NCBI GenBank assembly: GCA_048938895.1 | Contig: JBHLLU010000011.1 | Coordinates: 1-64,000 of the forward strand | Source of the DNA: Promethearchaeota archaeon | Lineage (GTDB): Archaea > Asgardarchaeota > Lokiarchaeia > Sigyniarchaeales > SOKP01 | Reading direction: 5' to 3' | Length of the DNA: 64,000 bases | Shown: in pieces, positions 1-64,000 of the stretch | Layout: each line of letters begins with the position of its first letter | Position numbering within the stretch: position 1 is the stretch's first letter | The notes under the pieces: generated by a model | The model's input: only the letters and a program-made list of their open reading frames with translations | Database searches by the model: none | What the model was told of the DNA's origin: nothing | Translations under genes and position numbers: made by a program

Positions 1-112
1 CCCTATATTCTAATTAGAAAATCTTAAAGCTAAATACGTCAATAAGTGAGATTTGAAAGATAATTTATAGGATATAACTAATTATGAAAAACTATTCTTA
101 AGGCAGTTAAAT

Positions 113-343
113 TTAGTAAATATTCAACATTATTCTCTTTTCTTTTGTATCCTCATAAATTTGCCATTTTGATACCTTATCGTTTTCAATTGATGCAACC
201 CATATAGCATGGTCTTCTTCTAAAGAGTCCTCAGACCATTTTGCGAATCCAGTTAATATCACGAGATTATCTCTAGATTCAACTCTTTCTGTTTTATTTG
301 TTAGGATTTTTTCAAAAAAATTAGCAGTAAATTTGTCTTCCAT
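113..343 (-). CDS. Small NTF2/SnoaL-like protein, probably N-terminally truncated
   Basis: 76-aa ORF; RVESRDNLVILTG...HAIWVASIENDKVSKWQIYED resembles the C-terminal strands of SnoaL/NTF2 folds, but the ORF is too short for a whole domain. Confidence 0.45.
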   Translation of the reverse strand: MEDKFTANFFEKILTNKTERVESRDNLVILTGFAKWSEDSLEEDHAIWVASIENDKVSKWQIYEDTKEKRIMLNIY

Positions 344-377
344 TTTGTATCCGTTTACTCAAATTGGTTTATTTTTC

Positions 378-2456
378 TCAAGAAATCTTAAAAATTGTTG
401 TGAGGAGATCCTCTTTTCGAGAACTCGGTCCAACATAAATTGTATATTCTATTTTTTCTACAATCCATGTTTTCTCCTCTACGCTATAATATGCTAGTTC
501 CATTGCCTTTAAGGTTAGATTAACAGTTTTAGTTTCCCCCGGAACTAATAATATTTTAGCAAATCCCTTAAGATCCTTGATAGGCCTATCAACAGAGGAG
601 TTGTTATATCCAACATACATCTGAACGACTTCTTCACCAGTTACATCACCTTTATTTGTTATATCAACACTTACTAACACTTCACCATTTGGATTTATAA
701 TTTCTTTATCAATTCTGAGGTTATCATATGAATAAGTTGTATAACTTAAACCAAAACCAAAGGGATATGAAGGTTCAAATCCTTTTTTATCCATTAATCT
801 ATAACCATGATAATATCCATATTCAATCTCTTTTATAGTTGTATCGAAATAGGGAAGTTGATCTTCTGATTTTGCAAATACAGCTGGTATTTTTGCGCTA
901 GGATTAATATCACCGAATAGTATTTCCCCAAATGCGGTCCCACCTTCCATTCCAGGATACCATAACATCAAGATTGCAGAAACATTGTCTTTCCATGGTT
1001 CTACTATTATTGGTCCTCCTCCTTCTAGTGCCACAATACAATTCTCGTTTACTGCAGCTATTTCAGATATTAATTTCTCATCATTTTCATGTAATCTTAG
1101 TGATTTTCGATCACCTGTACTTTCTCTAGTTCCTGCTCCCTCACCCTCATCTTTATATGTATATCCTACTACAATGATCGAAATTTCCGATTTTTTAGCT
1201 ATTTCTTTAGCAGCTTCAAGATCTTCTCCTTCATTGAATGTTATGTTATCATTATTTCTCGCACATTTTTTAATACCTTCAAGCGGAGTTACTACATAGG
1301 GAGGATAAACTCTGCTACTACCATAATCCCCAATATTAGGCGTATTTGCTAAGCTCCCAAATACCGCAATCTGTTTAGGTTTATTACTATTAAGAGGTAA
1401 GATGGAATTACTATTCTTTAATAAAACTATACTCTTCCTCGCAGCTTCTAAGGCTAATTCTGTATGTTCCGTACAAGCGACTTTTTCTTTACTATAAAAC
1501 TTCGGATCCCCTTTATGAGCAAATTTGAGTTTTTGTCTTAAAATTCTTAAAACGGCTTCATCAATTAGCTCTTCAGTGAATCGACTTTCGTTTAAATACT
1601 CTATCATCTTATCAGGAGCCATCCGGAACTGAAAAGGCATCTCAACATCGACTCCTGCATTTATAGCAACTGCACCATTCCGAATACCCAGAAAAAAATC
1701 AGTAAGAACAAATCCTTTAAAATTCCAATCCTCTTTTAAAATTTCTCTTAGAAGGTGTGGATTATGACCACAATACTTTCCATTCACTTTATTATACGCA
1801 CTCATGACGGACGCTACACCTGCGTCAACACATCTTTTAAAATGTGGAATATATACTTCCCTTAAAGTTCTTTCATCTATAGATACATCTAATTCAAATC
1901 TTGTAGTTTCTATACTATTACAAGCGTAATGTTTAGCACATGCCATTATATGCTTTTGAACACCAGTTAAAAGCGCCACACCAAATGCTCCCAAATGATA
2001 GCTGTCTTCTCCATATGTTTCTTGAGCTCTTCCCCAAGCAGGATGTCTCAATAAGTTAATACAAACACCACCAAAATAATTAGCTCCTTGAGCTTTAGCT
2101 TCAATCCCTATTGCTTCACCTATTTTTTCCTCTAAGCCTAAATCCCATGATGCTCCTCTTGCCATCGACACCGGAAAACATGTGGAATTTCCCATAACAA
2201 CTCCTCTTGGTCCATCAGAAAAAAAAATTCCTGGGATTCCGAGTTTTTTATCATCCCCCGCCGGAATTGGTTCAGCATTATATCTTCTTATCATTTTTGG
2301 ACCACCCACTTCTCGTGTTTCATCACCTGCTATTTGATGTAACTTTTCCTCTAATCTCATTATAGAGAGGATTTTTTTTGCTTGTTCTTCAATTTGTATA
2401 TCAGCTAGATCTTTAAACTCATCCCAATTTACCCATCTTTGAGATTCTTCTGGCAT
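378..2456 (-). CDS. Glycoside hydrolase family 3 (beta-glucosidase/xylosidase) with C-terminal FnIII-like domain
   Basis: SDGPRG, GRAQETYGED, KHY, VMSAYN, LTDF nucleophile, YPFGFGLSYT and EVVQMY motifs; no signal peptide. Confidence 0.95.
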   Translation of the reverse strand: MPEESQRWVNWDEFKDLADIQIEEQAKKILSIMRLEEKLHQIAGDETREVGGPKMIRRYNAEPIPAGDDKKLGIPGIFFSDGPRGVVMGNSTCFPVSMARGASWDLGLEEKIGEAIGIEAKAQGANYFGGVCINLLRHPAWGRAQETYGEDSYHLGAFGVALLTGVQKHIMACAKHYACNSIETTRFELDVSIDERTLREVYIPHFKRCVDAGVASVMSAYNKVNGKYCGHNPHLLREILKEDWNFKGFVLTDFFLGIRNGAVAINAGVDVEMPFQFRMAPDKMIEYLNESRFTEELIDEAVLRILRQKLKFAHKGDPKFYSKEKVACTEHTELALEAARKSIVLLKNSNSILPLNSNKPKQIAVFGSLANTPNIGDYGSSRVYPPYVVTPLEGIKKCARNNDNITFNEGEDLEAAKEIAKKSEISIIVVGYTYKDEGEGAGTRESTGDRKSLRLHENDEKLISEIAAVNENCIVALEGGGPIIVEPWKDNVSAILMLWYPGMEGGTAFGEILFGDINPSAKIPAVFAKSEDQLPYFDTTIKEIEYGYYHGYRLMDKKGFEPSYPFGFGLSYTTYSYDNLRIDKEIINPNGEVLVSVDITNKGDVTGEEVVQMYVGYNNSSVDRPIKDLKGFAKILLVPGETKTVNLTLKAMELAYYSVEEKTWIVEKIEYTIYVGPSSRKEDLLTTIFKIS

Positions 2457-2545
2457 TTTATTCTATTTTTGAAATTATTTTTATTCTATTTTTTAGTATA
2501 ATAAAATGAGAAGGATCAAATTAAAAGTTTAAAATTTGATCTTAT

Positions 2546-3640
2546 TTACTGTGGAAAAACACTTGTTGCATCGTTGTCAACAATAGCTTGGAATTGACGC
2601 TTTATAATTACTTCAAATAATTTTAGAGCTCTGGGATCACTCCTATCCAATTGGGAATAGCCTATTGCAGGAATATAAGCATAACACATCAATGATCTAA
2701 GATAAAATTCCCAGGCTAAATCAAAATCATAGGTAGTAATTCCCCTTTTTTCTAGTTGTTTAAGATAATATTTTACCATATCTTTTTCAATTTTTCTCCT
2801 TAAATCGGTTTCAATACTTTCCCCTAATAAATAGGCGATATCTAATATTCCCCCATTAACAACAGCCGATCCCCAATCTATGACAATAACTGGATTTTCC
2901 TTATTATTATGATCAAAAAAGAGATTATCTACGCGGAAATCAAAATGTGAAATAGTCATATTATCATCAGGTAGTTCATTAACTAACCAAGGAAATTGTT
3001 CATGAATTTTCTGTCCTGCTTCCCGACCACCTTCGGGAAGCAAATTTTGGAATTCTTCTGTTTTTATTGATAGATCCCAACTATCTCGATAAGTCCCGAC
3101 TAAAGATTGTGACACTTCATCCTTAGGTTTAGGCATCCAATCAAAAGAATAAAGATCTGGGGCATCCCACCATCGTGCATGAAATTCAGTAATCATCTCT
3201 ATTACTTGCTTAGTTTGATCTTCATTAAGACCTAAGATTTGATCAATTTGCTCATAACAAGCACAATCTTCCAAAATAAGAATATACTTCTTAGCTTCTT
3301 TATCAAAATCTGAAAAGATAACTTCTGGAACTCGTATTGGACTTTTTGGTGCTACTTCGGTATAGAACCGAATTTCCCTTTCATAAAGATTATATTGTTC
3401 AGCAATTGCTAATGCAGTTCTAAATGTTGTTGGCATTTTTACAATCATAGTTTTGGGGTATTCAGAGGATTCTTTATCATAAGTTAAGGTTAACCTCGCC
3501 ATATCACTTACAAATCCTTCACCAGCTCCACATGGTTCTCTTATAATTGATTCTATATTAATATCCTTAAGATAACCTGAGTTGTGAAGAGCTTCATTAA
3601 GATATTCTTGTGTAATCCTTTTTGTTCGTTTTGGTATCAT
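2546..3640 (-). CDS. APH/ecdysteroid-kinase-like phosphotransferase
   Basis: YEREIRFY, HFDFRVDN (Brenner-like) and IDW motifs. Confidence 0.85.
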   Translation of the reverse strand: MIPKRTKRITQEYLNEALHNSGYLKDINIESIIREPCGAGEGFVSDMARLTLTYDKESSEYPKTMIVKMPTTFRTALAIAEQYNLYEREIRFYTEVAPKSPIRVPEVIFSDFDKEAKKYILILEDCACYEQIDQILGLNEDQTKQVIEMITEFHARWWDAPDLYSFDWMPKPKDEVSQSLVGTYRDSWDLSIKTEEFQNLLPEGGREAGQKIHEQFPWLVNELPDDNMTISHFDFRVDNLFFDHNNKENPVIVIDWGSAVVNGGILDIAYLLGESIETDLRRKIEKDMVKYYLKQLEKRGITTYDFDLAWEFYLRSLMCYAYIPAIGYSQLDRSDPRALKLFEVIIKRQFQAIVDNDATSVFPQ

Positions 3641-3897
3641 TTTCTTAATTATCCTATTTTTTTATACTTATATAGTTATATTAGTTTTTGATGTCATTAA
3701 TTAAAACTGTTTCTTTTAGTAAGATAGAAGCAGTTTCAAGGAAATTCATTTTACTCTTAAGCATGAAAATTATTTGAAGTCTATTATTATTTTAATTATA
3801 ATAATATAAACCAAATATCTAAAAAAATAAATTTTATAATTAATTTTTATTAATTGATTTTCAAACTTATTTGATAATTGTAAGGAATTATTACATT

Positions 3898-5037
3898 ATG
3901 AGTTCTCAGAAAAGAGATTACTATGAAGTTTTAGGTGTAAGCAAAGACGCATCCACAAACGATATTAAACTCGCTTATCGTAGATTAGCAAGAAAATATC
4001 ATCCAGATGTGAATAAAGAAGATCCAAGTGCAAAAGACAAATTTATTGAAATTCAAGAAGCTTATGAAGTTCTTAGTGATGAGAATAAAAGGAGAAATTA
4101 TGATCGTTTTGGTCACAGCGGAGTACAGATTGATATGAATGACTTTTTCTCAGGGGGAATCCCGGGTATCGATGAACTTTTTAAGAGTATTTTTGGTGAA
4201 TTTAGCCCATTTGGTGGTTTTAGTGATTTTGGATTTGGAGGTATTGGATCTCGAGGAAGAAGAAGGACTACTCCACGTAGAGAAGTAGGACAAGATATTG
4301 AAGATCATGTTGAAATCAGCTTCGAAGAAGCGATGTTTGGAGTTAAAAAAGATATACAAATAGAGCGATATACCCCATGTGATGCATGTGAGGGAACAGG
4401 AGCAGAGGATCCCTCAAGTGTAGTCACTTGTCCTGAATGTGAAGGCACTGGTCGAATTAGGAAAATGTCTCAATCTGGATTCGGAACTATTATTCGTGAA
4501 TCTAATTGCTATACTTGTAATGGATCAGGGAAAATAATTGAAAAGAAATGCAAGGTCTGTAATGGATCTAAAGTAGTTCCCGAAGAAAAGACAATTCATG
4601 TTACAATTCCAGAAGGAGTTGAAGATGGAGTTCATTTAAAAGTTCAAGGTGCTGGTCATGTACCCTCTGTTAATGCAATACCGGGAGATCTTTACTTAGG
4701 AATAAGAATTACTGACAGTAATAAATTTATACGAAGAGGTAATGATTTGTATACTCCCATTAATGTTGATATAGTCACTGCAATTATTGGGGGAAAAATT
4801 ATAGTTCCTACTTTAGATTATAAAGAAAAAAGAACTGCCGAGAAAGAATTACCAATTCCTGCTGGAACTCAGCCAGGTACAGAATTTCGAATAAAGAATC
4901 GTGGTGTTTCCTATATGCGAGGAAGAGGAAGAGGAGACCAATATGTTATCGTTAATATTGAAATTCCTCAAAAAATATCAGAAAAACAAAAAGAATTATT
5001 ACTAAAATTTAAAGAATTAAATAAAAAAAACTCATAA
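3898..5037 (+). CDS. dnaJ: Chaperone DnaJ (class A)
   Basis: J domain with HPD, G/F-rich linker, four CxxCxGxG-type repeats, C-terminal domains; ATG 3898 preferred over TTG 3871. Confidence 0.97.
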
Positions 5038-5913
5038 ATGTGAATTTAACCAATTTATTAAATCTTTAAAGACTTCCTCCCGGTTTATCTCGTTGAAGAG
5101 TTCATGCCTGGCATCTTTATAAAGCTTATACGTTACATCTTTAATATTATAATTTTTAAAGCGTTCAACCATAGCTAATATACCTTTAGAATTATTTCCT
5201 ACTGGATCTGAGGTTCCAGATATTATATAAATAGGTAAATTTTTAGGTATCTTCTTTTCATTCTTCTTATTATAAACTTTTTCACTTCCGTGAGATAATT
5301 CTAACCATAAAGATGCTGGACCAGTAAATCCACACCAGGGATCGTCAACATATTTCTGAACTTCTGATTTATCTCTAGTAAGCCATTCAAATCCTGTAGC
5401 TTCTTCATCACTTTGCCAAGGATCGTTTAACGATTTAAGAGTAGGACTTTCATTCCGTACAGATTTTCTTGGTTCTCCACTAGTTCCGCACAATATGCAT
5501 CCTTTAATTTCATTTCCTCTCTCCTGAATATAATCTTGAGTTAACATGGCACCCCAAGAATGGCCTAAGAGGAATAAAGGTAAATCAGGGTGGTTTTTTT
5601 TAATAATTTTTGATAACTCAAATTCATCATTTATTACTCCACTCCACCCATTTGGCCCCAAGTCCCCAGCATTGCCCTCTAAAGTAGCTTCTGTTAGATC
5701 TCCTGCTGTTAAACCATGTCCTCTATGATCATCTGCATAACATATATATCCTTCCTTACATAACACTTCCGCCACTCTAGTATATCTTTTCGCATGTTCA
5801 GCTAATCCATGAAGTATCTGGATAACAGCCTTCGGAGATGTATCAGGCTCCCACTTATACACAAAAATCTCAATATCATCTTGATCTGTGAATGTGAATG
5901 TTGAACTTTTCAT
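5032..5913 (-). CDS. Alpha/beta hydrolase (lysophospholipase/monoglyceride lipase-like), copy with shortened cap
   Basis: HGLAEH, DHRGHG, GHSWG nucleophile elbow, ARHELFNE. Confidence 0.92.
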
Positions 5914-5995
5914 ACTTTTATCATTTTCTTTCTATTTCAAACAGTTTAATATATATTATAGTAGTTAATTTCTTCTTATTTTGCAAGAAAGAATA

Positions 5996-6943
5996 TTATA
6001 ATTGAGAGTTAAGCCATTCAATTAGATCCCTAAAAACTTCATCCCGATTTATTTCATTAAAAAGTTCATGTCTTGCATTCTCATAGAATTTATACGTAAC
6101 ATTTGTAATACCATATTTCTCAAGACGATTTATCATTGCCTTTATACCTTTAGTTTTGTTACCAATAGGATCTAAGGATCCTGCGATAAAATGAATGTGT
6201 AAATCTTTTGGAATTTTCTTTTCATTCTGACTATTATATATTTTATCAAATCCAAGAATAAACTCTAACCAAAGAGCTGCTGGAGGAACAAATCCACACC
6301 ATGGATCGTTAATATATTTTTGTACTTCTGCTTTATCTCTACTTAACCATTCAAAACCTGTAGCATCTTCATCTTTATCCCATTCCCGATTATTAGTTTT
6401 AAAATTCATGTCATACATTTTTTGACTAGGTTCTGTAAGGGCTCGTTTCTTAATTTCTCCTTTAAGAATAATCTTCCCCGCTTTAATCACAAGAGCTCGC
6501 ACCTTCCCATTAGTACCACTCAAAATGCATCCTTTTAATTCGTTTCCCCATTGCTGGATGTAATCTTGCGCAAGGAAAGCACCCCAAGAATGCCCTAATA
6601 AAAACAATGGTAGATTAGGATTCTCTTTCTTAATAATTTCTGATAACTGATGAATACCATTTACAATCTTTTCCCATCCATTTTCTCCTAGAACTCCAGC
6701 ATGTCCCTCTAATGTTGCTTCTGTCAAATCCCCCGCAGTTAAACCGTGACCGCGTTGATCATTAGCATAACATACAAAACCCTCGCTACATAAGACTTCT
6801 GCAACGTGAGTGTATCTTTTAGCATGCTCCGCTAATCCATGAATAATCTGAATAACAGCTTTCGGAGATGTATCGGGTTCCCATTTATACACAAAAATCT
6901 CGATATTATCTTCATCTTTAAATGTAAAAGTAGAACTTTTCAT
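5996..6943 (-). CDS. Alpha/beta hydrolase (lysophospholipase-like), tandem paralog
   Basis: Same motifs and near-identical N-terminus as 5032..5913. Confidence 0.92.
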   Translation of the reverse strand: MKSSTFTFKDEDNIEIFVYKWEPDTSPKAVIQIIHGLAEHAKRYTHVAEVLCSEGFVCYANDQRGHGLTAGDLTEATLEGHAGVLGENGWEKIVNGIHQLSEIIKKENPNLPLFLLGHSWGAFLAQDYIQQWGNELKGCILSGTNGKVRALVIKAGKIILKGEIKKRALTEPSQKMYDMNFKTNNREWDKDEDATGFEWLSRDKAEVQKYINDPWCGFVPPAALWLEFILGFDKIYNSQNEKKIPKDLHIHFIAGSLDPIGNKTKGIKAMINRLEKYGITNVTYKFYENARHELFNEINRDEVFRDLIEWLNSQL

Positions 6944-7049
6944 AATTTCATCATTCTTTTTGCTAATTTCAAAGAGTTTAATTTATAATATATTAGTTAA
7001 TTTCTTCTTATGATGCGTCTATATTTATAATTTAATCAATGATTATCCT

Positions 7050-7577
7050 ATGAATGTAAAAATTCTTATCACTGGTCCTCCTCGAAGTGGTAAATCTACA
7101 TTGATAACTAAATTAATCAAATACTTCAATGAGAAACAAATGTCCATTTTTGGGTTTTTAACTCCAGAAGTTCGAAAAGGAAATAAACGAATTGGTTTCG
7201 ATATTGAAAACATTTATACAAAAGAAAGAGTAAAACTAGCAAGAATTAATAAATCTAACTCAGATTACCGTTTAGGTAAGTATTTTGTTAGTATAAATGG
7301 TCTTGAGCGGATAATCTCAAATATAGAAAATATTAAATTTACTGAGAAAGATATACTTGTAATTGATGAAATAGGCAAAATGGAATTGTTCTCAGAAAAA
7401 TTCCAAGATTTTGTTTTACATATGTTTAGTTCTAATCTCACAATAGTTGCAACAATTGGTCTAACTGTTAAACATCCAATAAAAGATCATCTTCTACATA
7501 TACCAGATGTCAAGCTATTCACTTTAAATCACAAGAATTTTCAAAATATGCTTCAAGAAATAATATCATTGATTTAG
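7050..7577 (+). CDS. NTPase (THEP1/NTPase_1 family)
   Basis: ITGPPRSGKST Walker A, GFLTPEVR, VIDEIGKMEL. Confidence 0.93.
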   Translation: MNVKILITGPPRSGKSTLITKLIKYFNEKQMSIFGFLTPEVRKGNKRIGFDIENIYTKERVKLARINKSNSDYRLGKYFVSINGLERIISNIENIKFTEKDILVIDEIGKMELFSEKFQDFVLHMFSSNLTIVATIGLTVKHPIKDHLLHIPDVKLFTLNHKNFQNMLQEIISLI

Positions 7578-7677
7578 AGCATCTTTTAAGATTGAACTTT
7601 TCCTAAAAATTTATATTAGGATTATTGTTATCTAATTAGGTAGAATTTATTCTTATTATTTGAAAGGGGAATTATTT

Positions 7678-7794
7678 TTGAAATGGAAATGTGATAACTG
7701 TGGTCATGAATTTGATCTAGATGACTTTCCAGATGAAGAATTTAAATGTCCCGGATGTGGAGGTGAGGATTGCACCTTTAGTCTTTTAGAATAA
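7678..7794 (+). CDS. 38-aa rubredoxin-like/zinc-ribbon microprotein (not in ORF track)
   Basis: TTG start after AAGGGGA; translates MKWKCDNCGHEFDLDDFPDEEFKCPGCGGEDCTFSLLE* with two CxxCG knuckles. Confidence 0.8.
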   Translation: MKWKCDNCGHEFDLDDFPDEEFKCPGCGGEDCTFSLLE

Positions 7795-7957
7795 TTATAT
7801 TTTTACCTCAACTTTATACTAAAAAAATAATAATATACTACAAAAATAATAACTCAAGAGCATGGTTTAGAGAGATAAATAACTTATTTTGTTATCCAAT
7901 ATTTCCTTTACTACTGTTTTGTTAAAATTTATAAGGGTAGAACACGATTAGAATCGT

Positions 7958-10753
7958 ATGGATTTTAAAAAAATCTATAAACGGGGTTTAGGTATTTCAA
8001 TTTTACTCCTTATCGTTATTATAAGTGTTCTATTCGTGCCTAATTTAACTAAAAAACATTTATCGAATGGAAATTCACTTTTTACTAGCGGACCTGACGA
8101 TGCTTATGAACCCAACAATACACCTTCCACAGCTTATAATCTCACAATGTGGGAAGATTATTGGTTAAGTGGTATTAGTGGTTCCGGTATTTTGGAAGAT
8201 GATGACTTTTATGTAATCAATGTTAAAATAGGGTTCGAACATCTACAAATTAATTTAACCTTCTCCCACCTCTTGGGCAACATCGATATTGATCTTATGG
8301 ATAGCTCATATACAAATGTAACTGGGGCACAATCCATGACTGACAATGAATATATTGATACTAATGTTCCTTCAGCAGGAATTTATTATATCCGACTTTA
8401 TGGTCCAAATGCCTCAAACACTTATGATCTATGGTGGAAGACCTTCCCAATGGATGATGCATATGAACCTAATAATGATTGGACCTCTGCTTATGATCTT
8501 ACACCTTACCAAGATGTATGGCTCTCTTCAATTTTAGGTCCTGGAAGGCAATTTGATGATGATTGGTATAAAATTTATATCAGTTCTGGTTATGAATTTC
8601 TCCACGTTAGCCTTCTCTTCAATCATAGTATGGGAGACATTGATATCGCGCTTTATAATAGTACCTATTCTTTTATGACTTCGAGCACAGGAGTAATGGA
8701 TAATGAATATATTGATTTTATAGTACCATCATGGGGAGATTACTATCTACAAATTTATTATGGCAATATGGGGAATCAATATGATCTATGGTGGGATACT
8801 ACGACGTCATTAGACGATGCTTATGAGGAAAATGATTATGATTGGGAAGCTTATGATCTTTCCCCATGGTCAGCTTCATGGTTACCATATGGATTAGGGT
8901 ATCAGTTTGATGATGATTGGTATACTGTTTATTTGGATCCTGGAGAAGAGCGAATATATGCTGAACTTGTCTTTTCACATGCAGCAGGAAATATTGATAT
9001 GGAGCTATGGTATTGGGATGGTTCTTTCATACACTTAACTGGAAGTTATTCATATGATGATAACGAATACATTGATTTTGAAGTCCCTTGGTCAGGCATT
9101 TATTACATCAGAATTTTTGGAGATAATACAGGTAATTCCTATGATTTATGGTGGGAAGATCTTATGCCGACAGGTGATGATTGGATGGAAGAGAATGACG
9201 ACTTCTGGAGTGCGTGTTATGTCGATCCGAACTACTATTCAGGTCTTAAACTTGTGTATAGTGATAATGATTGGTTTAGGACTTATTTAAAAAATGGACA
9301 AACGCTTGATATTACTATCTACTTTAACCATATGGAAGGGGATTTAGAATTAGAATTATGGGATCCTTCAAATGGGTACCGAGATGGATCTTATTCAATT
9401 ACCGATAACGAATATATCTCTTACCGTGTGGATTCATCAGGAGATTGGCGTTTTCGAGTGTATCATGCTTCTGCAGATTCTATAGTTTACTATGATTTAG
9501 ATATCTGGGTAAATGCAGGAGAAGATACTAAAGATGATTGGATGGAAGAAAATGATGGCTTTTGGAGCTCTTGGTACGTTGATCCTAACTATTACTCTGG
9601 TCTTATTCTTAATAATGATGATGAAGACTGGTTTCACACTTATCTCAATGTAGGGGATGTCTTAGATGTAAGTCTTTATTTCGACCATGGTAAAGGAAAT
9701 TTAGAATTAGAACTATGGAGTCCTTCACAAACTTTAAGAGCAGGATCTTATAATGAGTATGGTTATGAATATATTTCATACATGGTAGATATATCAGGAG
9801 ATTGGAGAATTAGAGTCTATCATGCAGATGCAGATTCTAAGGTTTACTATGATTTGGGAATCTGGATAAAAGATGACTATTATGAATGGAATAATCATCC
9901 GGATGATATAATGTGGGATGGCAAACTTCATATGAATCATCCTTCAGTTCTCATTCAAAATGAGCGAACTTGGCTCAGTAATCTTCATGGATTAGCAGTA
10001 CAAGAATATGACGATTGGTATTTCATTGAAATAACTCCTGGTTTCGAGCATCTCAGACTGGAACTAATTTTTAACCATTCTTTGGGTAATATAGATGTTG
10101 AAATTTATGGTCAAGGAAGTTCTTTACCTTTGGTTAGTAGCACCTCCGTGACAGATAATGAATCTATCGATTATTTCCTTCCAGATCCCTTACCACAACC
10201 AGAAATTTTTGCTGTTCGTGTTTATGGAGATGATATGAGAAACAAGTATGATATGTGGTGGGATGACATAAGGAATGACACTAGATCTGATGATAATTAT
10301 GAGATAAATAATGATGCAATTTCTGCCTATGATATATCATGGGCTGAAAATAGGTCTTTATGGGGAATAGATGGTTTAGCGATTCAATATGATCAAGATT
10401 GGTATGAGATTTATGTAGATGAAACCGGTTTAGAATTAATTGTACTTCTTATTTATGATTCAGCTGAAGGTTTAATGGGTTTTGAAGTGTACGATTGGGA
10501 TCTTAACAAAATCACAGGGAATTTTACTCTAGAGGATAATGATTATATTATCTACCCTGTTTCTAACGGAACTTATTATATTAGAGTTTATGGGGATAAT
10601 TCGGGGAATATATATAATTTATGGTGGGGAACACGAGAACATGAAAAGGTTGGAATGATACCTAGTTATGATCTATTTATTTTAATAGCATCGATATTAG
10701 GGATCACGACAATTATTATTAAATTAAAGAGGAGTAAATTTAAGAAGAATTAA
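7958..10753 (+). CDS. Cell-surface protein with 7 PPC-like beta-sandwich repeats and Loki-CTERM-like anchor
   Basis: N-terminal signal/TM segment; seven ~115-140-aa repeats starting DDxxExN(N/D); C-terminal IPSY + TM + basic tail. Confidence 0.85.
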   Translation: MDFKKIYKRGLGISILLLIVIISVLFVPNLTKKHLSNGNSLFTSGPDDAYEPNNTPSTAYNLTMWEDYWLSGISGSGILEDDDFYVINVKIGFEHLQINLTFSHLLGNIDIDLMDSSYTNVTGAQSMTDNEYIDTNVPSAGIYYIRLYGPNASNTYDLWWKTFPMDDAYEPNNDWTSAYDLTPYQDVWLSSILGPGRQFDDDWYKIYISSGYEFLHVSLLFNHSMGDIDIALYNSTYSFMTSSTGVMDNEYIDFIVPSWGDYYLQIYYGNMGNQYDLWWDTTTSLDDAYEENDYDWEAYDLSPWSASWLPYGLGYQFDDDWYTVYLDPGEERIYAELVFSHAAGNIDMELWYWDGSFIHLTGSYSYDDNEYIDFEVPWSGIYYIRIFGDNTGNSYDLWWEDLMPTGDDWMEENDDFWSACYVDPNYYSGLKLVYSDNDWFRTYLKNGQTLDITIYFNHMEGDLELELWDPSNGYRDGSYSITDNEYISYRVDSSGDWRFRVYHASADSIVYYDLDIWVNAGEDTKDDWMEENDGFWSSWYVDPNYYSGLILNNDDEDWFHTYLNVGDVLDVSLYFDHGKGNLELELWSPSQTLRAGSYNEYGYEYISYMVDISGDWRIRVYHADADSKVYYDLGIWIKDDYYEWNNHPDDIMWDGKLHMNHPSVLIQNERTWLSNLHGLAVQEYDDWYFIEITPGFEHLRLELIFNHSLGNIDVEIYGQGSSLPLVSSTSVTDNESIDYFLPDPLPQPEIFAVRVYGDDMRNKYDMWWDDIRNDTRSDDNYEINNDAISAYDISWAENRSLWGIDGLAIQYDQDWYEIYVDETGLELIVLLIYDSAEGLMGFEVYDWDLNKITGNFTLEDNDYIIYPVSNGTYYIRVYGDNSGNIYNLWWGTREHEKVGMIPSYDLFILIASILGITTIIIKLKRSKFKKN

Positions 10754-10853
10754 ATAATTTTTTCTTTTTTTTCCTTTATTTTCTTAAGTAATCTAAATAA
10801 ATCCAGAATTATTTGAAAGAAGTACTTAAATATTTAAAATACTTATAATTAAA

Positions 10854-11185
10854 TGACAAATTGAGCTGTTGAGCTGACGGTGGGCATGACCCGCTGAGGA
10901 ACCTCACCTCACTCTCCAAGCAAGGTGTAGATAACTACTACGATGAAAATCGTAATCTGAGTGCAGAAACGACACTGCCTTTTCACGCATATTAATGATT
11001 TGGATATAAGCCAGAGAAATTGTGGGAAGGAATGGTTGAAACGAGTCAGACCCTTGGTGCAAGGCCAAATGAAAGCGTTAATGTACTTGGAGCTAGCTTT
11101 AGGTAGACCGCTTAGTTTGATGCTCAATCCTATTTTTGGCGACGAAAATAGTAGACAGAAAGGTGGGTACAAGCTCAAGTTGTCA
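10854..11185 (+). ncRNA. rnpB: Archaeal RNase P RNA
   Basis: GC-rich island; P4 halves GAGGAACCTCACC and ACAGAAAGGTGGGT; GTGCAGAAAC, GTTGAAACG, GGTGCAAGGCCAAAT, GGTAGACCGCTTAG motifs; P1 pairs TGACAA-A-TTGAGCT with AGCTCAA-G-TTGTCA; TATA-like TTAAATA about 28 nt upstream. Confidence 0.93.
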
Positions 11186-11200
11186 CCCTTAATTTTTATA

Positions 11201-12007
11201 CTATACTATTAATTCATAAGAGATTATATCACAGTATTTTTTAAATCCTAACTTCCTATATACTCTTTCTCCCATTGAAGAAGCTTGTAGCACACCCACT
11301 CTATAGTCCATTTTAAAAGCTTTTAGTAATGCGAAGCTACTTATCTCAAGTCCAAATCCTCTATTTCGATACTCTGATAAGGTAGATACGGCATGAAGAC
11401 CAGCGACTCCAGAAGAAAGGTATAACATTAGAGAAGAAACAGGAATCTTTTTAAATTTACCTAAAAAGAATTTAACTTCTGGTTCTAAAAATAAAAAATT
11501 AATTAATTCAGGATCTATTTTTATTCCAAAGCCAGAACTAGTAACTTCAGTCCATTGCTTTAAATCAGAATTATCAATTATCATCTCAATATCTAATTCA
11601 TTTTCATTTAAAGGTTGATTCTTCAAATTGTTTAGCTCAACAGCCATACCTGCTTGTTGATATACGTTTGAAAAACCACTTTTTTCAAGATTTGTTCCTA
11701 AATTATCTGGTTTACTTAATGGTCCGACGGTCCAACCATTTGGTGCTTCTCCTTTTTCAATTAGTATTTTAGCCTTTAAAATTTCACTTTTTATATTGTG
11801 ATTTTCAAAATTTGCCTTAAATATAGCCATTGGCCAATCAGCTTTTTTAGCCATTACCCAACTTATTTTATCGTCTATATAAGATTTGAAATTAGGATGA
11901 TATGACGATTTCGTATAAAAATCATCAAGATTTTTTTCGATATAAAAATTTATTGATTTTTCTAATATTCTTTTTAGAAACTGAGGCATTACATTTTCCC
12001 TTGGCAA
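11201..12007 (-). CDS. GNAT family N-acetyltransferase
   Basis: VSTLSEYRNRGFG acetyl-CoA motif; ASSMGERVYRKLGF. Confidence 0.9.
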   Translation of the reverse strand: MPRENVMPQFLKRILEKSINFYIEKNLDDFYTKSSYHPNFKSYIDDKISWVMAKKADWPMAIFKANFENHNIKSEILKAKILIEKGEAPNGWTVGPLSKPDNLGTNLEKSGFSNVYQQAGMAVELNNLKNQPLNENELDIEMIIDNSDLKQWTEVTSSGFGIKIDPELINFLFLEPEVKFFLGKFKKIPVSSLMLYLSSGVAGLHAVSTLSEYRNRGFGLEISSFALLKAFKMDYRVGVLQASSMGERVYRKLGFKKYCDIISYELIV

Positions 12008-12113
12008 AACTATACTATAAAACGATCAAATCCTCTATATATTTTATTGCTTATAAATAAGAATAAGAAAATATAAAAAAAAAGAGATTTTTGTAGCTGT
12101 TTTTATTTTTTAG

Positions 12114-14249
12114 TTATATTAGAGTTCCTAATAGACCTGCTCCGCTACCAAATACCATTAAGAATCCAAGAAAGATAGATGCTGTCAATGACATCACAAC
12201 TAATAAGGTATTTATGCTTGGACCGGCAGTATCTTTAAATGGGTCTCCAACCGTATCGCCTGTAATTGATGCTTTATGAATATCTGTCCCTTTCCCTCCA
12301 AGATTACCGTCCTCAATCCATTTCTTTGCATTGTCCCACGAGCCACCCGCGTTTGACATAAAGATGGCAAACACAAAACCAGATAATATAGCTCCTGCCA
12401 GGAAAGCTCCTAATGCAGCTACGCCAAATAGAATTCCAACTGTAATAGGAATAACAATTGCAATTATACTCGGTAATATAAGCTCTTTTAAAGCTCCTTT
12501 AGTTGCGATTGAAATGCATTTATTAAAATCTGCAGCATCTTCACCTGTTAATATTTTAGGATTTTCTTTAAATTGACGTCTAATTTCATCTACCATCTTA
12601 GCAGCATTTCTCTGAACTGCGAGGACTAGTAAAGCAGAGTAAAATGCAGGTACGACTACTCCTATAAATGCCCCAATTAAAACATCTACGTTAAGTAAAT
12701 TCACTATATCTATCGTACCTGGTTCAATATCATTTGCTTCTGTTGCAAATGAAAACATTAATGCAAGTACAGTTAGATTTGCAGCACCAATTGCAAATCC
12801 CTTAGTAATAGCTTTTGCTGTATTTCCTGCTGAATCCAATCTATCGGCTGTTCGAATAATATCCTCACCTAAATCTCCCTGTTCGGCAATACCTCGAGCA
12901 TTATCCACAATTGGGCCATATGCATCATTAGAAACGATTGTTCCCACAATTGAAAGCATACCAACTGCTGCCATTGCAACCCCAAATAGACCTCCCAATA
13001 TGTAGGCAAAAGCCATTGCAACTACAATACCAATAGCAGGAGGCACAACGCTAATTAATCCATAAGAAAATCCGCTTAGGATAACTACTGCATCACCCTC
13101 CTGTGCTGACTCCGCAATAACTCTAGTCGGCTTTCTTTTATCATTAGTAAAATAATCACTCGTAATTCCGATAATCAAACCACTAAGTAGTCCAATCACT
13201 ACAGAAGCATAAAGTTTCCATAAGAATATTACCTCAGTTTTACTTAGGCCCAAAATCATTATTAGAGTAATTATTGCAGCAAGACCAGCAAAAACAAGTG
13301 TAGCAAAATATGTTCCCAAATTTAATAATTTGCCAGGTTCTTCTCCTTTCATGATTTTAATAAGGTAGATACAAATCAAAGAAGCAATTAAACCAACACC
13401 GCTTAAGACAACAGGGAATACTACGAAAATATACCTAATATTTTCAGACATGCCTTCCCATACTGTACCCACGATTGATAAGGTTGCAGCTAACATCATA
13501 GCAGCAACAATTGAAGCTACGTACGAATCAAAAAGGTCAGATCCCATTCCAGCTATATCGCCCACATTATCACCTACATTATCTGCTATAGTGGCGGGAT
13601 TACGTGGATCATCCTCAGGCAAATCATATTCAGCTTTCCCAACAAGATCAGCACCTACATCCGCAGTTTTCGTATAGATACCTCCTCCTGCTTTCATAAA
13701 TAGGGCAACACTACTCGCTCCAAAACTAAAACCTAATACTATCATAGGATCTGGGATTATCCAATATAAAACAGAAATCCCGATTAGAGCTACACCGACT
13801 ACAGCAAGACCCATGACTGCTCCACCAAAAAAAGCAATATCAAAACCTTTCTTGGTGCTAATTGTACAACCTTGAGCAGCACGTGTATTTGTCTTTACAC
13901 CTGTCATCATTCCTAAATATCCGGCTCCCATTGATCCCACAGAACCTATAATATAGGCAATCATTTGTTCCCAATTTAACGCATCAGGTACTAATCTTTC
14001 ATACGTTAGACTAGAATCAAATGGAGAAGGTAAAAATAATAATGCAATCGCTAAAACACCCACAAAAATCCCTAAAACTTTATATTGAACTTTAAGGAAA
14101 GTTTTAGCTCCGGTTTCTATATAACCGGATACTTCTACCATTCTTTCATTTCCAGGATCTTCTTTTAGTACTAATCTTGCAAAGTATAAAGCCATACCAA
14201 TTGAAATAATACCTGCAACTAATGCAACAATTAAAATTAATGGTACCAT
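12114..14249 (-). CDS. hppA: Membrane-bound H+-translocating pyrophosphatase, probably K+-independent
   Basis: GGGIYTKTADVGADLVGK, DNVGDNVGD, GDTVGDPFKD motifs; GNTAKA has Lys at the K+-dependence position. Confidence 0.96.
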   Translation of the reverse strand: MVPLILIVALVAGIISIGMALYFARLVLKEDPGNERMVEVSGYIETGAKTFLKVQYKVLGIFVGVLAIALLFLPSPFDSSLTYERLVPDALNWEQMIAYIIGSVGSMGAGYLGMMTGVKTNTRAAQGCTISTKKGFDIAFFGGAVMGLAVVGVALIGISVLYWIIPDPMIVLGFSFGASSVALFMKAGGGIYTKTADVGADLVGKAEYDLPEDDPRNPATIADNVGDNVGDIAGMGSDLFDSYVASIVAAMMLAATLSIVGTVWEGMSENIRYIFVVFPVVLSGVGLIASLICIYLIKIMKGEEPGKLLNLGTYFATLVFAGLAAIITLIMILGLSKTEVIFLWKLYASVVIGLLSGLIIGITSDYFTNDKRKPTRVIAESAQEGDAVVILSGFSYGLISVVPPAIGIVVAMAFAYILGGLFGVAMAAVGMLSIVGTIVSNDAYGPIVDNARGIAEQGDLGEDIIRTADRLDSAGNTAKAITKGFAIGAANLTVLALMFSFATEANDIEPGTIDIVNLLNVDVLIGAFIGVVVPAFYSALLVLAVQRNAAKMVDEIRRQFKENPKILTGEDAADFNKCISIATKGALKELILPSIIAIVIPITVGILFGVAALGAFLAGAILSGFVFAIFMSNAGGSWDNAKKWIEDGNLGGKGTDIHKASITGDTVGDPFKDTAGPSINTLLVVMSLTASIFLGFLMVFGSGAGLLGTLI

Positions 14250-14416
14250 AAGTCTTCACTTAAATTTTTCATTATTTGTCAAATTTTTTTTAATCAAATA
14301 TACAATAATAACACTCAAAATATCTTAAATCATTAAAACATTTTGAATTTTAAATTAAGTTTTAATTTAATCGCACATTGTAATTTAGAAATAGCTCATA
14401 GAAGATGTAAATAGTC

Positions 14417-15349
14417 TTGGCTTTAGAAATCCCCCTTATACTATTATTGATATTAAATGGTGCTCTTGTAGGAATAAGTATGAGTTTTGTGGGGCAAACT
14501 GGTCAAGGAGTTGTAGTACCACTTATTCTTTTGATTAGTGGAGATGTTCTATTAGCAATTGTTGTAAATCTTCTAAATGATTTCATTGCTGCAATTTCAG
14601 TAGGGTTTAGTTATGTTAGGAAAAGACAATTTTATTTCAGTAAGAATATTCTAATTCTCTTAGGTATATCATTAATATTTTCATTTCTTGGGGTTCTTAT
14701 ACTGATGGTAACCCCATTAAGTACAATTTTTGGGTGGGTTCTACCAATCTTTATTATTTTCTTAGGCATTACAATTATTTCCAAAGGATTTCCTACTTCA
14801 GAGAGTTTGAAAGAAACAGTATCCAATATTTCTGCAAAATTATTTAGGCGAAAAAGAGAAGATGTTAATGCTGAAGATGTTGAAATTTATTCTGAAAAAT
14901 CAACTTTGAATGAAGAAATTATAGATATTCATATAAAAAGCATAATCAAGCCATACTCAAAATTATTTTTTATATTAACAAGTGTTTTAGGTATTATCGT
15001 AGGACTAAATTCTGGATTGTTCGGAGCGAATTCGGGTTTTATCATAACATTAGTTCTAATCATTTTATTTGGATATCCTCTTAAAAAGAGTATAGGAACA
15101 GCCTTATTATTAAGCTTAATTATGTCTATCTCTACATTTATATTCTACCAAATATTGGCTTTTAATATCCAAGGCAAGCTATATTTCAATTGGGAATATA
15201 TCCTCTATTTGGGTATAGGATCATTTATATCTGGTTTGACATCTTCAACATTCGTACAAAAACTTTCAGCAAGAGCAATGGGACGAGGAATGGGAATAAC
15301 TATGATAATTTTAGGTATTTCCTCACTGATTTTTTATTTGATTAGTTAA
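14417..15349 (+). CDS. TauE/SafE family sulfite exporter-like membrane protein
   Basis: About 8 TM helices; duplicated Gly motifs (SFVGQTGQGVVVP; SGLFGANSGFII); PLKKSIGTAL. Confidence 0.8.
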   Translation: MALEIPLILLLILNGALVGISMSFVGQTGQGVVVPLILLISGDVLLAIVVNLLNDFIAAISVGFSYVRKRQFYFSKNILILLGISLIFSFLGVLILMVTPLSTIFGWVLPIFIIFLGITIISKGFPTSESLKETVSNISAKLFRRKREDVNAEDVEIYSEKSTLNEEIIDIHIKSIIKPYSKLFFILTSVLGIIVGLNSGLFGANSGFIITLVLIILFGYPLKKSIGTALLLSLIMSISTFIFYQILAFNIQGKLYFNWEYILYLGIGSFISGLTSSTFVQKLSARAMGRGMGITMIILGISSLIFYLIS

Positions 15350-15528
15350 GAATCTCAAAAACTAGTGAAATATTTTTATATAAAGAAGCATCTTTCAGAT
15401 AAATGGTAATCATAGATCAGAAAGAGATATTATAACTGTTATCTTAAATTAATTAGATAATCACAGTCTTATAGAAATCTTTAAAAACAACAAATTTTTG
15501 TTTTTGATTATTCTCAGAGGTTAAGTTT

Positions 15529-16473
15529 ATGGATGAATTAAAATGTGAAATTTTAATTGTCGGTGCTGGTCCAGCAGGTTTAAGTGGAGGAGTTTATTGC
15601 GCTCGAGCAAATCGGGATGTAATTATACTTGATGGAAAGGAACCACCCGCATTAACACAAGCAAAAGAAATACAAAATTGGCCAGGAGAAATTGAAATTA
15701 AAGGAAAGCATCTATTAGAGAAATTTAGAACTCATACAGAAAGCTATTCAGAAAATATTAGATTTATAAAAGATGATGTAATTTCACTTATGCTTGGAAT
15801 GGGAGTAAATAGGACATCAACCAGAACAGCTAATATTATTTCTGACGCAGTGATTATTGCTACAGGTAGAGGTACACGAAAAGAAATAATAAAGGGAGAA
15901 GACAAATTATTGGGATTTGGTGTTTCCTACAGCGTTTTCAGTGATGGTCCATCATATAAGGGTAAGGTTGTCTATTTATTTGGTGAAGACGAGGAAATGC
16001 TAGAAGGTGCTTTAATTCTTCAACAAATGGGATGTTTAGTGGGAATTATTACAAGCGTTGGGATTGATGAATTACCGGAAAAAGTATACCAAGTAAAGGA
16101 ATACGGAATTCAAATTTTTGAAAATATGGAAATAATTGAAATAGTCTCAGATTCTGATGGGAAGATTCAAAAAATAATTTGTAGGTCTAATTTCTCTGAT
16201 CCTGAAAATCCAGATGAAATAAAGGAATTTGAATTAAGTTGTTTATTTATACTGTCACATATTTCGTCAAATTCAATATTCAAAAAAGCTGGTGTTGAGT
16301 TAGATGATCGGGGTAATATTATAGTTGATGAAGAACAAAAAACAAACCTAAAAGGAGTTTTTGCTGCGGGAGATTGCACAGGGGGCATATTTCAAGTAGT
16401 TTTTGCCACGGCAGAAGGGGCAAGAGCCGGAATAAATGCTTGTAGATACCTTCGACATATAAAGAAGGAATAA
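15529..16473 (+). CDS. Thioredoxin-reductase-like flavoprotein lacking CxxC and the NADPH motif
   Basis: FAD motifs GAGPAG, IIATG and FAAGD intact; VSYSVFSDG replaces VSYCxxCDG; FGEDEE replaces GGGxxA. Confidence 0.85.
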   Translation: MDELKCEILIVGAGPAGLSGGVYCARANRDVIILDGKEPPALTQAKEIQNWPGEIEIKGKHLLEKFRTHTESYSENIRFIKDDVISLMLGMGVNRTSTRTANIISDAVIIATGRGTRKEIIKGEDKLLGFGVSYSVFSDGPSYKGKVVYLFGEDEEMLEGALILQQMGCLVGIITSVGIDELPEKVYQVKEYGIQIFENMEIIEIVSDSDGKIQKIICRSNFSDPENPDEIKEFELSCLFILSHISSNSIFKKAGVELDDRGNIIVDEEQKTNLKGVFAAGDCTGGIFQVVFATAEGARAGINACRYLRHIKKE

Positions 16474-16566
16474 GTTATTCAAGAACAATTTGGAAAAAAA
16501 ATTTAAACATTTTGCTAAATTATTAAGAGTATAATTGATTAAGCCATAACACTATAGGTCTTAAAA

Positions 16567-17493
16567 ATGTCTAATGATGATGAGTTTGATTTAATAATTA
16601 TTGGTGGGGGTCCTGCAGGATTAACAGCTGCAATTTATGGGGGAAGAATGGGTTTAAAAACTGCTCTATATGAGAATAAAGGTTTCGGAGGATTAGCTGG
16701 AACTGCTCCTAAAATTGAAAATTATCCAGGATTTAATAGTATTAATGGTCTTGATTTAACAGAAAAAATGAAGGAGCAGGCAGAATATTGGGGTGCTACT
16801 CTATTTTATGATGAAGTATTGGCAATCAACCCTAAAGAAATGACAATAACTACATACGGAGGAGAAACAAAAGCCAAAGCAATTATCATAGCTACGGGTT
16901 CAAAACATCTCTCACTTGGATTATCTAATGAGTATGAATTAGTAGGGAATGGAATTTCTTATTGTGCTACCTGCGATGGACCGCTATTTAGAGATCAGGA
17001 AGTCGCTGCTGTTGGTGGGGGTAATGCTGCTGGTTTAGAGGTAATTTATCTATCAAATGTGGCTAAGAAAGTTTATCTTATTCACAGAAGACATTGTATG
17101 AGAGCAGAAGCCTGTATCGCAGATGAGGTTGATTCATTAGAAAATGTAGTTCCAATGTATAACTGTATAATTGAAGAAGCTATTACGAAAAATGATAAAT
17201 TGGGAGCTCTTAAAGTTAAAAACATCGAGACGGGTGAGATTTCTGACATTAATGTTAATGCTCTCTTTATAGCAATAGGTGTTGAACCTCAGAGTAATTT
17301 AGCAGAAAAAGCAGGGATTGAACTTGATGATGATAGATTTATTAAAGTGAATAGAGATCAAGAGACTAATTTTCCTGGAGTTTATGCTGCTGGTGATGTG
17401 ACCGGAGGAATACGGCAAGTAACTACAGCAGTCGGAGAGGGTACGACAGCAGCTATGAAGGCTTATTTATTTATCAAGGGCGGCTGGTATTAG
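16567..17493 (+). CDS. trxB: Thioredoxin-disulfide reductase
   Basis: GGGPAG, ISYCATCDG, GGGNAA, HRR, YAAGDV motifs. Confidence 0.95.
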   Translation: MSNDDEFDLIIIGGGPAGLTAAIYGGRMGLKTALYENKGFGGLAGTAPKIENYPGFNSINGLDLTEKMKEQAEYWGATLFYDEVLAINPKEMTITTYGGETKAKAIIIATGSKHLSLGLSNEYELVGNGISYCATCDGPLFRDQEVAAVGGGNAAGLEVIYLSNVAKKVYLIHRRHCMRAEACIADEVDSLENVVPMYNCIIEEAITKNDKLGALKVKNIETGEISDINVNALFIAIGVEPQSNLAEKAGIELDDDRFIKVNRDQETNFPGVYAAGDVTGGIRQVTTAVGEGTTAAMKAYLFIKGGWY

Positions 17494-17701
17494 CCTAAAT
17501 CCCCCAAAATTATATTTGAAAATAATTCTTGTTTTCTATTAATTATTTAGAATATTTTACTTTGATATTAGGTATTTTAGTTATAAAATAGAATTCAAGA
17601 AACAAGTGTATATTGTAAGATATAATTAATTACATTATATATTTAATATTTAATGGGGTGAAACCAAAACGTCTCAAGAAGAAATTACTTTAAATGAACA
17701 A

Positions 17702-18760
17702 ATGAAGAAAATTCTAATAAAAGGTTTTTATGGATTTAACACTATACTTACTATTGGTTTAGGTAGAAGACTTGGTATTTTTGATTATCTATATGATAAA
17801 TCTAAATCTTCCTCTGGGACTTCTCCCGTATCTTCAGTGGTTTTTGGAATAGAGGAAATTTCTGATAAACTCAACTTAAATCCTAAATATATAGATGCGT
17901 GGGTTCATCTAGGTCTTGAATGCGGTCTTTTTGAAATAAGTGATATTAATTTGAAAGAAGTAAAAACCGCTCCACATATATACAGTTTATTAATCGATCG
18001 TAATCATATGGTTTATGTTGGAGATACTATAGGAGCTTTTTATTATCTCGCACCATACCAAGATTCAATAATTGAAAATATTAAAGGGGAAGGAAAATTA
18101 ACAACCGCCGAATTCTATGAAGAATATCCAGAAGAAGTAATTAGAGCTACGCAACTTATGAGCGCAAGAATTGGATCTTTGATCGAAAGACTTTTTGCTA
18201 AAACCTTTAAAGATTTTTGTAGGAATCTAAGAAAGGAATCTTCAATTCTTTCAGTTGGATGTGGATATGGTTATACTTTGGAAGTTTGGGCAAAAAAGTA
18301 TAAGAAAGCAAAATTTGTGGGTATTGATATAGATTCTAGAGGTATATCAGCTGCTCAAAATTTAATAGAAGAAAATAATTGGAAAGGTAGAGTTGAAATT
18401 CTTGAAATTCCAATAGATGAATTTGCTAAAAAATCAGAAAACAAATTTGATCTAATATTACTCAATCAAGTTCTACATGAGATGGAAAAAGATAAAACTT
18501 ACAGGTTAAGTGTTTTGAATGATCTTTATACATTGTTAAAAGATGATGGAATTCTACTTATTGGAGAAAGTATGATTCATGAACCCTTCGATCCGCCAGA
18601 AGATTTTCAACTTTTTGATGTAATGCATAAATTTCTTGAAGCTGATTTTGCTGGTTTTTATAATGAGAAATCCTTCAAAGAATTAATCACTTCTTCAGCT
18701 TTTAAAAATTCAGAGTTTGTAAAAGAGAGAGGGACTTATTTCTGGGCAGTTCGTAAATAA
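17702..18760 (+). CDS. Class I SAM-dependent methyltransferase with N-terminal wHTH-like domain
   Basis: LSVGCGYG, GIDID, FDLILLNQVLHE, LKDDG motifs; true start may lie upstream (see findings). Confidence 0.88.
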   Translation: MKKILIKGFYGFNTILTIGLGRRLGIFDYLYDKSKSSSGTSPVSSVVFGIEEISDKLNLNPKYIDAWVHLGLECGLFEISDINLKEVKTAPHIYSLLIDRNHMVYVGDTIGAFYYLAPYQDSIIENIKGEGKLTTAEFYEEYPEEVIRATQLMSARIGSLIERLFAKTFKDFCRNLRKESSILSVGCGYGYTLEVWAKKYKKAKFVGIDIDSRGISAAQNLIEENNWKGRVEILEIPIDEFAKKSENKFDLILLNQVLHEMEKDKTYRLSVLNDLYTLLKDDGILLIGESMIHEPFDPPEDFQLFDVMHKFLEADFAGFYNEKSFKELITSSAFKNSEFVKERGTYFWAVRK

Positions 18761-18834
18761 ACATGTAAATTTTAATGATGTTACTTAGATATTACATTCT
18801 ATTATGTAATATCACGATCATATTGTATTCAATT

Positions 18835-19758
18835 ATGGTAGAGTGTAATTTCTCCGATTTTATTGAAGATTTTCTAATCTCGAAAGAAGTAGAAGAAGGA
18901 TGTGCTCCATCAACCATAAAAGCTTACAAATATGATCTCGACAAATTTATTGAACTTGTAGGTGATATCGATATGAATTCACCTGCAGTTAGGCAGCGAA
19001 TACGACTTTTTTTAAAAAAAATTAAAGATCTGGGGTATACAAAGAAGGGAATTGGGAGAAAAATTGCTTCACTACGTTCCTATTTCAAATTTTTGACGCT
19101 AAATGAATTTATAGAAAAAAATCCCATGAGCACCATTAAGTCTCCAAAGATAAAACTAGAAGAGAGCTTACCTAAATTTCTCAATATCTCTGATGTTGAA
19201 AAAATTTTCAAAAAATTAAAAGATCGTACTTTATTTAATTCAAGAAAAAGTCAGCGGTATTATTTAATAATCAGGCTTCTATATTCTACCATGGCTCGAG
19301 TAAGTGAGTTATGCAATATCAGAATTAAAGATATAGATTTTGAGAAAGGCTATATAAGATTACGTGGCAAGGGAAATAAAGAAAGAATTGTTCCTGTTGA
19401 CAAAAAAACCTTGGAGATTTTTGAAGAATCCCTTCGGGATCGAATTACTTATGATCCTGAGAATTATCTCATTGTAAACACGAGAAATCAAAGATTAAAT
19501 CCTCGACTTGTTCAGGCAGATATTAAACATATAAAAGAATTATGTGGCTTTCCAGATTCTAAAATTATTACACCACATGTATTCAGACATACTGGAGCAA
19601 CTCATCTTAGACGTTCGGGGATGGATATTAGTGAATTACAGGATATTTTAGGTCATTCAAGCCCAAATACTACAAGAATTTATGCGAAAAACGATATTAC
19701 AAAGTTAAAGCAATCATACAGTATGATGCACCCTTTAAATAATTCAGATAAATTTTAG
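18835..19758 (+). CDS. xerA: Tyrosine recombinase XerA (XerC/D family)
   Basis: N-terminal SAM-like domain; catalytic R (MARVSE), K (GKGNKER), HxxR (PHVFRH), H (LGHS), Y (TRIY); ATG 18835 preferred. Confidence 0.9.
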   Translation: MVECNFSDFIEDFLISKEVEEGCAPSTIKAYKYDLDKFIELVGDIDMNSPAVRQRIRLFLKKIKDLGYTKKGIGRKIASLRSYFKFLTLNEFIEKNPMSTIKSPKIKLEESLPKFLNISDVEKIFKKLKDRTLFNSRKSQRYYLIIRLLYSTMARVSELCNIRIKDIDFEKGYIRLRGKGNKERIVPVDKKTLEIFEESLRDRITYDPENYLIVNTRNQRLNPRLVQADIKHIKELCGFPDSKIITPHVFRHTGATHLRRSGMDISELQDILGHSSPNTTRIYAKNDITKLKQSYSMMHPLNNSDKF

Positions 19759-19779
19759 GAAAACTATTTAAGATAATCC

Positions 19780-19807
19780 CGTGAGTATAACAAAATTTAT
19801 AGTTAAT
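19780..19807. other. Candidate dif-like Xer site
   Basis: CGTGAGTATAA-CAAAAT-TTATAGTTAAT: 11-6-11 layout with TATAA-N6-TTATA core, starting 22 nt after the xerA stop. Confidence 0.45.
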
Positions 19808-19859
19808 TTGTTCCATTAATACTTATAAAATAACAAAATTTTTGCTCTCTCGAATTATT

Positions 19860-21053
19860 ATGGATGAGGATGCATTTAGAAGACAATTTAGCAAGAAATC
19901 GGTTTTCAAGAGTTTATCTTCACTCGATAAGAGTTGGGTTCCTGAAAAATTATTATGTCGAGATGATGCCCTTGGAACATTAATAGTTAATTATAGACGT
20001 ATCTTAGAAGAGGCAGAACAACCTTCTATTAATTGTCTTATATTAGGGAAGGGAGGTGTTGGGAAAACTTGTACTGCCCGGTATTTCGGTAAAAACTTTA
20101 GAACTGTTGCGATTGAGAAGGACGTAAAAATTTTTATAGAATATTTTGATTGTATCAATTTCCGCTCTAAAAGCAAGATTATTAGAGAGCTTTTAGCAAA
20201 ATACACTCATGGTAGTGGCAGAGGATATTCAGACGATGAAGCATTAAAGTTAATTCTTACAAAATTGATTAGAGACAACGGATATATGCTATTGATTATT
20301 GATGAGGTACATTTACTTAAACCGGAAGATGTATTAGCATTCTTGAATATAGCAGAGACTTTTGGGCATCAAAACGCAAAATTGTCTATCCTAATGGTTA
20401 GCAGAGGTACAGATTGGATGAAAATTGAAAATGAGAAGATTTTAAGCCGATTAAATGAAAAAATTCCACTTAAACCTTATAAATTCGAGGAAGCTATGAA
20501 AATATTAGAATATCGCAGTGAGATTGCATTAAAAGAATATGTTGTTGATAAAGAGTTGCTAACTATGATTGCTCAGATTGTTGTTGAGAATAAAAATATG
20601 AGACATGGAATTGAAATTATAAGAAAAAGTGGACTATATTGCGATAAAGAAGGATTAGAGAAAATTAATGCGGATATTGTAAGAAAGGCGTCTGATGATG
20701 TATATCCTACATTTCGAGCGGATATTATAGATGATCTAAAAGACCAAGAGCTTTTGGCTTTACATGGAATTGTTAGAATTTTAATAAATAATGATACTCC
20801 ATTTGCATTAGTTGATGATGCCTATGAGGAGTACTGTGCTATATGCGAAAGTTATTCAATAGAACCCCATGTCAAAATGAGTTTTAGAAAGTATGTACGA
20901 CAACTAAACCAACTCAAAATTATAGCGTCTAAAACTGTTAGGATAGAAGATGCAACAAGGGGACGACATTTAGAAATAACGTTATTAGATATACCAGCAA
21001 CAAAACTAGCAGAACTGTTAGAAGATATATTTGAACGTATGTTTGCACATTAA
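19860..21053 (+). CDS. cdc6: Orc1/Cdc6 replication initiator
   Basis: WVPEKLLCRD, Walker A GKGGVGKT, INFR, Walker B IIDEVH, C-terminal wHTH; ATG 19860 preferred. Confidence 0.93.
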   Translation: MDEDAFRRQFSKKSVFKSLSSLDKSWVPEKLLCRDDALGTLIVNYRRILEEAEQPSINCLILGKGGVGKTCTARYFGKNFRTVAIEKDVKIFIEYFDCINFRSKSKIIRELLAKYTHGSGRGYSDDEALKLILTKLIRDNGYMLLIIDEVHLLKPEDVLAFLNIAETFGHQNAKLSILMVSRGTDWMKIENEKILSRLNEKIPLKPYKFEEAMKILEYRSEIALKEYVVDKELLTMIAQIVVENKNMRHGIEIIRKSGLYCDKEGLEKINADIVRKASDDVYPTFRADIIDDLKDQELLALHGIVRILINNDTPFALVDDAYEEYCAICESYSIEPHVKMSFRKYVRQLNQLKIIASKTVRIEDATRGRHLEITLLDIPATKLAELLEDIFERMFAH

Positions 21054-21124
21054 GGTAAGTCTAATGGTTTGTTTATCCTAAATGTATTTATCTAATAGAT
21101 GAGTATCCTTATATTTAAAAATAC

Positions 21125-21386
21125 TCAATAGTCTTTTTCTTTAGATTCCTTAGAGGAGGAGTACCAATCTAACCATTCTTTTCGTCGATCTTTTTTGCGT
21201 TGAGTCTCATCAGCATTATTGATATTTTCATTTCTGACTTTCTTCCAGTAACTATCAAGTTCATGACGAGTTAAAGATAATCCGCAGGATTGACAAACGA
21301 TTTGCTTGATTGCTGATTGGTATTTCATGAACCCTCCACATTTCAGGTACACATTCAAAATGCAAACTTTCTGGGCAGCGGGCCAT
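21125..21386 (-). CDS. 77-aa zinc-ribbon protein, predicted spliced: join(21386->21369, 21340->21125)
   Basis: SD-like GGAG upstream of ATG 21386; spliced product MARCPECGGFMKYQSAIKQIVCQSCGLSL...RRKEWLDWYSSSKESKEKDY has two CxxCG knuckles; the unspliced ATG frame is out of phase with the downstream ORF. Confidence 0.75.
21341..21368 (-). other. Candidate 28-nt bulge-helix-bulge mRNA intron
   Basis: Fold CUGC-CCAG-AA^A-[GUUUGCAUU UUG AAUGUGUAC]-CUGA-AA^U-GUGG; cutting after the 2nd nt of each 3-nt bulge restores the frame. Confidence 0.72.
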
Positions 21387-21586
21387 TTAATTACCAACTC
21401 CTTTTTTTTTTTTCATAATTCAAGGCATCTAACCATACTAGTTATACTTATTGTTAGTTTTTATTATTTCTACCTATTACTAAAATAGAATCTTAGAAAA
21501 TTAAAATAATTATGGTATAATTAATAAGCCCTATATTTAATTTCTATCAATAATTTTGAGAATAAAACTAAATATTAAGTGAGTTT

Positions 21587-22792
21587 ATGAGTTCAAAAAA
21601 ATCTGAAGTTTATTTTGGTTCAGTTCAGCATGGTAAAATCGCAGAAATTGCATGTTTTGCTGCAAAAGTAGATAGAATTACTGAAATGCTAATTGAAAAG
21701 ACACCAATTGTAGCTAAAGATAAAGTAGCAATAAAAATGCACCTTGGATTTAGAGATGGATATCAAACAGTACCGGTGTTTTTTGTTCGTCGCATTGTAG
21801 AGGCAATAAAGAAGAAAGGAGGCTATCCATTCGTCACAGATAATCCTACAGCAGTTTATAATGCCTATAAAAGAGGATATACTCAGGAAACTTGTGGTTG
21901 TCCAATCATACCAATTGCAGGTGTAAAAGATGGTTATACCACTCCAGTAAAGATTAATTTTAAAGGTATTAAAACACTTGATCTTGGAGGTTCGTTAAAA
22001 GATGCGGATGTATTAATTGATTTAACGCATGCAAAGGGGCATGGGGCATGTGGGTACGGTGGAGCTATTAAAAACCTCGCTCTGGGAGGGTATTCAGGTA
22101 CAACTCGTTGGATGAAGATTCATGGAGTATCTCAAATAGATAAATATTGGGATAAAGAAAAAGGAACTCCTGAACATGCTAAGAAGCTTGTTGAAGCATG
22201 TCCTTATGGTGCACTTCGATATGAGGAAACTCAATCCAATCTTATTAGAAACTATCATGACTGTCACCAGTGTTTCACATGTTTAGAATTGGATCAAGGT
22301 GTTGGAGCACTAAAAGTTCCAAGAGAAAGTTATAGTGCATTTCAAGAAATGATTGCAATTGCAGCAAGTAAAGTTCTTGAGACTTTCAAACCTGAAAAAG
22401 TGTTCTATTTAAATTTTCTGCTACAAATAACAACGTTCTGTGATTGTGTGGGTATGGGTCAACCTTCAATAGTTAATGATATAGGTGTCTTAGGATCAAA
22501 AGATATCGTAGCAATAGAAACAGCAACACTTGACCTAATTAAAAAGGAAGGTTTAATAGAAAAAGCGATTCCTCCATTTTTAAAGCATGTTAATCTTAAT
22601 CCTGAAGATGATATACATCCTTTTACAAGACTTCATGGTCTCTATAAAGATCCATATGAAGCTATAGGTTATATTGAAAAATTGGGCTTAGGCACTTCAC
22701 AATATGAACTGATTGAAATCTTATCTCCTGAAGAAATAGCTAAAATGAAAACTCCTGAACGACAGTTTGAAGGAGAACCAACATTCTTTTAA
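21587..22792 (+). CDS. DUF362 family Fe-S protein
   Basis: KVAIKMHLG, THAKGH, GGAIKNLALG, CPYGA/CHQCFTC ferredoxin-like segment, CDC, DIVAIETA. Confidence 0.88.
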   Translation: MSSKKSEVYFGSVQHGKIAEIACFAAKVDRITEMLIEKTPIVAKDKVAIKMHLGFRDGYQTVPVFFVRRIVEAIKKKGGYPFVTDNPTAVYNAYKRGYTQETCGCPIIPIAGVKDGYTTPVKINFKGIKTLDLGGSLKDADVLIDLTHAKGHGACGYGGAIKNLALGGYSGTTRWMKIHGVSQIDKYWDKEKGTPEHAKKLVEACPYGALRYEETQSNLIRNYHDCHQCFTCLELDQGVGALKVPRESYSAFQEMIAIAASKVLETFKPEKVFYLNFLLQITTFCDCVGMGQPSIVNDIGVLGSKDIVAIETATLDLIKKEGLIEKAIPPFLKHVNLNPEDDIHPFTRLHGLYKDPYEAIGYIEKLGLGTSQYELIEILSPEEIAKMKTPERQFEGEPTFF

Positions 22793-22881
22793 CTAATTTA
22801 CTTTGTTTTTGAGTTAAATCCTTTAAAAATTTGTAACAAAACGCTAAGCCCCCCTCCAAAGTTGTTTTCTAATAATTTCAG

Positions 22882-23337
22882 TTACATTAAAAGAGTGAGT
22901 ACTTTTTCCTCTAGTGTCATCGTACCTGTGCCAAAAATCTTATCAATTGTGGCTCTAAATGGTTCAAACAAGGAGGCATCATTTAATTTACATCCATTAT
23001 AGTCTGAAATAAATTTTTTCAATAATTTGTCAAGCAACGGTTTTACGGACCGATTCAGATATTTTTCCAGTCGTGCATCCTTATCTAAAACTAAAAAAGA
23101 GAGAATTTCTTGCTCTTCCCCATAAAAATCTTCTATCATTCTAGTTCTGAAAACTAGGGAATATTTGCTGGTTTCAAAGTATTCTATTGGCTCCATTAGG
23201 CAACCAGCGAACGTAAAAAGTCCACTCAATAACCCACTGGAACAAATCAGATCTGTATGTTCCTTACTCGCCCTATGATAACTGGAATATATGATAGGCA
23301 TACCATTGAATATGATACCGGCTTCTCGAATTAACAT
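22882..23337 (-). CDS. Longin-like domain protein
   Basis: beta-beta-alpha-beta-beta-beta-alpha-alpha pattern with SGLLSGLFTF helix; SD GGAG before ATG 23337. Confidence 0.6.
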   Translation of the reverse strand: MLIREAGIIFNGMPIIYSSYHRASKEHTDLICSSGLLSGLFTFAGCLMEPIEYFETSKYSLVFRTRMIEDFYGEEQEILSFLVLDKDARLEKYLNRSVKPLLDKLLKKFISDYNGCKLNDASLFEPFRATIDKIFGTGTMTLEEKVLTLLM

Positions 23338-23495
23338 ATACACTCCTATATGATTTTGAAACACAACACATTAAGTAAATATTCTTACCAAGAACCCTTG
23401 ATATACATCACAATTTACATTTTTAAATTTTGATATTATAATTATGACATGTAGGATTCTTAGGCAAATTTACAGCAGAAAATAATTGAAATAGG

Positions 23496-23516
23496 AAAAG
23501 GAAGTACTCTCCTTTT
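23496..23516. terminator. Hairpin AAAAGGA-N7-TCCTTTT
   Basis: Perfect 7-bp inverted repeat with A/T tracts between two minus-strand genes; terminator or operator. Confidence 0.3.
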
Positions 23517-23570
23517 GATAATTTCATATCTAGGATGAAAAAAAAAGTAATAAATTTCAAAAATATTTTT

Positions 23571-24041
23571 TTATAGAAAGGAGTTCCATGCGTTAATGAT
23601 ATCCTCTTGCCTTACTTTATATTTGCTAGCTAATTTATCTATATTAAGATGAGGGATTACACCATCGTCCCAGATCGAATTAATATCTGCAACTATGGTC
23701 CTTACATAATCAACATTATCTGTGTAAAGATCTATTTGAACTGTATGATTATTTGGATTATGTACTACCATTCCAGACATTTTATCGGCAATTTCAGCGT
23801 AAAAATTAGTTTGAGGTGATAAAAAATAAAAGGTATTATTCCTTCCACCTCCAGATTCAGCAGATTTCACCGAGGGATCAATACTTTTTATAAAATTTTC
23901 TACTTTATATGCAAGATCTGGTTTATATTTTGAAAATTTCATTTTCATTTTCTTTGGTCGGGCATAAAATGTATATTTCTGTTGGTTAGTTAGTCCTAAT
24001 TTTGCTGCCTCCTTTTTTAACTGTTTACCCATTTTTTTCAC
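23571..24041 (-). CDS. Hypothetical protein
   Basis: 156-aa ORF filling the gap; no motif recognised. Confidence 0.7.
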   Translation of the reverse strand: MKKMGKQLKKEAAKLGLTNQQKYTFYARPKKMKMKFSKYKPDLAYKVENFIKSIDPSVKSAESGGGRNNTFYFLSPQTNFYAEIADKMSGMVVHNPNNHTVQIDLYTDNVDYVRTIVADINSIWDDGVIPHLNIDKLASKYKVRQEDIINAWNSFL

Positions 24042-24156
24042 TTGTTTGTAAAATTAATTTGTTTTTATCATTTAATAATGGGAAATTCAAATATTTAAAT
24101 TTCTTTTAGTTTGGATTTATTGATAAAAAGAGTTTAAATTAAATAATAGGTATATT

Positions 24157-25485
24157 TTATGAAGAAACTGTTAAATTATTAAAAACCATATAAGGTAATT
24201 GGGAATTCTCGACAAATTCTGTTTCTTTTGAAATATACATACAATTTTTTATCATTTCAAGAATATTTCCACTTATATTTCCAAGCTTGATTGGATGTTG
24301 GAACTCTCCATTTTTTATATAATATCCATTCCTGATTTCAGCCCCAAAAAAACCAGATAATTCATCGGGGTATAACCAAGAGAATTTTTCGATAAAATAC
24401 CCCTCTTTTATACTTAAAATTACTTCCTCTAAAGGAATCTTTCCAGGATGGATTTGCAAATTACTTACACCATTCCTTACGGCACCATTCACACTTCGAA
24501 TACCGTTCCCTGTAGATTTCATATTCTCTAAAATGGCATATTTTTCGTCAAAGAGACGATTTTGAAATATCCCATCTGTGATAATTTCAGTTTTCTGGTG
24601 TGGGTTACCTTCCCCATCCCAAGGATTAGAATTTAAACCTCCATCAAGTAATCCATTATCTATAATAGATACTTCTTCAGAAGCGACTTTATCGTTAATA
24701 TTATAATTAGAGACCTTTTCACTAAATGCCTTCCCTAAGGCATGAAATCCTATTACTGGAACAATAGCCTCTCGCAATACGTATGGAGAAAATACCACAA
24801 CTGCCTCCTTATTTGGTTTTGGAGGTTTTGCACTTAATGCATCTTTTGCAAGCTTAGCCCATTTTTCTACACGAGACTGAAATTTTAATTGTTCTTTTTC
24901 TTTATAATATCGAGTTGTCCATAATTCTGATAATTTACCGTTCTTTTCAGATTTTAAAGCAAGTTCAATAAAGAAATAGGTTTTCATAGCATTTAGATCT
25001 AATTCGTTGCTATTTCTTAAAAATTTCTTTTGAGTGTGTATTCTAAAACGTCCAAACGTAGGTTCAATTCCCTCCTGTTCCTCTACAGCCCTGATCAACT
25101 CTTGACTCAAATCTCTTTTAATTTCTATTGGATTTTTTAATATAGTCTTATCTGCTAATGGGAGTGTCTGTGTTTTGTTTTTTATTGGGAAATGATACTC
25201 TGAGCTGATATTATATTTTGAAATGAGTCTACAAGTTTCAATATTTTTTATAATTTCTTTTGGAACCAAAGAATTTCCTTTTACAACTCCTATTCCTGTG
25301 CTATTCCCTTTTTGCGTAAGAATACGGATTATATATTCAAAATCATCAACTATTCTTTCAGTTTCAGGATCTTTTCTAAGGAATATTGTCTCATAATTCT
25401 TCCTATCTATGTAAAGAATTTCATATTCCTGAATATCTTCTAATTTAAGGTATTTTTCTATTAAATCAATTTTATCATTTATCAT
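24157..25485 (-). CDS. tldE: TldE/PmbA family protein
   Basis: PWDGEG, STGNG, GNISGN motifs; no HExxxH; SD GGGGTGA before ATG 25485; follows tldD. Confidence 0.88.
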   Translation of the reverse strand: MINDKIDLIEKYLKLEDIQEYEILYIDRKNYETIFLRKDPETERIVDDFEYIIRILTQKGNSTGIGVVKGNSLVPKEIIKNIETCRLISKYNISSEYHFPIKNKTQTLPLADKTILKNPIEIKRDLSQELIRAVEEQEGIEPTFGRFRIHTQKKFLRNSNELDLNAMKTYFFIELALKSEKNGKLSELWTTRYYKEKEQLKFQSRVEKWAKLAKDALSAKPPKPNKEAVVVFSPYVLREAIVPVIGFHALGKAFSEKVSNYNINDKVASEEVSIIDNGLLDGGLNSNPWDGEGNPHQKTEIITDGIFQNRLFDEKYAILENMKSTGNGIRSVNGAVRNGVSNLQIHPGKIPLEEVILSIKEGYFIEKFSWLYPDELSGFFGAEIRNGYYIKNGEFQHPIKLGNISGNILEMIKNCMYISKETEFVENSQLPYMVFNNLTVSS

Positions 25486-25493
25486 TTGCGATA

Positions 25494-26876
25494 TCACCCC
25501 GGACTAATTAATGCTTCTGTTATTCTGGTAAAGCTACCCCCACTTCCAACCGGTACACGATCTTCATCCCCTTTACCACATGTACCTCCATCTATTGCGA
25601 GTTTATCACGGGTTATCGCATCAATATTATTTAACACTTCTAGAACACTCCCACTTAAAGCAACAGATTTCAAAATCTTTGTTTTTTCTCCATTTTCGAT
25701 TAAATAGCCTTTCTTAGACGTGTTTTGCATTGAACCTCCAAGAGGATCTTCCATACCGAAAGAACCATGAACTAATAATACTCCATATTTAATTTCTGAC
25801 ATCATTTCCTCAAAAGTGTAATCCCCAGATTCAAAATACGTATTTGTCATTCTAGGATGGACAGGATGGGCAAAACTTTCCCTTCTTCCATTTCCTTTAG
25901 GTATTGCATTCAAAGCAGCTGCGGTACGTCTATCATATATAAAATCTTTTAAAATCCCATTTTCAACCAATATGTTTTTGCCAGCTTTAATACCCTCATC
26001 ATCAAAGAAGTATGTTCCAATTGATTTATCTATTGTAGGTGTATCGCATATTGTACAAATTTCAGAAGCAACTTTTTTGTTTAAGAGGGGTTTTAAGTAA
26101 CTTCTTCCTCTTAAAATTTGATCTGCTTCAAGACCATGACCAAAACTTTCATGAGCAACCATACCAGTCATTTGTGGATCCAAGATAACAGTATGTTTAC
26201 CAGAAGGTGCTAATTCTGCATTTAACATCTCTATAGATTTTTCTGCGATTTGATCTAATTTTGAGTTGTCTAATTGATCAAAAAATTCTAATCCAATCTC
26301 TCCAGATTTAGTATAATAATCAAAATCGGCATTAGAATCTTCTTTTGCAACTGGGATAGTATAAAAAGCAATTCTAGGGATAAGTTGTCTTAATTGACTG
26401 CCTTCATTGTTAAAGAAAATACGTTCTATTGTACGTTCAAGATACCTAATTTGGACATTAATTATCCTTTCATCATAATTCATAAGATAATCATAAATAT
26501 ATCGAATTTTCTGGAGTTTATCTTCAATTGAGACATCGGAGGGATTCAATTTTGGTTTAATCTCCTTGTTTATCTTCCAGCCTTCTAATTCTGGTAATTT
26601 ATCACCGTAATTTGTTATTTTAGGGATGTGTTCGATAACTTGTTGAGGGGATACAGACTCATCAAAAGTAATCTCATTCCATGTACCAATATAAGTGCGT
26701 GCTACAATACCAGACTTTTTCGTATTAACTGAAATATCTTCAGATGTTGGTGTTTTTTGAATAAAGGTTGAGGACATAGAATCAAATAAAATATCGAAAT
26801 ATTGATTTTTACGTTTGAAATGATTACAGATTTCCTCAAAGTTGGAGAAAATCTCGTCATACGATTTTTGACCCAT
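25494..26876 (-). CDS. tldD: TldD metalloprotease
   Basis: AHESFGHGLEAD, FFDDEG, GNGRRE, PRMTNT, GTCGK motifs. Confidence 0.93.
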   Translation of the reverse strand: MGQKSYDEIFSNFEEICNHFKRKNQYFDILFDSMSSTFIQKTPTSEDISVNTKKSGIVARTYIGTWNEITFDESVSPQQVIEHIPKITNYGDKLPELEGWKINKEIKPKLNPSDVSIEDKLQKIRYIYDYLMNYDERIINVQIRYLERTIERIFFNNEGSQLRQLIPRIAFYTIPVAKEDSNADFDYYTKSGEIGLEFFDQLDNSKLDQIAEKSIEMLNAELAPSGKHTVILDPQMTGMVAHESFGHGLEADQILRGRSYLKPLLNKKVASEICTICDTPTIDKSIGTYFFDDEGIKAGKNILVENGILKDFIYDRRTAAALNAIPKGNGRRESFAHPVHPRMTNTYFESGDYTFEEMMSEIKYGVLLVHGSFGMEDPLGGSMQNTSKKGYLIENGEKTKILKSVALSGSVLEVLNNIDAITRDKLAIDGGTCGKGDEDRVPVGSGGSFTRITEALISPG

Positions 26877-26954
26877 AATATTCAAATCTTTATTTCTGTA
26901 GTAATTAGATTTTTATTAGACAAAATTAAAACCTTTTTAGAAATTTAAGAAAAT

Positions 26955-28400
26955 TTACTTAATATCTAAAATCTCTTTGACCAGTTTCTTTTTTTCTTCA
27001 AGATCCGATTGCCTTGATATCATAATTCTTTGTGCCATCGGTGAGCCTGCCCCATGCATACTTTCTGTCTTGTAACTCACTGAAGCGACACCCATTGTTA
27101 AATTTTCAATAAATCTAAGCACTCTGTATCGATCGTCTGCGCAAAGTCCCTCACAAGTAACTAAATATTTTTCTAATAATGGTCCAATTTCTTCTGATTT
27201 AAAATCAGCCTCAGAGGGCAATGTACATATAATTCCTCCTGCAATATCCTCTGCAAGTCTACCTATTTCATATGGAAACCTAGTAACATTTTGTTTACAC
27301 ACATTAGCTAGAAGCATATCCATTTCATAGTTTCCAGCTTCCCTTTGAAAACCCAAAGAACTACATGCAATTCCACAGCTATACAATGTTTCATTTAAGT
27401 GTACCATCTCAACAAGTTTATCCCTAATATGGGACGCTTTATCTGTACCATTGTATTCTGAAATCAATGCTGCCGCTCCAATCAGAACATCCCCAACACC
27501 AACCTTACATCCTCCATAAGATTGACGATGATAGCCACCAAATCGATTAACTAATTCCCCAGAAAAATCAATTTCACCTTTCATAAATACATTTTCCATT
27601 GGAATAAATACATCATCAAAAATCACAAAGATCTCTTGACCTCCATACTTGAAATTTCCAATATCGAGTTTTCCATCTTCCATTTTTCGCGTATCACATG
27701 ATTGTCTTCCATATACTAAAGTTATTCCCTTTGTATTGGTATCAGTTCCAAAACTGACTGCATATTCTTCTTCACCTGGTCGTAGAGCCAGCGTAGGCAT
27801 AACAATCACTCTATTTGAGTTTAAAAATCCAGTTTGATGGACTTTTGCTCCTCGAACAACAATACCATCATCTCTCTCATCAACGATATGGAGATATGCA
27901 TCAGGATCAGGCTGTTGGTTCGGTCTTTTACTTCGATCTCCTTTAGTATCTGTCATTGCTCCATCAACCATTAAATCTTGAGTTTGTACTTCAATCCAAT
28001 ACTTTTTAAATCGCTCATGATAATCGGTTCCATATTTCTTATCAATTTCGTAAGTTACACTATATAACGAGTTTCCAGCATCGAATCCAACACATCGTTG
28101 AAAACAACAAGCAGTATGTTGTCCTAAAAGTCGTTGCATTTTTACTTTATTTATTAAATCATCAATGGATTGATGAATATGGGTGAATCTATTTATTACT
28201 TCACCGGTTAAATGGGAAGTGGCAGTCATAATGTCACGATATTCATCCATTTGTGCCAATTCATAAATCTTCATAACTGTATTAATTGAAGGCTTAATGA
28301 TGGGGTGATTCCAAAATTCTTCTACTTTTTCGCCAAACATATACAAATTAACTGGTCGTTTAATACTTTCTAAATATTGTTCTGGTGTTTTTAATGGCAT
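26955..28400 (-). CDS. abfD: 4-hydroxybutyryl-CoA dehydratase/vinylacetyl-CoA isomerase
   Basis: CFQRCVG and HRQSYGGCKVG [4Fe-4S] ligand motifs; ESMHGAGSP. Confidence 0.92.
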   Translation of the reverse strand: MPLKTPEQYLESIKRPVNLYMFGEKVEEFWNHPIIKPSINTVMKIYELAQMDEYRDIMTATSHLTGEVINRFTHIHQSIDDLINKVKMQRLLGQHTACCFQRCVGFDAGNSLYSVTYEIDKKYGTDYHERFKKYWIEVQTQDLMVDGAMTDTKGDRSKRPNQQPDPDAYLHIVDERDDGIVVRGAKVHQTGFLNSNRVIVMPTLALRPGEEEYAVSFGTDTNTKGITLVYGRQSCDTRKMEDGKLDIGNFKYGGQEIFVIFDDVFIPMENVFMKGEIDFSGELVNRFGGYHRQSYGGCKVGVGDVLIGAAALISEYNGTDKASHIRDKLVEMVHLNETLYSCGIACSSLGFQREAGNYEMDMLLANVCKQNVTRFPYEIGRLAEDIAGGIICTLPSEADFKSEEIGPLLEKYLVTCEGLCADDRYRVLRFIENLTMGVASVSYKTESMHGAGSPMAQRIMISRQSDLEEKKKLVKEILDIK

Positions 28401-28530
28401 GTTTATTTTCTCTTTAAACTATATTACATTAGGATGATAATTGATAATTGAGTTGTATAAAAATCTAAGTCTTTAATACTTAATTATAATGAACTATAAC
28501 TTAGTTTAGGGTGTTTTAGTAGTAGATACA

Positions 28531-29466
28531 CTATTCCTGTTGTAAAGATTCTCGCTCCTTAGTTTCCTCTATTTTATCAGTCTCAGAATAGCCATGAGAG
28601 CGTTCCTCTAGATAAGTTATTCTCTTTTCTAAGATAGTTAATGTTTCTATAATATTATTGATAATTTTATTTGTTTCTCTAATTTCAAAATGGAGATCCC
28701 CGAGTTGGTTAAGAGTGAATGTCATAACTTTGGACTCTTGAACAGGTTCAATTAACCAATTAATGATATTTTGGACAAATCTTTGATTATCTAAAGAATG
28801 TAATCCAATGTTCGAATCGGATGTAAAAATATCAATATCTCCTATAGCAACGACCTTCCCCTGTCCAAATTCAGAATATGCTGCAATTATTTGCTCTTCC
28901 TTTTCACCCTCTCTAATCCACTGTTCTGTTGTGTTATCAAATATTTCTGGCCAAGAATTTTCTTTAGTTTCCAATATGGATCTAGCATCCTTAGTTAAAA
29001 ATAGGGAACACGCGCCACCTATGTTAAGTTCTCTAATGTGTTTTACTAATTGGTGTTTTGAAAGTTCTTGAATGTGTAAGATACTAGTACAATTTTGATT
29101 AACAGTATTAACTTGTTTAATAAGGTTTTTTTCAAATCTCATCCCAAATTTCCCAGAAAGGTCATTTATGTTAGTTTTCTGTAGAAAATCTGATCCATAT
29201 TCACTTAACAAGAGCAATCCTCCACCAGATCTGACAAAATCAACAATTACTTTGATTTCTGGTGTTGAAAAAAAATCGTCGATAGGATTACCAATAACTA
29301 ATAGATCAATATCCCTTAGTATTTCTTTAGTTAACTGTTTTTTTTCATTTATCTTTATAGTTAAATCTAATCTCTTTAATAAATTTGCAAAATCAGAGAA
29401 TTCTTTATCTTCTATATTTAACATTTCATTATGAGCGACATCAAATAAGACTTTTTTTTTCAGCAT
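28531..29466 (-). CDS. GIFT/DUF4350-like (GATase-fold) protein with C-terminal coiled coil
   Basis: VLFDVAHNE, DLLVIGNP, FVRSGGGLLL, GQGKVVAIGDIDIF, NQRFVQNIINWL. Confidence 0.75.
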   Translation of the reverse strand: MLKKKVLFDVAHNEMLNIEDKEFSDFANLLKRLDLTIKINEKKQLTKEILRDIDLLVIGNPIDDFFSTPEIKVIVDFVRSGGGLLLLSEYGSDFLQKTNINDLSGKFGMRFEKNLIKQVNTVNQNCTSILHIQELSKHQLVKHIRELNIGGACSLFLTKDARSILETKENSWPEIFDNTTEQWIREGEKEEQIIAAYSEFGQGKVVAIGDIDIFTSDSNIGLHSLDNQRFVQNIINWLIEPVQESKVMTFTLNQLGDLHFEIRETNKIINNIIETLTILEKRITYLEERSHGYSETDKIEETKERESLQQE

Positions 29467-29684
29467 CTTTTCGAAGTATCTAAAGAATTTATTTTCTAAA
29501 GGGAGGTCTGTATATTATCAATAAGATATTAAAATTAGATTATGTCTTTAATGAAAATTCAAATATAAAAATCATTACATGTCAGATTCTCTATACCAAA
29601 AATTTTTTAAACGGTTTATAATACCTAGTTTTGGATTAAATTTTATGATTGAATTATAAAAAAAATTCAAATGGAAAATAATCT

Positions 29685-30986
29685 ATGAGTGACAATATCG
29701 CTGTTATCGGTTTATCTTGGGGTGATGAAGGTAAGGGTAAGTTTGTAGATTATTTAGCACAAAAAGCAGATGTGGTCGTGAGATACAATGGTGGAAATAA
29801 TGCTGGACATACAATTGAAGCTAATGGAATTAAATATAAATTTAAGTTAGTTCCCAGTGGAGCTCCATTAGAAAAAGAATGTGTTATTGCTAATGGTTGT
29901 GTCGTAGATCCGAAGGTATTACTTGAGGAAATAGATAATTTGAAAAAACTCAATAAAAATATAAATTTAAAATTAAGTTCGACTGCACACGTCATCTTTC
30001 CATTTCATCGTGTTTTAGATGGCCTAGAAGAAGAATCAAAAGGGATATATAGTGCAGGTACAACCAAAAGAGGGATTGGCCCTACGTATTCAGATAAAGC
30101 AGCTCGATGGGGTTTAAGAATTTTTGATTTAATTAACCCAAATTTGTTAAAACCCAAATTAGAAAAGCTATATAAGATAAAAAAAGACTTAATTCGAATT
30201 TATGATCCCTCTTGGGATATTGATTTCAATTCTATTTTTGAAGAATATAAATCCTATGGAGAACAGTTAAAACCCTATGTAATTGATACTGCATTTTATT
30301 TAAATAAGGTAATTGATTCTGGTAAAAAAGTTGTCTTTGAAGGAGCTCAGGGAAATCTATTAGGATTAGACCATGGAATGTATCCATTTGGAACTTCTTC
30401 AAATCCAAATGTTCTTGGGATTTCTGCGGGAACCGGAATCCCACCTAAAAAGCTAAATAAAGTGCTTGGAATTATTAAAGCATACACTTCAAGAGTTGGT
30501 TCAGGAAAATTTCCCACAGAATTATTTAATGATATAGCGGAAAAAATAAGGGAACAAGGTCGAGAATATGGGACAGTAACGGGAAGACCTAGAAGAGTAG
30601 GATGGATAGATCTTTTTAACATTAAATATGGGATAATGATTAATGGAGTAGATAAAATCGCAATAACTCTATTAGATGCTCTACAAGGTATTAATCCTGT
30701 TAAAATGTGTACCGGATACGAATTAGATGGAAAAATTCTCGAAAGTTGGCCAATTCAGCATGAAATAATCGAACAGTGTAAGCCAATTTATAAATTGTTT
30801 AAAGGATGGGAAGAAATAACAAGGGAGAGATGGCAAGAAATTGCTCAGAATGGGTACGAAGCGTTACCTGATACAATGAAAATATATATTCAAGCGATTA
30901 AGGAAGAATTACAGATTGAGATTGCTATGATCTCAATCGGACCTGATAGAACTGAAACTATTGTTATAGATAAAGATCTTTTCTAA
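29685..30986 (+). CDS. purA: Adenylosuccinate synthetase
   Basis: WGDEGKGK, GGNNAGHT, GTTKRGIGP, EGAQG, TVTGRPRRVGW. Confidence 0.98.
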   Translation: MSDNIAVIGLSWGDEGKGKFVDYLAQKADVVVRYNGGNNAGHTIEANGIKYKFKLVPSGAPLEKECVIANGCVVDPKVLLEEIDNLKKLNKNINLKLSSTAHVIFPFHRVLDGLEEESKGIYSAGTTKRGIGPTYSDKAARWGLRIFDLINPNLLKPKLEKLYKIKKDLIRIYDPSWDIDFNSIFEEYKSYGEQLKPYVIDTAFYLNKVIDSGKKVVFEGAQGNLLGLDHGMYPFGTSSNPNVLGISAGTGIPPKKLNKVLGIIKAYTSRVGSGKFPTELFNDIAEKIREQGREYGTVTGRPRRVGWIDLFNIKYGIMINGVDKIAITLLDALQGINPVKMCTGYELDGKILESWPIQHEIIEQCKPIYKLFKGWEEITRERWQEIAQNGYEALPDTMKIYIQAIKEELQIEIAMISIGPDRTETIVIDKDLF

Positions 30987-31012
30987 AAGAAATTTTTTAT
31001 TTTTTTTTAATC

Positions 31013-31534
31013 TTAAAATTTAGGATTCTCATAAGTTTTTAGTTCAAATTGCATTCCACAATGAAAGCAATAAGCGAATCCCTTTGAGATTAAAAGAAAC
31101 TGCATGGATTCTGTTAATTTGTGCCCACATTCAGTACAATAACTAGGAATTTTTTCTCTCTCTATTCCATATTGAGATAATCTCTGTTCTACAGGAGTCA
31201 CTTGTACTTCAGTAGTAGGTAGTATTTTTCCCTTCTGTTTTTTTGGTTTTCCTGATATCGCATAGTATAAGGCTTCAAATAATTTATAAAGTCCAATAAA
31301 TATTCCTTTAAAAAGATAATATAACCCCTTGAATAAGTAATACAATAAATACCCCACACCCTTTAAAATATAGTAAACTAAAATAATTGCACCAATTAAA
31401 ATTGCGATAATTCCTATTGCAACTAGAATTTGTGTAAGTAAGGGTAATTCTAAAAACCATGCAATTGGATCTTCCCAGATAATATCCCAACCCGATTGAA
31501 ATAAGTTCAAATCAATATTCATATTTATTCTCAA
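31013..31534 (-). CDS. Membrane protein with repetitive aromatic helix and C-terminal zinc ribbon
   Basis: TM helix, YYLFKG-type repeats, CTECG...CFHCG. Confidence 0.75.
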   Translation of the reverse strand: MRINMNIDLNLFQSGWDIIWEDPIAWFLELPLLTQILVAIGIIAILIGAIILVYYILKGVGYLLYYLFKGLYYLFKGIFIGLYKLFEALYYAISGKPKKQKGKILPTTEVQVTPVEQRLSQYGIEREKIPSYCTECGHKLTESMQFLLISKGFAYCFHCGMQFELKTYENPKF

Positions 31535-31613
31535 TTAAAAATAATATATTTTGTATTAAAAAAAAATTGGAGTCCATTTTTTAATTGGTTAAAACTCATT
31601 GATCTTTATGTTT

Positions 31614-32174
31614 TTACTTTAAACATACTAATCCAAAACGGTAAACATGATTAATTGGTGGCCATTCAATAGGGATCTTTAGCTTATTTGTCATTGCCGT
31701 GACATCGATGCCAACAGCTTCCATAGAGTATCTTTTCTTGTCAGGGTATCGACAAGGTTCTCCACTATCATAATTACATCCTTTATCTATTTTATTATTG
31801 CATGTTCGACAGTATCCGTCCCATAAAATAAGCTTTTCTTCAAAATTTGCTTTATAATTTTCGATAAACATATATATTTCTTGCTCTAATTTATCCCTTA
31901 AGAGATTATTCGTGAATAACATATCTCTTATTTCTTTTTCACTTGAGGTAGGATTTTTAGCTTTTTCATTCTTAATATAATTAATAAAATCAAGCTTATA
32001 ATAAATTAGATAAAATCTATTAAAATTCGAGACTTTTTTTTCTAAATACGGAGCCTCGGGTGGACAAGCCCATGAGTGTCTATAGTTGGGACACTTAAAC
32101 TTAGGACTTACACAATAAGTTTGAACTTTTGGGTCAAAAATTATATCTCCTAATTTAATTTCGAGAAATGGCAA
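31614..32174 (-). CDS. DUF2284 family metal-binding protein
   Basis: CPNY...WACPP, GYCRTC, CRYP...RYSMEAVGIDV. Confidence 0.88.
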   Translation of the reverse strand: MPFLEIKLGDIIFDPKVQTYCVSPKFKCPNYRHSWACPPEAPYLEKKVSNFNRFYLIYYKLDFINYIKNEKAKNPTSSEKEIRDMLFTNNLLRDKLEQEIYMFIENYKANFEEKLILWDGYCRTCNNKIDKGCNYDSGEPCRYPDKKRYSMEAVGIDVTAMTNKLKIPIEWPPINHVYRFGLVCLK

Positions 32175-32341
32175 GAGAAATATTAGTTAATGTATTTATA
32201 AGAGTAAAATTTTAGTTATCTAATATTTTTTTCGATTTAGATCTAATATAATTCTTATTAAGTGGAAAATGCAATTTTTTTTAAGAAATAAACAATAAAT
32301 GTGATTATCAAGTCGAAACGTATCAATAGTCAATTCTTTAT

Positions 32342-33019
32342 GTGAATGAAATGAAGTTAAAAAAGATGAAATTAAAACTTAAAAAAGATAAAAAGAACGA
32401 ATTATTAAACGCTGCAAATAAATTCTATACAGAAGTTATAGACGGTTCGTTGTTGCTCCATGAATGTATTAACGATCTTGTCGATGGAAAGATTATTAAA
32501 AAGAAATTAGATAACGTAATTGAATGCGAACATAAAGCTGATATTGCTAAAGAAAATTACATTAATGTCTTGTATAAGGATAAAAGAGCTCTTCCTTTTT
32601 TAGTTGAAGATCGTTATCGAATAATAAAATACCTAGATATTGTCTCAGACAGCTCAGAGGAACTAGCAAGAGGCCTTAGAGTTTTTCCCTTTGAACTTTT
32701 TGATGATTTGAAAAAAGATCTGAAAGTAATGAATGATTTATACCAAGAAACAATTGATACTTTGGTGGATATGGTAAATTTAATGGAGACTGATTTCAAA
32801 ACAGCTTATCAAAAAAGTTTCTATATTGAAACTCTAAAAAGAAGTGCTCGTCAGGCGAAATATAGCATTTTGGAAACATTATATCAAAAACCAGAGAAAG
32901 AAGCTCTCCGGATATATCTTACATCAAAAATTTGTATTAAAATTTTTGATATGATTATTAGAGCAGAAGAAATCAGCGATTTTTTAAGGAGTTTAATTGT
33001 AAAATATCCAAGTAAATAA
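32342..33019 (+). CDS. DUF47/PhoU-like phosphate transport regulator
   Basis: ECEHKAD, PFLVEDR, all-helical; directly upstream of a PiT gene. Confidence 0.88.
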   Translation: MNEMKLKKMKLKLKKDKKNELLNAANKFYTEVIDGSLLLHECINDLVDGKIIKKKLDNVIECEHKADIAKENYINVLYKDKRALPFLVEDRYRIIKYLDIVSDSSEELARGLRVFPFELFDDLKKDLKVMNDLYQETIDTLVDMVNLMETDFKTAYQKSFYIETLKRSARQAKYSILETLYQKPEKEALRIYLTSKICIKIFDMIIRAEEISDFLRSLIVKYPSK

Positions 33020-33048
33020 TAAATTACTTTTAAGGAGAAGAATATGAC

Positions 33049-34035
33049 ATGGATCCTGCTATAATAATGACGATATTTCTGGTTATTTCCATATTAATCG
33101 CAATTGCGATTGGGGCTAATGATGAAACAATGGCACCTCTCTTTGGCTCAAGAATTCTTAACATGAGGCAGATCATTGTCTTAGCAACAATTTTTGCTAT
33201 ATTTGGAGCTTTATTATTAGGAGAGGGTGTGGCTAAATCTGTAGGCGATGATATTCTTGTAACAGATAATTTTGCAGCTAGTGTTGACCATAATGCTGTT
33301 GTCTTAACAATATTAATCTCAACAACGATTTGGTTACTATTAGCTAGTGCTTTAGGTTTGCCAATTTCAACAACTCATGCTACTATAGGGTCAATTATGG
33401 GTTTAGGGATGCTTTTAGGTGGTAGTAATGGTGTGGATTGGGATACAATTCTAGGAATGAGTATGTGGTGGTTATTATCTCCCATAGTAGGTTTTACTAT
33501 AACATATCTTGTTGTTATTCTATTAAATAGGCATAAAATAAAGCATTTGAATGGATTTCAGGATTTTGAAAGATCAGAAAAAAGATATGCTCTTGTAATT
33601 TTCATTGTAATATGTATAACTGCATTTTCAAGATCAGGTAATGATAGTTCAAATGCAGTTGGAATAGTAGTAGGCGTAGGGGAGGATATTAATATAACAG
33701 CATTATTAGTTATGACAGGTATTAGTTTAGCAATTGGTATAATAGTTTTAGGGAGAATAGTTATAAGAAACTTAGGTAGAATGACTGAACTCAGACCAAG
33801 TACAGCTTTTGCAGCACAATTCCCAACAGCTGCAGTTATGCTTATTGGTACTATTCAAAAAATTCCTCTTTCTGGTTCCCATATGCTTGTTGCGTCTTTA
33901 GTAGGATTATCGAAAGCTAGTAAAACTCCTATGAAGAAAGGATTATGGAAAATAATTGCAATCTGGTTATTAACCTTTCCTATTTCAGCTATCCTTGCAA
34001 TTATATTATATTTTCCTATAAGTGTTGGATTTTAA
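33049..34035 (+). CDS. pit: Inorganic phosphate transporter (PiT family)
   Basis: IGAND, GLPISTTHA, GNDSSNA, PLSGSH signatures. Confidence 0.93.
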   Translation: MDPAIIMTIFLVISILIAIAIGANDETMAPLFGSRILNMRQIIVLATIFAIFGALLLGEGVAKSVGDDILVTDNFAASVDHNAVVLTILISTTIWLLLASALGLPISTTHATIGSIMGLGMLLGGSNGVDWDTILGMSMWWLLSPIVGFTITYLVVILLNRHKIKHLNGFQDFERSEKRYALVIFIVICITAFSRSGNDSSNAVGIVVGVGEDINITALLVMTGISLAIGIIVLGRIVIRNLGRMTELRPSTAFAAQFPTAAVMLIGTIQKIPLSGSHMLVASLVGLSKASKTPMKKGLWKIIAIWLLTFPISAILAIILYFPISVGF

Positions 34036-34057
34036 TAAATTTTGATTTTTATTTATT

Positions 34058-35074
34058 CTATATATTTTCAGTATTACAAGGGACTGGAAGATCTTTCATA
34101 GTTAAAAGCCCCGGTCTTGCCTCAATTACTTTAGGAATGAGATTAACGACCATCGCTGAAGTACCTAAATCGCCATGAACTCCGCCAATTATTTTTTGTT
34201 CTAGTCGGGGTATACCTTCAATTATTACACTATCAAATTCTTCATGATCACCTGCATAAGCTATAAAATCTAATGTGATGAATTCTATACCATCCTTTTT
34301 TGCAAAAGCTTTGCTCTGCAAACCACATACATATCCTTTTGGTACGATTTCCCCATAAGATGTAGTAAGTTCATTTTCCAATTCGATTGCCTCAGGTGGT
34401 AATTCAATTATTTCATCATATTCTTTACCAAGTGCTGCTACAATCATTTGAATTGATTGGGTTAATCCAACATGCCCAGTGATTTCTTTCTTCCTTATTT
34501 TTTCATGAAATTCATCTTTGCTTAAACCAGTTCCAATTTTCTTTTGGAAGGGGACTCTTCTTTTTGTGGAATTCATCATTCTTGTCACTTTAATAGATTT
34601 TACACTTTGACATGGTGCCGTTAATACAATTGGGAGTAAATCCATAAGGTAACCAGGATTAATACCAGTTCCTACCACGCTTACACTATTAGATTTCGCA
34701 AGTTCATCAATTTTTTTAGATAATTTGGGATGGCAATGAAATGGAAACGATAATTCTTCACAAATAGAAATTACATTAATTCCAGATTTAACCGCACTTT
34801 TGATGGTAGGGATTATTTTTTCTAAAGAGGAAGATGTTGCGATTATAGCAACATCAACCTTTTCTTTCAAAAGGAAAGTATCTAGATCATCCCTTATAAT
34901 CAAATCATTTTCCTTTCCATTATCTAAAAATTTGCTAATTTTTTTACCGATAAGTTCTGGATTAATATCAAAGATTCCTCTCAATTCAAGATTTTTCCGT
35001 TTAAGCAGAAGAGTTGTGATAATTCTGCCCATAGGACCAAATCCAACTTGTATAACATCAAATCTTTTATTCAT
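34058..35074 (-). CDS. NAD(P)-dependent amine dehydrogenase (2,4-diaminopentanoate dehydrogenase/DapB-like)
   Basis: VGFGPMG, NVISICEEL, GTGINPGYLMD, GGVHGDLGT. Confidence 0.85.
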   Translation of the reverse strand: MNKRFDVIQVGFGPMGRIITTLLLKRKNLELRGIFDINPELIGKKISKFLDNGKENDLIIRDDLDTFLLKEKVDVAIIATSSSLEKIIPTIKSAVKSGINVISICEELSFPFHCHPKLSKKIDELAKSNSVSVVGTGINPGYLMDLLPIVLTAPCQSVKSIKVTRMMNSTKRRVPFQKKIGTGLSKDEFHEKIRKKEITGHVGLTQSIQMIVAALGKEYDEIIELPPEAIELENELTTSYGEIVPKGYVCGLQSKAFAKKDGIEFITLDFIAYAGDHEEFDSVIIEGIPRLEQKIIGGVHGDLGTSAMVVNLIPKVIEARPGLLTMKDLPVPCNTENI

Positions 35075-35147
35075 TTATTCTCCCTTTTTATAAGGCTATT
35101 TATTTAATATTTAAAATATGAATCTTTCTTTATCTTTTTTGATTTAA

Positions 35148-36485
35148 TTAAAACTTTGATTGGGAGACAGGTTGAGAAATCTCTTCAAGGATTTCTTGTA
35201 TTTTCATTAAATGATCGCGAGTATGAGCCATAGATAGCGATCCCAATCCATGTAATCCAGAGATACCACGATTAAAAAGGGATAATTGAAGTAAAGCTTC
35301 TCTTTTCTTGTCTTTATATGCAAATATATCTTTTATCGAAGGATCCTCAATTGGTTTCGATAGTGCGTGAAGCATTATCATAGATTTATGACCAATAGCA
35401 ATAATCTGTGATTTTTCTTCTTGAAAGATTGTATTTAGAGAATCGATTAATTTATTTCCTTCTTTATTTATCCTTTCATATTCATGGTAAGAATTTTTTA
35501 ATATTTCCAGAGTTTTTAATCCAGCAATCATACTAAGGGGATATCCAGAAAATGTTCCTCCCCCAATTAAAACTTGATTCTCTATATCAGGTCTAGATTG
35601 ATCAATAATATCACTTCTCCCCCCAATTGCTCCAATTGGCATACCTCCTCCAATAATTTTTCCCATAGTAGTCAAATCAGGCATTATCCCGATTTCATTT
35701 TGAAAAAGGCCATCTCTAAATCGATATCCTGTAATGATTTCATCAAAGATTAAAAGGATTCCGAAATGTTCACACTCTTCCTTTAATCTCTTGAGAAACT
35801 CTAATTCTACAGGAAATCCTCCGCCACCACCTAAAACAGGTTCAAGAATTACAGCTGCTAAGGACTCACCATTTTTTTTAATTATATCGAATGCATTTTC
35901 ATCATTGATTTGAAATGTAACTATCCCCGCTTGTTCTGCATTAGGAAGACCTGGTGAAACTTGACCGTTAGCTAAAGAACCAACAGCATATGACAAAGTA
36001 TCATTTGCCCCATGCCATCCTAATTTAGCTTTTGCAATTAATTTTCTCTTAGTAAAAGCTCTAGCTAATCGTGAAGCATACATTGTCGCTTCAGTCCCTG
36101 ATACACAAAATCTTACTTTCTCGATTCCTGGATTACCCTGAACAATTGTATTCGCTAGTTTCACTTGATATTCTGTATTTGTTCCAAAATGCCAACCATT
36201 TTCTAAAAATTTCTTTAATATTTTTTGGATTTCAGGAGGATTATGCCCTAAAATCATAGCAAAATGACCATTCCAGCAATCTATATACTTATTATCATCT
36301 AAATCTATTAAATACGCGCCATCACTAGACTTAATAAAGACAGGAAAACCACCTATTAAGGGTAACCCAAATGTTCTAATATTGTGAGATATCCCTCCAG
36401 GTAACACTTTAAGTGCTTTTTGCCAAAGATCTTTTGATTTTGGCCTATTCTTCTGAAATCTATCCAATTCTTGTTTAACAAACAA
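35148..36485 (-). CDS. Class III PLP aminotransferase (glutamate-1-semialdehyde aminomutase-like)
   Basis: SGTEA, FDEIITGYR, TTMGKIIGGGMP, GGTFSG. Confidence 0.9.
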   Translation of the reverse strand: MFVKQELDRFQKNRPKSKDLWQKALKVLPGGISHNIRTFGLPLIGGFPVFIKSSDGAYLIDLDDNKYIDCWNGHFAMILGHNPPEIQKILKKFLENGWHFGTNTEYQVKLANTIVQGNPGIEKVRFCVSGTEATMYASRLARAFTKRKLIAKAKLGWHGANDTLSYAVGSLANGQVSPGLPNAEQAGIVTFQINDENAFDIIKKNGESLAAVILEPVLGGGGGFPVELEFLKRLKEECEHFGILLIFDEIITGYRFRDGLFQNEIGIMPDLTTMGKIIGGGMPIGAIGGRSDIIDQSRPDIENQVLIGGGTFSGYPLSMIAGLKTLEILKNSYHEYERINKEGNKLIDSLNTIFQEEKSQIIAIGHKSMIMLHALSKPIEDPSIKDIFAYKDKKREALLQLSLFNRGISGLHGLGSLSMAHTRDHLMKIQEILEEISQPVSQSKF

Positions 36486-36676
36486 CTAAAGAACCTTCCC
36501 TTTGTTTATAATTACCCTAATTTTTGATAATTTAATATTTTAGTGATTGCCTTTTTACTATATTAAATCAATTCAAATTTTACTATTTTTTATAGTAATT
36601 TGAAGCCCAAAAGAAAACTCAAAATATTTCTACAAAATAAAAATAATTCATGAAAGTTTATATGTGAACTTAATTA

Positions 36677-37246
36677 ATGTTAGTTAAGATTATGGAGAGT
36701 GAAAAAACGGAAATTATTGATTTCTCAGGGGAAAAATTTCATAATTTTACAATGCCATGTTGGATTGTAATGATTCTTGTTCCAGTTTTAGCTATCTTAG
36801 ATACATATTTAATGATTAGATTCCCAGAATCTCCACTTGCTATATTGTTGAGTTTATCTCTAATAGGTATCTTTATTATCTATTATTATTATGTGGCTAC
36901 TAAGTCTCCAGGAAAACTTAGGAAAGTTTCAATTTCATATGATGAAATTGTATTTGAATTACCTCATAGACCTCAATATACTATTTTTTGGTCTGAATGT
37001 GAAAAGATCGAAATTAAGTTAAAAAAGCTTGGGTTAAAACCATTCGACGTATACCATTTTCGTTTTATTAATGATAAGGCAGATAAAAAAATTATTTTAA
37101 GTTTAAATGATTTCCATAAATCGAAAATAACAGATATCTTGAAAATAATAAAGGAACACGCATATATAATGAATAAAGAATTCTCTGCTATAAAGGAATC
37201 TGAAGTATCAGGAGTGCACTTTATTGAGGATTTAGAGATTAATTAA
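36677..37246 (+). CDS. Two-TM membrane protein with PH-like soluble domain
   Basis: Two hydrophobic helices followed by a TIFWSECEKIEI beta-rich segment. Confidence 0.6.
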   Translation: MLVKIMESEKTEIIDFSGEKFHNFTMPCWIVMILVPVLAILDTYLMIRFPESPLAILLSLSLIGIFIIYYYYVATKSPGKLRKVSISYDEIVFELPHRPQYTIFWSECEKIEIKLKKLGLKPFDVYHFRFINDKADKKIILSLNDFHKSKITDILKIIKEHAYIMNKEFSAIKESEVSGVHFIEDLEIN

Positions 37247-37256
37247 TCTTTCCTAT

Positions 37257-38585
37257 CTAATTTTTAGCACCACACATCGGGCAATTACTAGTATTTTGGA
37301 GAGTTGCGCCACATATTTTACATAGAGTAATTGTTGCTGCTCCTCTTTTTCTTGGAGGATTAAGAGAAGTAATCGAGACAGAGGGTTGAGTTTCTATTTG
37401 TACTGGTTTGCTGATTTCCGTTGCAAGATTATCTTTTTTTAACTTAATTTCAATTTCTTTACCAAAAAATCCACCAACCTTTACCTTTTTTGTAGGTTCT
37501 ATATAAGGAGTAGGAGGTTTTAATTGATCAATACTAATTTCTTCATCAATTTGTTCCATTTCTACTGATGATTCTTCCTCAAATGGTTCTTGTGCTTCCT
37601 CAACCTCTATTTCTTCTGGTTCTGTGGGAATATCTTCTTCTGTTTCAAGTTCAGGATATTCTTCTTCTAATTCTTCTTCATATACCATATTTACAAATTC
37701 TTCATCTAATTTCAATAATGTTTCGCATTGAGGACATCGGTATATATGCTTAAATCCGATATTCTTAGCAAGTGAATACTTTGCAGCACAACAACTGTGA
37801 AATTTAGCACTACAATTAAAACACTTATGGATTTCATCTGAATGAGCTTCACAAATGGGACATAATTCCTGTTCACAAATTGTACATATTTCTTCGTCAT
37901 CTGGTGAAAGACTTATAAGATCGACAGCTAAACGTTCGTAGAAAACCTTATCTTCTATTAATATATTTTCTATTTCATCGGTTTTAAGCACTTTAAATTC
38001 CTTTTTATTTTGAATTAATGAACCTAGAATATTTTGCAGGAGTTTTTCATCCTGACAATAGAACATACCTCCATGTGTTTCACTCGAAATTACCTTTAAT
38101 TTAACATCATCCTCATAGAATTTCTCGTTTCCAACTCGAATAATATCAATAAAGGCGGAAAATTTCTTTGCTTTAATCAATAAATCATATAGGGCATTAT
38201 AGTAATCTTCAGCTAATTTACTTGGGGTATCAGAAATTATTATTACTCGATAATTTTTCCTTGCATCTCTACTTTTTCTAAAGATATAGGCCAATATTTC
38301 ATACAATCCATTTTCCAAATAACTTTGTTCTGTTTCTCTTGTTTCCCAAGAATTATTGATTGTATTTAATACTGCTTCTGAATCTTTTATATCGTATTCA
38401 TTTACGGGATTCTCATTTTTTTGAAAGATAACTACACCATAAGAGCTTAAAGCATTAAATTTATCTTTTTCTTTAATAAATGCACCGATAGCTTTCATCA
38501 AAGACTTCTTTTTAAGAAAATCTGATATGATATCTATAAAAAAGATAAATTCCTCCGAATTAATTGAATCCGAACTGGTTAGCAT
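37257..38585 (-). CDS. vWA-like + RING-like Zn finger + acidic linker + zinc ribbon protein
   Basis: FIFFID, RVIIISD, FIDIIRVG, ISSETHGGMFY; CTIC..CPIC..CFNCxxxFHxCC..CPQC; C-terminal CKICG..CPMCG. Confidence 0.75.
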   Translation of the reverse strand: MLTSSDSINSEEFIFFIDIISDFLKKKSLMKAIGAFIKEKDKFNALSSYGVVIFQKNENPVNEYDIKDSEAVLNTINNSWETRETEQSYLENGLYEILAYIFRKSRDARKNYRVIIISDTPSKLAEDYYNALYDLLIKAKKFSAFIDIIRVGNEKFYEDDVKLKVISSETHGGMFYCQDEKLLQNILGSLIQNKKEFKVLKTDEIENILIEDKVFYERLAVDLISLSPDDEEICTICEQELCPICEAHSDEIHKCFNCSAKFHSCCAAKYSLAKNIGFKHIYRCPQCETLLKLDEEFVNMVYEEELEEEYPELETEEDIPTEPEEIEVEEAQEPFEEESSVEMEQIDEEISIDQLKPPTPYIEPTKKVKVGGFFGKEIEIKLKKDNLATEISKPVQIETQPSVSITSLNPPRKRGAATITLCKICGATLQNTSNCPMCGAKN

Positions 38586-38738
38586 CTTTATGCTTATTTA
38601 CTATTTGAATCTATGAAAAATATCCTTAAATTATAAAAAAATAATATTAGAAGTTGTATTTATTTTTATTTATTATATTTCTGATTTAGGTAAAATTTCT
38701 ATTTGCAATTATTACTGTCTAAATTTGTTAAAAAAACA

Positions 38739-40112
38739 TTATATTATCCTAAAACCACAATTTGGACATTTAGTTTCTTGGTTGGGATTTATTTGTGTTC
38801 CACATTGCTGACAAATCAAAAAATTAGATTGAGATCTCGTTCTAGAAGACCTTGTATTATTGGAGGAATTTAAAGTTAGAGTTTTTTCTTTTAATTTAGT
38901 GGGATTTGCGTTATTGGATTTGAAAGTAGCTTTAGTAGATATCCTCTCATACACAATTTTATCATTTACTTTTTTAACAGTATATACTTTTCCAAAGAAT
39001 CCACCTATTCTAACTGTTTTAATTGTTTCTCCCTCTGCGTTTACATGGTTACTAAGGGATGTTGAATCTAATTTCTTAATTTCTCTTTGAATGGGAGGAG
39101 CTACAGTTTTTAGGGCTGGTTTTGCTTTTTCAAGTCTTTTAGGAATCTGTTCTAGTACTTCTTTTACCATGAATTCTTTTACTGTTGTCACTTCTACTTC
39201 ACCAGATACTTCAATAATTTCATCCTCATCAATCTTAAGGAGTACATCACATTTTTTATTAGGGCAACGAAAAATGTTAGGGATTCCAATATTATGGTTT
39301 ATAGTGTAATTTGTAATACAACAATTATGAAAACTAGTATTACAATCCTCACAAACTAAGGGAATATCATCAACATTGGTACAAACTGGGCATAGCTCCT
39401 CATTACAGAAATAACATACCAACTTTTCCATAGTTGATTCTGATTTTAATAAGGGTTTCGCTAAATAGTTATAAAAGGAATAATCTTCTTTACTTATCTG
39501 AATCCGATTAGGTTGATCAGTAAAAGTACTAGTAAATTGTTTAGTTTTTACTAATTTTTTTATTGTATCATTGAATTCTTTTTTCTCATGAATGTAAAAT
39601 ATCCCACCCTTGGTATCGCTTGCTAACATATTCAATTTTACGTCATCACTAAAAAATCTTGTATCGCCCTCAGAAATTCTTAGAATATCGATAAAAGTAG
39701 GGAAATTCTTTATTTTTGAAACAAGATTAAATAATGCTTCTTGATAGTCTTCTGATAAATCAGAGGGTGTATCTGTTATAACTATAATTCGATTAAATTT
39801 TGACTTCTTTCTTACTGTTTCTGCGATATAAGAAAAGATATAGAATAGCCCATTTTCAAAGAAACTTTGCTTCCTTGGTCGAAATCTCCAATTTTCTTCA
39901 ATAGAATTTGCAATTATTCCCGCATCTTTCTTATCTGTAATAAATATTGGATTGCCTTCTTCTTGGAAAATGAGAATTGAATAATGTCCCTTTAAGTTAA
40001 CTTTATTTTTTTCATCAATGTAATATTTAATAGCTTTTATTATCTCTTTTTTTTTAAGTAAGTCTTTTGTTAGATCCAAGTAGAAATAGACATCTTCTTT
40101 CATATTCTTCAC
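38739..40112 (-). CDS. vWA-like + RING-like Zn finger + basic linker + zinc ribbon protein (paralog)
   Basis: VYFYLD, RIIVITD, FIDILRI, LASDTKGGIFY; CYFC..CPVC..CEDCxxxFHxCC..CPxxxC; C-terminal CQQCG..CPNCG. Confidence 0.75.
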   Translation of the reverse strand: MKNMKEDVYFYLDLTKDLLKKKEIIKAIKYYIDEKNKVNLKGHYSILIFQEEGNPIFITDKKDAGIIANSIEENWRFRPRKQSFFENGLFYIFSYIAETVRKKSKFNRIIVITDTPSDLSEDYQEALFNLVSKIKNFPTFIDILRISEGDTRFFSDDVKLNMLASDTKGGIFYIHEKKEFNDTIKKLVKTKQFTSTFTDQPNRIQISKEDYSFYNYLAKPLLKSESTMEKLVCYFCNEELCPVCTNVDDIPLVCEDCNTSFHNCCITNYTINHNIGIPNIFRCPNKKCDVLLKIDEDEIIEVSGEVEVTTVKEFMVKEVLEQIPKRLEKAKPALKTVAPPIQREIKKLDSTSLSNHVNAEGETIKTVRIGGFFGKVYTVKKVNDKIVYERISTKATFKSNNANPTKLKEKTLTLNSSNNTRSSRTRSQSNFLICQQCGTQINPNQETKCPNCGFRII

Positions 40113-40257
40113 TTTTCTTTGTAAAAAATCAGTAGAATACTATTATAAATCATAATAGTATAACTTGTTTAAAATTTTTTAGAAAAATAAAAACCTTAAA
40201 ATTTTTTAGAAAAGATTAAGAAAATTATAATATATGTGAAATGATGGTGATAAATGA

Positions 40258-42228
40258 ATGGAGAATTTTTTAAAAAAATTACAGCTTTCTGATAATGCAA
40301 TAAAAATATATACTGAATCCTTGGGTAAAGATCCACTTACGTTTTATGAATTATACTCAATAGTTCAAAATATTTCTCAAAACGCTTTTGAAGATGCCCT
40401 TACTCAATTAATAAATGGAGGGTTACTTATTCAATTGGTGCCAAAAAAGCAGGAGATTTTATTACATTATTTGACTATCCCCCCAATTTTTCCCATAATA
40501 AATTATTACGAGAATATAAATGCAAATTTAATGGGTATAAAAGACTCAATTCAGAAGTTGATAAAACATACCATCAATCAAACGTTTCAGCAAAATGAAA
40601 CAATTCAATTAGATACTATCATAGAATCATTTCAGGACATCAGAAAAGACATTGAAGAAGATACTATTATTCAAAAGCAAGAGGTCGAAGATATTGTAAA
40701 AGGAATGGAAGAATTAAAAAGCTTAACTAAGGATATCTCTGAGTTAGACCAACAAATCAAAATCGTCACCCAAACGAATTTTGCTAATCTCATGAAAAAG
40801 ATTTCGGGAATTAAGTCAGAAATAACCACTGAGATTAATAACCTTGAATTTAAGAAGCACAAGGAAGAAATAATATCTATTATAGATAATAATTTCAAAG
40901 AAAAATTAGATAGACTAGTTCAGGAATTTTCTACTGATTTACATGAAGTAATAGAAGAAAAATTTGAATCAACATCTAAGCCAATAGAAGATTTGATTAA
41001 CGCAACTTTTCAGTATCGTGATGATTTTAAATTAATCCTTCTCAATTTGCTAAGTAATTTTGAAACTAAAATGAATAAAATTCAAGAGACACTTAAAGAA
41101 AATAAAGATCTCCTTTCTGATGAATTGGGTAAACTTAAAATCAAATTACACGAGGACTTAAATCTGGTTGTTCAAAATTCAGTCGATCAAGTTTCAGGAT
41201 TGAATAAACCTGTTGAAAATATTATGAGAGAATATTTTCAGGAAATGAGATCTTCTGATAAAATAACAGTATCAGATATTTGGACTATTAATAGTCTTAC
41301 TAAAATTAATGAAGAAATTCAGAAGTTCATTACCACTTCACAAGAAGAATTAATAATTATTGTACCTCAACTTGAGAGTCATTTGGCTGCTGAACAATTT
41401 GAGAAAATTCCAAGAAGTTTAAAGGTAAGAGTTGCTTCTTCAGAGCCATATACCAATAGCAGTGTTAAAAATTTCCAATCTATCACAAATTTAATGTATA
41501 AAACTCTTGAAAATGAGAATTTAATCCTTTTAAAAGGGGATAATAATCAAATTGCTTTGGGTCTTATTCAAGAAAATGCACAAGATCCATTAAATGATTT
41601 CATTGGAATTGCTAGTAATTTTCCTCCAATTGTTGAATTGCTAAGTCCAATCATTCAACATTTGTGGGAAGAAGCCTATTCTGATTCATTTTATGGTTCA
41701 CAAAAAGTTCAAACACAAGGAGTTAAAAAAATAGAATCAAAAACTTACCAGAAAATAAAGCCAATCACATCTACTCAAATCCAATCCGAAAGGATAGAAT
41801 ATAAGCAAAAAGATATTCTGAAAGACCAACCTCAAGAAAGGAAAGAAGAAATTCATCCTAAACCTCAAAAAATACCTTCTATTTTACCTGATGCTCAAGA
41901 ACAAGTTGATGCAATAAAACAAAAATTACAGGCAAAGCTAGATTTTGTTTCTTCTTCCAAAAGAAAAAAGGGAGATGAAGCAGGGCTTTTAATTAACGCT
42001 GCTTTTAATAATTTGATTAATAAATTAAATAATATTAAAGGGGAGGAGTTCAGTGTGGAGCTCCAAAAGATTGCTGATTTAGTTCTTGAAAAAAGGGGTT
42101 TTTCAGTTACCTTACATAAATTAAGAAGTTTCATTAATCAGTATAGATTTAGTGATCTACTTTTAAGTGAAAGTGATAAAAAACAAATCATTGGAAATAT
42201 TGAAAATTGGAAGGATAAGTTAGTATGA
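40258..42228 (+). CDS. TrmB-like wHTH + long coiled coil + TrmB/PLD-like domain protein
   Basis: N-terminal LQLSDNAIKIY...LINGGLL wHTH; about 250 aa heptad-rich helix; IWTINSLTKI...EELIIIVP. Confidence 0.65.
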   Translation: MENFLKKLQLSDNAIKIYTESLGKDPLTFYELYSIVQNISQNAFEDALTQLINGGLLIQLVPKKQEILLHYLTIPPIFPIINYYENINANLMGIKDSIQKLIKHTINQTFQQNETIQLDTIIESFQDIRKDIEEDTIIQKQEVEDIVKGMEELKSLTKDISELDQQIKIVTQTNFANLMKKISGIKSEITTEINNLEFKKHKEEIISIIDNNFKEKLDRLVQEFSTDLHEVIEEKFESTSKPIEDLINATFQYRDDFKLILLNLLSNFETKMNKIQETLKENKDLLSDELGKLKIKLHEDLNLVVQNSVDQVSGLNKPVENIMREYFQEMRSSDKITVSDIWTINSLTKINEEIQKFITTSQEELIIIVPQLESHLAAEQFEKIPRSLKVRVASSEPYTNSSVKNFQSITNLMYKTLENENLILLKGDNNQIALGLIQENAQDPLNDFIGIASNFPPIVELLSPIIQHLWEEAYSDSFYGSQKVQTQGVKKIESKTYQKIKPITSTQIQSERIEYKQKDILKDQPQERKEEIHPKPQKIPSILPDAQEQVDAIKQKLQAKLDFVSSSKRKKGDEAGLLINAAFNNLINKLNNIKGEEFSVELQKIADLVLEKRGFSVTLHKLRSFINQYRFSDLLLSESDKKQIIGNIENWKDKLV

Positions 42229-42232
42229 GGTA

Positions 42233-42997
42233 TTATTTTTCTTTTTCCCTTGTACCTACGAAAAATCCACGGATTATAAATCCAAGTGAAAAAAGAAACG
42301 AAAATAAGAAGAAAACGGAGGAGATCATCGAGATTAGTGAGCTCGGTTCCAAAACTCCAATAATTCCAAAAATCGGGCATAATGGTGCAATTATTAGAAA
42401 AATAATATAAGTTGTTTTATCTTTTTCTCCGAAACTGATATATACAGTAATATTAAACCAAGCAATCAGGATCATAATAAAAGGTATTAAATATGAAGAT
42501 AATTCTAGAAAAGGATGTGTTATTCCTCCCTTGGCGTAAGCATAAAAATAATTTGCATAAAAATATACAATTATTAGTAGAGCACTAAGAGGTGTTGGAA
42601 CTCCAGTATATCCTGGAACATCTGATAAATTAAATCTTGCTAATCTTAATATCGCACCCAATGCAAAACAAACGGAACCAATTATCAAAATAATATCAAA
42701 TATACTTCCAGTTTTAAAACTCTGGTATGTTAAAACAGCAGGGGCAATACCAAAGGTTAATGAATCGCTTAATGAATCCAATTCTTTTCCCATCTCATTC
42801 ATAGTATTTGTTTTACGAGCAATATATCCATCAATCATGTCGGTTCCTGCTGATATTGATACCAAAAAAAATCCTAAAGAAAGTGTAGCACGTGCACCGA
42901 TACACGCACAAACTAGTGCTATCATTCCAAGACAAGTACCAACCAGAGTTATGTAATCTTTTAATTTTAAAAGATGTGGAATCTTTATAGTTGACAT
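42233..42997 (-). CDS. pssA: CDP-alcohol phosphatidyltransferase (archaetidylserine synthase-like)
   Basis: DMIDGYIAR...GKELDSLSD, LRLARFN, YTGVPTP. Confidence 0.88.
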   Translation of the reverse strand: MSTIKIPHLLKLKDYITLVGTCLGMIALVCACIGARATLSLGFFLVSISAGTDMIDGYIARKTNTMNEMGKELDSLSDSLTFGIAPAVLTYQSFKTGSIFDIILIIGSVCFALGAILRLARFNLSDVPGYTGVPTPLSALLIIVYFYANYFYAYAKGGITHPFLELSSYLIPFIMILIAWFNITVYISFGEKDKTTYIIFLIIAPLCPIFGIIGVLEPSSLISMISSVFFLFSFLFSLGFIIRGFFVGTREKEK

Positions 42998-43223
42998 TTC
43001 CAGTTTCTATATATAATATTAATAATAATTAAACCTTATTCAATTAAAACGTTATGATAAACGAGAAAAATCCTCATTAAAGAGCAAATATAAGGAAATT
43101 CCTAGAAATTATTATGCTAAATAAAATTATAAATATCGGTCTAATTATAACTTAAATTTAAAAGAAAATTTTATTATCTAAACCCTAAAAAATAATAAAA
43201 AAATTAGAAAGGTAAATAATAGA

Positions 43224-43937
43224 ATGGTTTTTTGCGCAACCTGTGGGGCTGAAATCAAAGATCCAGAAATGCAGAATTTCTGCGAAAAATGTGGTTCACC
43301 TGTTTCAGCTACACTTAGAAAAAAAGAAATAGTCTCAATACCATCTACAGCCGGAGGAATAACAACCTTAGGCTTTGAACCTTATGATCGTCCAGGTGGA
43401 TTGTTTGATATTAACCGGAACTATTATATCCTGAAAGAAAAATATTGGGATTGGGGTTCTGGCGACATTTTAGACGAGAATAATAAGATTATAGGTAGAA
43501 TGAATAGGGTCATCTTTAGCATAAGACGTAGAGTTGAGTTAATCGAATTAGATGGCACTATTGCTGCTACTATTCACTCCAAGATTGTATCGGCTCGTGG
43601 GGCACAAGATCTCAAAGATCCGCATGGTAACATGATTGCACGAATTAAAAAGAAAATAACGTCTGTTATCCGACCGAAATTTTTCTTAGAAGACATAAAT
43701 GGAACAAGATATTTTGAAGCTCAAGGGAAATTTATGGGGTGGAGTTACAAGGTGACTGATATGCAAGGGAACCTAATTGCAGAAATCGAGAAAGCTGACA
43801 AATGGAGAGATGTTTTTCTTGGTGGTTTATTGGATTTTAAAGATACATATGCATTGAGAATATTAGACAATGAAACAGATAGAAGAATCTTATTAGGATT
43901 TGTACTATCGATTGATAATGTGCTTCATGATATGTAG
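43224..43937 (+). CDS. Zinc ribbon + LURP-one/scramblase (tubby-C-like) protein
   Basis: CATCG..CEKCG followed by repeated hairpins (DENNKIIGRM, DPHGNMIARI, DMQGNLIAEI) and a C-terminal ILLGFVLSID helix. Confidence 0.85.
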   Translation: MVFCATCGAEIKDPEMQNFCEKCGSPVSATLRKKEIVSIPSTAGGITTLGFEPYDRPGGLFDINRNYYILKEKYWDWGSGDILDENNKIIGRMNRVIFSIRRRVELIELDGTIAATIHSKIVSARGAQDLKDPHGNMIARIKKKITSVIRPKFFLEDINGTRYFEAQGKFMGWSYKVTDMQGNLIAEIEKADKWRDVFLGGLLDFKDTYALRILDNETDRRILLGFVLSIDNVLHDM

Positions 43938-44116
43938 TTGTTTAAAGATGGCTTTTTAAACTTCTCATTTTATTTTTTCGCTAAATTTTTATAAACGTAA
44001 TTTATATTTTTTTTAAATTAAGTCCATTTGAAAAGAAATTTCAAAAAGGATTATAAAATTTTCTTAGATGAATTAAACTTTTAGCTAAAAACAAATGATT
44101 CTCATATTGAAAGAAA

Positions 44117-45205
44117 ATGACTGAATATGATACTTTCATGGTATATGAACTGGATGATTCTGGGGAAAAGAATAGAATAAGTATCACTGAAGAGGAATTA
44201 CATTCAAATTTACATCCAGAGCAAGTTCTAGTTATAGTACGTGAAGATTTAAGGAGAATATTTATTTGGAAAGGCCCAAAATCCCCTGTACGAAAAAGAT
44301 TTATTAGTTCTAGAGTTGCCCAAGAACTCCAGGATGATTTGAGAAAAAGTGCGGCCATGCATCGATGCAAAATCGTTTCTGTAGATGCTGGTGATGAACC
44401 TTCTGAATTTCTAAATGCATTTCAATTAGACTCTATGGAAGTAACTGAAAGATTAGCCGATATGAGATATGTACGAAATATTGAGAAAGAGAGGATAAGT
44501 GAAGCGGTTATAAAAGATGTTGTTCCAGAAACAAAAGAAGAATATGTTTCTCCTACTTTTCAAGATTCCTCTACAAACGTTGTCTCATCTCCACATTCTA
44601 AACCTGCCATTACTCCAACAGCAAGCCCTCAAAATCAGTATCCTAAGCATCGGTTACCTACAGGAGGTTTATCAAAGGATGATTATGAAAAGATTAAAGA
44701 GAAAATTTTAAAAACAGAGATTTCAGATAGTTATAAAAGACTTAACTTAATTTCAGGTCATACTCTATTTGCGGCTGTTTCCAAAGTTGCTAAAGTATTT
44801 GGGGAAGAAGTCGAAGAAACTGAATGGGAACCTGTCAAAAAAGTACCTAAAGAAGTGATTGAATTAGATAATCATCTCTTAAGAATATATTTTAATAAAG
44901 ATATAGGTATAGTTGAAGCAGTGGAAATTCTAGAAAAATCTGGTCAGCCAACGAGTATTAAAAAAAAATTAAGCTCTGAATCGACATTAACACCAATGCC
45001 TGCCAAGCCTAATTCAATGGAAATTACAGCAGTAGATTTTAACTCCCTGACAGTAAAAGATCTTAAAAAGTATGCTGAAGAAAAAAATATAGATTTACCT
45101 GCAAATCTACGAAAAGCTGAAATAATAGAAATTTTAGAAAAATCAAAAAAGAATAATCCTGGTGGTAGACGACAATTACCAAAGATTCCTAGTAAAGATG
45201 ATTAA
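44117..45205 (+). CDS. Single-domain gelsolin-like protein (1DGelX type) with C-terminal Rho_N/SAP-like HeH
   Basis: LHPEQVLVIV..RRIFIWKG..SPVRKRF..VDAGDEPSEF gelsolin repeat; LTVKDLKKYAEEKNI..RKAEIIEIL HeH. Confidence 0.85.
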   Translation: MTEYDTFMVYELDDSGEKNRISITEEELHSNLHPEQVLVIVREDLRRIFIWKGPKSPVRKRFISSRVAQELQDDLRKSAAMHRCKIVSVDAGDEPSEFLNAFQLDSMEVTERLADMRYVRNIEKERISEAVIKDVVPETKEEYVSPTFQDSSTNVVSSPHSKPAITPTASPQNQYPKHRLPTGGLSKDDYEKIKEKILKTEISDSYKRLNLISGHTLFAAVSKVAKVFGEEVEETEWEPVKKVPKEVIELDNHLLRIYFNKDIGIVEAVEILEKSGQPTSIKKKLSSESTLTPMPAKPNSMEITAVDFNSLTVKDLKKYAEEKNIDLPANLRKAEIIEILEKSKKNNPGGRRQLPKIPSKDD

Positions 45206-45225
45206 TTTATTTTAGCCAATATTCA

Positions 45226-45825
45226 TTAATCAGAAGGATTAGTATTATTTTCTTCTGAAACCTCATCTACTCCTTGATCTTTTTCATCTCCTCTACTTCC
45301 AGGCTTTCCTTCATCCATTTTCTGTGGTTTTGTCTTTTTTTTAATCTTTTTTAATCCCTCTATTGCTTCTTTTCTTACAATTGCACTCTTATCTTTAAGT
45401 GCTTTTGCTAATGCTTCTAAACTATATGGATGGTGGAGGTCACCTAATTCATCACACGCTTCTCTTCTTACATTCTCATCTGGATCATTTAGGAGTACAT
45501 AGGTTAGGACGCCTAATACTTTTGTATCCCCAAAATCTCCTAAAGTGTCAACTGCTTCTTTTCTTACTTCACTGTCAGGATCAGTGACTGCTGTGATTGC
45601 TAATTGTTTTGAAATCTCGTCAGAATTACCTATAGGTTCAATAGCACTCAGATCTACTCCACAATACTTACAGAAATTATGAGTAATTTTAATTGCTTTT
45701 CCACACGCAGGACATACTCTTTGTGTGTTAAAATCAATAAAAGATTTATTAGGATATGGAGCCGAATCTCTTATTTTATAAGGATTTTGTTGAGGATTAA
45801 GTTTTAAATTCCTATCTCTTCGCAT
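45226..45825 (-). CDS. Zinc ribbon + HEAT (PBS lyase) repeat protein
   Basis: CPACG..CKYCG; DPDSEVRKEA, DPDENVRREA, DKSAIVRKEA. Confidence 0.9.
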   Translation of the reverse strand: MRRDRNLKLNPQQNPYKIRDSAPYPNKSFIDFNTQRVCPACGKAIKITHNFCKYCGVDLSAIEPIGNSDEISKQLAITAVTDPDSEVRKEAVDTLGDFGDTKVLGVLTYVLLNDPDENVRREACDELGDLHHPYSLEALAKALKDKSAIVRKEAIEGLKKIKKKTKPQKMDEGKPGSRGDEKDQGVDEVSEENNTNPSD

Positions 45826-46041
45826 TTTAATAAAATTAAATAGTTATTTTTTAGGAATTATAATGAAATACATCTTTTTAATTTTAATTTAAATGAAATT
45901 TTTAGAGTAATAAGTAAATTAATTTGATTATTTAGTTCTAAAATTTCACTAATTATTATTTAAAAGAATTAATATAGTAATTTGAAAATCCATATCCAAT
46001 GTTAAAAAATAGAAAAAAGATTATGATTTTGTTTTTAATAT

Positions 46042-47103
46042 TTAAGCTATTGTTATTTCTTTTGATAAATACACATCTTGCACTGCGTTGAGAATTTTAA
46101 TACCCTCAGGAGTAGGTTTTTTAAAAGCTTTACGACCAAGGATCAATCCCATACCTCCTGAACGCTTATTTATAACAGCTGCTTTTACTGCATCTTGAAA
46201 ATCATTCCCTCCAGATTCACCACCAGAATTAATAAGACCCACTCTTCCCATAAAGCAATTAGCAACTTGGTAACGATTCCAGTCAATTTCGTTGTCTGGA
46301 GCAAGTTTTTCATAAACAATTTTATCAGTTTTACCAAATTGTAGATCCAAAAAACCTCTGTTACAAGTAGAAAGTTTTTGTTTTACAATATCAGCTTCAA
46401 TTGTTACTCCAAGATAATTACCCTGGCTTTCTAAATCATTTGAAGTATGATAATCAACACCATCTTTAATGAATTCTTCTTTATTCCTTAAGTAGCACCA
46501 AAGAATGCAGACTAATCCCAACTCGTGAGCATATCTAAAGGATTCACTAATTTCTTGAATTTGTCGTCGTGATTCATGAGAACCGAAATAAATTGTGGCT
46601 CCTACTGCTGATGCTCCCATGTCCCACGCCTGATCAACACTCGCAAATAAAGTTTGATCAGAAATTTCTGGTTTTGTTAGCAATTCATTATGATTGATCT
46701 TTACAATAAAGGGAATTTTATGAGCATACCTTCTTGAAACAGAACCAAGTATACCAAGAGTAGATGCGACCGCATTACACCCTCCATTGATTGCAAGCTT
46801 TATTATATTTTCTGGATCAAAATATGAAGGATTTACAGCGAAACTTGCTGAAGCCGTATGTTCAACACCTTGATCAACTGGCAAAATTGAAAGATATCCT
46901 GTCCCTGCTAATCTCCCAGTCTGATTAAATAATCGATCCATGTTATTCAAGACGAGATTATTCCTATCTGAATGTTCTAGGACTCGTTCAATAAAATCTG
47001 GACCTGGTTGATGTATGATTTCCTTCGAAATTCCTTTACAAGTATGATTTAAAAGATCTTCTGCTTCAGAACCCAAAAGGTTCTTAATCTCATTATAATC
47101 CAT
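46042..47103 (-). CDS. fbaB: Class I fructose-bisphosphate aldolase (FbaB/DhnA)
   Basis: [25 protein letters not shown] Schiff-base Lys, GLILGRKAF. Confidence 0.95.
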
Positions 47104-47193
47104 TTTTATCTCATTCCTTTTACTAGAATAATTTTAAAGAAGAATAAGATACCGAAAATAAAATAGTTATTGCATTAATTAAATTAAGAATAG

Positions 47194-47478
47194 TTACAAG
47201 GAATTATTATCGACGTCAAAAAATTCTTTTAATAAGTCTGATAAAAGATTATAGTTATTTTGATTCAAATTTGAATTACTGCTTTCTAGTTTAAGAGAGA
47301 TTTTTCTTGTTTCTTTTCCAATAGAGTGTAATTTTATGATTAATTTTTTGTTTTGGTTTTTCAGTTTACACTCCTGGGAAGAATCTTTATTCCATAAAGA
47401 GTCAAGCTTATCTGCAAATTTCTCTTTATTTTTGTAAGGTTCAATTTTTGTTCCATTCAATATTTTCGGTTTTTCCAC
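47194..47478 (-). CDS. Hypothetical protein
   Basis: 94-aa ORF with GTG start, filling the gap. Confidence 0.55.
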   Translation of the reverse strand: MEKPKILNGTKIEPYKNKEKFADKLDSLWNKDSSQECKLKNQNKKLIIKLHSIGKETRKISLKLESSNSNLNQNNYNLLSDLLKEFFDVDNNSL

Positions 47479-47599
47479 ATGTAGACATCTCTCAAAAAAT
47501 CTGTGTTATTTTCAATATATAAGACTATATAATTCTATGTTTAAAAACACCCTGAATGCATTAAGAAAAACTTAACTTCCATGGATTTTTTTTTTATTT

Positions 47600-47932
47600 A
47601 TGCCTGACGAATTTGATTTTAAGAGCTACAAATCTATGGAAGAGTATAGTAAAACCGTAGAAGGTACAAAATATTTACATTCTTTATATCTTAAAGCAGT
47701 AAATCACCCAATTCGTCGAAAAATTCTCATGTTAGTTAATAAAACTAAAAAGATTTCAAAAGAAGATCTATTAGAAGCTTTAATAGACTCGGGATTAATA
47801 AATGACGAAGCTTCATTGAACTATAATATGGATTATTTAATTAAAGCGTTTTGTGTTAAAAAAGTAGAAGAGAACAATATTATATTTTTTGAAATCACTC
47901 AAAGTGGTCAAGTAGTGGAATACTTAGAATAA
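47600..47932 (+). CDS. ArsR-like winged-helix protein
   Basis: AVNHPIRRKIL..SLNYNMDYL..FEITQSG. Confidence 0.8.
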   Translation: MPDEFDFKSYKSMEEYSKTVEGTKYLHSLYLKAVNHPIRRKILMLVNKTKKISKEDLLEALIDSGLINDEASLNYNMDYLIKAFCVKKVEENNIIFFEITQSGQVVEYLE

Positions 47933-47945
47933 AACTTCTTTTTTA

Positions 47946-48392
47946 TTATTTTTCAACTAATCTTTTGTAGCAATCACAACATGGTATACCAAAATTAACA
48001 TTAAAGTTCTTTAGTTTTTTATTCTTTAGATTCATGAAATTAATCAGGGTTTCAATTAGATTCTTCTTATTATCATCAAAAAAAAGTTGTTTCAAGTTAA
48101 AATAATGATTAAATCCCTTACAAACGGGACAAATAGAATAGAAATTAATGAATTTCTTAAATTTTTGTCTCTCTTCTGAGTTTAAAGCTTCTAATTTGAA
48201 ATCAGGATTATTTTCAAATATAGATTTTAAATTTTCTAATTCATTAATCATTGCATCTCTTAGAAAATTCGAACTATAATTTCCCTGAGTAGTTGATTCA
48301 GTTGAAATTATATCTTGAGTTGTAAATCTATCAAAATATTCTATAGCTTCATTAAAAAATAATAAATTCTTATTTTGATTCTTCTCGTTCAT
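47946..48392 (-). CDS. Hypothetical Zn-binding protein
   Basis: CPVC and CCDC motifs. Confidence 0.7.
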   Translation of the reverse strand: MNEKNQNKNLLFFNEAIEYFDRFTTQDIISTESTTQGNYSSNFLRDAMINELENLKSIFENNPDFKLEALNSEERQKFKKFINFYSICPVCKGFNHYFNLKQLFFDDNKKNLIETLINFMNLKNKKLKNFNVNFGIPCCDCYKRLVEK

Positions 48393-48443
48393 ATACTTAA
48401 CTACTACAATTATATTATTTTAAATGTTTTTTTAAAAGAATAT

Positions 48444-49730
48444 TTATAGAAATTTGAAGAATTTTTCATTTTTATTAAAGATGTCATCTTCATTTTTATC
48501 TGTTAACCTTCTAAAGTCAATAATTTTTGAGGGTGCAAAATATTCAAAGTCAAATTCAACCTCATCCCCAACATTTCTTCCAGGTATTGGCATTAAACGA
48601 GCAGTTAATGGTTTGTTTAATCTTAATGATATTGTACACAAATCTAATAATATATAAAATAATTCTTTCTCAGTTATATCTCCAGGTAGTGGAACAACAT
48701 CTAATCCAGCACCACACATTGTCGCATATAATAATAGGGAATCCAAGTTAAATTTATTTTCCGATAGTCTTTTGGATAATATGTAATCTTCTAGAACGGG
48801 TTGGAAAAAGCCTGAAAATCCAATCACTTTTTCTTTATCCATTGGTATTGAATTTTTTATGAGAGCAACCCCTGTAAGTGTTCCAATAGCCCCAAAATAT
48901 TCAATGCCTAGTTTTTCTATCGCCTTTCCTATACTCTTGTTTTCTTCAGGGAAAGGTGCGGGAGAAAAGTCTAGTCCCTTAAACTCAACATCAAAGATTC
49001 TACCAAATTTCTCACAAATTTGAGTAATATCAACATATATTTGATTAAACCTTGATAATAAATTAAATTGGGTTTCTTTTATACTATTGGACTGTTCTAT
49101 TACCTCAATTACCTCATCTGCCATTTCTAAAGCAATAGAAAATGCAGGTTTATCAGAAAAATGGTATGCTGCTGGAAAAAATGGAAAATTTGGGCCTACA
49201 TTAGCAGAAACACAAAAATTTAGATTTTTGAATGGATCAGGCTCTGAAAGTTGTTTTATTATTTTTGCACCAGATTTTAAAGCTGAAATATTTAATCCAT
49301 CTCGAGTACTAGCCACGGGTAAAGAAGTAAAGAAACCATCTGTACTTTTAACAAAATTTGGCACTTCATTTAATAATAGTCTTTCAAAGATTCCTAGCTC
49401 TGGGAATTGATGAGTAAGCATCATACAACATGCAAAATAGTCAAATCCATAATCATTAAACATATCTTGTAAAAACTTTAATTGGTTTTTTATGTCAACT
49501 AAAGTTTCTTTTAAATTCTTTTCATAAAACAATTTATTATCATAACTAAAAAGAGGTTGAGAGCAAAACCGCTTGGTTTGAACTTCTATTCCTATATTTT
49601 CAAATGCACTTATTAATTCATTATTTAAATCAGAAAAAATTTTAAGATTATCTTGCATAAAAGATAAAATAGTTTCACTTGCATAAAGATAAGGAATTAT
49701 ATTCCCATTAGTTATTGCTCTTATTCGCAT
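48444..49730 (-). CDS. DUF711 family protein
   Basis: MRIRAIT, PFFPAAYH, DFSPAP, GFSGFFQPVLED, CGAGLDVVPLPG, KPLTARLMP. Confidence 0.9.
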   Translation of the reverse strand: MRIRAITNGNIIPYLYASETILSFMQDNLKIFSDLNNELISAFENIGIEVQTKRFCSQPLFSYDNKLFYEKNLKETLVDIKNQLKFLQDMFNDYGFDYFACCMMLTHQFPELGIFERLLLNEVPNFVKSTDGFFTSLPVASTRDGLNISALKSGAKIIKQLSEPDPFKNLNFCVSANVGPNFPFFPAAYHFSDKPAFSIALEMADEVIEVIEQSNSIKETQFNLLSRFNQIYVDITQICEKFGRIFDVEFKGLDFSPAPFPEENKSIGKAIEKLGIEYFGAIGTLTGVALIKNSIPMDKEKVIGFSGFFQPVLEDYILSKRLSENKFNLDSLLLYATMCGAGLDVVPLPGDITEKELFYILLDLCTISLRLNKPLTARLMPIPGRNVGDEVEFDFEYFAPSKIIDFRRLTDKNEDDIFNKNEKFFKFL

Positions 49731-49858
49731 TTTTAGTTATTTATAAAAATATATTCTTTAATAAGAATTATAAGAGAAATAGTAATAAAAAATTAATATT
49801 TCTAACTAAAGAAATTTTAATTAATTTCACTTATTATTTAATCAAATTATTGCTGTGG

Positions 49859-52249
49859 TTAAATTTCATCCAATTTGGCTTTGTCTTTCAATTGCTCTTT
49901 TGTTGATAGAGATTTTGAATATTCATTGGGTTTAATAGGACCAATGTTATCTAATTCTTTCGTAAATTCTTTGATATTATTAGCATACTTTTCTCCCTCT
50001 CCAGCAGCTACACTTATAATTTTTACTCTTTTCTCATTTATTCCTGCTTCAATCAAAACTTCTTTAATACTTTCATATCGAGACTCTGCTTTAATGAATC
50101 CTTCTTGGTAATGGCAATCTTGTGGATAACAGCCTGCTATTAAGACGCCATCAGCACCATAAAAAAAACTCTCAAAAACCAGAGAAGGATTAAGCATCGC
50201 AGTACACATAACATGAATTGCCCTTACATTTGTAGGATAAGTTAATTTACTTGTTCCCGCAAGATCAGCACCGGTATATGAGCACCAATTACATAGGAAT
50301 GCAATTATTAATGGAGACTCACTTTTTTGTTTCAGTATAGATTGAATTTGAGCCGAAATTTGGGCATTTGTGAATCCAGGTATATATAAAGCTTCAGAAT
50401 GACACATCGCAGCACATGCACCGCATCCTGTACAATTAGCTTGTGTGATTTTTAATTGATTTTCTTTAATTTTTAGCGCATTAAACATACAAATGTTTTC
50501 ACATAATCTACATAAATCGCATCCCTCTGAATTAAAATAAACAATGTGGGGATCTATCTCAACTTTTCCTTTTGAAATAAGGGAAATAGTCTTGGCTGCA
50601 GCACTTTCAGCTTGAGCGATACTTGAGGGTATGTCTTTTGGTCCTTGTATAGCTCCAGCTAGAAATATTCCATTTACAGATGTTTCAGAAGGCCTAACCT
50701 TAAGATGTTTCTCTAATAAGAAACCATTTGGATCCTGCGAGATGTTTAAAATTTTGCTCAATTCATCTGTATTTTCTGCAGGTTCAATACCTACTGCTAA
50801 GATGACCAAATCTGTTTTGTTCTCAAATAATTTGTTTTCGATAGTGTCTTCTCCGCGCACTATTAATTCTTTAGTTGTGTCACTCTTTAAAACAGCAGAA
50901 ATATTGCTTTTAATAAACCTAATCCCAAAAGTTTCACGAGCTCTGTTATAAAATTCTTCACAATTTTTACCCATTGCTCTAATATCATTATAATAAATAT
51001 TGATTAACACATCCGGATGTTCTTTTTTGATTAGTACGGCCTGTTTTATTGCTACATTACAGCAAACTTGACTACAATACTCATGATGTATTTGTTTATT
51101 ACGAGAACCTACACATAAAATGAATGAGACCTTTTCAGGAGGTTTACCACTTGATGGAATCATAATTTTTCCATGAGTAGGTCCATCATTGTTAAGAATT
51201 CTTTCCATTTGCATTGTAGTTATGATGTCTGGATTTTTGAGATAATTATATTCTCCTAATAATGAAGGATCAAATATTTTTAGTCCAGTTGCAACAATTA
51301 TTGATCCTACTTGAATATCTATAATCTCTGGTTTTTGATCGAAATCGATGGCATCCCTATCACATGCTTGAGCACACACTTTACACCCAATACAATATTC
51401 CTCTAATATGTTAGGAAATAATGGTATTGCTTGAGGATAGGGCACATCAATGGCTTTTCTAGGAAAAAAAGTATCTTCTACATCAATTGGACAGACATCT
51501 CTACAAATATCAAAACATCCTACACAATCTTCTTCTTTTATGAAACGAGGAAGTTTCTTAATTTTAATTTCAAAATTTCCCACATAGCCATTAACTTCTT
51601 CAACTTGTGAGTATGTATGTAATTCGATGTTTGGATGATCTTTAATTTCTGACATCAAGGGGCCTAATATACATATAGAACAATCTAATGTGGGGAATGT
51701 TTTGTCGAAGAGAGCCATATGACCTCCAATAGTGGGTTCTCTTTCCACTAAATATACTTTATATCCTGCGTCAGCAATAACTAAAGCTGCTTTGATCCCT
51801 GCAATTCCACCCCCGATTATTAGCGTTGAGGGATTAATTTCAGAATAGTGAATAGTTAATGGTTCTAATAATTTTACTCTTTCTATTGCCATTATAATCT
51901 GATCTATTGCTTTTTTAGTAGCTTTTTCAGGTTCATCGCTGTGAACCCATGAATTTTGTTCTCGAATATTTGCAAATGAGATTAAAAAACGATTGATTCC
52001 TGCTTTTTCGATGGTTTTTCGAAATAATAATCCATGAAGTTTAAAAGAACAAGCAGCTATTACGACTCTATCAATTTTTTCTCCTTTTATTTCTTCAGTA
52101 ACCTTATTTAATCCCGATTCAGAGCATAAATATTGATCTTTTAATACATGAACATCAGGATATTTACTAAAATACTCAATAAGTTGCTCATTATTTATAG
52201 TTCCACTAATATTTTTACCGCAATCGCATAAAAATAATCCAATTTTCAA
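49859..52249 (-). CDS. hdrA: Heterodisulfide reductase subunit A fused to MvhD
   Basis: CDCG, NIREQNSWVH, GGGIAG, KTFPTLDCSIC, CVGSR..CSQVCC, ferredoxin motifs; C-terminal AFLCNWCSY..MC..GCYPQDCHY (MvhD); SD GGTGA + TTG. Confidence 0.95.
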   Translation of the reverse strand: MKIGLFLCDCGKNISGTINNEQLIEYFSKYPDVHVLKDQYLCSESGLNKVTEEIKGEKIDRVVIAACSFKLHGLLFRKTIEKAGINRFLISFANIREQNSWVHSDEPEKATKKAIDQIIMAIERVKLLEPLTIHYSEINPSTLIIGGGIAGIKAALVIADAGYKVYLVEREPTIGGHMALFDKTFPTLDCSICILGPLMSEIKDHPNIELHTYSQVEEVNGYVGNFEIKIKKLPRFIKEEDCVGCFDICRDVCPIDVEDTFFPRKAIDVPYPQAIPLFPNILEEYCIGCKVCAQACDRDAIDFDQKPEIIDIQVGSIIVATGLKIFDPSLLGEYNYLKNPDIITTMQMERILNNDGPTHGKIMIPSSGKPPEKVSFILCVGSRNKQIHHEYCSQVCCNVAIKQAVLIKKEHPDVLINIYYNDIRAMGKNCEEFYNRARETFGIRFIKSNISAVLKSDTTKELIVRGEDTIENKLFENKTDLVILAVGIEPAENTDELSKILNISQDPNGFLLEKHLKVRPSETSVNGIFLAGAIQGPKDIPSSIAQAESAAAKTISLISKGKVEIDPHIVYFNSEGCDLCRLCENICMFNALKIKENQLKITQANCTGCGACAAMCHSEALYIPGFTNAQISAQIQSILKQKSESPLIIAFLCNWCSYTGADLAGTSKLTYPTNVRAIHVMCTAMLNPSLVFESFFYGADGVLIAGCYPQDCHYQEGFIKAESRYESIKEVLIEAGINEKRVKIISVAAGEGEKYANNIKEFTKELDNIGPIKPNEYSKSLSTKEQLKDKAKLDEI

Positions 52250-52431
52250 AATATCACCACTTAATAAAATGAAATTTTCGCAGTTCTATGTTTATTATAG
52301 ATTTGAGTTTTATTAATTATTCCAAATTAATTAAAGAAGATAATGTTATCTCTTCCTAAATATAATGAAGAGTTCTAATTCACTTATTAACAAATATTTT
52401 TAAATACTATTCAAATGCTATTCAGATTTGT

Positions 52432-53028
52432 TTAATCCTCGTTTAGCATTTCTTTAGGTATAAAGGGATACACTTTTTGAATGTTAAAGTTTTGTTTTTT
52501 CATTTCTATAAAGTAATTCTTTTCTATTTCATACTCTTTTCTTGCCCATTCTAATATTTCCTCTCCTGAATAATATTTTCCTTTCAAAATTTGTAAGCCT
52601 TTACATTTCTTAGTATAATCTTCGAAGTTTTTTCGATTTGATACCATCATCTTCCAAAATGGAAAAGACCGACATTGAAATGGTCGGTATTCATGTACAC
52701 TACAAATATTATCTTTCAAAAAATGACAATGTTCATCTTCTCCAGTAAACCTAAACGCTAATGTTTTGAATCTGTAAGTTCTACCTTTTTGAGCTTCTGA
52801 AGGTTTCCAAAAAAAACTATCATTAATCACTTTCACATACTTCTTAGCAAATCTCCTTAATCCTTCTGGATTATTTAATTTTAAATAGTTAGCTAATCGA
52901 AGAATATCGTCTTTATAGAGGTATACTTCACCTTCATTAAATCCTCTACAGCAATCCCCACACATTTGACATGAGAATCTTAGACCATTTTCCAGGTTTT
53001 TTGTGATTTTTATGCCAGGTGTTGTCAC
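52432..53028 (-). CDS. YkgJ family CxxCxxCC protein
   Basis: FSCQMCGDCC, CHFL, CSVHEYRPFQCRSFPFW. Confidence 0.9.
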   Translation of the reverse strand: MTTPGIKITKNLENGLRFSCQMCGDCCRGFNEGEVYLYKDDILRLANYLKLNNPEGLRRFAKKYVKVINDSFFWKPSEAQKGRTYRFKTLAFRFTGEDEHCHFLKDNICSVHEYRPFQCRSFPFWKMMVSNRKNFEDYTKKCKGLQILKGKYYSGEEILEWARKEYEIEKNYFIEMKKQNFNIQKVYPFIPKEMLNED

Positions 53029-53143
53029 AATTCTGCTAATTTATAAAATTAGAAATTAATAATTTATATTGAAGAATTAAATTTATATTTAAATATTAAT
53101 TCATTGATTGTTTTAGGTTATAAAGAGAGAGGAGTTTTAATTT

Positions 53144-55387
53144 TTGAATTATGATTTAATCAAGAACTTAGACAGGGATTTCGATTTTGACTGCATTAAC
53201 AAAAAAATCAAGGATTTAGAAGTTCTCTTATCTCAGAATGAGATTCACAGTAATATTCAATATAATGAATGGTTAAATGATTTTAAAAGAATATATGGGG
53301 AAATCGGGACCAATCTACGTTTGTATATCCAATATGCATTAATATATTTTATCGGAATTCTTTTCATTTCTAATTTTATTTTCCAAGAAGATATTAGGCA
53401 GTTAAATATAGAAAATTTGTTAAAAGAATTAAAAAAGTCTGAAGACCATATAAAATCAACTTTTAATGCGCAAGAGATAATTAATTTCGAATATTTTAAT
53501 CCTTTATTCTCGCTTTCAGAGAAAATAGATTTAAGTATTTTTAGTAAAATAATTTTAAACACATCAACATATCTATTTGAGTTAGATATCAATCCTGTTT
53601 ATATATTTGATTACATATTTCAAAAAATCATTTCCCCCATTATTAGGCATAAAAAGGGAGAATATTACACACCTCCTTTTTTAGTGAAGAAAATGGTCAA
53701 TAAATCATATTCCATAGGAGAAACAGTTCTAGATCCTTGCTGTGGTTCAGGAAACTTTCTTGTAGGAATTCTATTAAAAATATTTTCAAATAACATTGAT
53801 AAGGATGTGAAAATTGATGCAATAAATAAAATATGGGGATTTGATATTAACCCGATTTCGATTTATCTTTCAAAAATTAACATTTTATTCCTTACAAAAG
53901 ATCTTAATTCCAAAATTAAGCTTAATTTATATGTCAATGATTTCTTGTTTAATAAAAAGAAAGAATTAAAGGATAAATTTGATTTAGTAATAGGAAATCC
54001 TCCATGGTATACTTATAGAGACGTAGAATCTAAGGATTACCAGGAATCTTTAAAATTTCTTGCTGAAAGATTAGAAATTAAACCTCGACCAAAAAATATT
54101 TTGAATATGGAAGTCTCTACCTTATTTTTTTGTAATGCAATTTATTATATGAAGAATAATGCAAAAATCTTTTTTGTCATTACAAAAGGAGTAATTACTG
54201 GTTCACATGCCTCAAGATTTAGGTACTTTAAAGATTTTTCGGAAATTAAAATATGGTTATTTGATAAAGAATTAGAAAAAATTTTCAATATTGATTTTAT
54301 ATGCCTCTATGCTCATAAAACCCTAAATGTAGAAAAGGGAATTCAATATAAAATTCCAACCTATCATTTTATTTTGAAAAACAATGATGCAGATAAAGAG
54401 ATAACTTTGATATTAAAAAAAAAAGATGTGTTTGTTCCCTTTTCAATCGAAGAATATGGAGAAAAAATTTACATCAAAAAACTAATATCACCAGAGAAAA
54501 TGGAGAATTTATTACCATTAGGGGTGAGCTTCTATAAAGGACTCTTTCACAAAGGTGCTGATTTAAATCCTAGAAATTTAATATTTGTAAGTGAGCAATT
54601 TGTTAATGATTCCTTAGTTAAAATCAATCCTGATGATCGTATATTCAAACAATCTAAAATTCCATGGAATAAAAGAGAATTTGAAAATGAAATCATTGAA
54701 AAAAAATATATCTTCAAAGTAGTGAAAAGCACAGAATTAGTTAAATTTTCTGTGTATGACAGTTATAATGTCTTTTTACCTCTCTCCAAAAATGATTTGA
54801 GCTTTACATATGAAAATTTAGACCAAAATGCCAGAAATTTCTATGGGAAAATAAATAAAATATATCTCAAATATAAAAAAGAGACAACTACTCATAATTC
54901 TATAATGGAAAACCTTAATCGTTGGTCAAAATTAATCAACCCCAGACAATTATCAAAAATAAAAGTAGTTTATAATAACTCTGGTTCAATAATAAACTCT
55001 GCAGTGATACAAGGAAATTTCATAATTACAGGAGATCTCAGTTTTTTTGACACACCTAATCTTGATGAGGCTTATTATCTGTCAGCTGTGTTAAATTCAA
55101 ACATTTTAACAGAACAAATCAAGATAATGAAAAGTTCAAGACACATATTTAAGCTTCCTTTTAATGTACCCATTAAAAAATATGATACAGAAAATTTTAA
55201 TCATCGACAGTTAGCAAAATTAAGTAAAAAGGGACATGAAATTGCTTTATCCTCGATTAGTAATATTCTCATAAATAATAAAGAAAAGGCTTCTAAAATT
55301 AAGATTCAAAAGATATTAAATAAAGAATTAAAGCTTATCCTAAATCAAATTGATGAATTTGTGATTAAAGAATTAAATCCTCACTGA
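53144..55387 (+). CDS. Amino (probably N6-adenine) DNA methyltransferase, Type IIG/Eco57I-like M-TRD
   Basis: GEYYTP, LDPCCGSGNF (motif I), GFDINP, VIGNPPW (motif IV), YYLSAVLNS TRD-like C-terminus. Confidence 0.9.
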   Translation: MNYDLIKNLDRDFDFDCINKKIKDLEVLLSQNEIHSNIQYNEWLNDFKRIYGEIGTNLRLYIQYALIYFIGILFISNFIFQEDIRQLNIENLLKELKKSEDHIKSTFNAQEIINFEYFNPLFSLSEKIDLSIFSKIILNTSTYLFELDINPVYIFDYIFQKIISPIIRHKKGEYYTPPFLVKKMVNKSYSIGETVLDPCCGSGNFLVGILLKIFSNNIDKDVKIDAINKIWGFDINPISIYLSKINILFLTKDLNSKIKLNLYVNDFLFNKKKELKDKFDLVIGNPPWYTYRDVESKDYQESLKFLAERLEIKPRPKNILNMEVSTLFFCNAIYYMKNNAKIFFVITKGVITGSHASRFRYFKDFSEIKIWLFDKELEKIFNIDFICLYAHKTLNVEKGIQYKIPTYHFILKNNDADKEITLILKKKDVFVPFSIEEYGEKIYIKKLISPEKMENLLPLGVSFYKGLFHKGADLNPRNLIFVSEQFVNDSLVKINPDDRIFKQSKIPWNKREFENEIIEKKYIFKVVKSTELVKFSVYDSYNVFLPLSKNDLSFTYENLDQNARNFYGKINKIYLKYKKETTTHNSIMENLNRWSKLINPRQLSKIKVVYNNSGSIINSAVIQGNFIITGDLSFFDTPNLDEAYYLSAVLNSNILTEQIKIMKSSRHIFKLPFNVPIKKYDTENFNHRQLAKLSKKGHEIALSSISNILINNKEKASKIKIQKILNKELKLILNQIDEFVIKELNPH

Positions 55388-55552
55388 ACCTAAAAATAAA
55401 TAAAAATGATTGAAGTTAAATAGAATCTAATTCACTAGTATGAATAATTATTAAAATTATTTGAAATGTATAAATTTGAAGTATCAAAATTAATAGGTGA
55501 TTTAATTTTTATAATATATTAAATTCCCAATCAAAACAAACCATCAATATTC

Positions 55553-56071
55553 ATGCGTAATTTTCTCTTTAAAGTGCTCATTTGTGGTGAAGGTGGAGTT
55601 GGTAAAACCTCACTTTTAAGACGATATGTAGATGGTTTCTTTGATGAAAGTACAATTATGACCGTCGGCGTCGAGTTCTTCGTCAAAGAAATTATATTCG
55701 ATGATATTCGTTGTTCACTTCAACTTTGGGATTTAGGGGGTCAAAAAAGATTTAGATATCTGATTGAAAATTATGTGATGGGAGCGCGTGGCGCTATTCT
55801 ATTAGTAGATCTAACCAATATGCCTAAAATAGGGGATATATTAGAATGGGTAAATATAGCCAGACTTCATGACATAAATTTACCAATTGTACTGGTTGGA
55901 TCCAAATTTGATTTAGAAGATTTTATTGCTATTGATGACGATAGTGCTCAACATATTAAAAATACATTTAATATACTAGATTATATAAAGACTTCTGCTA
56001 AATCGGGTCATAATATTGAAAAACCATTTGAAATTCTAACAAAAAGATTAATTAAAATTAGTAAATATTAA
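55553..56071 (+). CDS. Rab-like small GTPase
   Basis: G1 GEGGVGKT, G2 TVGVEF, G3 WDLGGQ, G4 SKFD, G5 TSAK; no prenylation tail. Confidence 0.93.
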   Translation: MRNFLFKVLICGEGGVGKTSLLRRYVDGFFDESTIMTVGVEFFVKEIIFDDIRCSLQLWDLGGQKRFRYLIENYVMGARGAILLVDLTNMPKIGDILEWVNIARLHDINLPIVLVGSKFDLEDFIAIDDDSAQHIKNTFNILDYIKTSAKSGHNIEKPFEILTKRLIKISKY

Positions 56072-56087
56072 GCACAGTTTTGAATTT

Positions 56088-56894
56088 ATGAATGATGAAC
56101 TAGTTATCCTTGGATCTGGTGGGGGTAGACACCATATTCGGACTCAGCATCGGGCTACAGGAGGATTTCTCTTTAAATTTAATGGAAATCAAGCCCATGT
56201 TGATCCTGGACCAGGAGCTATTGTACGACTCAATCAATTCAAGGAAGATCCAACAAAGACTGGATTATTTATTGTAACTCATGCTCATGTTGATCATTAC
56301 AATGATATAAGTGCAATTATAGAAAGTTCAAGAGAGATGTTGCATGATAGAAATTATAATTATTACAAAAAAGGAGTTTTAGTTACTACACCAGAAGTTA
56401 TTGGGCTAATTTCAGAGTATCATCTTAACATGCTTGAAAAAGTAGTGAAATTTAAAGCTGGTGATAAGCTGGATTATAAAAACATAGAAATCATAGGAAC
56501 TAAAGTTATCCACTCACCTGCTAATGAGGGATTCGGCATAATTTTTAAACTTAAAGAATATTCTCTAGCTTTCACTAGTGATACAATGGTATTTAACGAT
56601 TTTGCGAAACAATATTCAGGAGTAAACATCCTTATTCTAAATCTTTTAAGACCAAATTCAGTTACATGCAAAAGACATGCGTGTACGGATGAGGTTATTC
56701 CATATCTAAATAGGATTGAACCGTCTCTAAATAGCTTAATCATCACTCACTTTGGATCAATGATGGATGGCCCTCGCTCTGCAAAAAATCACGTCCCAAG
56801 TCAAGTAAAAAAATTAACACAGAACACTAAAATAAAACACGTCCTCGCAGCTGAAGATGGTTTAAAAATAAAAATTAATAAATTATTAGGTTAA
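56088..56894 (+). CDS. Metallo-beta-lactamase fold hydrolase
   Basis: ILGSGGG, VDPGPG, THAHVDH, FTSDT, ITHFG. Confidence 0.92.
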   Translation: MNDELVILGSGGGRHHIRTQHRATGGFLFKFNGNQAHVDPGPGAIVRLNQFKEDPTKTGLFIVTHAHVDHYNDISAIIESSREMLHDRNYNYYKKGVLVTTPEVIGLISEYHLNMLEKVVKFKAGDKLDYKNIEIIGTKVIHSPANEGFGIIFKLKEYSLAFTSDTMVFNDFAKQYSGVNILILNLLRPNSVTCKRHACTDEVIPYLNRIEPSLNSLIITHFGSMMDGPRSAKNHVPSQVKKLTQNTKIKHVLAAEDGLKIKINKLLG

Positions 56895-57038
56895 ATTTTT
56901 TGTGGTTGTTTTTATTAGATTTTTTTTGACATTTTTGTTGTAAAAATATGTAGTTTTTATGTAAATTCTTTTTCCGTTATATTAGAACATATATAAAATA
57001 TAATCAGTTCATTTTTAAGTTAATAATCCTATTACAAT

Positions 57039-57163
57039 GTAGGAAGGGAAATTTAAAAAAAGAATTCTGCGCTCAACATTGGATTTCGCCCTCTATTAAA
57101 CTCTCTGAGTTTAATTCTCTCCCTGATTTTATTAATTTTGGCGTAGACTTCTCTTCCCTTACC
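57039..57163 (+). ncRNA. Candidate structured RNA of unknown class
   Basis: Nested stems 57042-57050/57149-57157 and 57066-57072/57141-57147 (G-U wobbles only on the + strand); perfect 9-bp hairpin 57095-57115; T-rich tail. Confidence 0.4.
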
Positions 57164-57270
57164 TTTTCTTAAAATTAATCTCAGAGAAGCAATATTTATT
57201 ATTATTAATTTTAGATTAGACTATCATAGTAAGAGGAAAAAGAGCAAAAATTATAAAATTCTCAATAATG

Positions 57271-57429
57271 TTAATTGGTAGAGATCCAATGCCGACAAAC
57301 GATACATTGAAGGATCTTTTGAAATTCGATCTTCTTAGAATTGTTGGTTCGAATTTTTCTCTGGATCATCACGTTACCGCATTTGGTACATATAGTCAAG
57401 TCTTTTGGTTTTAACTTGTGTACGGTCAC
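57271..57429 (-). CDS. 52-aa zinc-ribbon microprotein (not in ORF track)
   Basis: GTG start after GTGAT SD-like; MTVHKLKPKDLTICTKCGNVMIQRKIRTNNSKKIEFQKILQCIVCRHWISTN*. Confidence 0.78.
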   Translation of the reverse strand: MTVHKLKPKDLTICTKCGNVMIQRKIRTNNSKKIEFQKILQCIVCRHWISTN

Positions 57430-57589
57430 GTATGAGATCACAATAAGCTGATTATTTTAATAAAGATTTATCTATCTGTTTTTCCTGACAAAATTGCCAT
57501 TTACCGATAAACCAACCCTTATTTAGATATTAATAGCTCTTTAATTATTTAAATATGTGTTTAAGTAAAGATTGTCTGGATTATGCTTT

Positions 57590-58489
57590 TTACTTTTTAT
57601 TATTGTCTATATTTTTAAGGACTACTATGATAATAGCGATAAAGATTAACCCACAACCCATCCAGCCTAATATAGATAAAATAACGCCTCCAATAAGGAA
57701 ATCAAATAATACAGCAAACACAGGTTCTAAAGAAAAAATAATTGCTGTTTGAGTTGCACTTATGTATTGTTGACTCCAATTTTGAAACAAGATTGTTAAT
57801 GTCATTACAATTATTCCCATATAAATCATAATTAGCCATAAAGTTGGAGAAAATGATAGATTCCCATAGGTTTCTTGAATCAAAAATGAAAAGATGAAAC
57901 CCGTAGCACATATTACTATTATTTGAACAATTGAATAACTATAAATATCTACCAACCTAACAAATTTATCATTATATATAATATAAAATGCCCAGAAAAA
58001 AGCGCAGACTATGACGATTAAATCCCCTATTATTATCCCGGACTCACTTTCTATTAATAAAAAAGCCATCCCTACAATAGATAAGACAACTGCAATCCAA
58101 ATTCTTTTATTTATTGGTTTTTTGAAGCCAAGCCAAGCGATAAATGGGACAATTATAACACTCAATCCAGTTATAAATCCTGTTTTTCCTGCAGTTGTTG
58201 TTTGAAGGCCTACAGTTTGAATAGCAAAACCAAAAAAGTAAAGCATCCCTGTCCCAAAACTCATGAAAAAAATTTGTTTGTTAAGGTGTTTCAAATGTGG
58301 GAAGAATGGCATGAATCCTATAAGGGCGATTGCAAATCTTAGACCAATATAAAAGAAGATTGGAATGTCTTGTGTAAGATTTTTTGTAAAAACAAAAGAT
58401 GTACCCCATAATACTGTAGTTAAAATTAGTAAAACTATAGCAAATATACGGATTTTAGATGATCTTAGTGTGGGTGTATTTTCTGCCAT
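57590..58489 (-). CDS. DMT/EamA family transporter
   Basis: LWGTSF, GLRFAIA, QTVGLQTTTAGK, SLEPVFA; about 10 TM. Confidence 0.93.
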   Translation of the reverse strand: MAENTPTLRSSKIRIFAIVLLILTTVLWGTSFVFTKNLTQDIPIFFYIGLRFAIALIGFMPFFPHLKHLNKQIFFMSFGTGMLYFFGFAIQTVGLQTTTAGKTGFITGLSVIIVPFIAWLGFKKPINKRIWIAVVLSIVGMAFLLIESESGIIIGDLIVIVCAFFWAFYIIYNDKFVRLVDIYSYSIVQIIVICATGFIFSFLIQETYGNLSFSPTLWLIMIYMGIIVMTLTILFQNWSQQYISATQTAIIFSLEPVFAVLFDFLIGGVILSILGWMGCGLIFIAIIIVVLKNIDNNKK

Positions 58490-58591
58490 AGTCTTGTTAT
58501 ATAAGGTTTAGGTAATTATTGAAAATAAACCAACAATTTAAATCATTCTAAGTAATAAATTTTAAACTACAACTGATATATAATTAATTCT

Positions 58592-58678
58592 ACGATATAG
58601 TCTAATTATATCGTTTTAGAATATTCTATGCAATAATTGCATAAATCATATGTTGAATATTTATATTTAATATATTCA
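58592..58678. promoter_or_regulatory. Three consecutive inverted repeats in a divergent promoter region
   Basis: ACGATATA-N7-TATATCGT (58592-58614), TATGCAAT-A-ATTGCATA (58627-58643), TGAATAT-N11-ATATTCA (58654-58678). Confidence 0.5.
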
Positions 58679-58739
58679 TATAAAATTCAATTTATGGATT
58701 TTCAACTAGTTTGTATTTTATTCAAAAAATGGTGGTATT

Positions 58740-60212
58740 TTGACTAAAACCTATTCTGAAATTAATGAAAAAATTAAAAATGGTAATGCTGTGGTATTAA
58801 CAGCTGAGGAAATGGTTAAATACGTAGAAGAGAATGGAGTAAAAGTTGCTGCAGAAGAGATTGATGTTGTAACAACAGGAACCTTTGGTCCTATGTGTTC
58901 CAGTGGTGCATTTTTGAATTTTGGGCATTCAGATCCTCCTATTAAATTTGAACACTTGTGGTTAAATGATGTACACGCCTATCATGGTAATGCGGCTGTT
59001 GATTGCTATATTGGCTGTACTAGGTTATCAGATGTAAAGCGTTTTGAATATGGTGGTGCTCATGTGATTGAGGATCTTGTTGCTGGAAGATCCATACGAT
59101 TAAGAGGAAATTCTTATACAACTGACTGTTATCCTCTCGCAGAAGTAGATACAGAATTTACTATAAACGAAATTAATCAGGCAATTTTATGTAACCCACG
59201 AAATGCATATCAAAGATATGTCTGTGCTGTGAATAGCTCTGATAAAACAATGTATACTTATATGGGAAAATTATTACCTCATTTTGGGAATGCTCATTAT
59301 GCAGGAGCAGGATGCTTAAGTCCATTAAGTAACGATCCTGATTATGAAACAATAGGGATTGGGACTAGAATTTTCTTAGGTGGAGGAATTGGATATATAA
59401 TTGGTGAAGGCACCCAACACAGCCCATCTAGTCAATTTGGAACTTTATTCGTCAAGGGAGATCTAAAACAGATGTCTGCTGAATACTTACGGGGTGTATC
59501 TTATGAAAATTACGGTACATCTTTATTTGTAGGACTTGGAATACCTATCCCAATTTTAAATGAAGGGTTAGCTCAAAAAACCGCTATTAGTGATGAAGAA
59601 CTTTTTACAGATGTGGTAGATTATGGAATACCAAGAAGGGATCGTCCAAAATTAAAACAGATTAGCTATAAAGAATTAAAGAGTGATTATATAGAATTGG
59701 AGGGAAAAAAAGTAAGGTGTTCATCATTATCTTCATTATATTATTCTCGTAAAATAGCAAACACCCTTAAAAAGTGGATAGAGGATGGAAAATTTTATTT
59801 AAATCCACCTGCTGAAACATTACCTACAGATACAATCTTTAGGCCAATGAAACAAAGCATAAAGTTGAAATTCGTAAAGGATCTAAAGAAAAAAGCTGAA
59901 ATTTGTTATGAAGATTGTGATATAAAAGAGGTTGCTCAAAAAATCATCAGGGAGAATGTAAACCACATCGTAATAACCGACAAAGAAAATAACCTAAAAG
60001 GAATTGTCACCAGTTTTGATATTACTAAAGCAATTGCAAATGAAAAAAATGATTTAAGTTCCATTGTCACTAAGCGTGTAATCACTACATTTAATGATGA
60101 ACCAATAGGGAATGCTGCTAGAAAAATGAAACAGAATAATATTTCTGCATTACCTGTTATTGATAAAAATAGAAAAGTTGTTGGAATAATTACATCGGAG
60201 GAGTTGATGTAA
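58740..60212 (+). CDS. Aspartate-semialdehyde sulfurtransferase (DUF39 + CBS pair; MJ0100/MA1821-like homocysteine biosynthesis)
   Basis: DVVTTGTFGPMCSSGAFLNFGHSDPP, NPRNAYQ, TIGIGTRIFLGG, C-terminal CBS pair. Confidence 0.93.
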   Translation: MTKTYSEINEKIKNGNAVVLTAEEMVKYVEENGVKVAAEEIDVVTTGTFGPMCSSGAFLNFGHSDPPIKFEHLWLNDVHAYHGNAAVDCYIGCTRLSDVKRFEYGGAHVIEDLVAGRSIRLRGNSYTTDCYPLAEVDTEFTINEINQAILCNPRNAYQRYVCAVNSSDKTMYTYMGKLLPHFGNAHYAGAGCLSPLSNDPDYETIGIGTRIFLGGGIGYIIGEGTQHSPSSQFGTLFVKGDLKQMSAEYLRGVSYENYGTSLFVGLGIPIPILNEGLAQKTAISDEELFTDVVDYGIPRRDRPKLKQISYKELKSDYIELEGKKVRCSSLSSLYYSRKIANTLKKWIEDGKFYLNPPAETLPTDTIFRPMKQSIKLKFVKDLKKKAEICYEDCDIKEVAQKIIRENVNHIVITDKENNLKGIVTSFDITKAIANEKNDLSSIVTKRVITTFNDEPIGNAARKMKQNNISALPVIDKNRKVVGIITSEELM

Positions 60213-60214
60213 AA

Positions 60215-60610
60215 ATGACAATAATTAATATTTCTATTCCCTTCGGATTGGTTAAGGATATTGATGATTATTCGAAAGTGGTTAATGATATTTTGAAACA
60301 TGATATCACTTTTAATATCCTAAAGTTTTCTACTGGCTCAGTGGGAATAAATTTATTGCTGGATATACCTGAAGAAAAAGTAAAAACAATAACTGAGTCA
60401 TTGATAAAGAGTAATATTATTGTAAACAAAAAAGGAAGAGTAATTGTAGACATTGAAAGATGTATAGACTGTGGTGCATGTATATCTCTATGTCCTACAG
60501 ATGCTTTACATTTCAATGGTGAAGAGAGATTGGAATTCTCCTATGAAAAATGTATTGGTTGTTTATTATGCATAGATTCATGTCCAAGGTATGCAATTGA
60601 AGAAATGTAA
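60215..60610 (+). CDS. NIL domain + 2[4Fe-4S] ferredoxin (MA1822-like partner)
   Basis: FNILK NIL-like N-terminus; CIDCGACISLCP and CIGCLLCIDSCP; starts 2 nt after the DUF39 stop. Confidence 0.9.
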   Translation: MTIINISIPFGLVKDIDDYSKVVNDILKHDITFNILKFSTGSVGINLLLDIPEEKVKTITESLIKSNIIVNKKGRVIVDIERCIDCGACISLCPTDALHFNGEERLEFSYEKCIGCLLCIDSCPRYAIEEM

Positions 60611-60617
60611 ATCTAAA

Positions 60618-61766
60618 TCAAGATTTTTTGTTTAATGGGAGATGGACATAAAAAGTGGTTCCTTCTTTTTTTGTAGATTGAAAATCTACATGTCCTCCCA
60701 GATATCGTTCTGTAAGCAACTTCACACTATATGTTCCTATTCCTCTTCCTGGTCCTTTAGTCGAGAAGGATCTTTGAAAGATCTGACTTTTTACACTTTC
60801 TGTCATAACACCAGAATTTTCAACCCTAAAAGTTATTTTTTGATTTGTAATTCTAGTCCCTATTTTTACGGTTTCACCAGGTTTACTAGCCTCCAATGCA
60901 TTTTCAATTAGATTTATCAGAATTCGAGATAAAAGGCTAGAATCTGTTTGAAACATAACTGATGTAGAATTATTGTCAAGTTCAACTAATTTATCTTTAA
61001 TGATATCCTTCGAATTCATAAGATCTATAGTTGATTGTAAAATATCTAAAGAATAATGGTTTTTAAGGTCTATTATGAGTTCGCTGTTTTCAGCCGCTAT
61101 CAGATCCCTTTGAGTTAAAAACTCTTCAACCATAATATGAATAGATTTCTTTATTCGACTGAAGTATTCGTTTTGAGTTGAATTTAAACCTTCTATGGGA
61201 AAAAGCTCAATTAAACCTTTTACAACTGTTAATAAATTTATTAAATCATGTAGAAAAGTCTTCTCTAATAGTTCTCGACGCTTTAGATTGCTAATATCTG
61301 AGAGGAAAACCATTACAAATACTTTATTCATTAAATTGAATGGCTGGGCTATGATATTCAAATCAAATGAAATTAAATTTCCCTTGAAGTTAGATGTAAT
61401 ACGACTCTCACAACTTATTCTCTTATTCGTTTTCAAGCTCTCAAGTACCGCATTTACAGCACCACAATATCGACAAGCTTGACCAGTACCACATCCATGG
61501 ATAAAATCTTTTGAATGAATGCAATTAAATATTTCTCCTGGTCTTGAACCCATTGCCTCTTCAATATTTTTAATACCTAACATCTGAATAATTTTTTGAT
61601 TTAAAAACACCGCTTGGCGCTCTTCATTAACAATAAGTACCATATTCGGTATCATATTGAGAATCTCTTCAAAATTGGTATTAAAAATTTCTTTTATTTC
61701 CTCTCTAATTTCTTCAAGACTCTTACGTTTTGCAGGAGCATAATAAGTATCTAGTTCTTTCTTCAT
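60618..61766 (-). CDS. PAS-domain sensor histidine kinase
   Basis: PAS with CIHS..GCGTGQACRYC; H-box FLHDLIN; N-box NLIENALEA; FSTKGPGRGIGTY G-box. Confidence 0.92.
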   Translation of the reverse strand: MKKELDTYYAPAKRKSLEEIREEIKEIFNTNFEEILNMIPNMVLIVNEERQAVFLNQKIIQMLGIKNIEEAMGSRPGEIFNCIHSKDFIHGCGTGQACRYCGAVNAVLESLKTNKRISCESRITSNFKGNLISFDLNIIAQPFNLMNKVFVMVFLSDISNLKRRELLEKTFLHDLINLLTVVKGLIELFPIEGLNSTQNEYFSRIKKSIHIMVEEFLTQRDLIAAENSELIIDLKNHYSLDILQSTIDLMNSKDIIKDKLVELDNNSTSVMFQTDSSLLSRILINLIENALEASKPGETVKIGTRITNQKITFRVENSGVMTESVKSQIFQRSFSTKGPGRGIGTYSVKLLTERYLGGHVDFQSTKKEGTTFYVHLPLNKKS

Positions 61767-61922
61767 AAATCATAAATGTAGAGGAAGAACTTTTTTTTAA
61801 GTTTTTAGTTATAATATGTTTGAATAATTTATTGGAATTACATGTAATAAGTTGCAAAATGGCAAAAGATTTTTAATTCAAGAGACTTTGATACTTTAAA
61901 TTACAATTAACATTGAATTTTT

Positions 61923-62420
61923 ATGAAAATTAGAACTAATCTTTGGATCTTGTATTTTATTGGTGCAATATTAATATTGGTTTCAATTTTAACTCCAACC
62001 AGTTATAATGATTCAGGTTTTCCAACATATTATGTTTGGATGATGCAAATTGGTGTTGATGTTGATCCAGAAGCAATTTATCTTCTTAGAACAGATATAC
62101 CACTTGTTATTTTTTCCACGATACTTGCTATAGTTATTTTCTCTAGTTCTTTAATAGCGATTACACTTGCTAGTACATATATTCGTGCTTCACTTAATTA
62201 TAAGAAACTTAGATGGAAAATGATAATACTTGCGTGTACTGTAATAATATCGACTTTATGGTGGATTTTAATGATGGAATTTTTTTATAATGATGCTGGT
62301 TATAATCATTGGAGCTTTACTGGGGGAGGTTATAAACCATTTCTAGGAGTGATTGGTCCTTTTATTGGAGCAGTATTAATGATTATAGGGTCTTTTTGGA
62401 GAAGAGAGCATGGAGAGTGA
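61923..62420 (+). CDS. Four-TM hypothetical membrane protein
   Basis: Four hydrophobic helices. Confidence 0.75.
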   Translation: MKIRTNLWILYFIGAILILVSILTPTSYNDSGFPTYYVWMMQIGVDVDPEAIYLLRTDIPLVIFSTILAIVIFSSSLIAITLASTYIRASLNYKKLRWKMIILACTVIISTLWWILMMEFFYNDAGYNHWSFTGGGYKPFLGVIGPFIGAVLMIIGSFWRREHGE

Positions 62421-62468
62421 ATTTTCTATTCAACTTTATTTTCCTTTTATTTTTAAATATATTGATCA

Positions 62469-63479
62469 TTAATCCTTTGTTATTATTTCGAAAATCTCAT
62501 CTAATCTTGGAGTTTTTCTACGAAGTGTGATACATCGTTCCTCTTCACATCCTCTTAAAATCGCGATTAACTCATTTAGGTGAATAGTAGGAATGTCTAA
62601 TTTTTTTCCATACCATTTATGCATTTTTTCTCGATATTCAGGTTTTGAGAGGGTATATAAGCAAGTTGGGCATGGTGTTACTAAAAAATCAGCACCCACA
62701 GTCTCAGCACTACTTAATTTATTAAATGTAATTTTCAATGCTTCTTTAGGATTAATCAGCAATTGGGATGCTCCCCAACCGCAACAGCTTTCTTTTTCTT
62801 GATAATCAACAGGATTTCCACCAAAAAGTCTAATTAAATTGTCAAGTTTAGTTTTGTCCTTTAAATAGGGTTCTACACTTCTCTTATCTCTCAATAAATT
62901 TAAGTAATGGCACCCATAGTGAATTGCAACTTTTAAATCTTTTAAATCAAATTTTAATGAATTGATTAACTCCGTTCTTATTAAATAAAGGAAATCTAAA
63001 TCATGAACAAAACGTACCCTTGGATTTTCTAATATTTCATATGTTGTTGAATTATTATTTCCAAATTTTTCTTTTAACCTATTCAAGATTTCATTAGTTT
63101 TTTTCAATACTTCTTGGTTTTTTAGAAATTCACGACCTCTTAAGAGAGAGTTATAACAACCATTACAACTAAAAAATACTATGTCGGCTTGTTGGTTAAG
63201 TTCATAAAGGTTCCTTTCATTAATAGCGCTAAATTGAGCACGAGTAATCAAATTTCTTTGGAAAAAGGTCCCACTACAACAGGATTGATTAATACACATA
63301 TTAACATCTAGATTTAACTCAAATAATAAATCTTCAATGCCATAGCGGACTCCCGGGAAATATTTTTCCAAACAGGCTTTAAAAAGACAGAGTTTCTTGT
63401 CCCTAAAAAAATCTAAAGGATATTCTGGAAAATCTTTCTCAATTTCATCCAAATCTAAGGACAGATTGCTTTTTATCAT
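62469..63479 (-). CDS. hdrB: Heterodisulfide reductase subunit B-like (two CCG domains)
   Basis: QSCCSG, SCNGCY, AIHYGCH, SCCGWG, TPCPTC. Confidence 0.9.
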   Translation of the reverse strand: MIKSNLSLDLDEIEKDFPEYPLDFFRDKKLCLFKACLEKYFPGVRYGIEDLLFELNLDVNMCINQSCCSGTFFQRNLITRAQFSAINERNLYELNQQADIVFFSCNGCYNSLLRGREFLKNQEVLKKTNEILNRLKEKFGNNNSTTYEILENPRVRFVHDLDFLYLIRTELINSLKFDLKDLKVAIHYGCHYLNLLRDKRSVEPYLKDKTKLDNLIRLFGGNPVDYQEKESCCGWGASQLLINPKEALKITFNKLSSAETVGADFLVTPCPTCLYTLSKPEYREKMHKWYGKKLDIPTIHLNELIAILRGCEEERCITLRRKTPRLDEIFEIITKD

Positions 63480-63490
63480 ATCTTTTAATC

Positions 63491-64000
63491 TTAATTATTT
63501 TTTTTCTTCTTTTTATTTTTATTAGCATTACTTATATGAGTACGTGAAGCACGAAAAACATATTTTATACGCGCAAAGCCACAGATTTCATTTAGTTCAT
63601 CAATTCTTTCTTTTGGAAGCAATTCTCCCAAAGGTTCTTCAACGACCACTCCTGTTGTCAAAAATCGTTCTGACATTTCAACGTATTTTCTTAAATCGTT
63701 ATATCGTGGTCCAAATCCTTTTTTAAAACTTTCATTCCGTAAATTTATTATTAACAATGGGATATTTATATTGTCCTTTGGACAGATTCTACGGCAATGA
63801 CCACATAAGTAACAAAACCATATATCAGAGTCTTTTAAAACGCTTTTATCTCCACGTAAAACTTTTCCGATAATTTTTCTTATATTAAAATTCGAGATTT
63901 TAGCAGCAGGACAAGATCCTACACATTTTCCACAAGAGATACATTGTATTATATTTTTATTATCTTCGACGTCATCTATGAGCTCATTATAGAAATCCCA
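63491..64000 (-). CDS. hdrC: Heterodisulfide reductase subunit C-like, 5' end beyond the window
   Basis: Frame is open from the window end: CISCGKCVGSCP...IWFCYLCGHCRRICP; the 88-aa track ORF is only its C-terminus. Confidence 0.9.
   Translation of the reverse strand, partial: WDFYNELIDDVEDNKNIIQCISCGKCVGSCPAAKISNFNIRKIIGKVLRGDKSVLKDSDIWFCYLCGHCRRICPKDNINIPLLIINLRNESFKKGFGPRYNDLRKYVEMSERFLTTGVVVEEPLGELLPKERIDELNEICGFARIKYVFRASRTHISNANKNKKKKKNN

What the first reader, a model, noticed from the sequence alone, without database searches (positions are those of the whole stretch)
21125..21400. Candidate BHB-spliced intron inside a protein-coding gene of an Asgard archaeon
Seen: the minus strand reads GGAG-TTGGTAATTAA-ATG GCC CGC TGC CCA GAA [AGTTTGCATTTTGAATGTGTACCTGAAA] TGT GGA GGG TTC ATG. 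From this ATG (21386) the gene goes out of frame after MARCPE, while the downstream frame (CGGFMKY..CQSCG..) lacks the first Cys of its zinc ribbon. The 28-nt insert (21368->21341) folds as a bulge-helix-bulge: exon-exon stem CUGC/GUGG (extended by AUGGCCC/GGGUUCAU), 4-nt central helix CCAG/CUGA (3 Watson-Crick pairs plus one C-A mismatch), 3-nt bulges AAA and AAU, and intron hairpin GUUUGCAUU-UUG-AAUGUGUAC. Established: archaeal EndA cuts after the 2nd nt of each bulge and RtcB ligates; the known archaeal mRNA introns are mainly those of crenarchaeal cbf5. Applying that rule gives exactly CCAGAA|UGUGG, a 77-aa MARCPECGG...CQSCG protein. Structure-defined cut sites, frame repair and CxxC repair all coincide. 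Inference: the tRNA-splicing machinery processes an mRNA here, possibly as an expression switch, since the start codon lies in the exon stem. That would be conceptually parallel to eukaryotic HAC1/XBP1 non-spliceosomal splicing, in the lineage closest to eukaryotes.
Basis: partly seen in the sequence, partly recalled or inferred. Interest (0 to 1): 0.93.

Follow-up and report, generated by a model that had tools for sequence, protein, structure and literature searches.

The report
tRNA-type mini-intron inside Asgard protein gene
A 28-base insert that breaks a small zinc-ribbon protein gene of an Asgard archaeon has the shape and position of an intron cut out by the tRNA-splicing enzymes, and relatives carry a second such intron in the purA gene.

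Summary
No RNA data were available.

**The insert.** On the minus strand, ATG(21386)GCCCGCTGCCCAGAA is followed by a 28-nt insert (21368-21341) and then TGTGGAGGG. Removing the insert gives MARCPECGGFMKY..., the N-terminus of many uninterrupted 75-77-aa homologues.

**Distribution in the genus (54 genomes).**
- 16 carry an insert of 28, 29 or 31 nt at this exact site; none is a multiple of 3.
- 33 are uninterrupted, and 5 lack the gene with my query.
- 12 of 12 outgroup loci are uninterrupted.

**Evidence for a spliced intron.**
- Exon 1 differs only at synonymous third positions.
- The insert ends and the exon codons that pair with them are fixed, while the inner hairpin changes by compensatory substitutions.
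- The bulge-helix-bulge (BHB) cut rule gives the exact in-frame junction.
- The genome encodes two EndA-domain proteins and RtcB, and its tRNA genes are heavily interrupted.
- Independent DNA contigs contain the insert.

**A second case.** In 18 of 54 congeners, purA carries a 30-32-nt BHB-like insert inside the P-loop Asp codon.

**Verdict.** This is a new member of a known kind (cbf5-type archaeal pre-mRNA introns) and the first I could find for Asgard. The 'expression switch' idea is unsupported.

The parts
21125..21386 (-). Interrupted gene for a small (77 aa when spliced) TFIIB-type C4 zinc-ribbon protein with a basic/aromatic C-terminal tail (…RRKEWLDWYSSSK…). Its function is unknown.
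   Evidence: No Pfam or NCBIfam family reaches its cut-off: Zn_Ribbon_TF 18.7 bits against 29. The Atlas cluster is named 'putative TFIIB-type domain-containing protein'.
21369..21386 (-). Exon 1: ATG GCC CGC TGC CCA GAA = MARCPE. It carries the first Cys of the CPxC knuckle.
   Evidence: Among 16 insert-bearing orthologues the only differences are synonymous third positions of codons 2-4.
21341..21368 (-). 28-nt BHB intron (A|GUUUGCAUU-UUG-AAUGUGUAC-CUGA-AA).
   Evidence: It is single-copy in the genome.
21125..21340 (-). Exon 2: TGT GGA GGG TTC ATG … = CGGFMKY…CQSCG…, 71 codons plus stop.
   Evidence: It is 66-92% identical to same-genus orthologues, whether or not they carry the insert.
21375..21378 (-). 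Outer exon-exon helix h, 5' strand (CUGC). It pairs with 21336-21339 (GUGG).
   Evidence: The four pairs form in 14-16 of 16 sequences. G.U changes to G-C through the synonymous TGT/TGC change.
21371..21374 (-). Central helix H, 5' strand (CCAG, exon). It pairs with 21343-21346 (CUGA, intron), giving 3 pairs plus a C.A mismatch.
   Evidence: CCAGAA is present in 16 of 16 insert-bearing copies against 16 of 33 uninterrupted copies.
21368..21370 (-). 5' bulge AA|A. The predicted cut is after 21369.
   Evidence: The cut rule was checked on tRNA genes of the same genome.
21340..21342 (-). 3' bulge AA|U. The predicted cut is after 21341.
21347..21367 (-). Intron hairpin (h' plus inner stem-loop). 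The outer pairs G-C and U-A are invariant and the inner stem covaries.
19842..21053 (+). Orc1/Cdc6 gene, convergent neighbour, syntenic throughout the genus. It was used as the tree marker.
29718..29740 (+). purA P-loop (TGG GGT GAT GAA GGT AAG GGT AA), uninterrupted here. In 18 of 54 congeners a 30-32-nt BHB-like insert sits between the bases equivalent to 29724 and 29725.

Best explanation
The 28 nt at 21368-21341 (minus strand) are an archaeal bulge-helix-bulge intron inside the coding sequence of a small zinc-ribbon protein gene.

**Proposed mechanism.**
1. The pre-mRNA folds so that exon 1 and exon 2 pair (CUGC/GUGG).
2. The last exon-1 codons pair with the 3' end of the intron (CCAG/CUGA).
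3. This leaves two 3-nt bulges four base pairs apart, next to an intron hairpin.
4. The heteromeric splicing endonuclease EndA cuts after the second nucleotide of each bulge.
5. RtcB joins CCAGAA to UGUGG.
6. The mRNA then encodes the 77-aa protein MARCPECGGFMKY…CQSCG…, with its C4 zinc ribbon restored.

**What is shown.**
- The sequence and the fold potential.
- The same-site inserts in 16 species, and the uninterrupted ancestral state.
- Selection on exon 1 and on the pairing nucleotides.
- The presence of the enzymes.

**What is inferred.**
- Cleavage and ligation in vivo.
- That the intron was present early in the genus and was lost precisely several times.

I see no evidence that splicing is regulated. 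The simplest reading is a constitutive, tolerated intron that spread from an intron-rich tRNA world into an mRNA site that happens to resemble an anticodon arm. After splicing, CUGC-CCAGAAU-GCGG is a 4-bp stem with a 7-nt loop, and the intron sits at the equivalent of position 37/38.
For: 1. **The predicted product is real.** Of the 30 homologues read, 18 are 72-77-aa proteins with an intact CPEC knuckle from residue 4-5, most beginning MARCPECGG or MSRCPECGG. 12 of 12 outgroup loci are uninterrupted.
2. **Same site, many species.** 12 of 23 same-genus loci read have an insert directly after CCAGAA. Genus-wide, 16 of 54 genomes are insert-bearing, 33 of 54 uninterrupted and 5 neither. None has both, and the 5 have no protein match with my query.
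3. **Insert lengths are 28, 29 or 31 nt, never a multiple of 3.** The unspliced ATG frame ends after 7-41 aa in 16 of 16.
4. **Exon 1 is under protein-level selection.** Among 16 insert-bearing copies it varies only at three synonymous third positions. The first exon-2 codons (CGG) likewise vary only synonymously. One F/L change occurs at the next codon in 2 of 16.
5. **The alternative frame is not conserved.** It has no start codon in 3 of 16, and its extension peptides differ elsewhere.
6. **RNA-level constraint.** CCAGAA is found in 12 of 12 insert-bearing copies found without bias, against 5 of 11 uninterrupted ones (Fisher p = 0.0046; relatives are not independent).
7. **Structure.**
   - 86.7% of cells are paired, against 22-43% when partners are slid.
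   - All 3 inner-hairpin pairs show both-side changes (12 cells), and 0 of 500 shuffles reach the covariation score. That alignment was fitted to the model, which favours the structure.
   - The bulge letters vary (AAA/AAU; AAU, AGU, AUU, UUU) while the helices stay.
8. **The BHB rule picks the true junction in 10 of 12**. The same rule, applied to this genome's own intron-containing tRNA genes, gave an intron-free tRNA of the same anticodon in 4 of 12 (Met-CAT, Ser-GGA, Val-CAC, Arg-CCT).
9. **The machinery is present.** Two EndA-domain ORFs (101.5 and 68.1 bits) and RtcB (566.5 bits) are in the genome. Asgard EndA is reported as the (alpha-beta)2 type with the L1 loop linked to broad specificity (PMC5829648, passages read).
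10. **The insert is in DNA** in contigs from three studies.
11. **Independent second case.** purA of 18 of 54 congeners has a 30-32-nt insert in the GDEGKGK Asp codon.
    - Removal restores GLSWGDEGKGKFVD in 18 of 18, and the unspliced reading hits a stop in 18 of 18.
    - 7 of 17 pairs have compensatory changes on an unfitted MAFFT alignment, with 0 of 500 shuffles as high.
    - The Gly codon is GGA in 18 of 18 against 6 of 30.
    - purA is a single copy, intact downstream, in the 4 genomes where it could be judged.
Against: - **No RNA evidence of any kind.** No listed run holding this DNA is RNA.
- **The fold is not more stable than shuffled sequence** (z = 0.52).
- **The BHB fold is not always favoured.** The BHB-constrained fold equals the MFE in only 2 of 12 orthologues and is 2.7-7.3 kcal/mol worse in 7 of 12.
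- **The central helix is imperfect.** It has only 3 of 4 standard pairs in all 16: a C.A mismatch in 13 and a G.A mismatch at the other end in 3.
- **The outer helix is weak in two sequences.** It has 3 of 4 pairs, and these fail my filter (L016 and L018).
- **The filter is weak on its own.** It finds about 4 hits per 190 nt of shuffled sequence, and 12 in the real L001 region.
- **Much of the exon pairing is dictated by the conserved protein sequence,** so it cannot count as covariation: 2 of 7 outer pairs never vary and 4 vary on one side only.
- **An internal ATG exists** (MKYQ…, used by some public annotations of 66-67 aa). It could in principle give a truncated protein without splicing.
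Confidence: 0.85

Rival explanations
1. The insert inactivated the N-terminus. The gene is now expressed from the internal ATG (MKYQSAIKQ…, 67 aa) or from an upstream TTG/ATG in the exon-2 frame. The MARCPE exon is a relic or a short upstream ORF.
For: Public annotations call exactly these forms: 66-67 aa (MKY…) and 83-90 aa (MVIKWPAAQK…, MPRKLAACC…). The internal ATG is conserved in all copies.
Against: - Exon 1 shows only synonymous changes in 16 diverged species, while the insert interior has diverged strongly.
- The codons CGG(F) upstream of the internal ATG are also conserved with synonymous changes only. A 67-aa product would not need them.
- 3 of 16 have no start codon in the exon-2 frame upstream of CGG. 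Where one exists, the extensions are 2-19 codons long and unrelated in sequence.
- The truncated protein would lack half of the C4 zinc site.
- The purA case cannot be rescued this way. There the P-loop is split, and the downstream part is conserved as a single copy.
Confidence: 0.07
2. Translational recoding. The ribosome bypasses the 28-31 nt (as in phage T4 gene 60) or shifts frame, so the insert stays in the mRNA.
For: A hairpin lies directly after the putative take-off codon GAA. In one genome (G062) the three bases before exon 2 are GAA, matching the take-off codon.
Against: - Bypassing as I recall it from T4 gene 60 needs matched take-off and landing codons. Here the landing triplet is AAA in 12, AAG in 1, and GAU, GAA and GUU in one each, so it matches in 1 of 16.
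- Lengths of 28, 29 and 31 nt would need different frameshifts. Reading through would insert 9-10 unconserved residues into the CPxC knuckle.
- The ATG frame meets a stop within two codons of exon 1 in two genomes (L045 and L050).
- What is conserved is the set of BHB-forming nucleotides, not any slippery site.
Confidence: 0.03
3. Artefact or decay: an assembly or sequencing error, or a recent pseudogene.
For: The genome is a 174-contig assembly with 7.49% estimated contamination.
Against: - The insert is present in contigs from three other studies without an indel.
- It is present, with diverged sequence, in 15 other species-level genomes at the same site.
- The downstream ORF is intact and 66-92% identical across the genus.
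- Inserts of three lengths that all keep the same ends are not what errors or random decay produce.
Confidence: 0.01
4. It is a BHB intron whose removal is conditional. Splicing would act as an on-switch, because the start codon and exon 1 sit in the outer stem.
For: - In L001 the MFE pairs AUGGCCC with GGGUUCAU.
- In Haloferax, a BHB intron in the 5' UTR of HVO_1309 seems to matter for expression (PMC7714728, passages read).
Against: - The extended stem is not conserved: pair 5-59 forms in 6 of 16.
- 33 of 49 congeners with the gene do without the intron.
- Intron presence is patchy on the neighbour-gene tree: 5 changes by parsimony, at least 2 forced. This looks like neutral gain and loss rather than a retained regulator.
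- The purA intron lies 13 codons inside the gene and does not involve the start codon.
Confidence: 0.04

Closest known systems
cbf5 pre-mRNA intron of Crenarchaeota (Desulfurococcales/Sulfolobales; Watanabe 2002, Yokobori 2009, PMC2738675)
   Same: [quoted passage not shown]
- A host with a hetero-oligomeric EndA of broad specificity.
- Gain in one lineage followed by lineage-specific precise losses.
- Routinely mis-annotated.

   Basis: PMC2738675, abstract and passages read.
   Different: - A different host gene. cbf5 of this genome is uninterrupted: a 342-aa open frame with no stops.
- A different phylum (Asgard/Promethearchaeota).
- The intron sits after codon 6, so exon 1 is only 18 nt.
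- It is polymorphic within one genus (16 of 49).
- A second gene (purA) in the same genus is also affected.
- cbf5 splicing was shown experimentally; this one was not.
Archaeal tRNA introns at BHB motifs, very abundant in some Asgard lineages (PMC11291895; preprint 10.64898/2026.10.13.758758)
   Same: - The same motif geometry and predicted cut rule, similar size (28-31 nt), and the same enzymes.
- The spliced exon context forms a 4-bp stem with a 7-nt loop, and the intron sits at the equivalent of position 37/38.
- The host genome's tRNA genes are heavily interrupted: aragorn finds only 24 tRNAs, 13 of them with a called intron.
   Different: - The host RNA is an mRNA, and the product is a reading frame rather than a tRNA.
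- No tRNA is detected in the window.
- The intron has no other copy in the genome.
- Neither paper mentions mRNA introns in the passages I searched. Their supplements were not seen.
BHB intron in the 5' UTR of HVO_1309, Haloferax volcanii (PMC7714728)
   Same: A non-tRNA, non-rRNA substrate of EndA in an mRNA. That intron is 46 nt, is excised as a circle and is cut in vitro by the recombinant enzyme (passages read).
   Different: It lies in the untranslated leader and does not interrupt codons. The present intron must be removed to restore the frame.
HAC1/XBP1 unconventional cytoplasmic mRNA splicing in eukaryotes
   Same: Protein-only, non-spliceosomal removal of a short frame-changing intron from an mRNA, with a tRNA ligase (RtcB in animals) sealing the exons. 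This is recalled knowledge; the RtcB/XBP-1 link was also seen in the abstract listing of PMC8718801.
   Different: The nuclease there is IRE1, which recognises twin 7-nt loops, not EndA at a BHB. It is stress-regulated. No homology or regulation is implied here, so this is an analogy only.

Membership tests
Archaeal BHB (EndA/RtcB-spliced) intron | Two 3-nt bulges on opposite strands separated by a 4-bp helix. The definition was read in PMC5829648; the strand arrangement is recalled. | tested here: met
   Met in relaxed form. Bulges of exactly 3 nt are possible in 16 of 16. The central helix has 3 of 4 standard pairs in 16 of 16, with a C.A mismatch in 13 and a G.A mismatch in 3.
Archaeal BHB (EndA/RtcB-spliced) intron | Flanking helices h (exon-exon) and h' (intron). 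| tested here: met
   - h: 4 of 4 pairs in 14 of 16 and 3 of 4 in 2.
- h': outer pairs G-C and U-A in 16 of 16.
- The inner stem has both-side changes at 3 of 3 pairs (the alignment was fitted to the model).
Archaeal BHB (EndA/RtcB-spliced) intron | Cuts after the 2nd nucleotide of each bulge give a functional mature RNA. | tested here: met
   The rule yields CCAGAA|UGYGG, which reads MARCPE|CGG, in all 16 despite lengths of 28, 29 and 31 nt. My filter finds this site in 10 of 12. The same rule recovered same-anticodon tRNAs in 4 of 12 intron-tRNA loci of this genome.
Archaeal BHB (EndA/RtcB-spliced) intron | The host encodes the splicing endonuclease and the RtcB ligase. | tested here: met
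   PF01974 is found twice (C83 at 101.5 bits, C123 at 68.1 bits). PF01139 is found once (C5 at 566.5 bits).
Archaeal BHB (EndA/RtcB-spliced) intron | The spliced RNA and/or the excised (circular) intron is observed, or EndA cleaves the substrate in vitro. | not testable with these tools
   No RNA run holds the locus, and no bench work was possible.
cbf5-type crenarchaeal pre-mRNA intron (as a homologous intron) | Located in the cbf5 (TruB-family pseudouridine synthase) gene. | tested here: not met
   cbf5 of G000 is one open 342-aa frame without stops. The present hosts are a zinc-ribbon gene and purA, so this is the same kind of intron but not the same intron.
Translational bypass (T4 gene 60 type; features recalled) | Matched take-off and landing codons flanking the gap. 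| tested here: not met
   The take-off codon is GAA. The landing triplet equals GAA in 1 of 16.
Programmed ribosomal frameshift | One fixed shift at a conserved slippery site, with the intervening codons translated. | tested here: not met
   Insert lengths of 28, 29 and 31 nt need different shifts. The intervening frames carry stops or unconserved sequence.
Group I / group II self-splicing intron | A ribozyme core of a few hundred nucleotides or more. | tested here: not met
   The insert is 28-31 nt. The Rfam gathering scan of the window finds only RNase P RNA.

The most novel reading that the evidence does not exclude
BHB mini-introns in protein-coding genes are not a one-off. They would be a recurrent, evolving class in this Asgard lineage.

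**Basis.**
- Two unrelated genes, 8 kb apart, carry them: the zinc-ribbon gene and the housekeeping gene purA.
- They are distributed independently among species: 9 genomes have both, 7 only the first and 9 only the second.
- They were found by comparing only about 0.4 Mb between two genomes.

**What would follow if the class is large (tens of genes per genome).** The closest archaeal relatives of eukaryotes would already run a 'genes in pieces' regime for mRNAs, using the protein-only tRNA-splicing machinery. Many 'frameshifted', 'truncated' or oddly started genes in Asgard MAG annotations would be unspliced introns.
Probability: 0.35. Interest if true: 0.9.

Novelty: new member of a known kind. 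Interest (0 to 1): 0.8.

Why it matters
**State of the literature.** According to a 2020 paper I read in part, BHB introns in archaeal mRNAs were known for one coding sequence (cbf5, Crenarchaeota), to which that paper added one 5' UTR (Haloferax) (PMC7714728). Six full-text searches found no report of such introns in protein-coding genes of Asgard archaea. The recent Asgard papers I opened describe tRNA introns only.

**What this adds.** Comparative evidence shows two further host genes in an Asgard genus. One of them is purA, which is split inside its catalytic P-loop and present as a single copy.

**If confirmed by RNA data, it would:**
1. Extend protein-only mRNA splicing to the lineage closest to eukaryotes.
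2. Show that such introns are gained and lost on a within-genus time scale, like the tRNA introns of these organisms.
3. Explain a class of mis-annotations. Public records of this very gene are called as 90-, 88-, 83- or 66-67-aa proteins instead of 76-77 aa.
4. Give an easy test substrate for the Asgard EndA/RtcB system.

Tried and rejected
**RNA evidence.** The look-up of sequencing runs listed no RNA holder, so expression and splicing could not be examined. Reads were laid on DNA contigs.

**The search of earlier findings.** It was closed, so no earlier notes were seen.

**Energy-based support.** The fold z-score is 0.52, so stability gives no support.

**Intron origin.**
- blastn-short and a regex for the conserved intron ends found no second copy in the genome. 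Hits were 20 nt or shorter with E >= 0.25, and the regex gave 3 matches of which 2 were unrelated.
- The covariance model R1 found only the locus itself in G000.
- No tRNA-intron donor was identified.

**Genome-wide BHB scan.** I rejected this before running it. My relaxed filter fires about 4.5e-4 per cell, which by my arithmetic predicts roughly 10^5 chance hits per genome. Adjacent operon genes would also mimic exon pairs.

**Motif-free comparison, run instead.** I compared G000 with about 0.49 Mb of G002 and 51 kb of G004.
- 123 indels of 12-150 nt were found, and 25 had at least 70% identity on both 60-nt flanks.
- These 25 yielded purA and two 31-nt inserts in conserved non-ORF elements.
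- The method missed the zinc-ribbon intron itself, because the alignment stops at the intron and exon 1 is too short. It is therefore a lower bound.

**Rejected candidates.**
- A tblastn HSP pair at window 33924-34175 (40 extra nt in G002) is intergenic sequence between convergent genes.
- A 16-nt indel at window 9910 lies in a repeat-rich 931-aa ORF where the alignment is ambiguous. It was not pursued.

**Protein function.** Pfam, NCBIfam and Atlas gave only sub-threshold zinc-ribbon matches. I made no structure prediction.

**Rfam.** There was no match on window 56950-57300.

**Papers.** PMC3064391 is not held. PMC4090602 had nothing on mRNA introns in the passages found. Supplementary files of all papers were closed and not seen. 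Those of 10.64898/2026.10.13.758758 and PMC11291895 could list non-tRNA BHB sites.

**Tree.** It has 19 rows. L020-L023 were left out because their loci lack a Cdc6 match longer than 350 aa. The later loci (G052, G055, G062, G067) were not added.
Full report
**1. The observation**

ATG at 21386-21384 is followed by GCC CGC TGC CCA GAA, ending at 21369. A 28-nt insert then runs from 21368 to 21341, and TGT GGA GGG TTC ATG starts at 21340.

The two reading frames behave as follows:
- The ATG frame runs on into a 41-aa dead end.
- The exon-2 frame is open back to a TTG at 21397, giving a 90-aa ORF.
- Removing the 28 nt joins MARCPE to CGGFMKY…CQSCG… for a 77-aa product.

The proposed pairing is real. 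It consists of h CUGC/GUGG, H CCAG/CUGA with a C.A mismatch, bulges AAA and AAU, and an inner hairpin. For this sequence it is the minimum-free-energy fold. It is not more stable than shuffled sequence, however (z = 0.52).

**2. The predicted product exists, and the ancestral gene is uninterrupted**

A search with exon 2 alone (71 aa) found 59 proteins. I read 30 of them:
- 18 are 72-77-aa proteins with an intact CPEC knuckle from residue 4-5, most starting MARCPECGG or MSRCPECGG. One further 96-aa entry contains the same uninterrupted MARCPECGG after an upstream extension.
- 4 are 83-90-aa forms with unrelated N-terminal extensions ending …YLKCGG (MVIIWPAAQKV…, MVIKWPVAQKV…, MVDKWPVAQKV…, MPRKLAACC…).
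- 7 are shorter forms (57-67 aa) starting at an internal Met, five of them at MKY….

The last two groups look like gene calls made on interrupted or N-terminally miscalled genes.

Source names on these hits (Promethearchaeota, Lokiarchaeota, Hermodarchaeota, Heimdallarchaeota, Hodarchaeota) place the gene in Asgard archaea. Promethearchaeota is a phylum of Archaea in the NCBI taxonomy.

In whole genomes, 36 of 41 relatives have the gene. All 12 loci I read from other families of the order are uninterrupted, M[AP]xCPEC….

**3. The same site is interrupted in many species of one genus**

- Of 23 same-genus loci read, 12 have an insert directly after CCAGAA and 11 have none.
- Across all 54 genomes of the genus held:
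  - An insert-specific pattern hit 16, with the reversed-pattern control at 0.
  - An uninterrupted pattern hit 33.
  - None had both, and 5 had neither.
  - Those 5 gave no match to the exon-2 protein (0 of 5).
- Insert lengths are 28 nt (5 genomes), 29 nt (7) and 31 nt (4), never a multiple of three.
- In other public data, DNA contigs from three studies cross 21341-21368 without an indel.

Misassembly and sequencing error are therefore excluded.

**4. Selection shows that exon 1 is translated and joined to exon 2**

- Among the 16 insert-bearing copies, the 18 nt of exon 1 differ only at the third positions of codons 2, 3 and 4, and all those changes are synonymous.
- The first exon-2 codons (Cys-Gly-Gly) also differ only synonymously. 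The next codon is Phe in 14 and Leu in 2.
- The insert interior has diverged into at least four unrelated hairpin sequences.
- Without removal, the ATG frame stops after 7-41 aa in 16 of 16.
- The exon-2 frame has no ATG, GTG or TTG upstream of Cys-Gly-Gly in 3 of 16. Where it has one, the extensions are 2-19 codons long and unrelated in sequence.

An internal-Met product would not explain conservation of MARCPE and CGG.

**5. The conserved nucleotides are the ones a BHB needs**

All 16 inserts begin [A/U]GU. They end ACCUGA-A[A/G], or AACAUGG-[AU/AA/UU] in the 31-nt type shared by three genomes (G018, G062, G067).

On the model-fitted alignment:
- The outer helix forms in 14-16 of 16 at each of its four core pairs.
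- The central helix has 3 of 4 standard pairs in every sequence. The mismatch is C.A in 13. In the three AUGG-type introns that pair becomes C-G, while the pair at the other end becomes G.A.
- The two h' pairs are invariant.
- All three inner-stem pairs show changes on both sides (12 cells).
- Overall 86.7% of cells pair, against 22-43% when partners are slid by 1-3 columns. No shuffle in 500 reaches the covariation score.
- Caveat: the alignment was fitted to this structure, and related sequences inflate such counts.

Further points:
- The bulge letters vary while the helices do not.
- The exon codons that form the 5' strand of the central helix are frozen. CCAGAA occurs in 12 of 12 insert-bearing copies found with a codon-neutral regex, against 5 of 11 uninterrupted copies (p = 0.0046). 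It occurs in 16 of 33 uninterrupted copies genus-wide.

**6. The cut rule gives the right junction**

The rule I used is recalled knowledge: geometry h-H-bulge-h' on each strand, with the cut after the second bulge nucleotide. The motif definition itself (two 3-nt bulges separated by a 4-nt helix) I read in PMC5829648.

- **Check on tRNAs.** I applied the rule to 12 intron-containing tRNA calls of this genome.
  - Removing a predicted intron gave an intron-free tRNA of the same anticodon in 4 (Met-CAT, Ser-GGA, Val-CAC, Arg-CCT).
  - It gave a different tRNA call in 2 and nothing in 6. Many of these genes have several or non-canonical introns.
- **Applied to the zinc-ribbon gene.** The filter finds the exact frame-restoring site in 10 of 12. 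The two failures have 3 of 4 outer pairs.
- **Specificity.** The filter is loose, with about 4 chance hits per shuffled 190-nt sequence. Its value lies in coinciding with the single junction that restores the frame and the CPxC knuckle, in inserts of three different lengths.

**7. Machinery and context**

- The genome has two EndA-domain ORFs and one RtcB. This fits the (alpha-beta)2 EndA with the L1 loop reported for Asgard archaea and linked to broad substrate specificity (PMC5829648, passages).
- Aragorn finds only 24 tRNAs in a 98.7%-complete genome, 13 of them with a called intron.
- That agrees with reports that Asgard tRNA genes are heavily interrupted (PMC11291895, passages; preprint 10.64898/2026.10.13.758758, abstract).
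- The intron has no other copy in the genome.

**8. History**

The convergent Orc1/Cdc6 neighbour is syntenic across the genus. Its tree has 19 rows, 10 with the insert and 9 without; L020-L023 were omitted.
- Insert-bearing genomes fall in both main clades.
- Parsimony needs 5 changes, and the well-supported branches force at least 2.
- The label is not significantly clustered (83 of 500 shuffles as low).

Because the ends and the site are the same in both clades, I infer one early gain followed by several precise losses, as was proposed for cbf5 (PMC2738675). Allele exchange or repeated gain is not excluded.

**9. A second host gene found in passing: purA**

A motif-free comparison of the window with syntenic DNA of two congeners showed that their purA genes carry an insert inside the Asp codon of the P-loop, which reads …GLSWG-D-EGKGK…. 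The window's purA (29685-30986, plus strand) is uninterrupted.

- **Distribution.** Genus-wide, 18 of 54 genomes have the insert: 31 nt in 15, 32 nt in 2 and 30 nt in 1. The reversed-pattern control hit once, in a genome without a forward hit. 29 of 54 are uninterrupted, and none has both.
- **Frame.** Removal restores GLSWGDEGKGKFVD in 18 of 18. Unspliced, a stop follows within about 10 codons in 18 of 18.
- **Fold.** The unconstrained MFE of most copies shows the motif directly. It has these parts:
  - A 5' bulge AG|N.
  - A central helix GGGG/CCCU.
  - A strong intron hairpin.
  - A 3' bulge A[U/A/G]|A.
  - An exon-exon helix CUUUCG/CGAAGG, with one extra unpaired U opposite the 3' bulge, which makes it a relaxed BHB.
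- **Covariation on a plain MAFFT alignment.**
  - 7 of 17 pairs have compensatory changes, against 2.8 +/- 1.0 in shuffles (0 of 500 as high).
  - All 5 h' pairs are among them.
  - So is one exon-exon pair between two synonymous sites (CUU…GAA against CUC…GAG).
- **Frozen codon.** The Gly codon in the helix is GGA in 18 of 18 insert-bearing copies, although the pattern allowed any base. It is GGA in 6 of 30 uninterrupted copies (p = 3.7e-8; relatives are not independent).
- **Copy number.** In the 4 genomes where it can be judged, purA is a single copy and 81-84% identical over residues 14-433.
- **Independence.** The two introns are distributed independently: 9 genomes have both, 7 only the zinc-ribbon one and 9 only purA.

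This second case greatly strengthens the reading that mRNAs are spliced at BHB motifs in this genus.

**10. How common?**

I extended the comparison to about 0.41 Mb of aligned sequence between G000 and G002.
- Beyond purA, it found two 31-nt inserts in conserved non-ORF elements and no further clear coding-sequence case.
- The method cannot see short first exons. It missed the zinc-ribbon intron itself, so the result is a lower bound.

**11. Rivals**

- An internal-start or relic model fails on exon-1 and CGG conservation, and cannot explain purA.
- Ribosomal bypassing or frameshifting fails on the variable lengths, the unmatched landing triplets (1 of 16 equals the take-off codon) and early stops.
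- An artefact is excluded by independent DNA.
- A regulatory 'switch' has no support. The AUG-containing stem is only partly conserved, and two thirds of congeners lack the intron.

**12. Novelty**

- The kind is known: cbf5 in Crenarchaeota, plus a 5'-UTR intron in Haloferax (PMC2738675, PMC7714728).
- Six full-text searches found no description of BHB introns in Asgard protein-coding genes.
- I therefore class it as a new member of a known kind. Interest is high because of the lineage, the second essential host gene and the within-genus turnover.
- The missing piece is direct RNA evidence.

Noticed in passing
window 29718-29740 (+), purA 29685-30986; relatives' loci L065-L082: purA (adenylosuccinate synthetase) is uninterrupted here. 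In 18 of 54 congeners it carries a 30-32-nt BHB-like insert inside the Asp codon of the GDEGKGK P-loop. Removal restores the frame in 18 of 18. The evidence includes compensatory changes in the hairpin, a frozen GGA codon, and a single gene copy in the genomes checked.
   Followed up: yes
window ~57060-57170 (-); G000 C144 ~47757: A conserved, non-ORF, RNA-like element ends in a T-run. It contains the hairpin AUUAAACUC-AGA-GAGUUUAAU. In G002 it carries a 31-nt hairpin-forming insert with flanks 80-98% identical. A second 31-nt insert in G002 lies in another conserved non-coding element (G000 C144:47757). There is no Rfam or aragorn match. These may be interrupted small RNA genes.
   Followed up: partly
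whole genome G000: Aragorn finds only 24 tRNA genes, 13 with a called intron, in a 98.7%-complete genome. Several still look interrupted after one intron is removed. This suggests heavily, and often multiply, interrupted tRNA genes.
   Followed up: partly
public proteins P0002, P0005, P0008, P0011, P0017, P0018, P0023: Public gene calls for this zinc-ribbon gene are 83-90 aa, with unrelated N-terminal extensions read through the intron. Others are 66-67 aa and start at the internal Met. The expected length is 76-77 aa. The longer forms look like mis-annotation caused by the intron. I did not check the DNA behind the short forms.
   Followed up: partly
L005/L040 (G004), intron of the zinc-ribbon gene: The 29-nt intron of G004 contains an internal copy of its own 3' end (…ACCUGAAAGUAUACCUGAAA). 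This hints at a small duplication during intron evolution.
   Followed up: no
window 10858-11181 (+): Archaeal RNase P RNA (RF00373, 123.2 bits) is the only Rfam gathering-level match in the window.
   Followed up: no
G000 C5:24284-24625 (-): cbf5, the one archaeal coding gene known to carry a BHB intron elsewhere, is a single open 342-aa frame here, with no interruption.
   Followed up: yes
window 57271-57441 (-): A further small ORF (56 aa) has two CxxC pairs (CTKCG…CIVCRH), so it may be another small zinc-ribbon protein. It was not examined.
   Followed up: no
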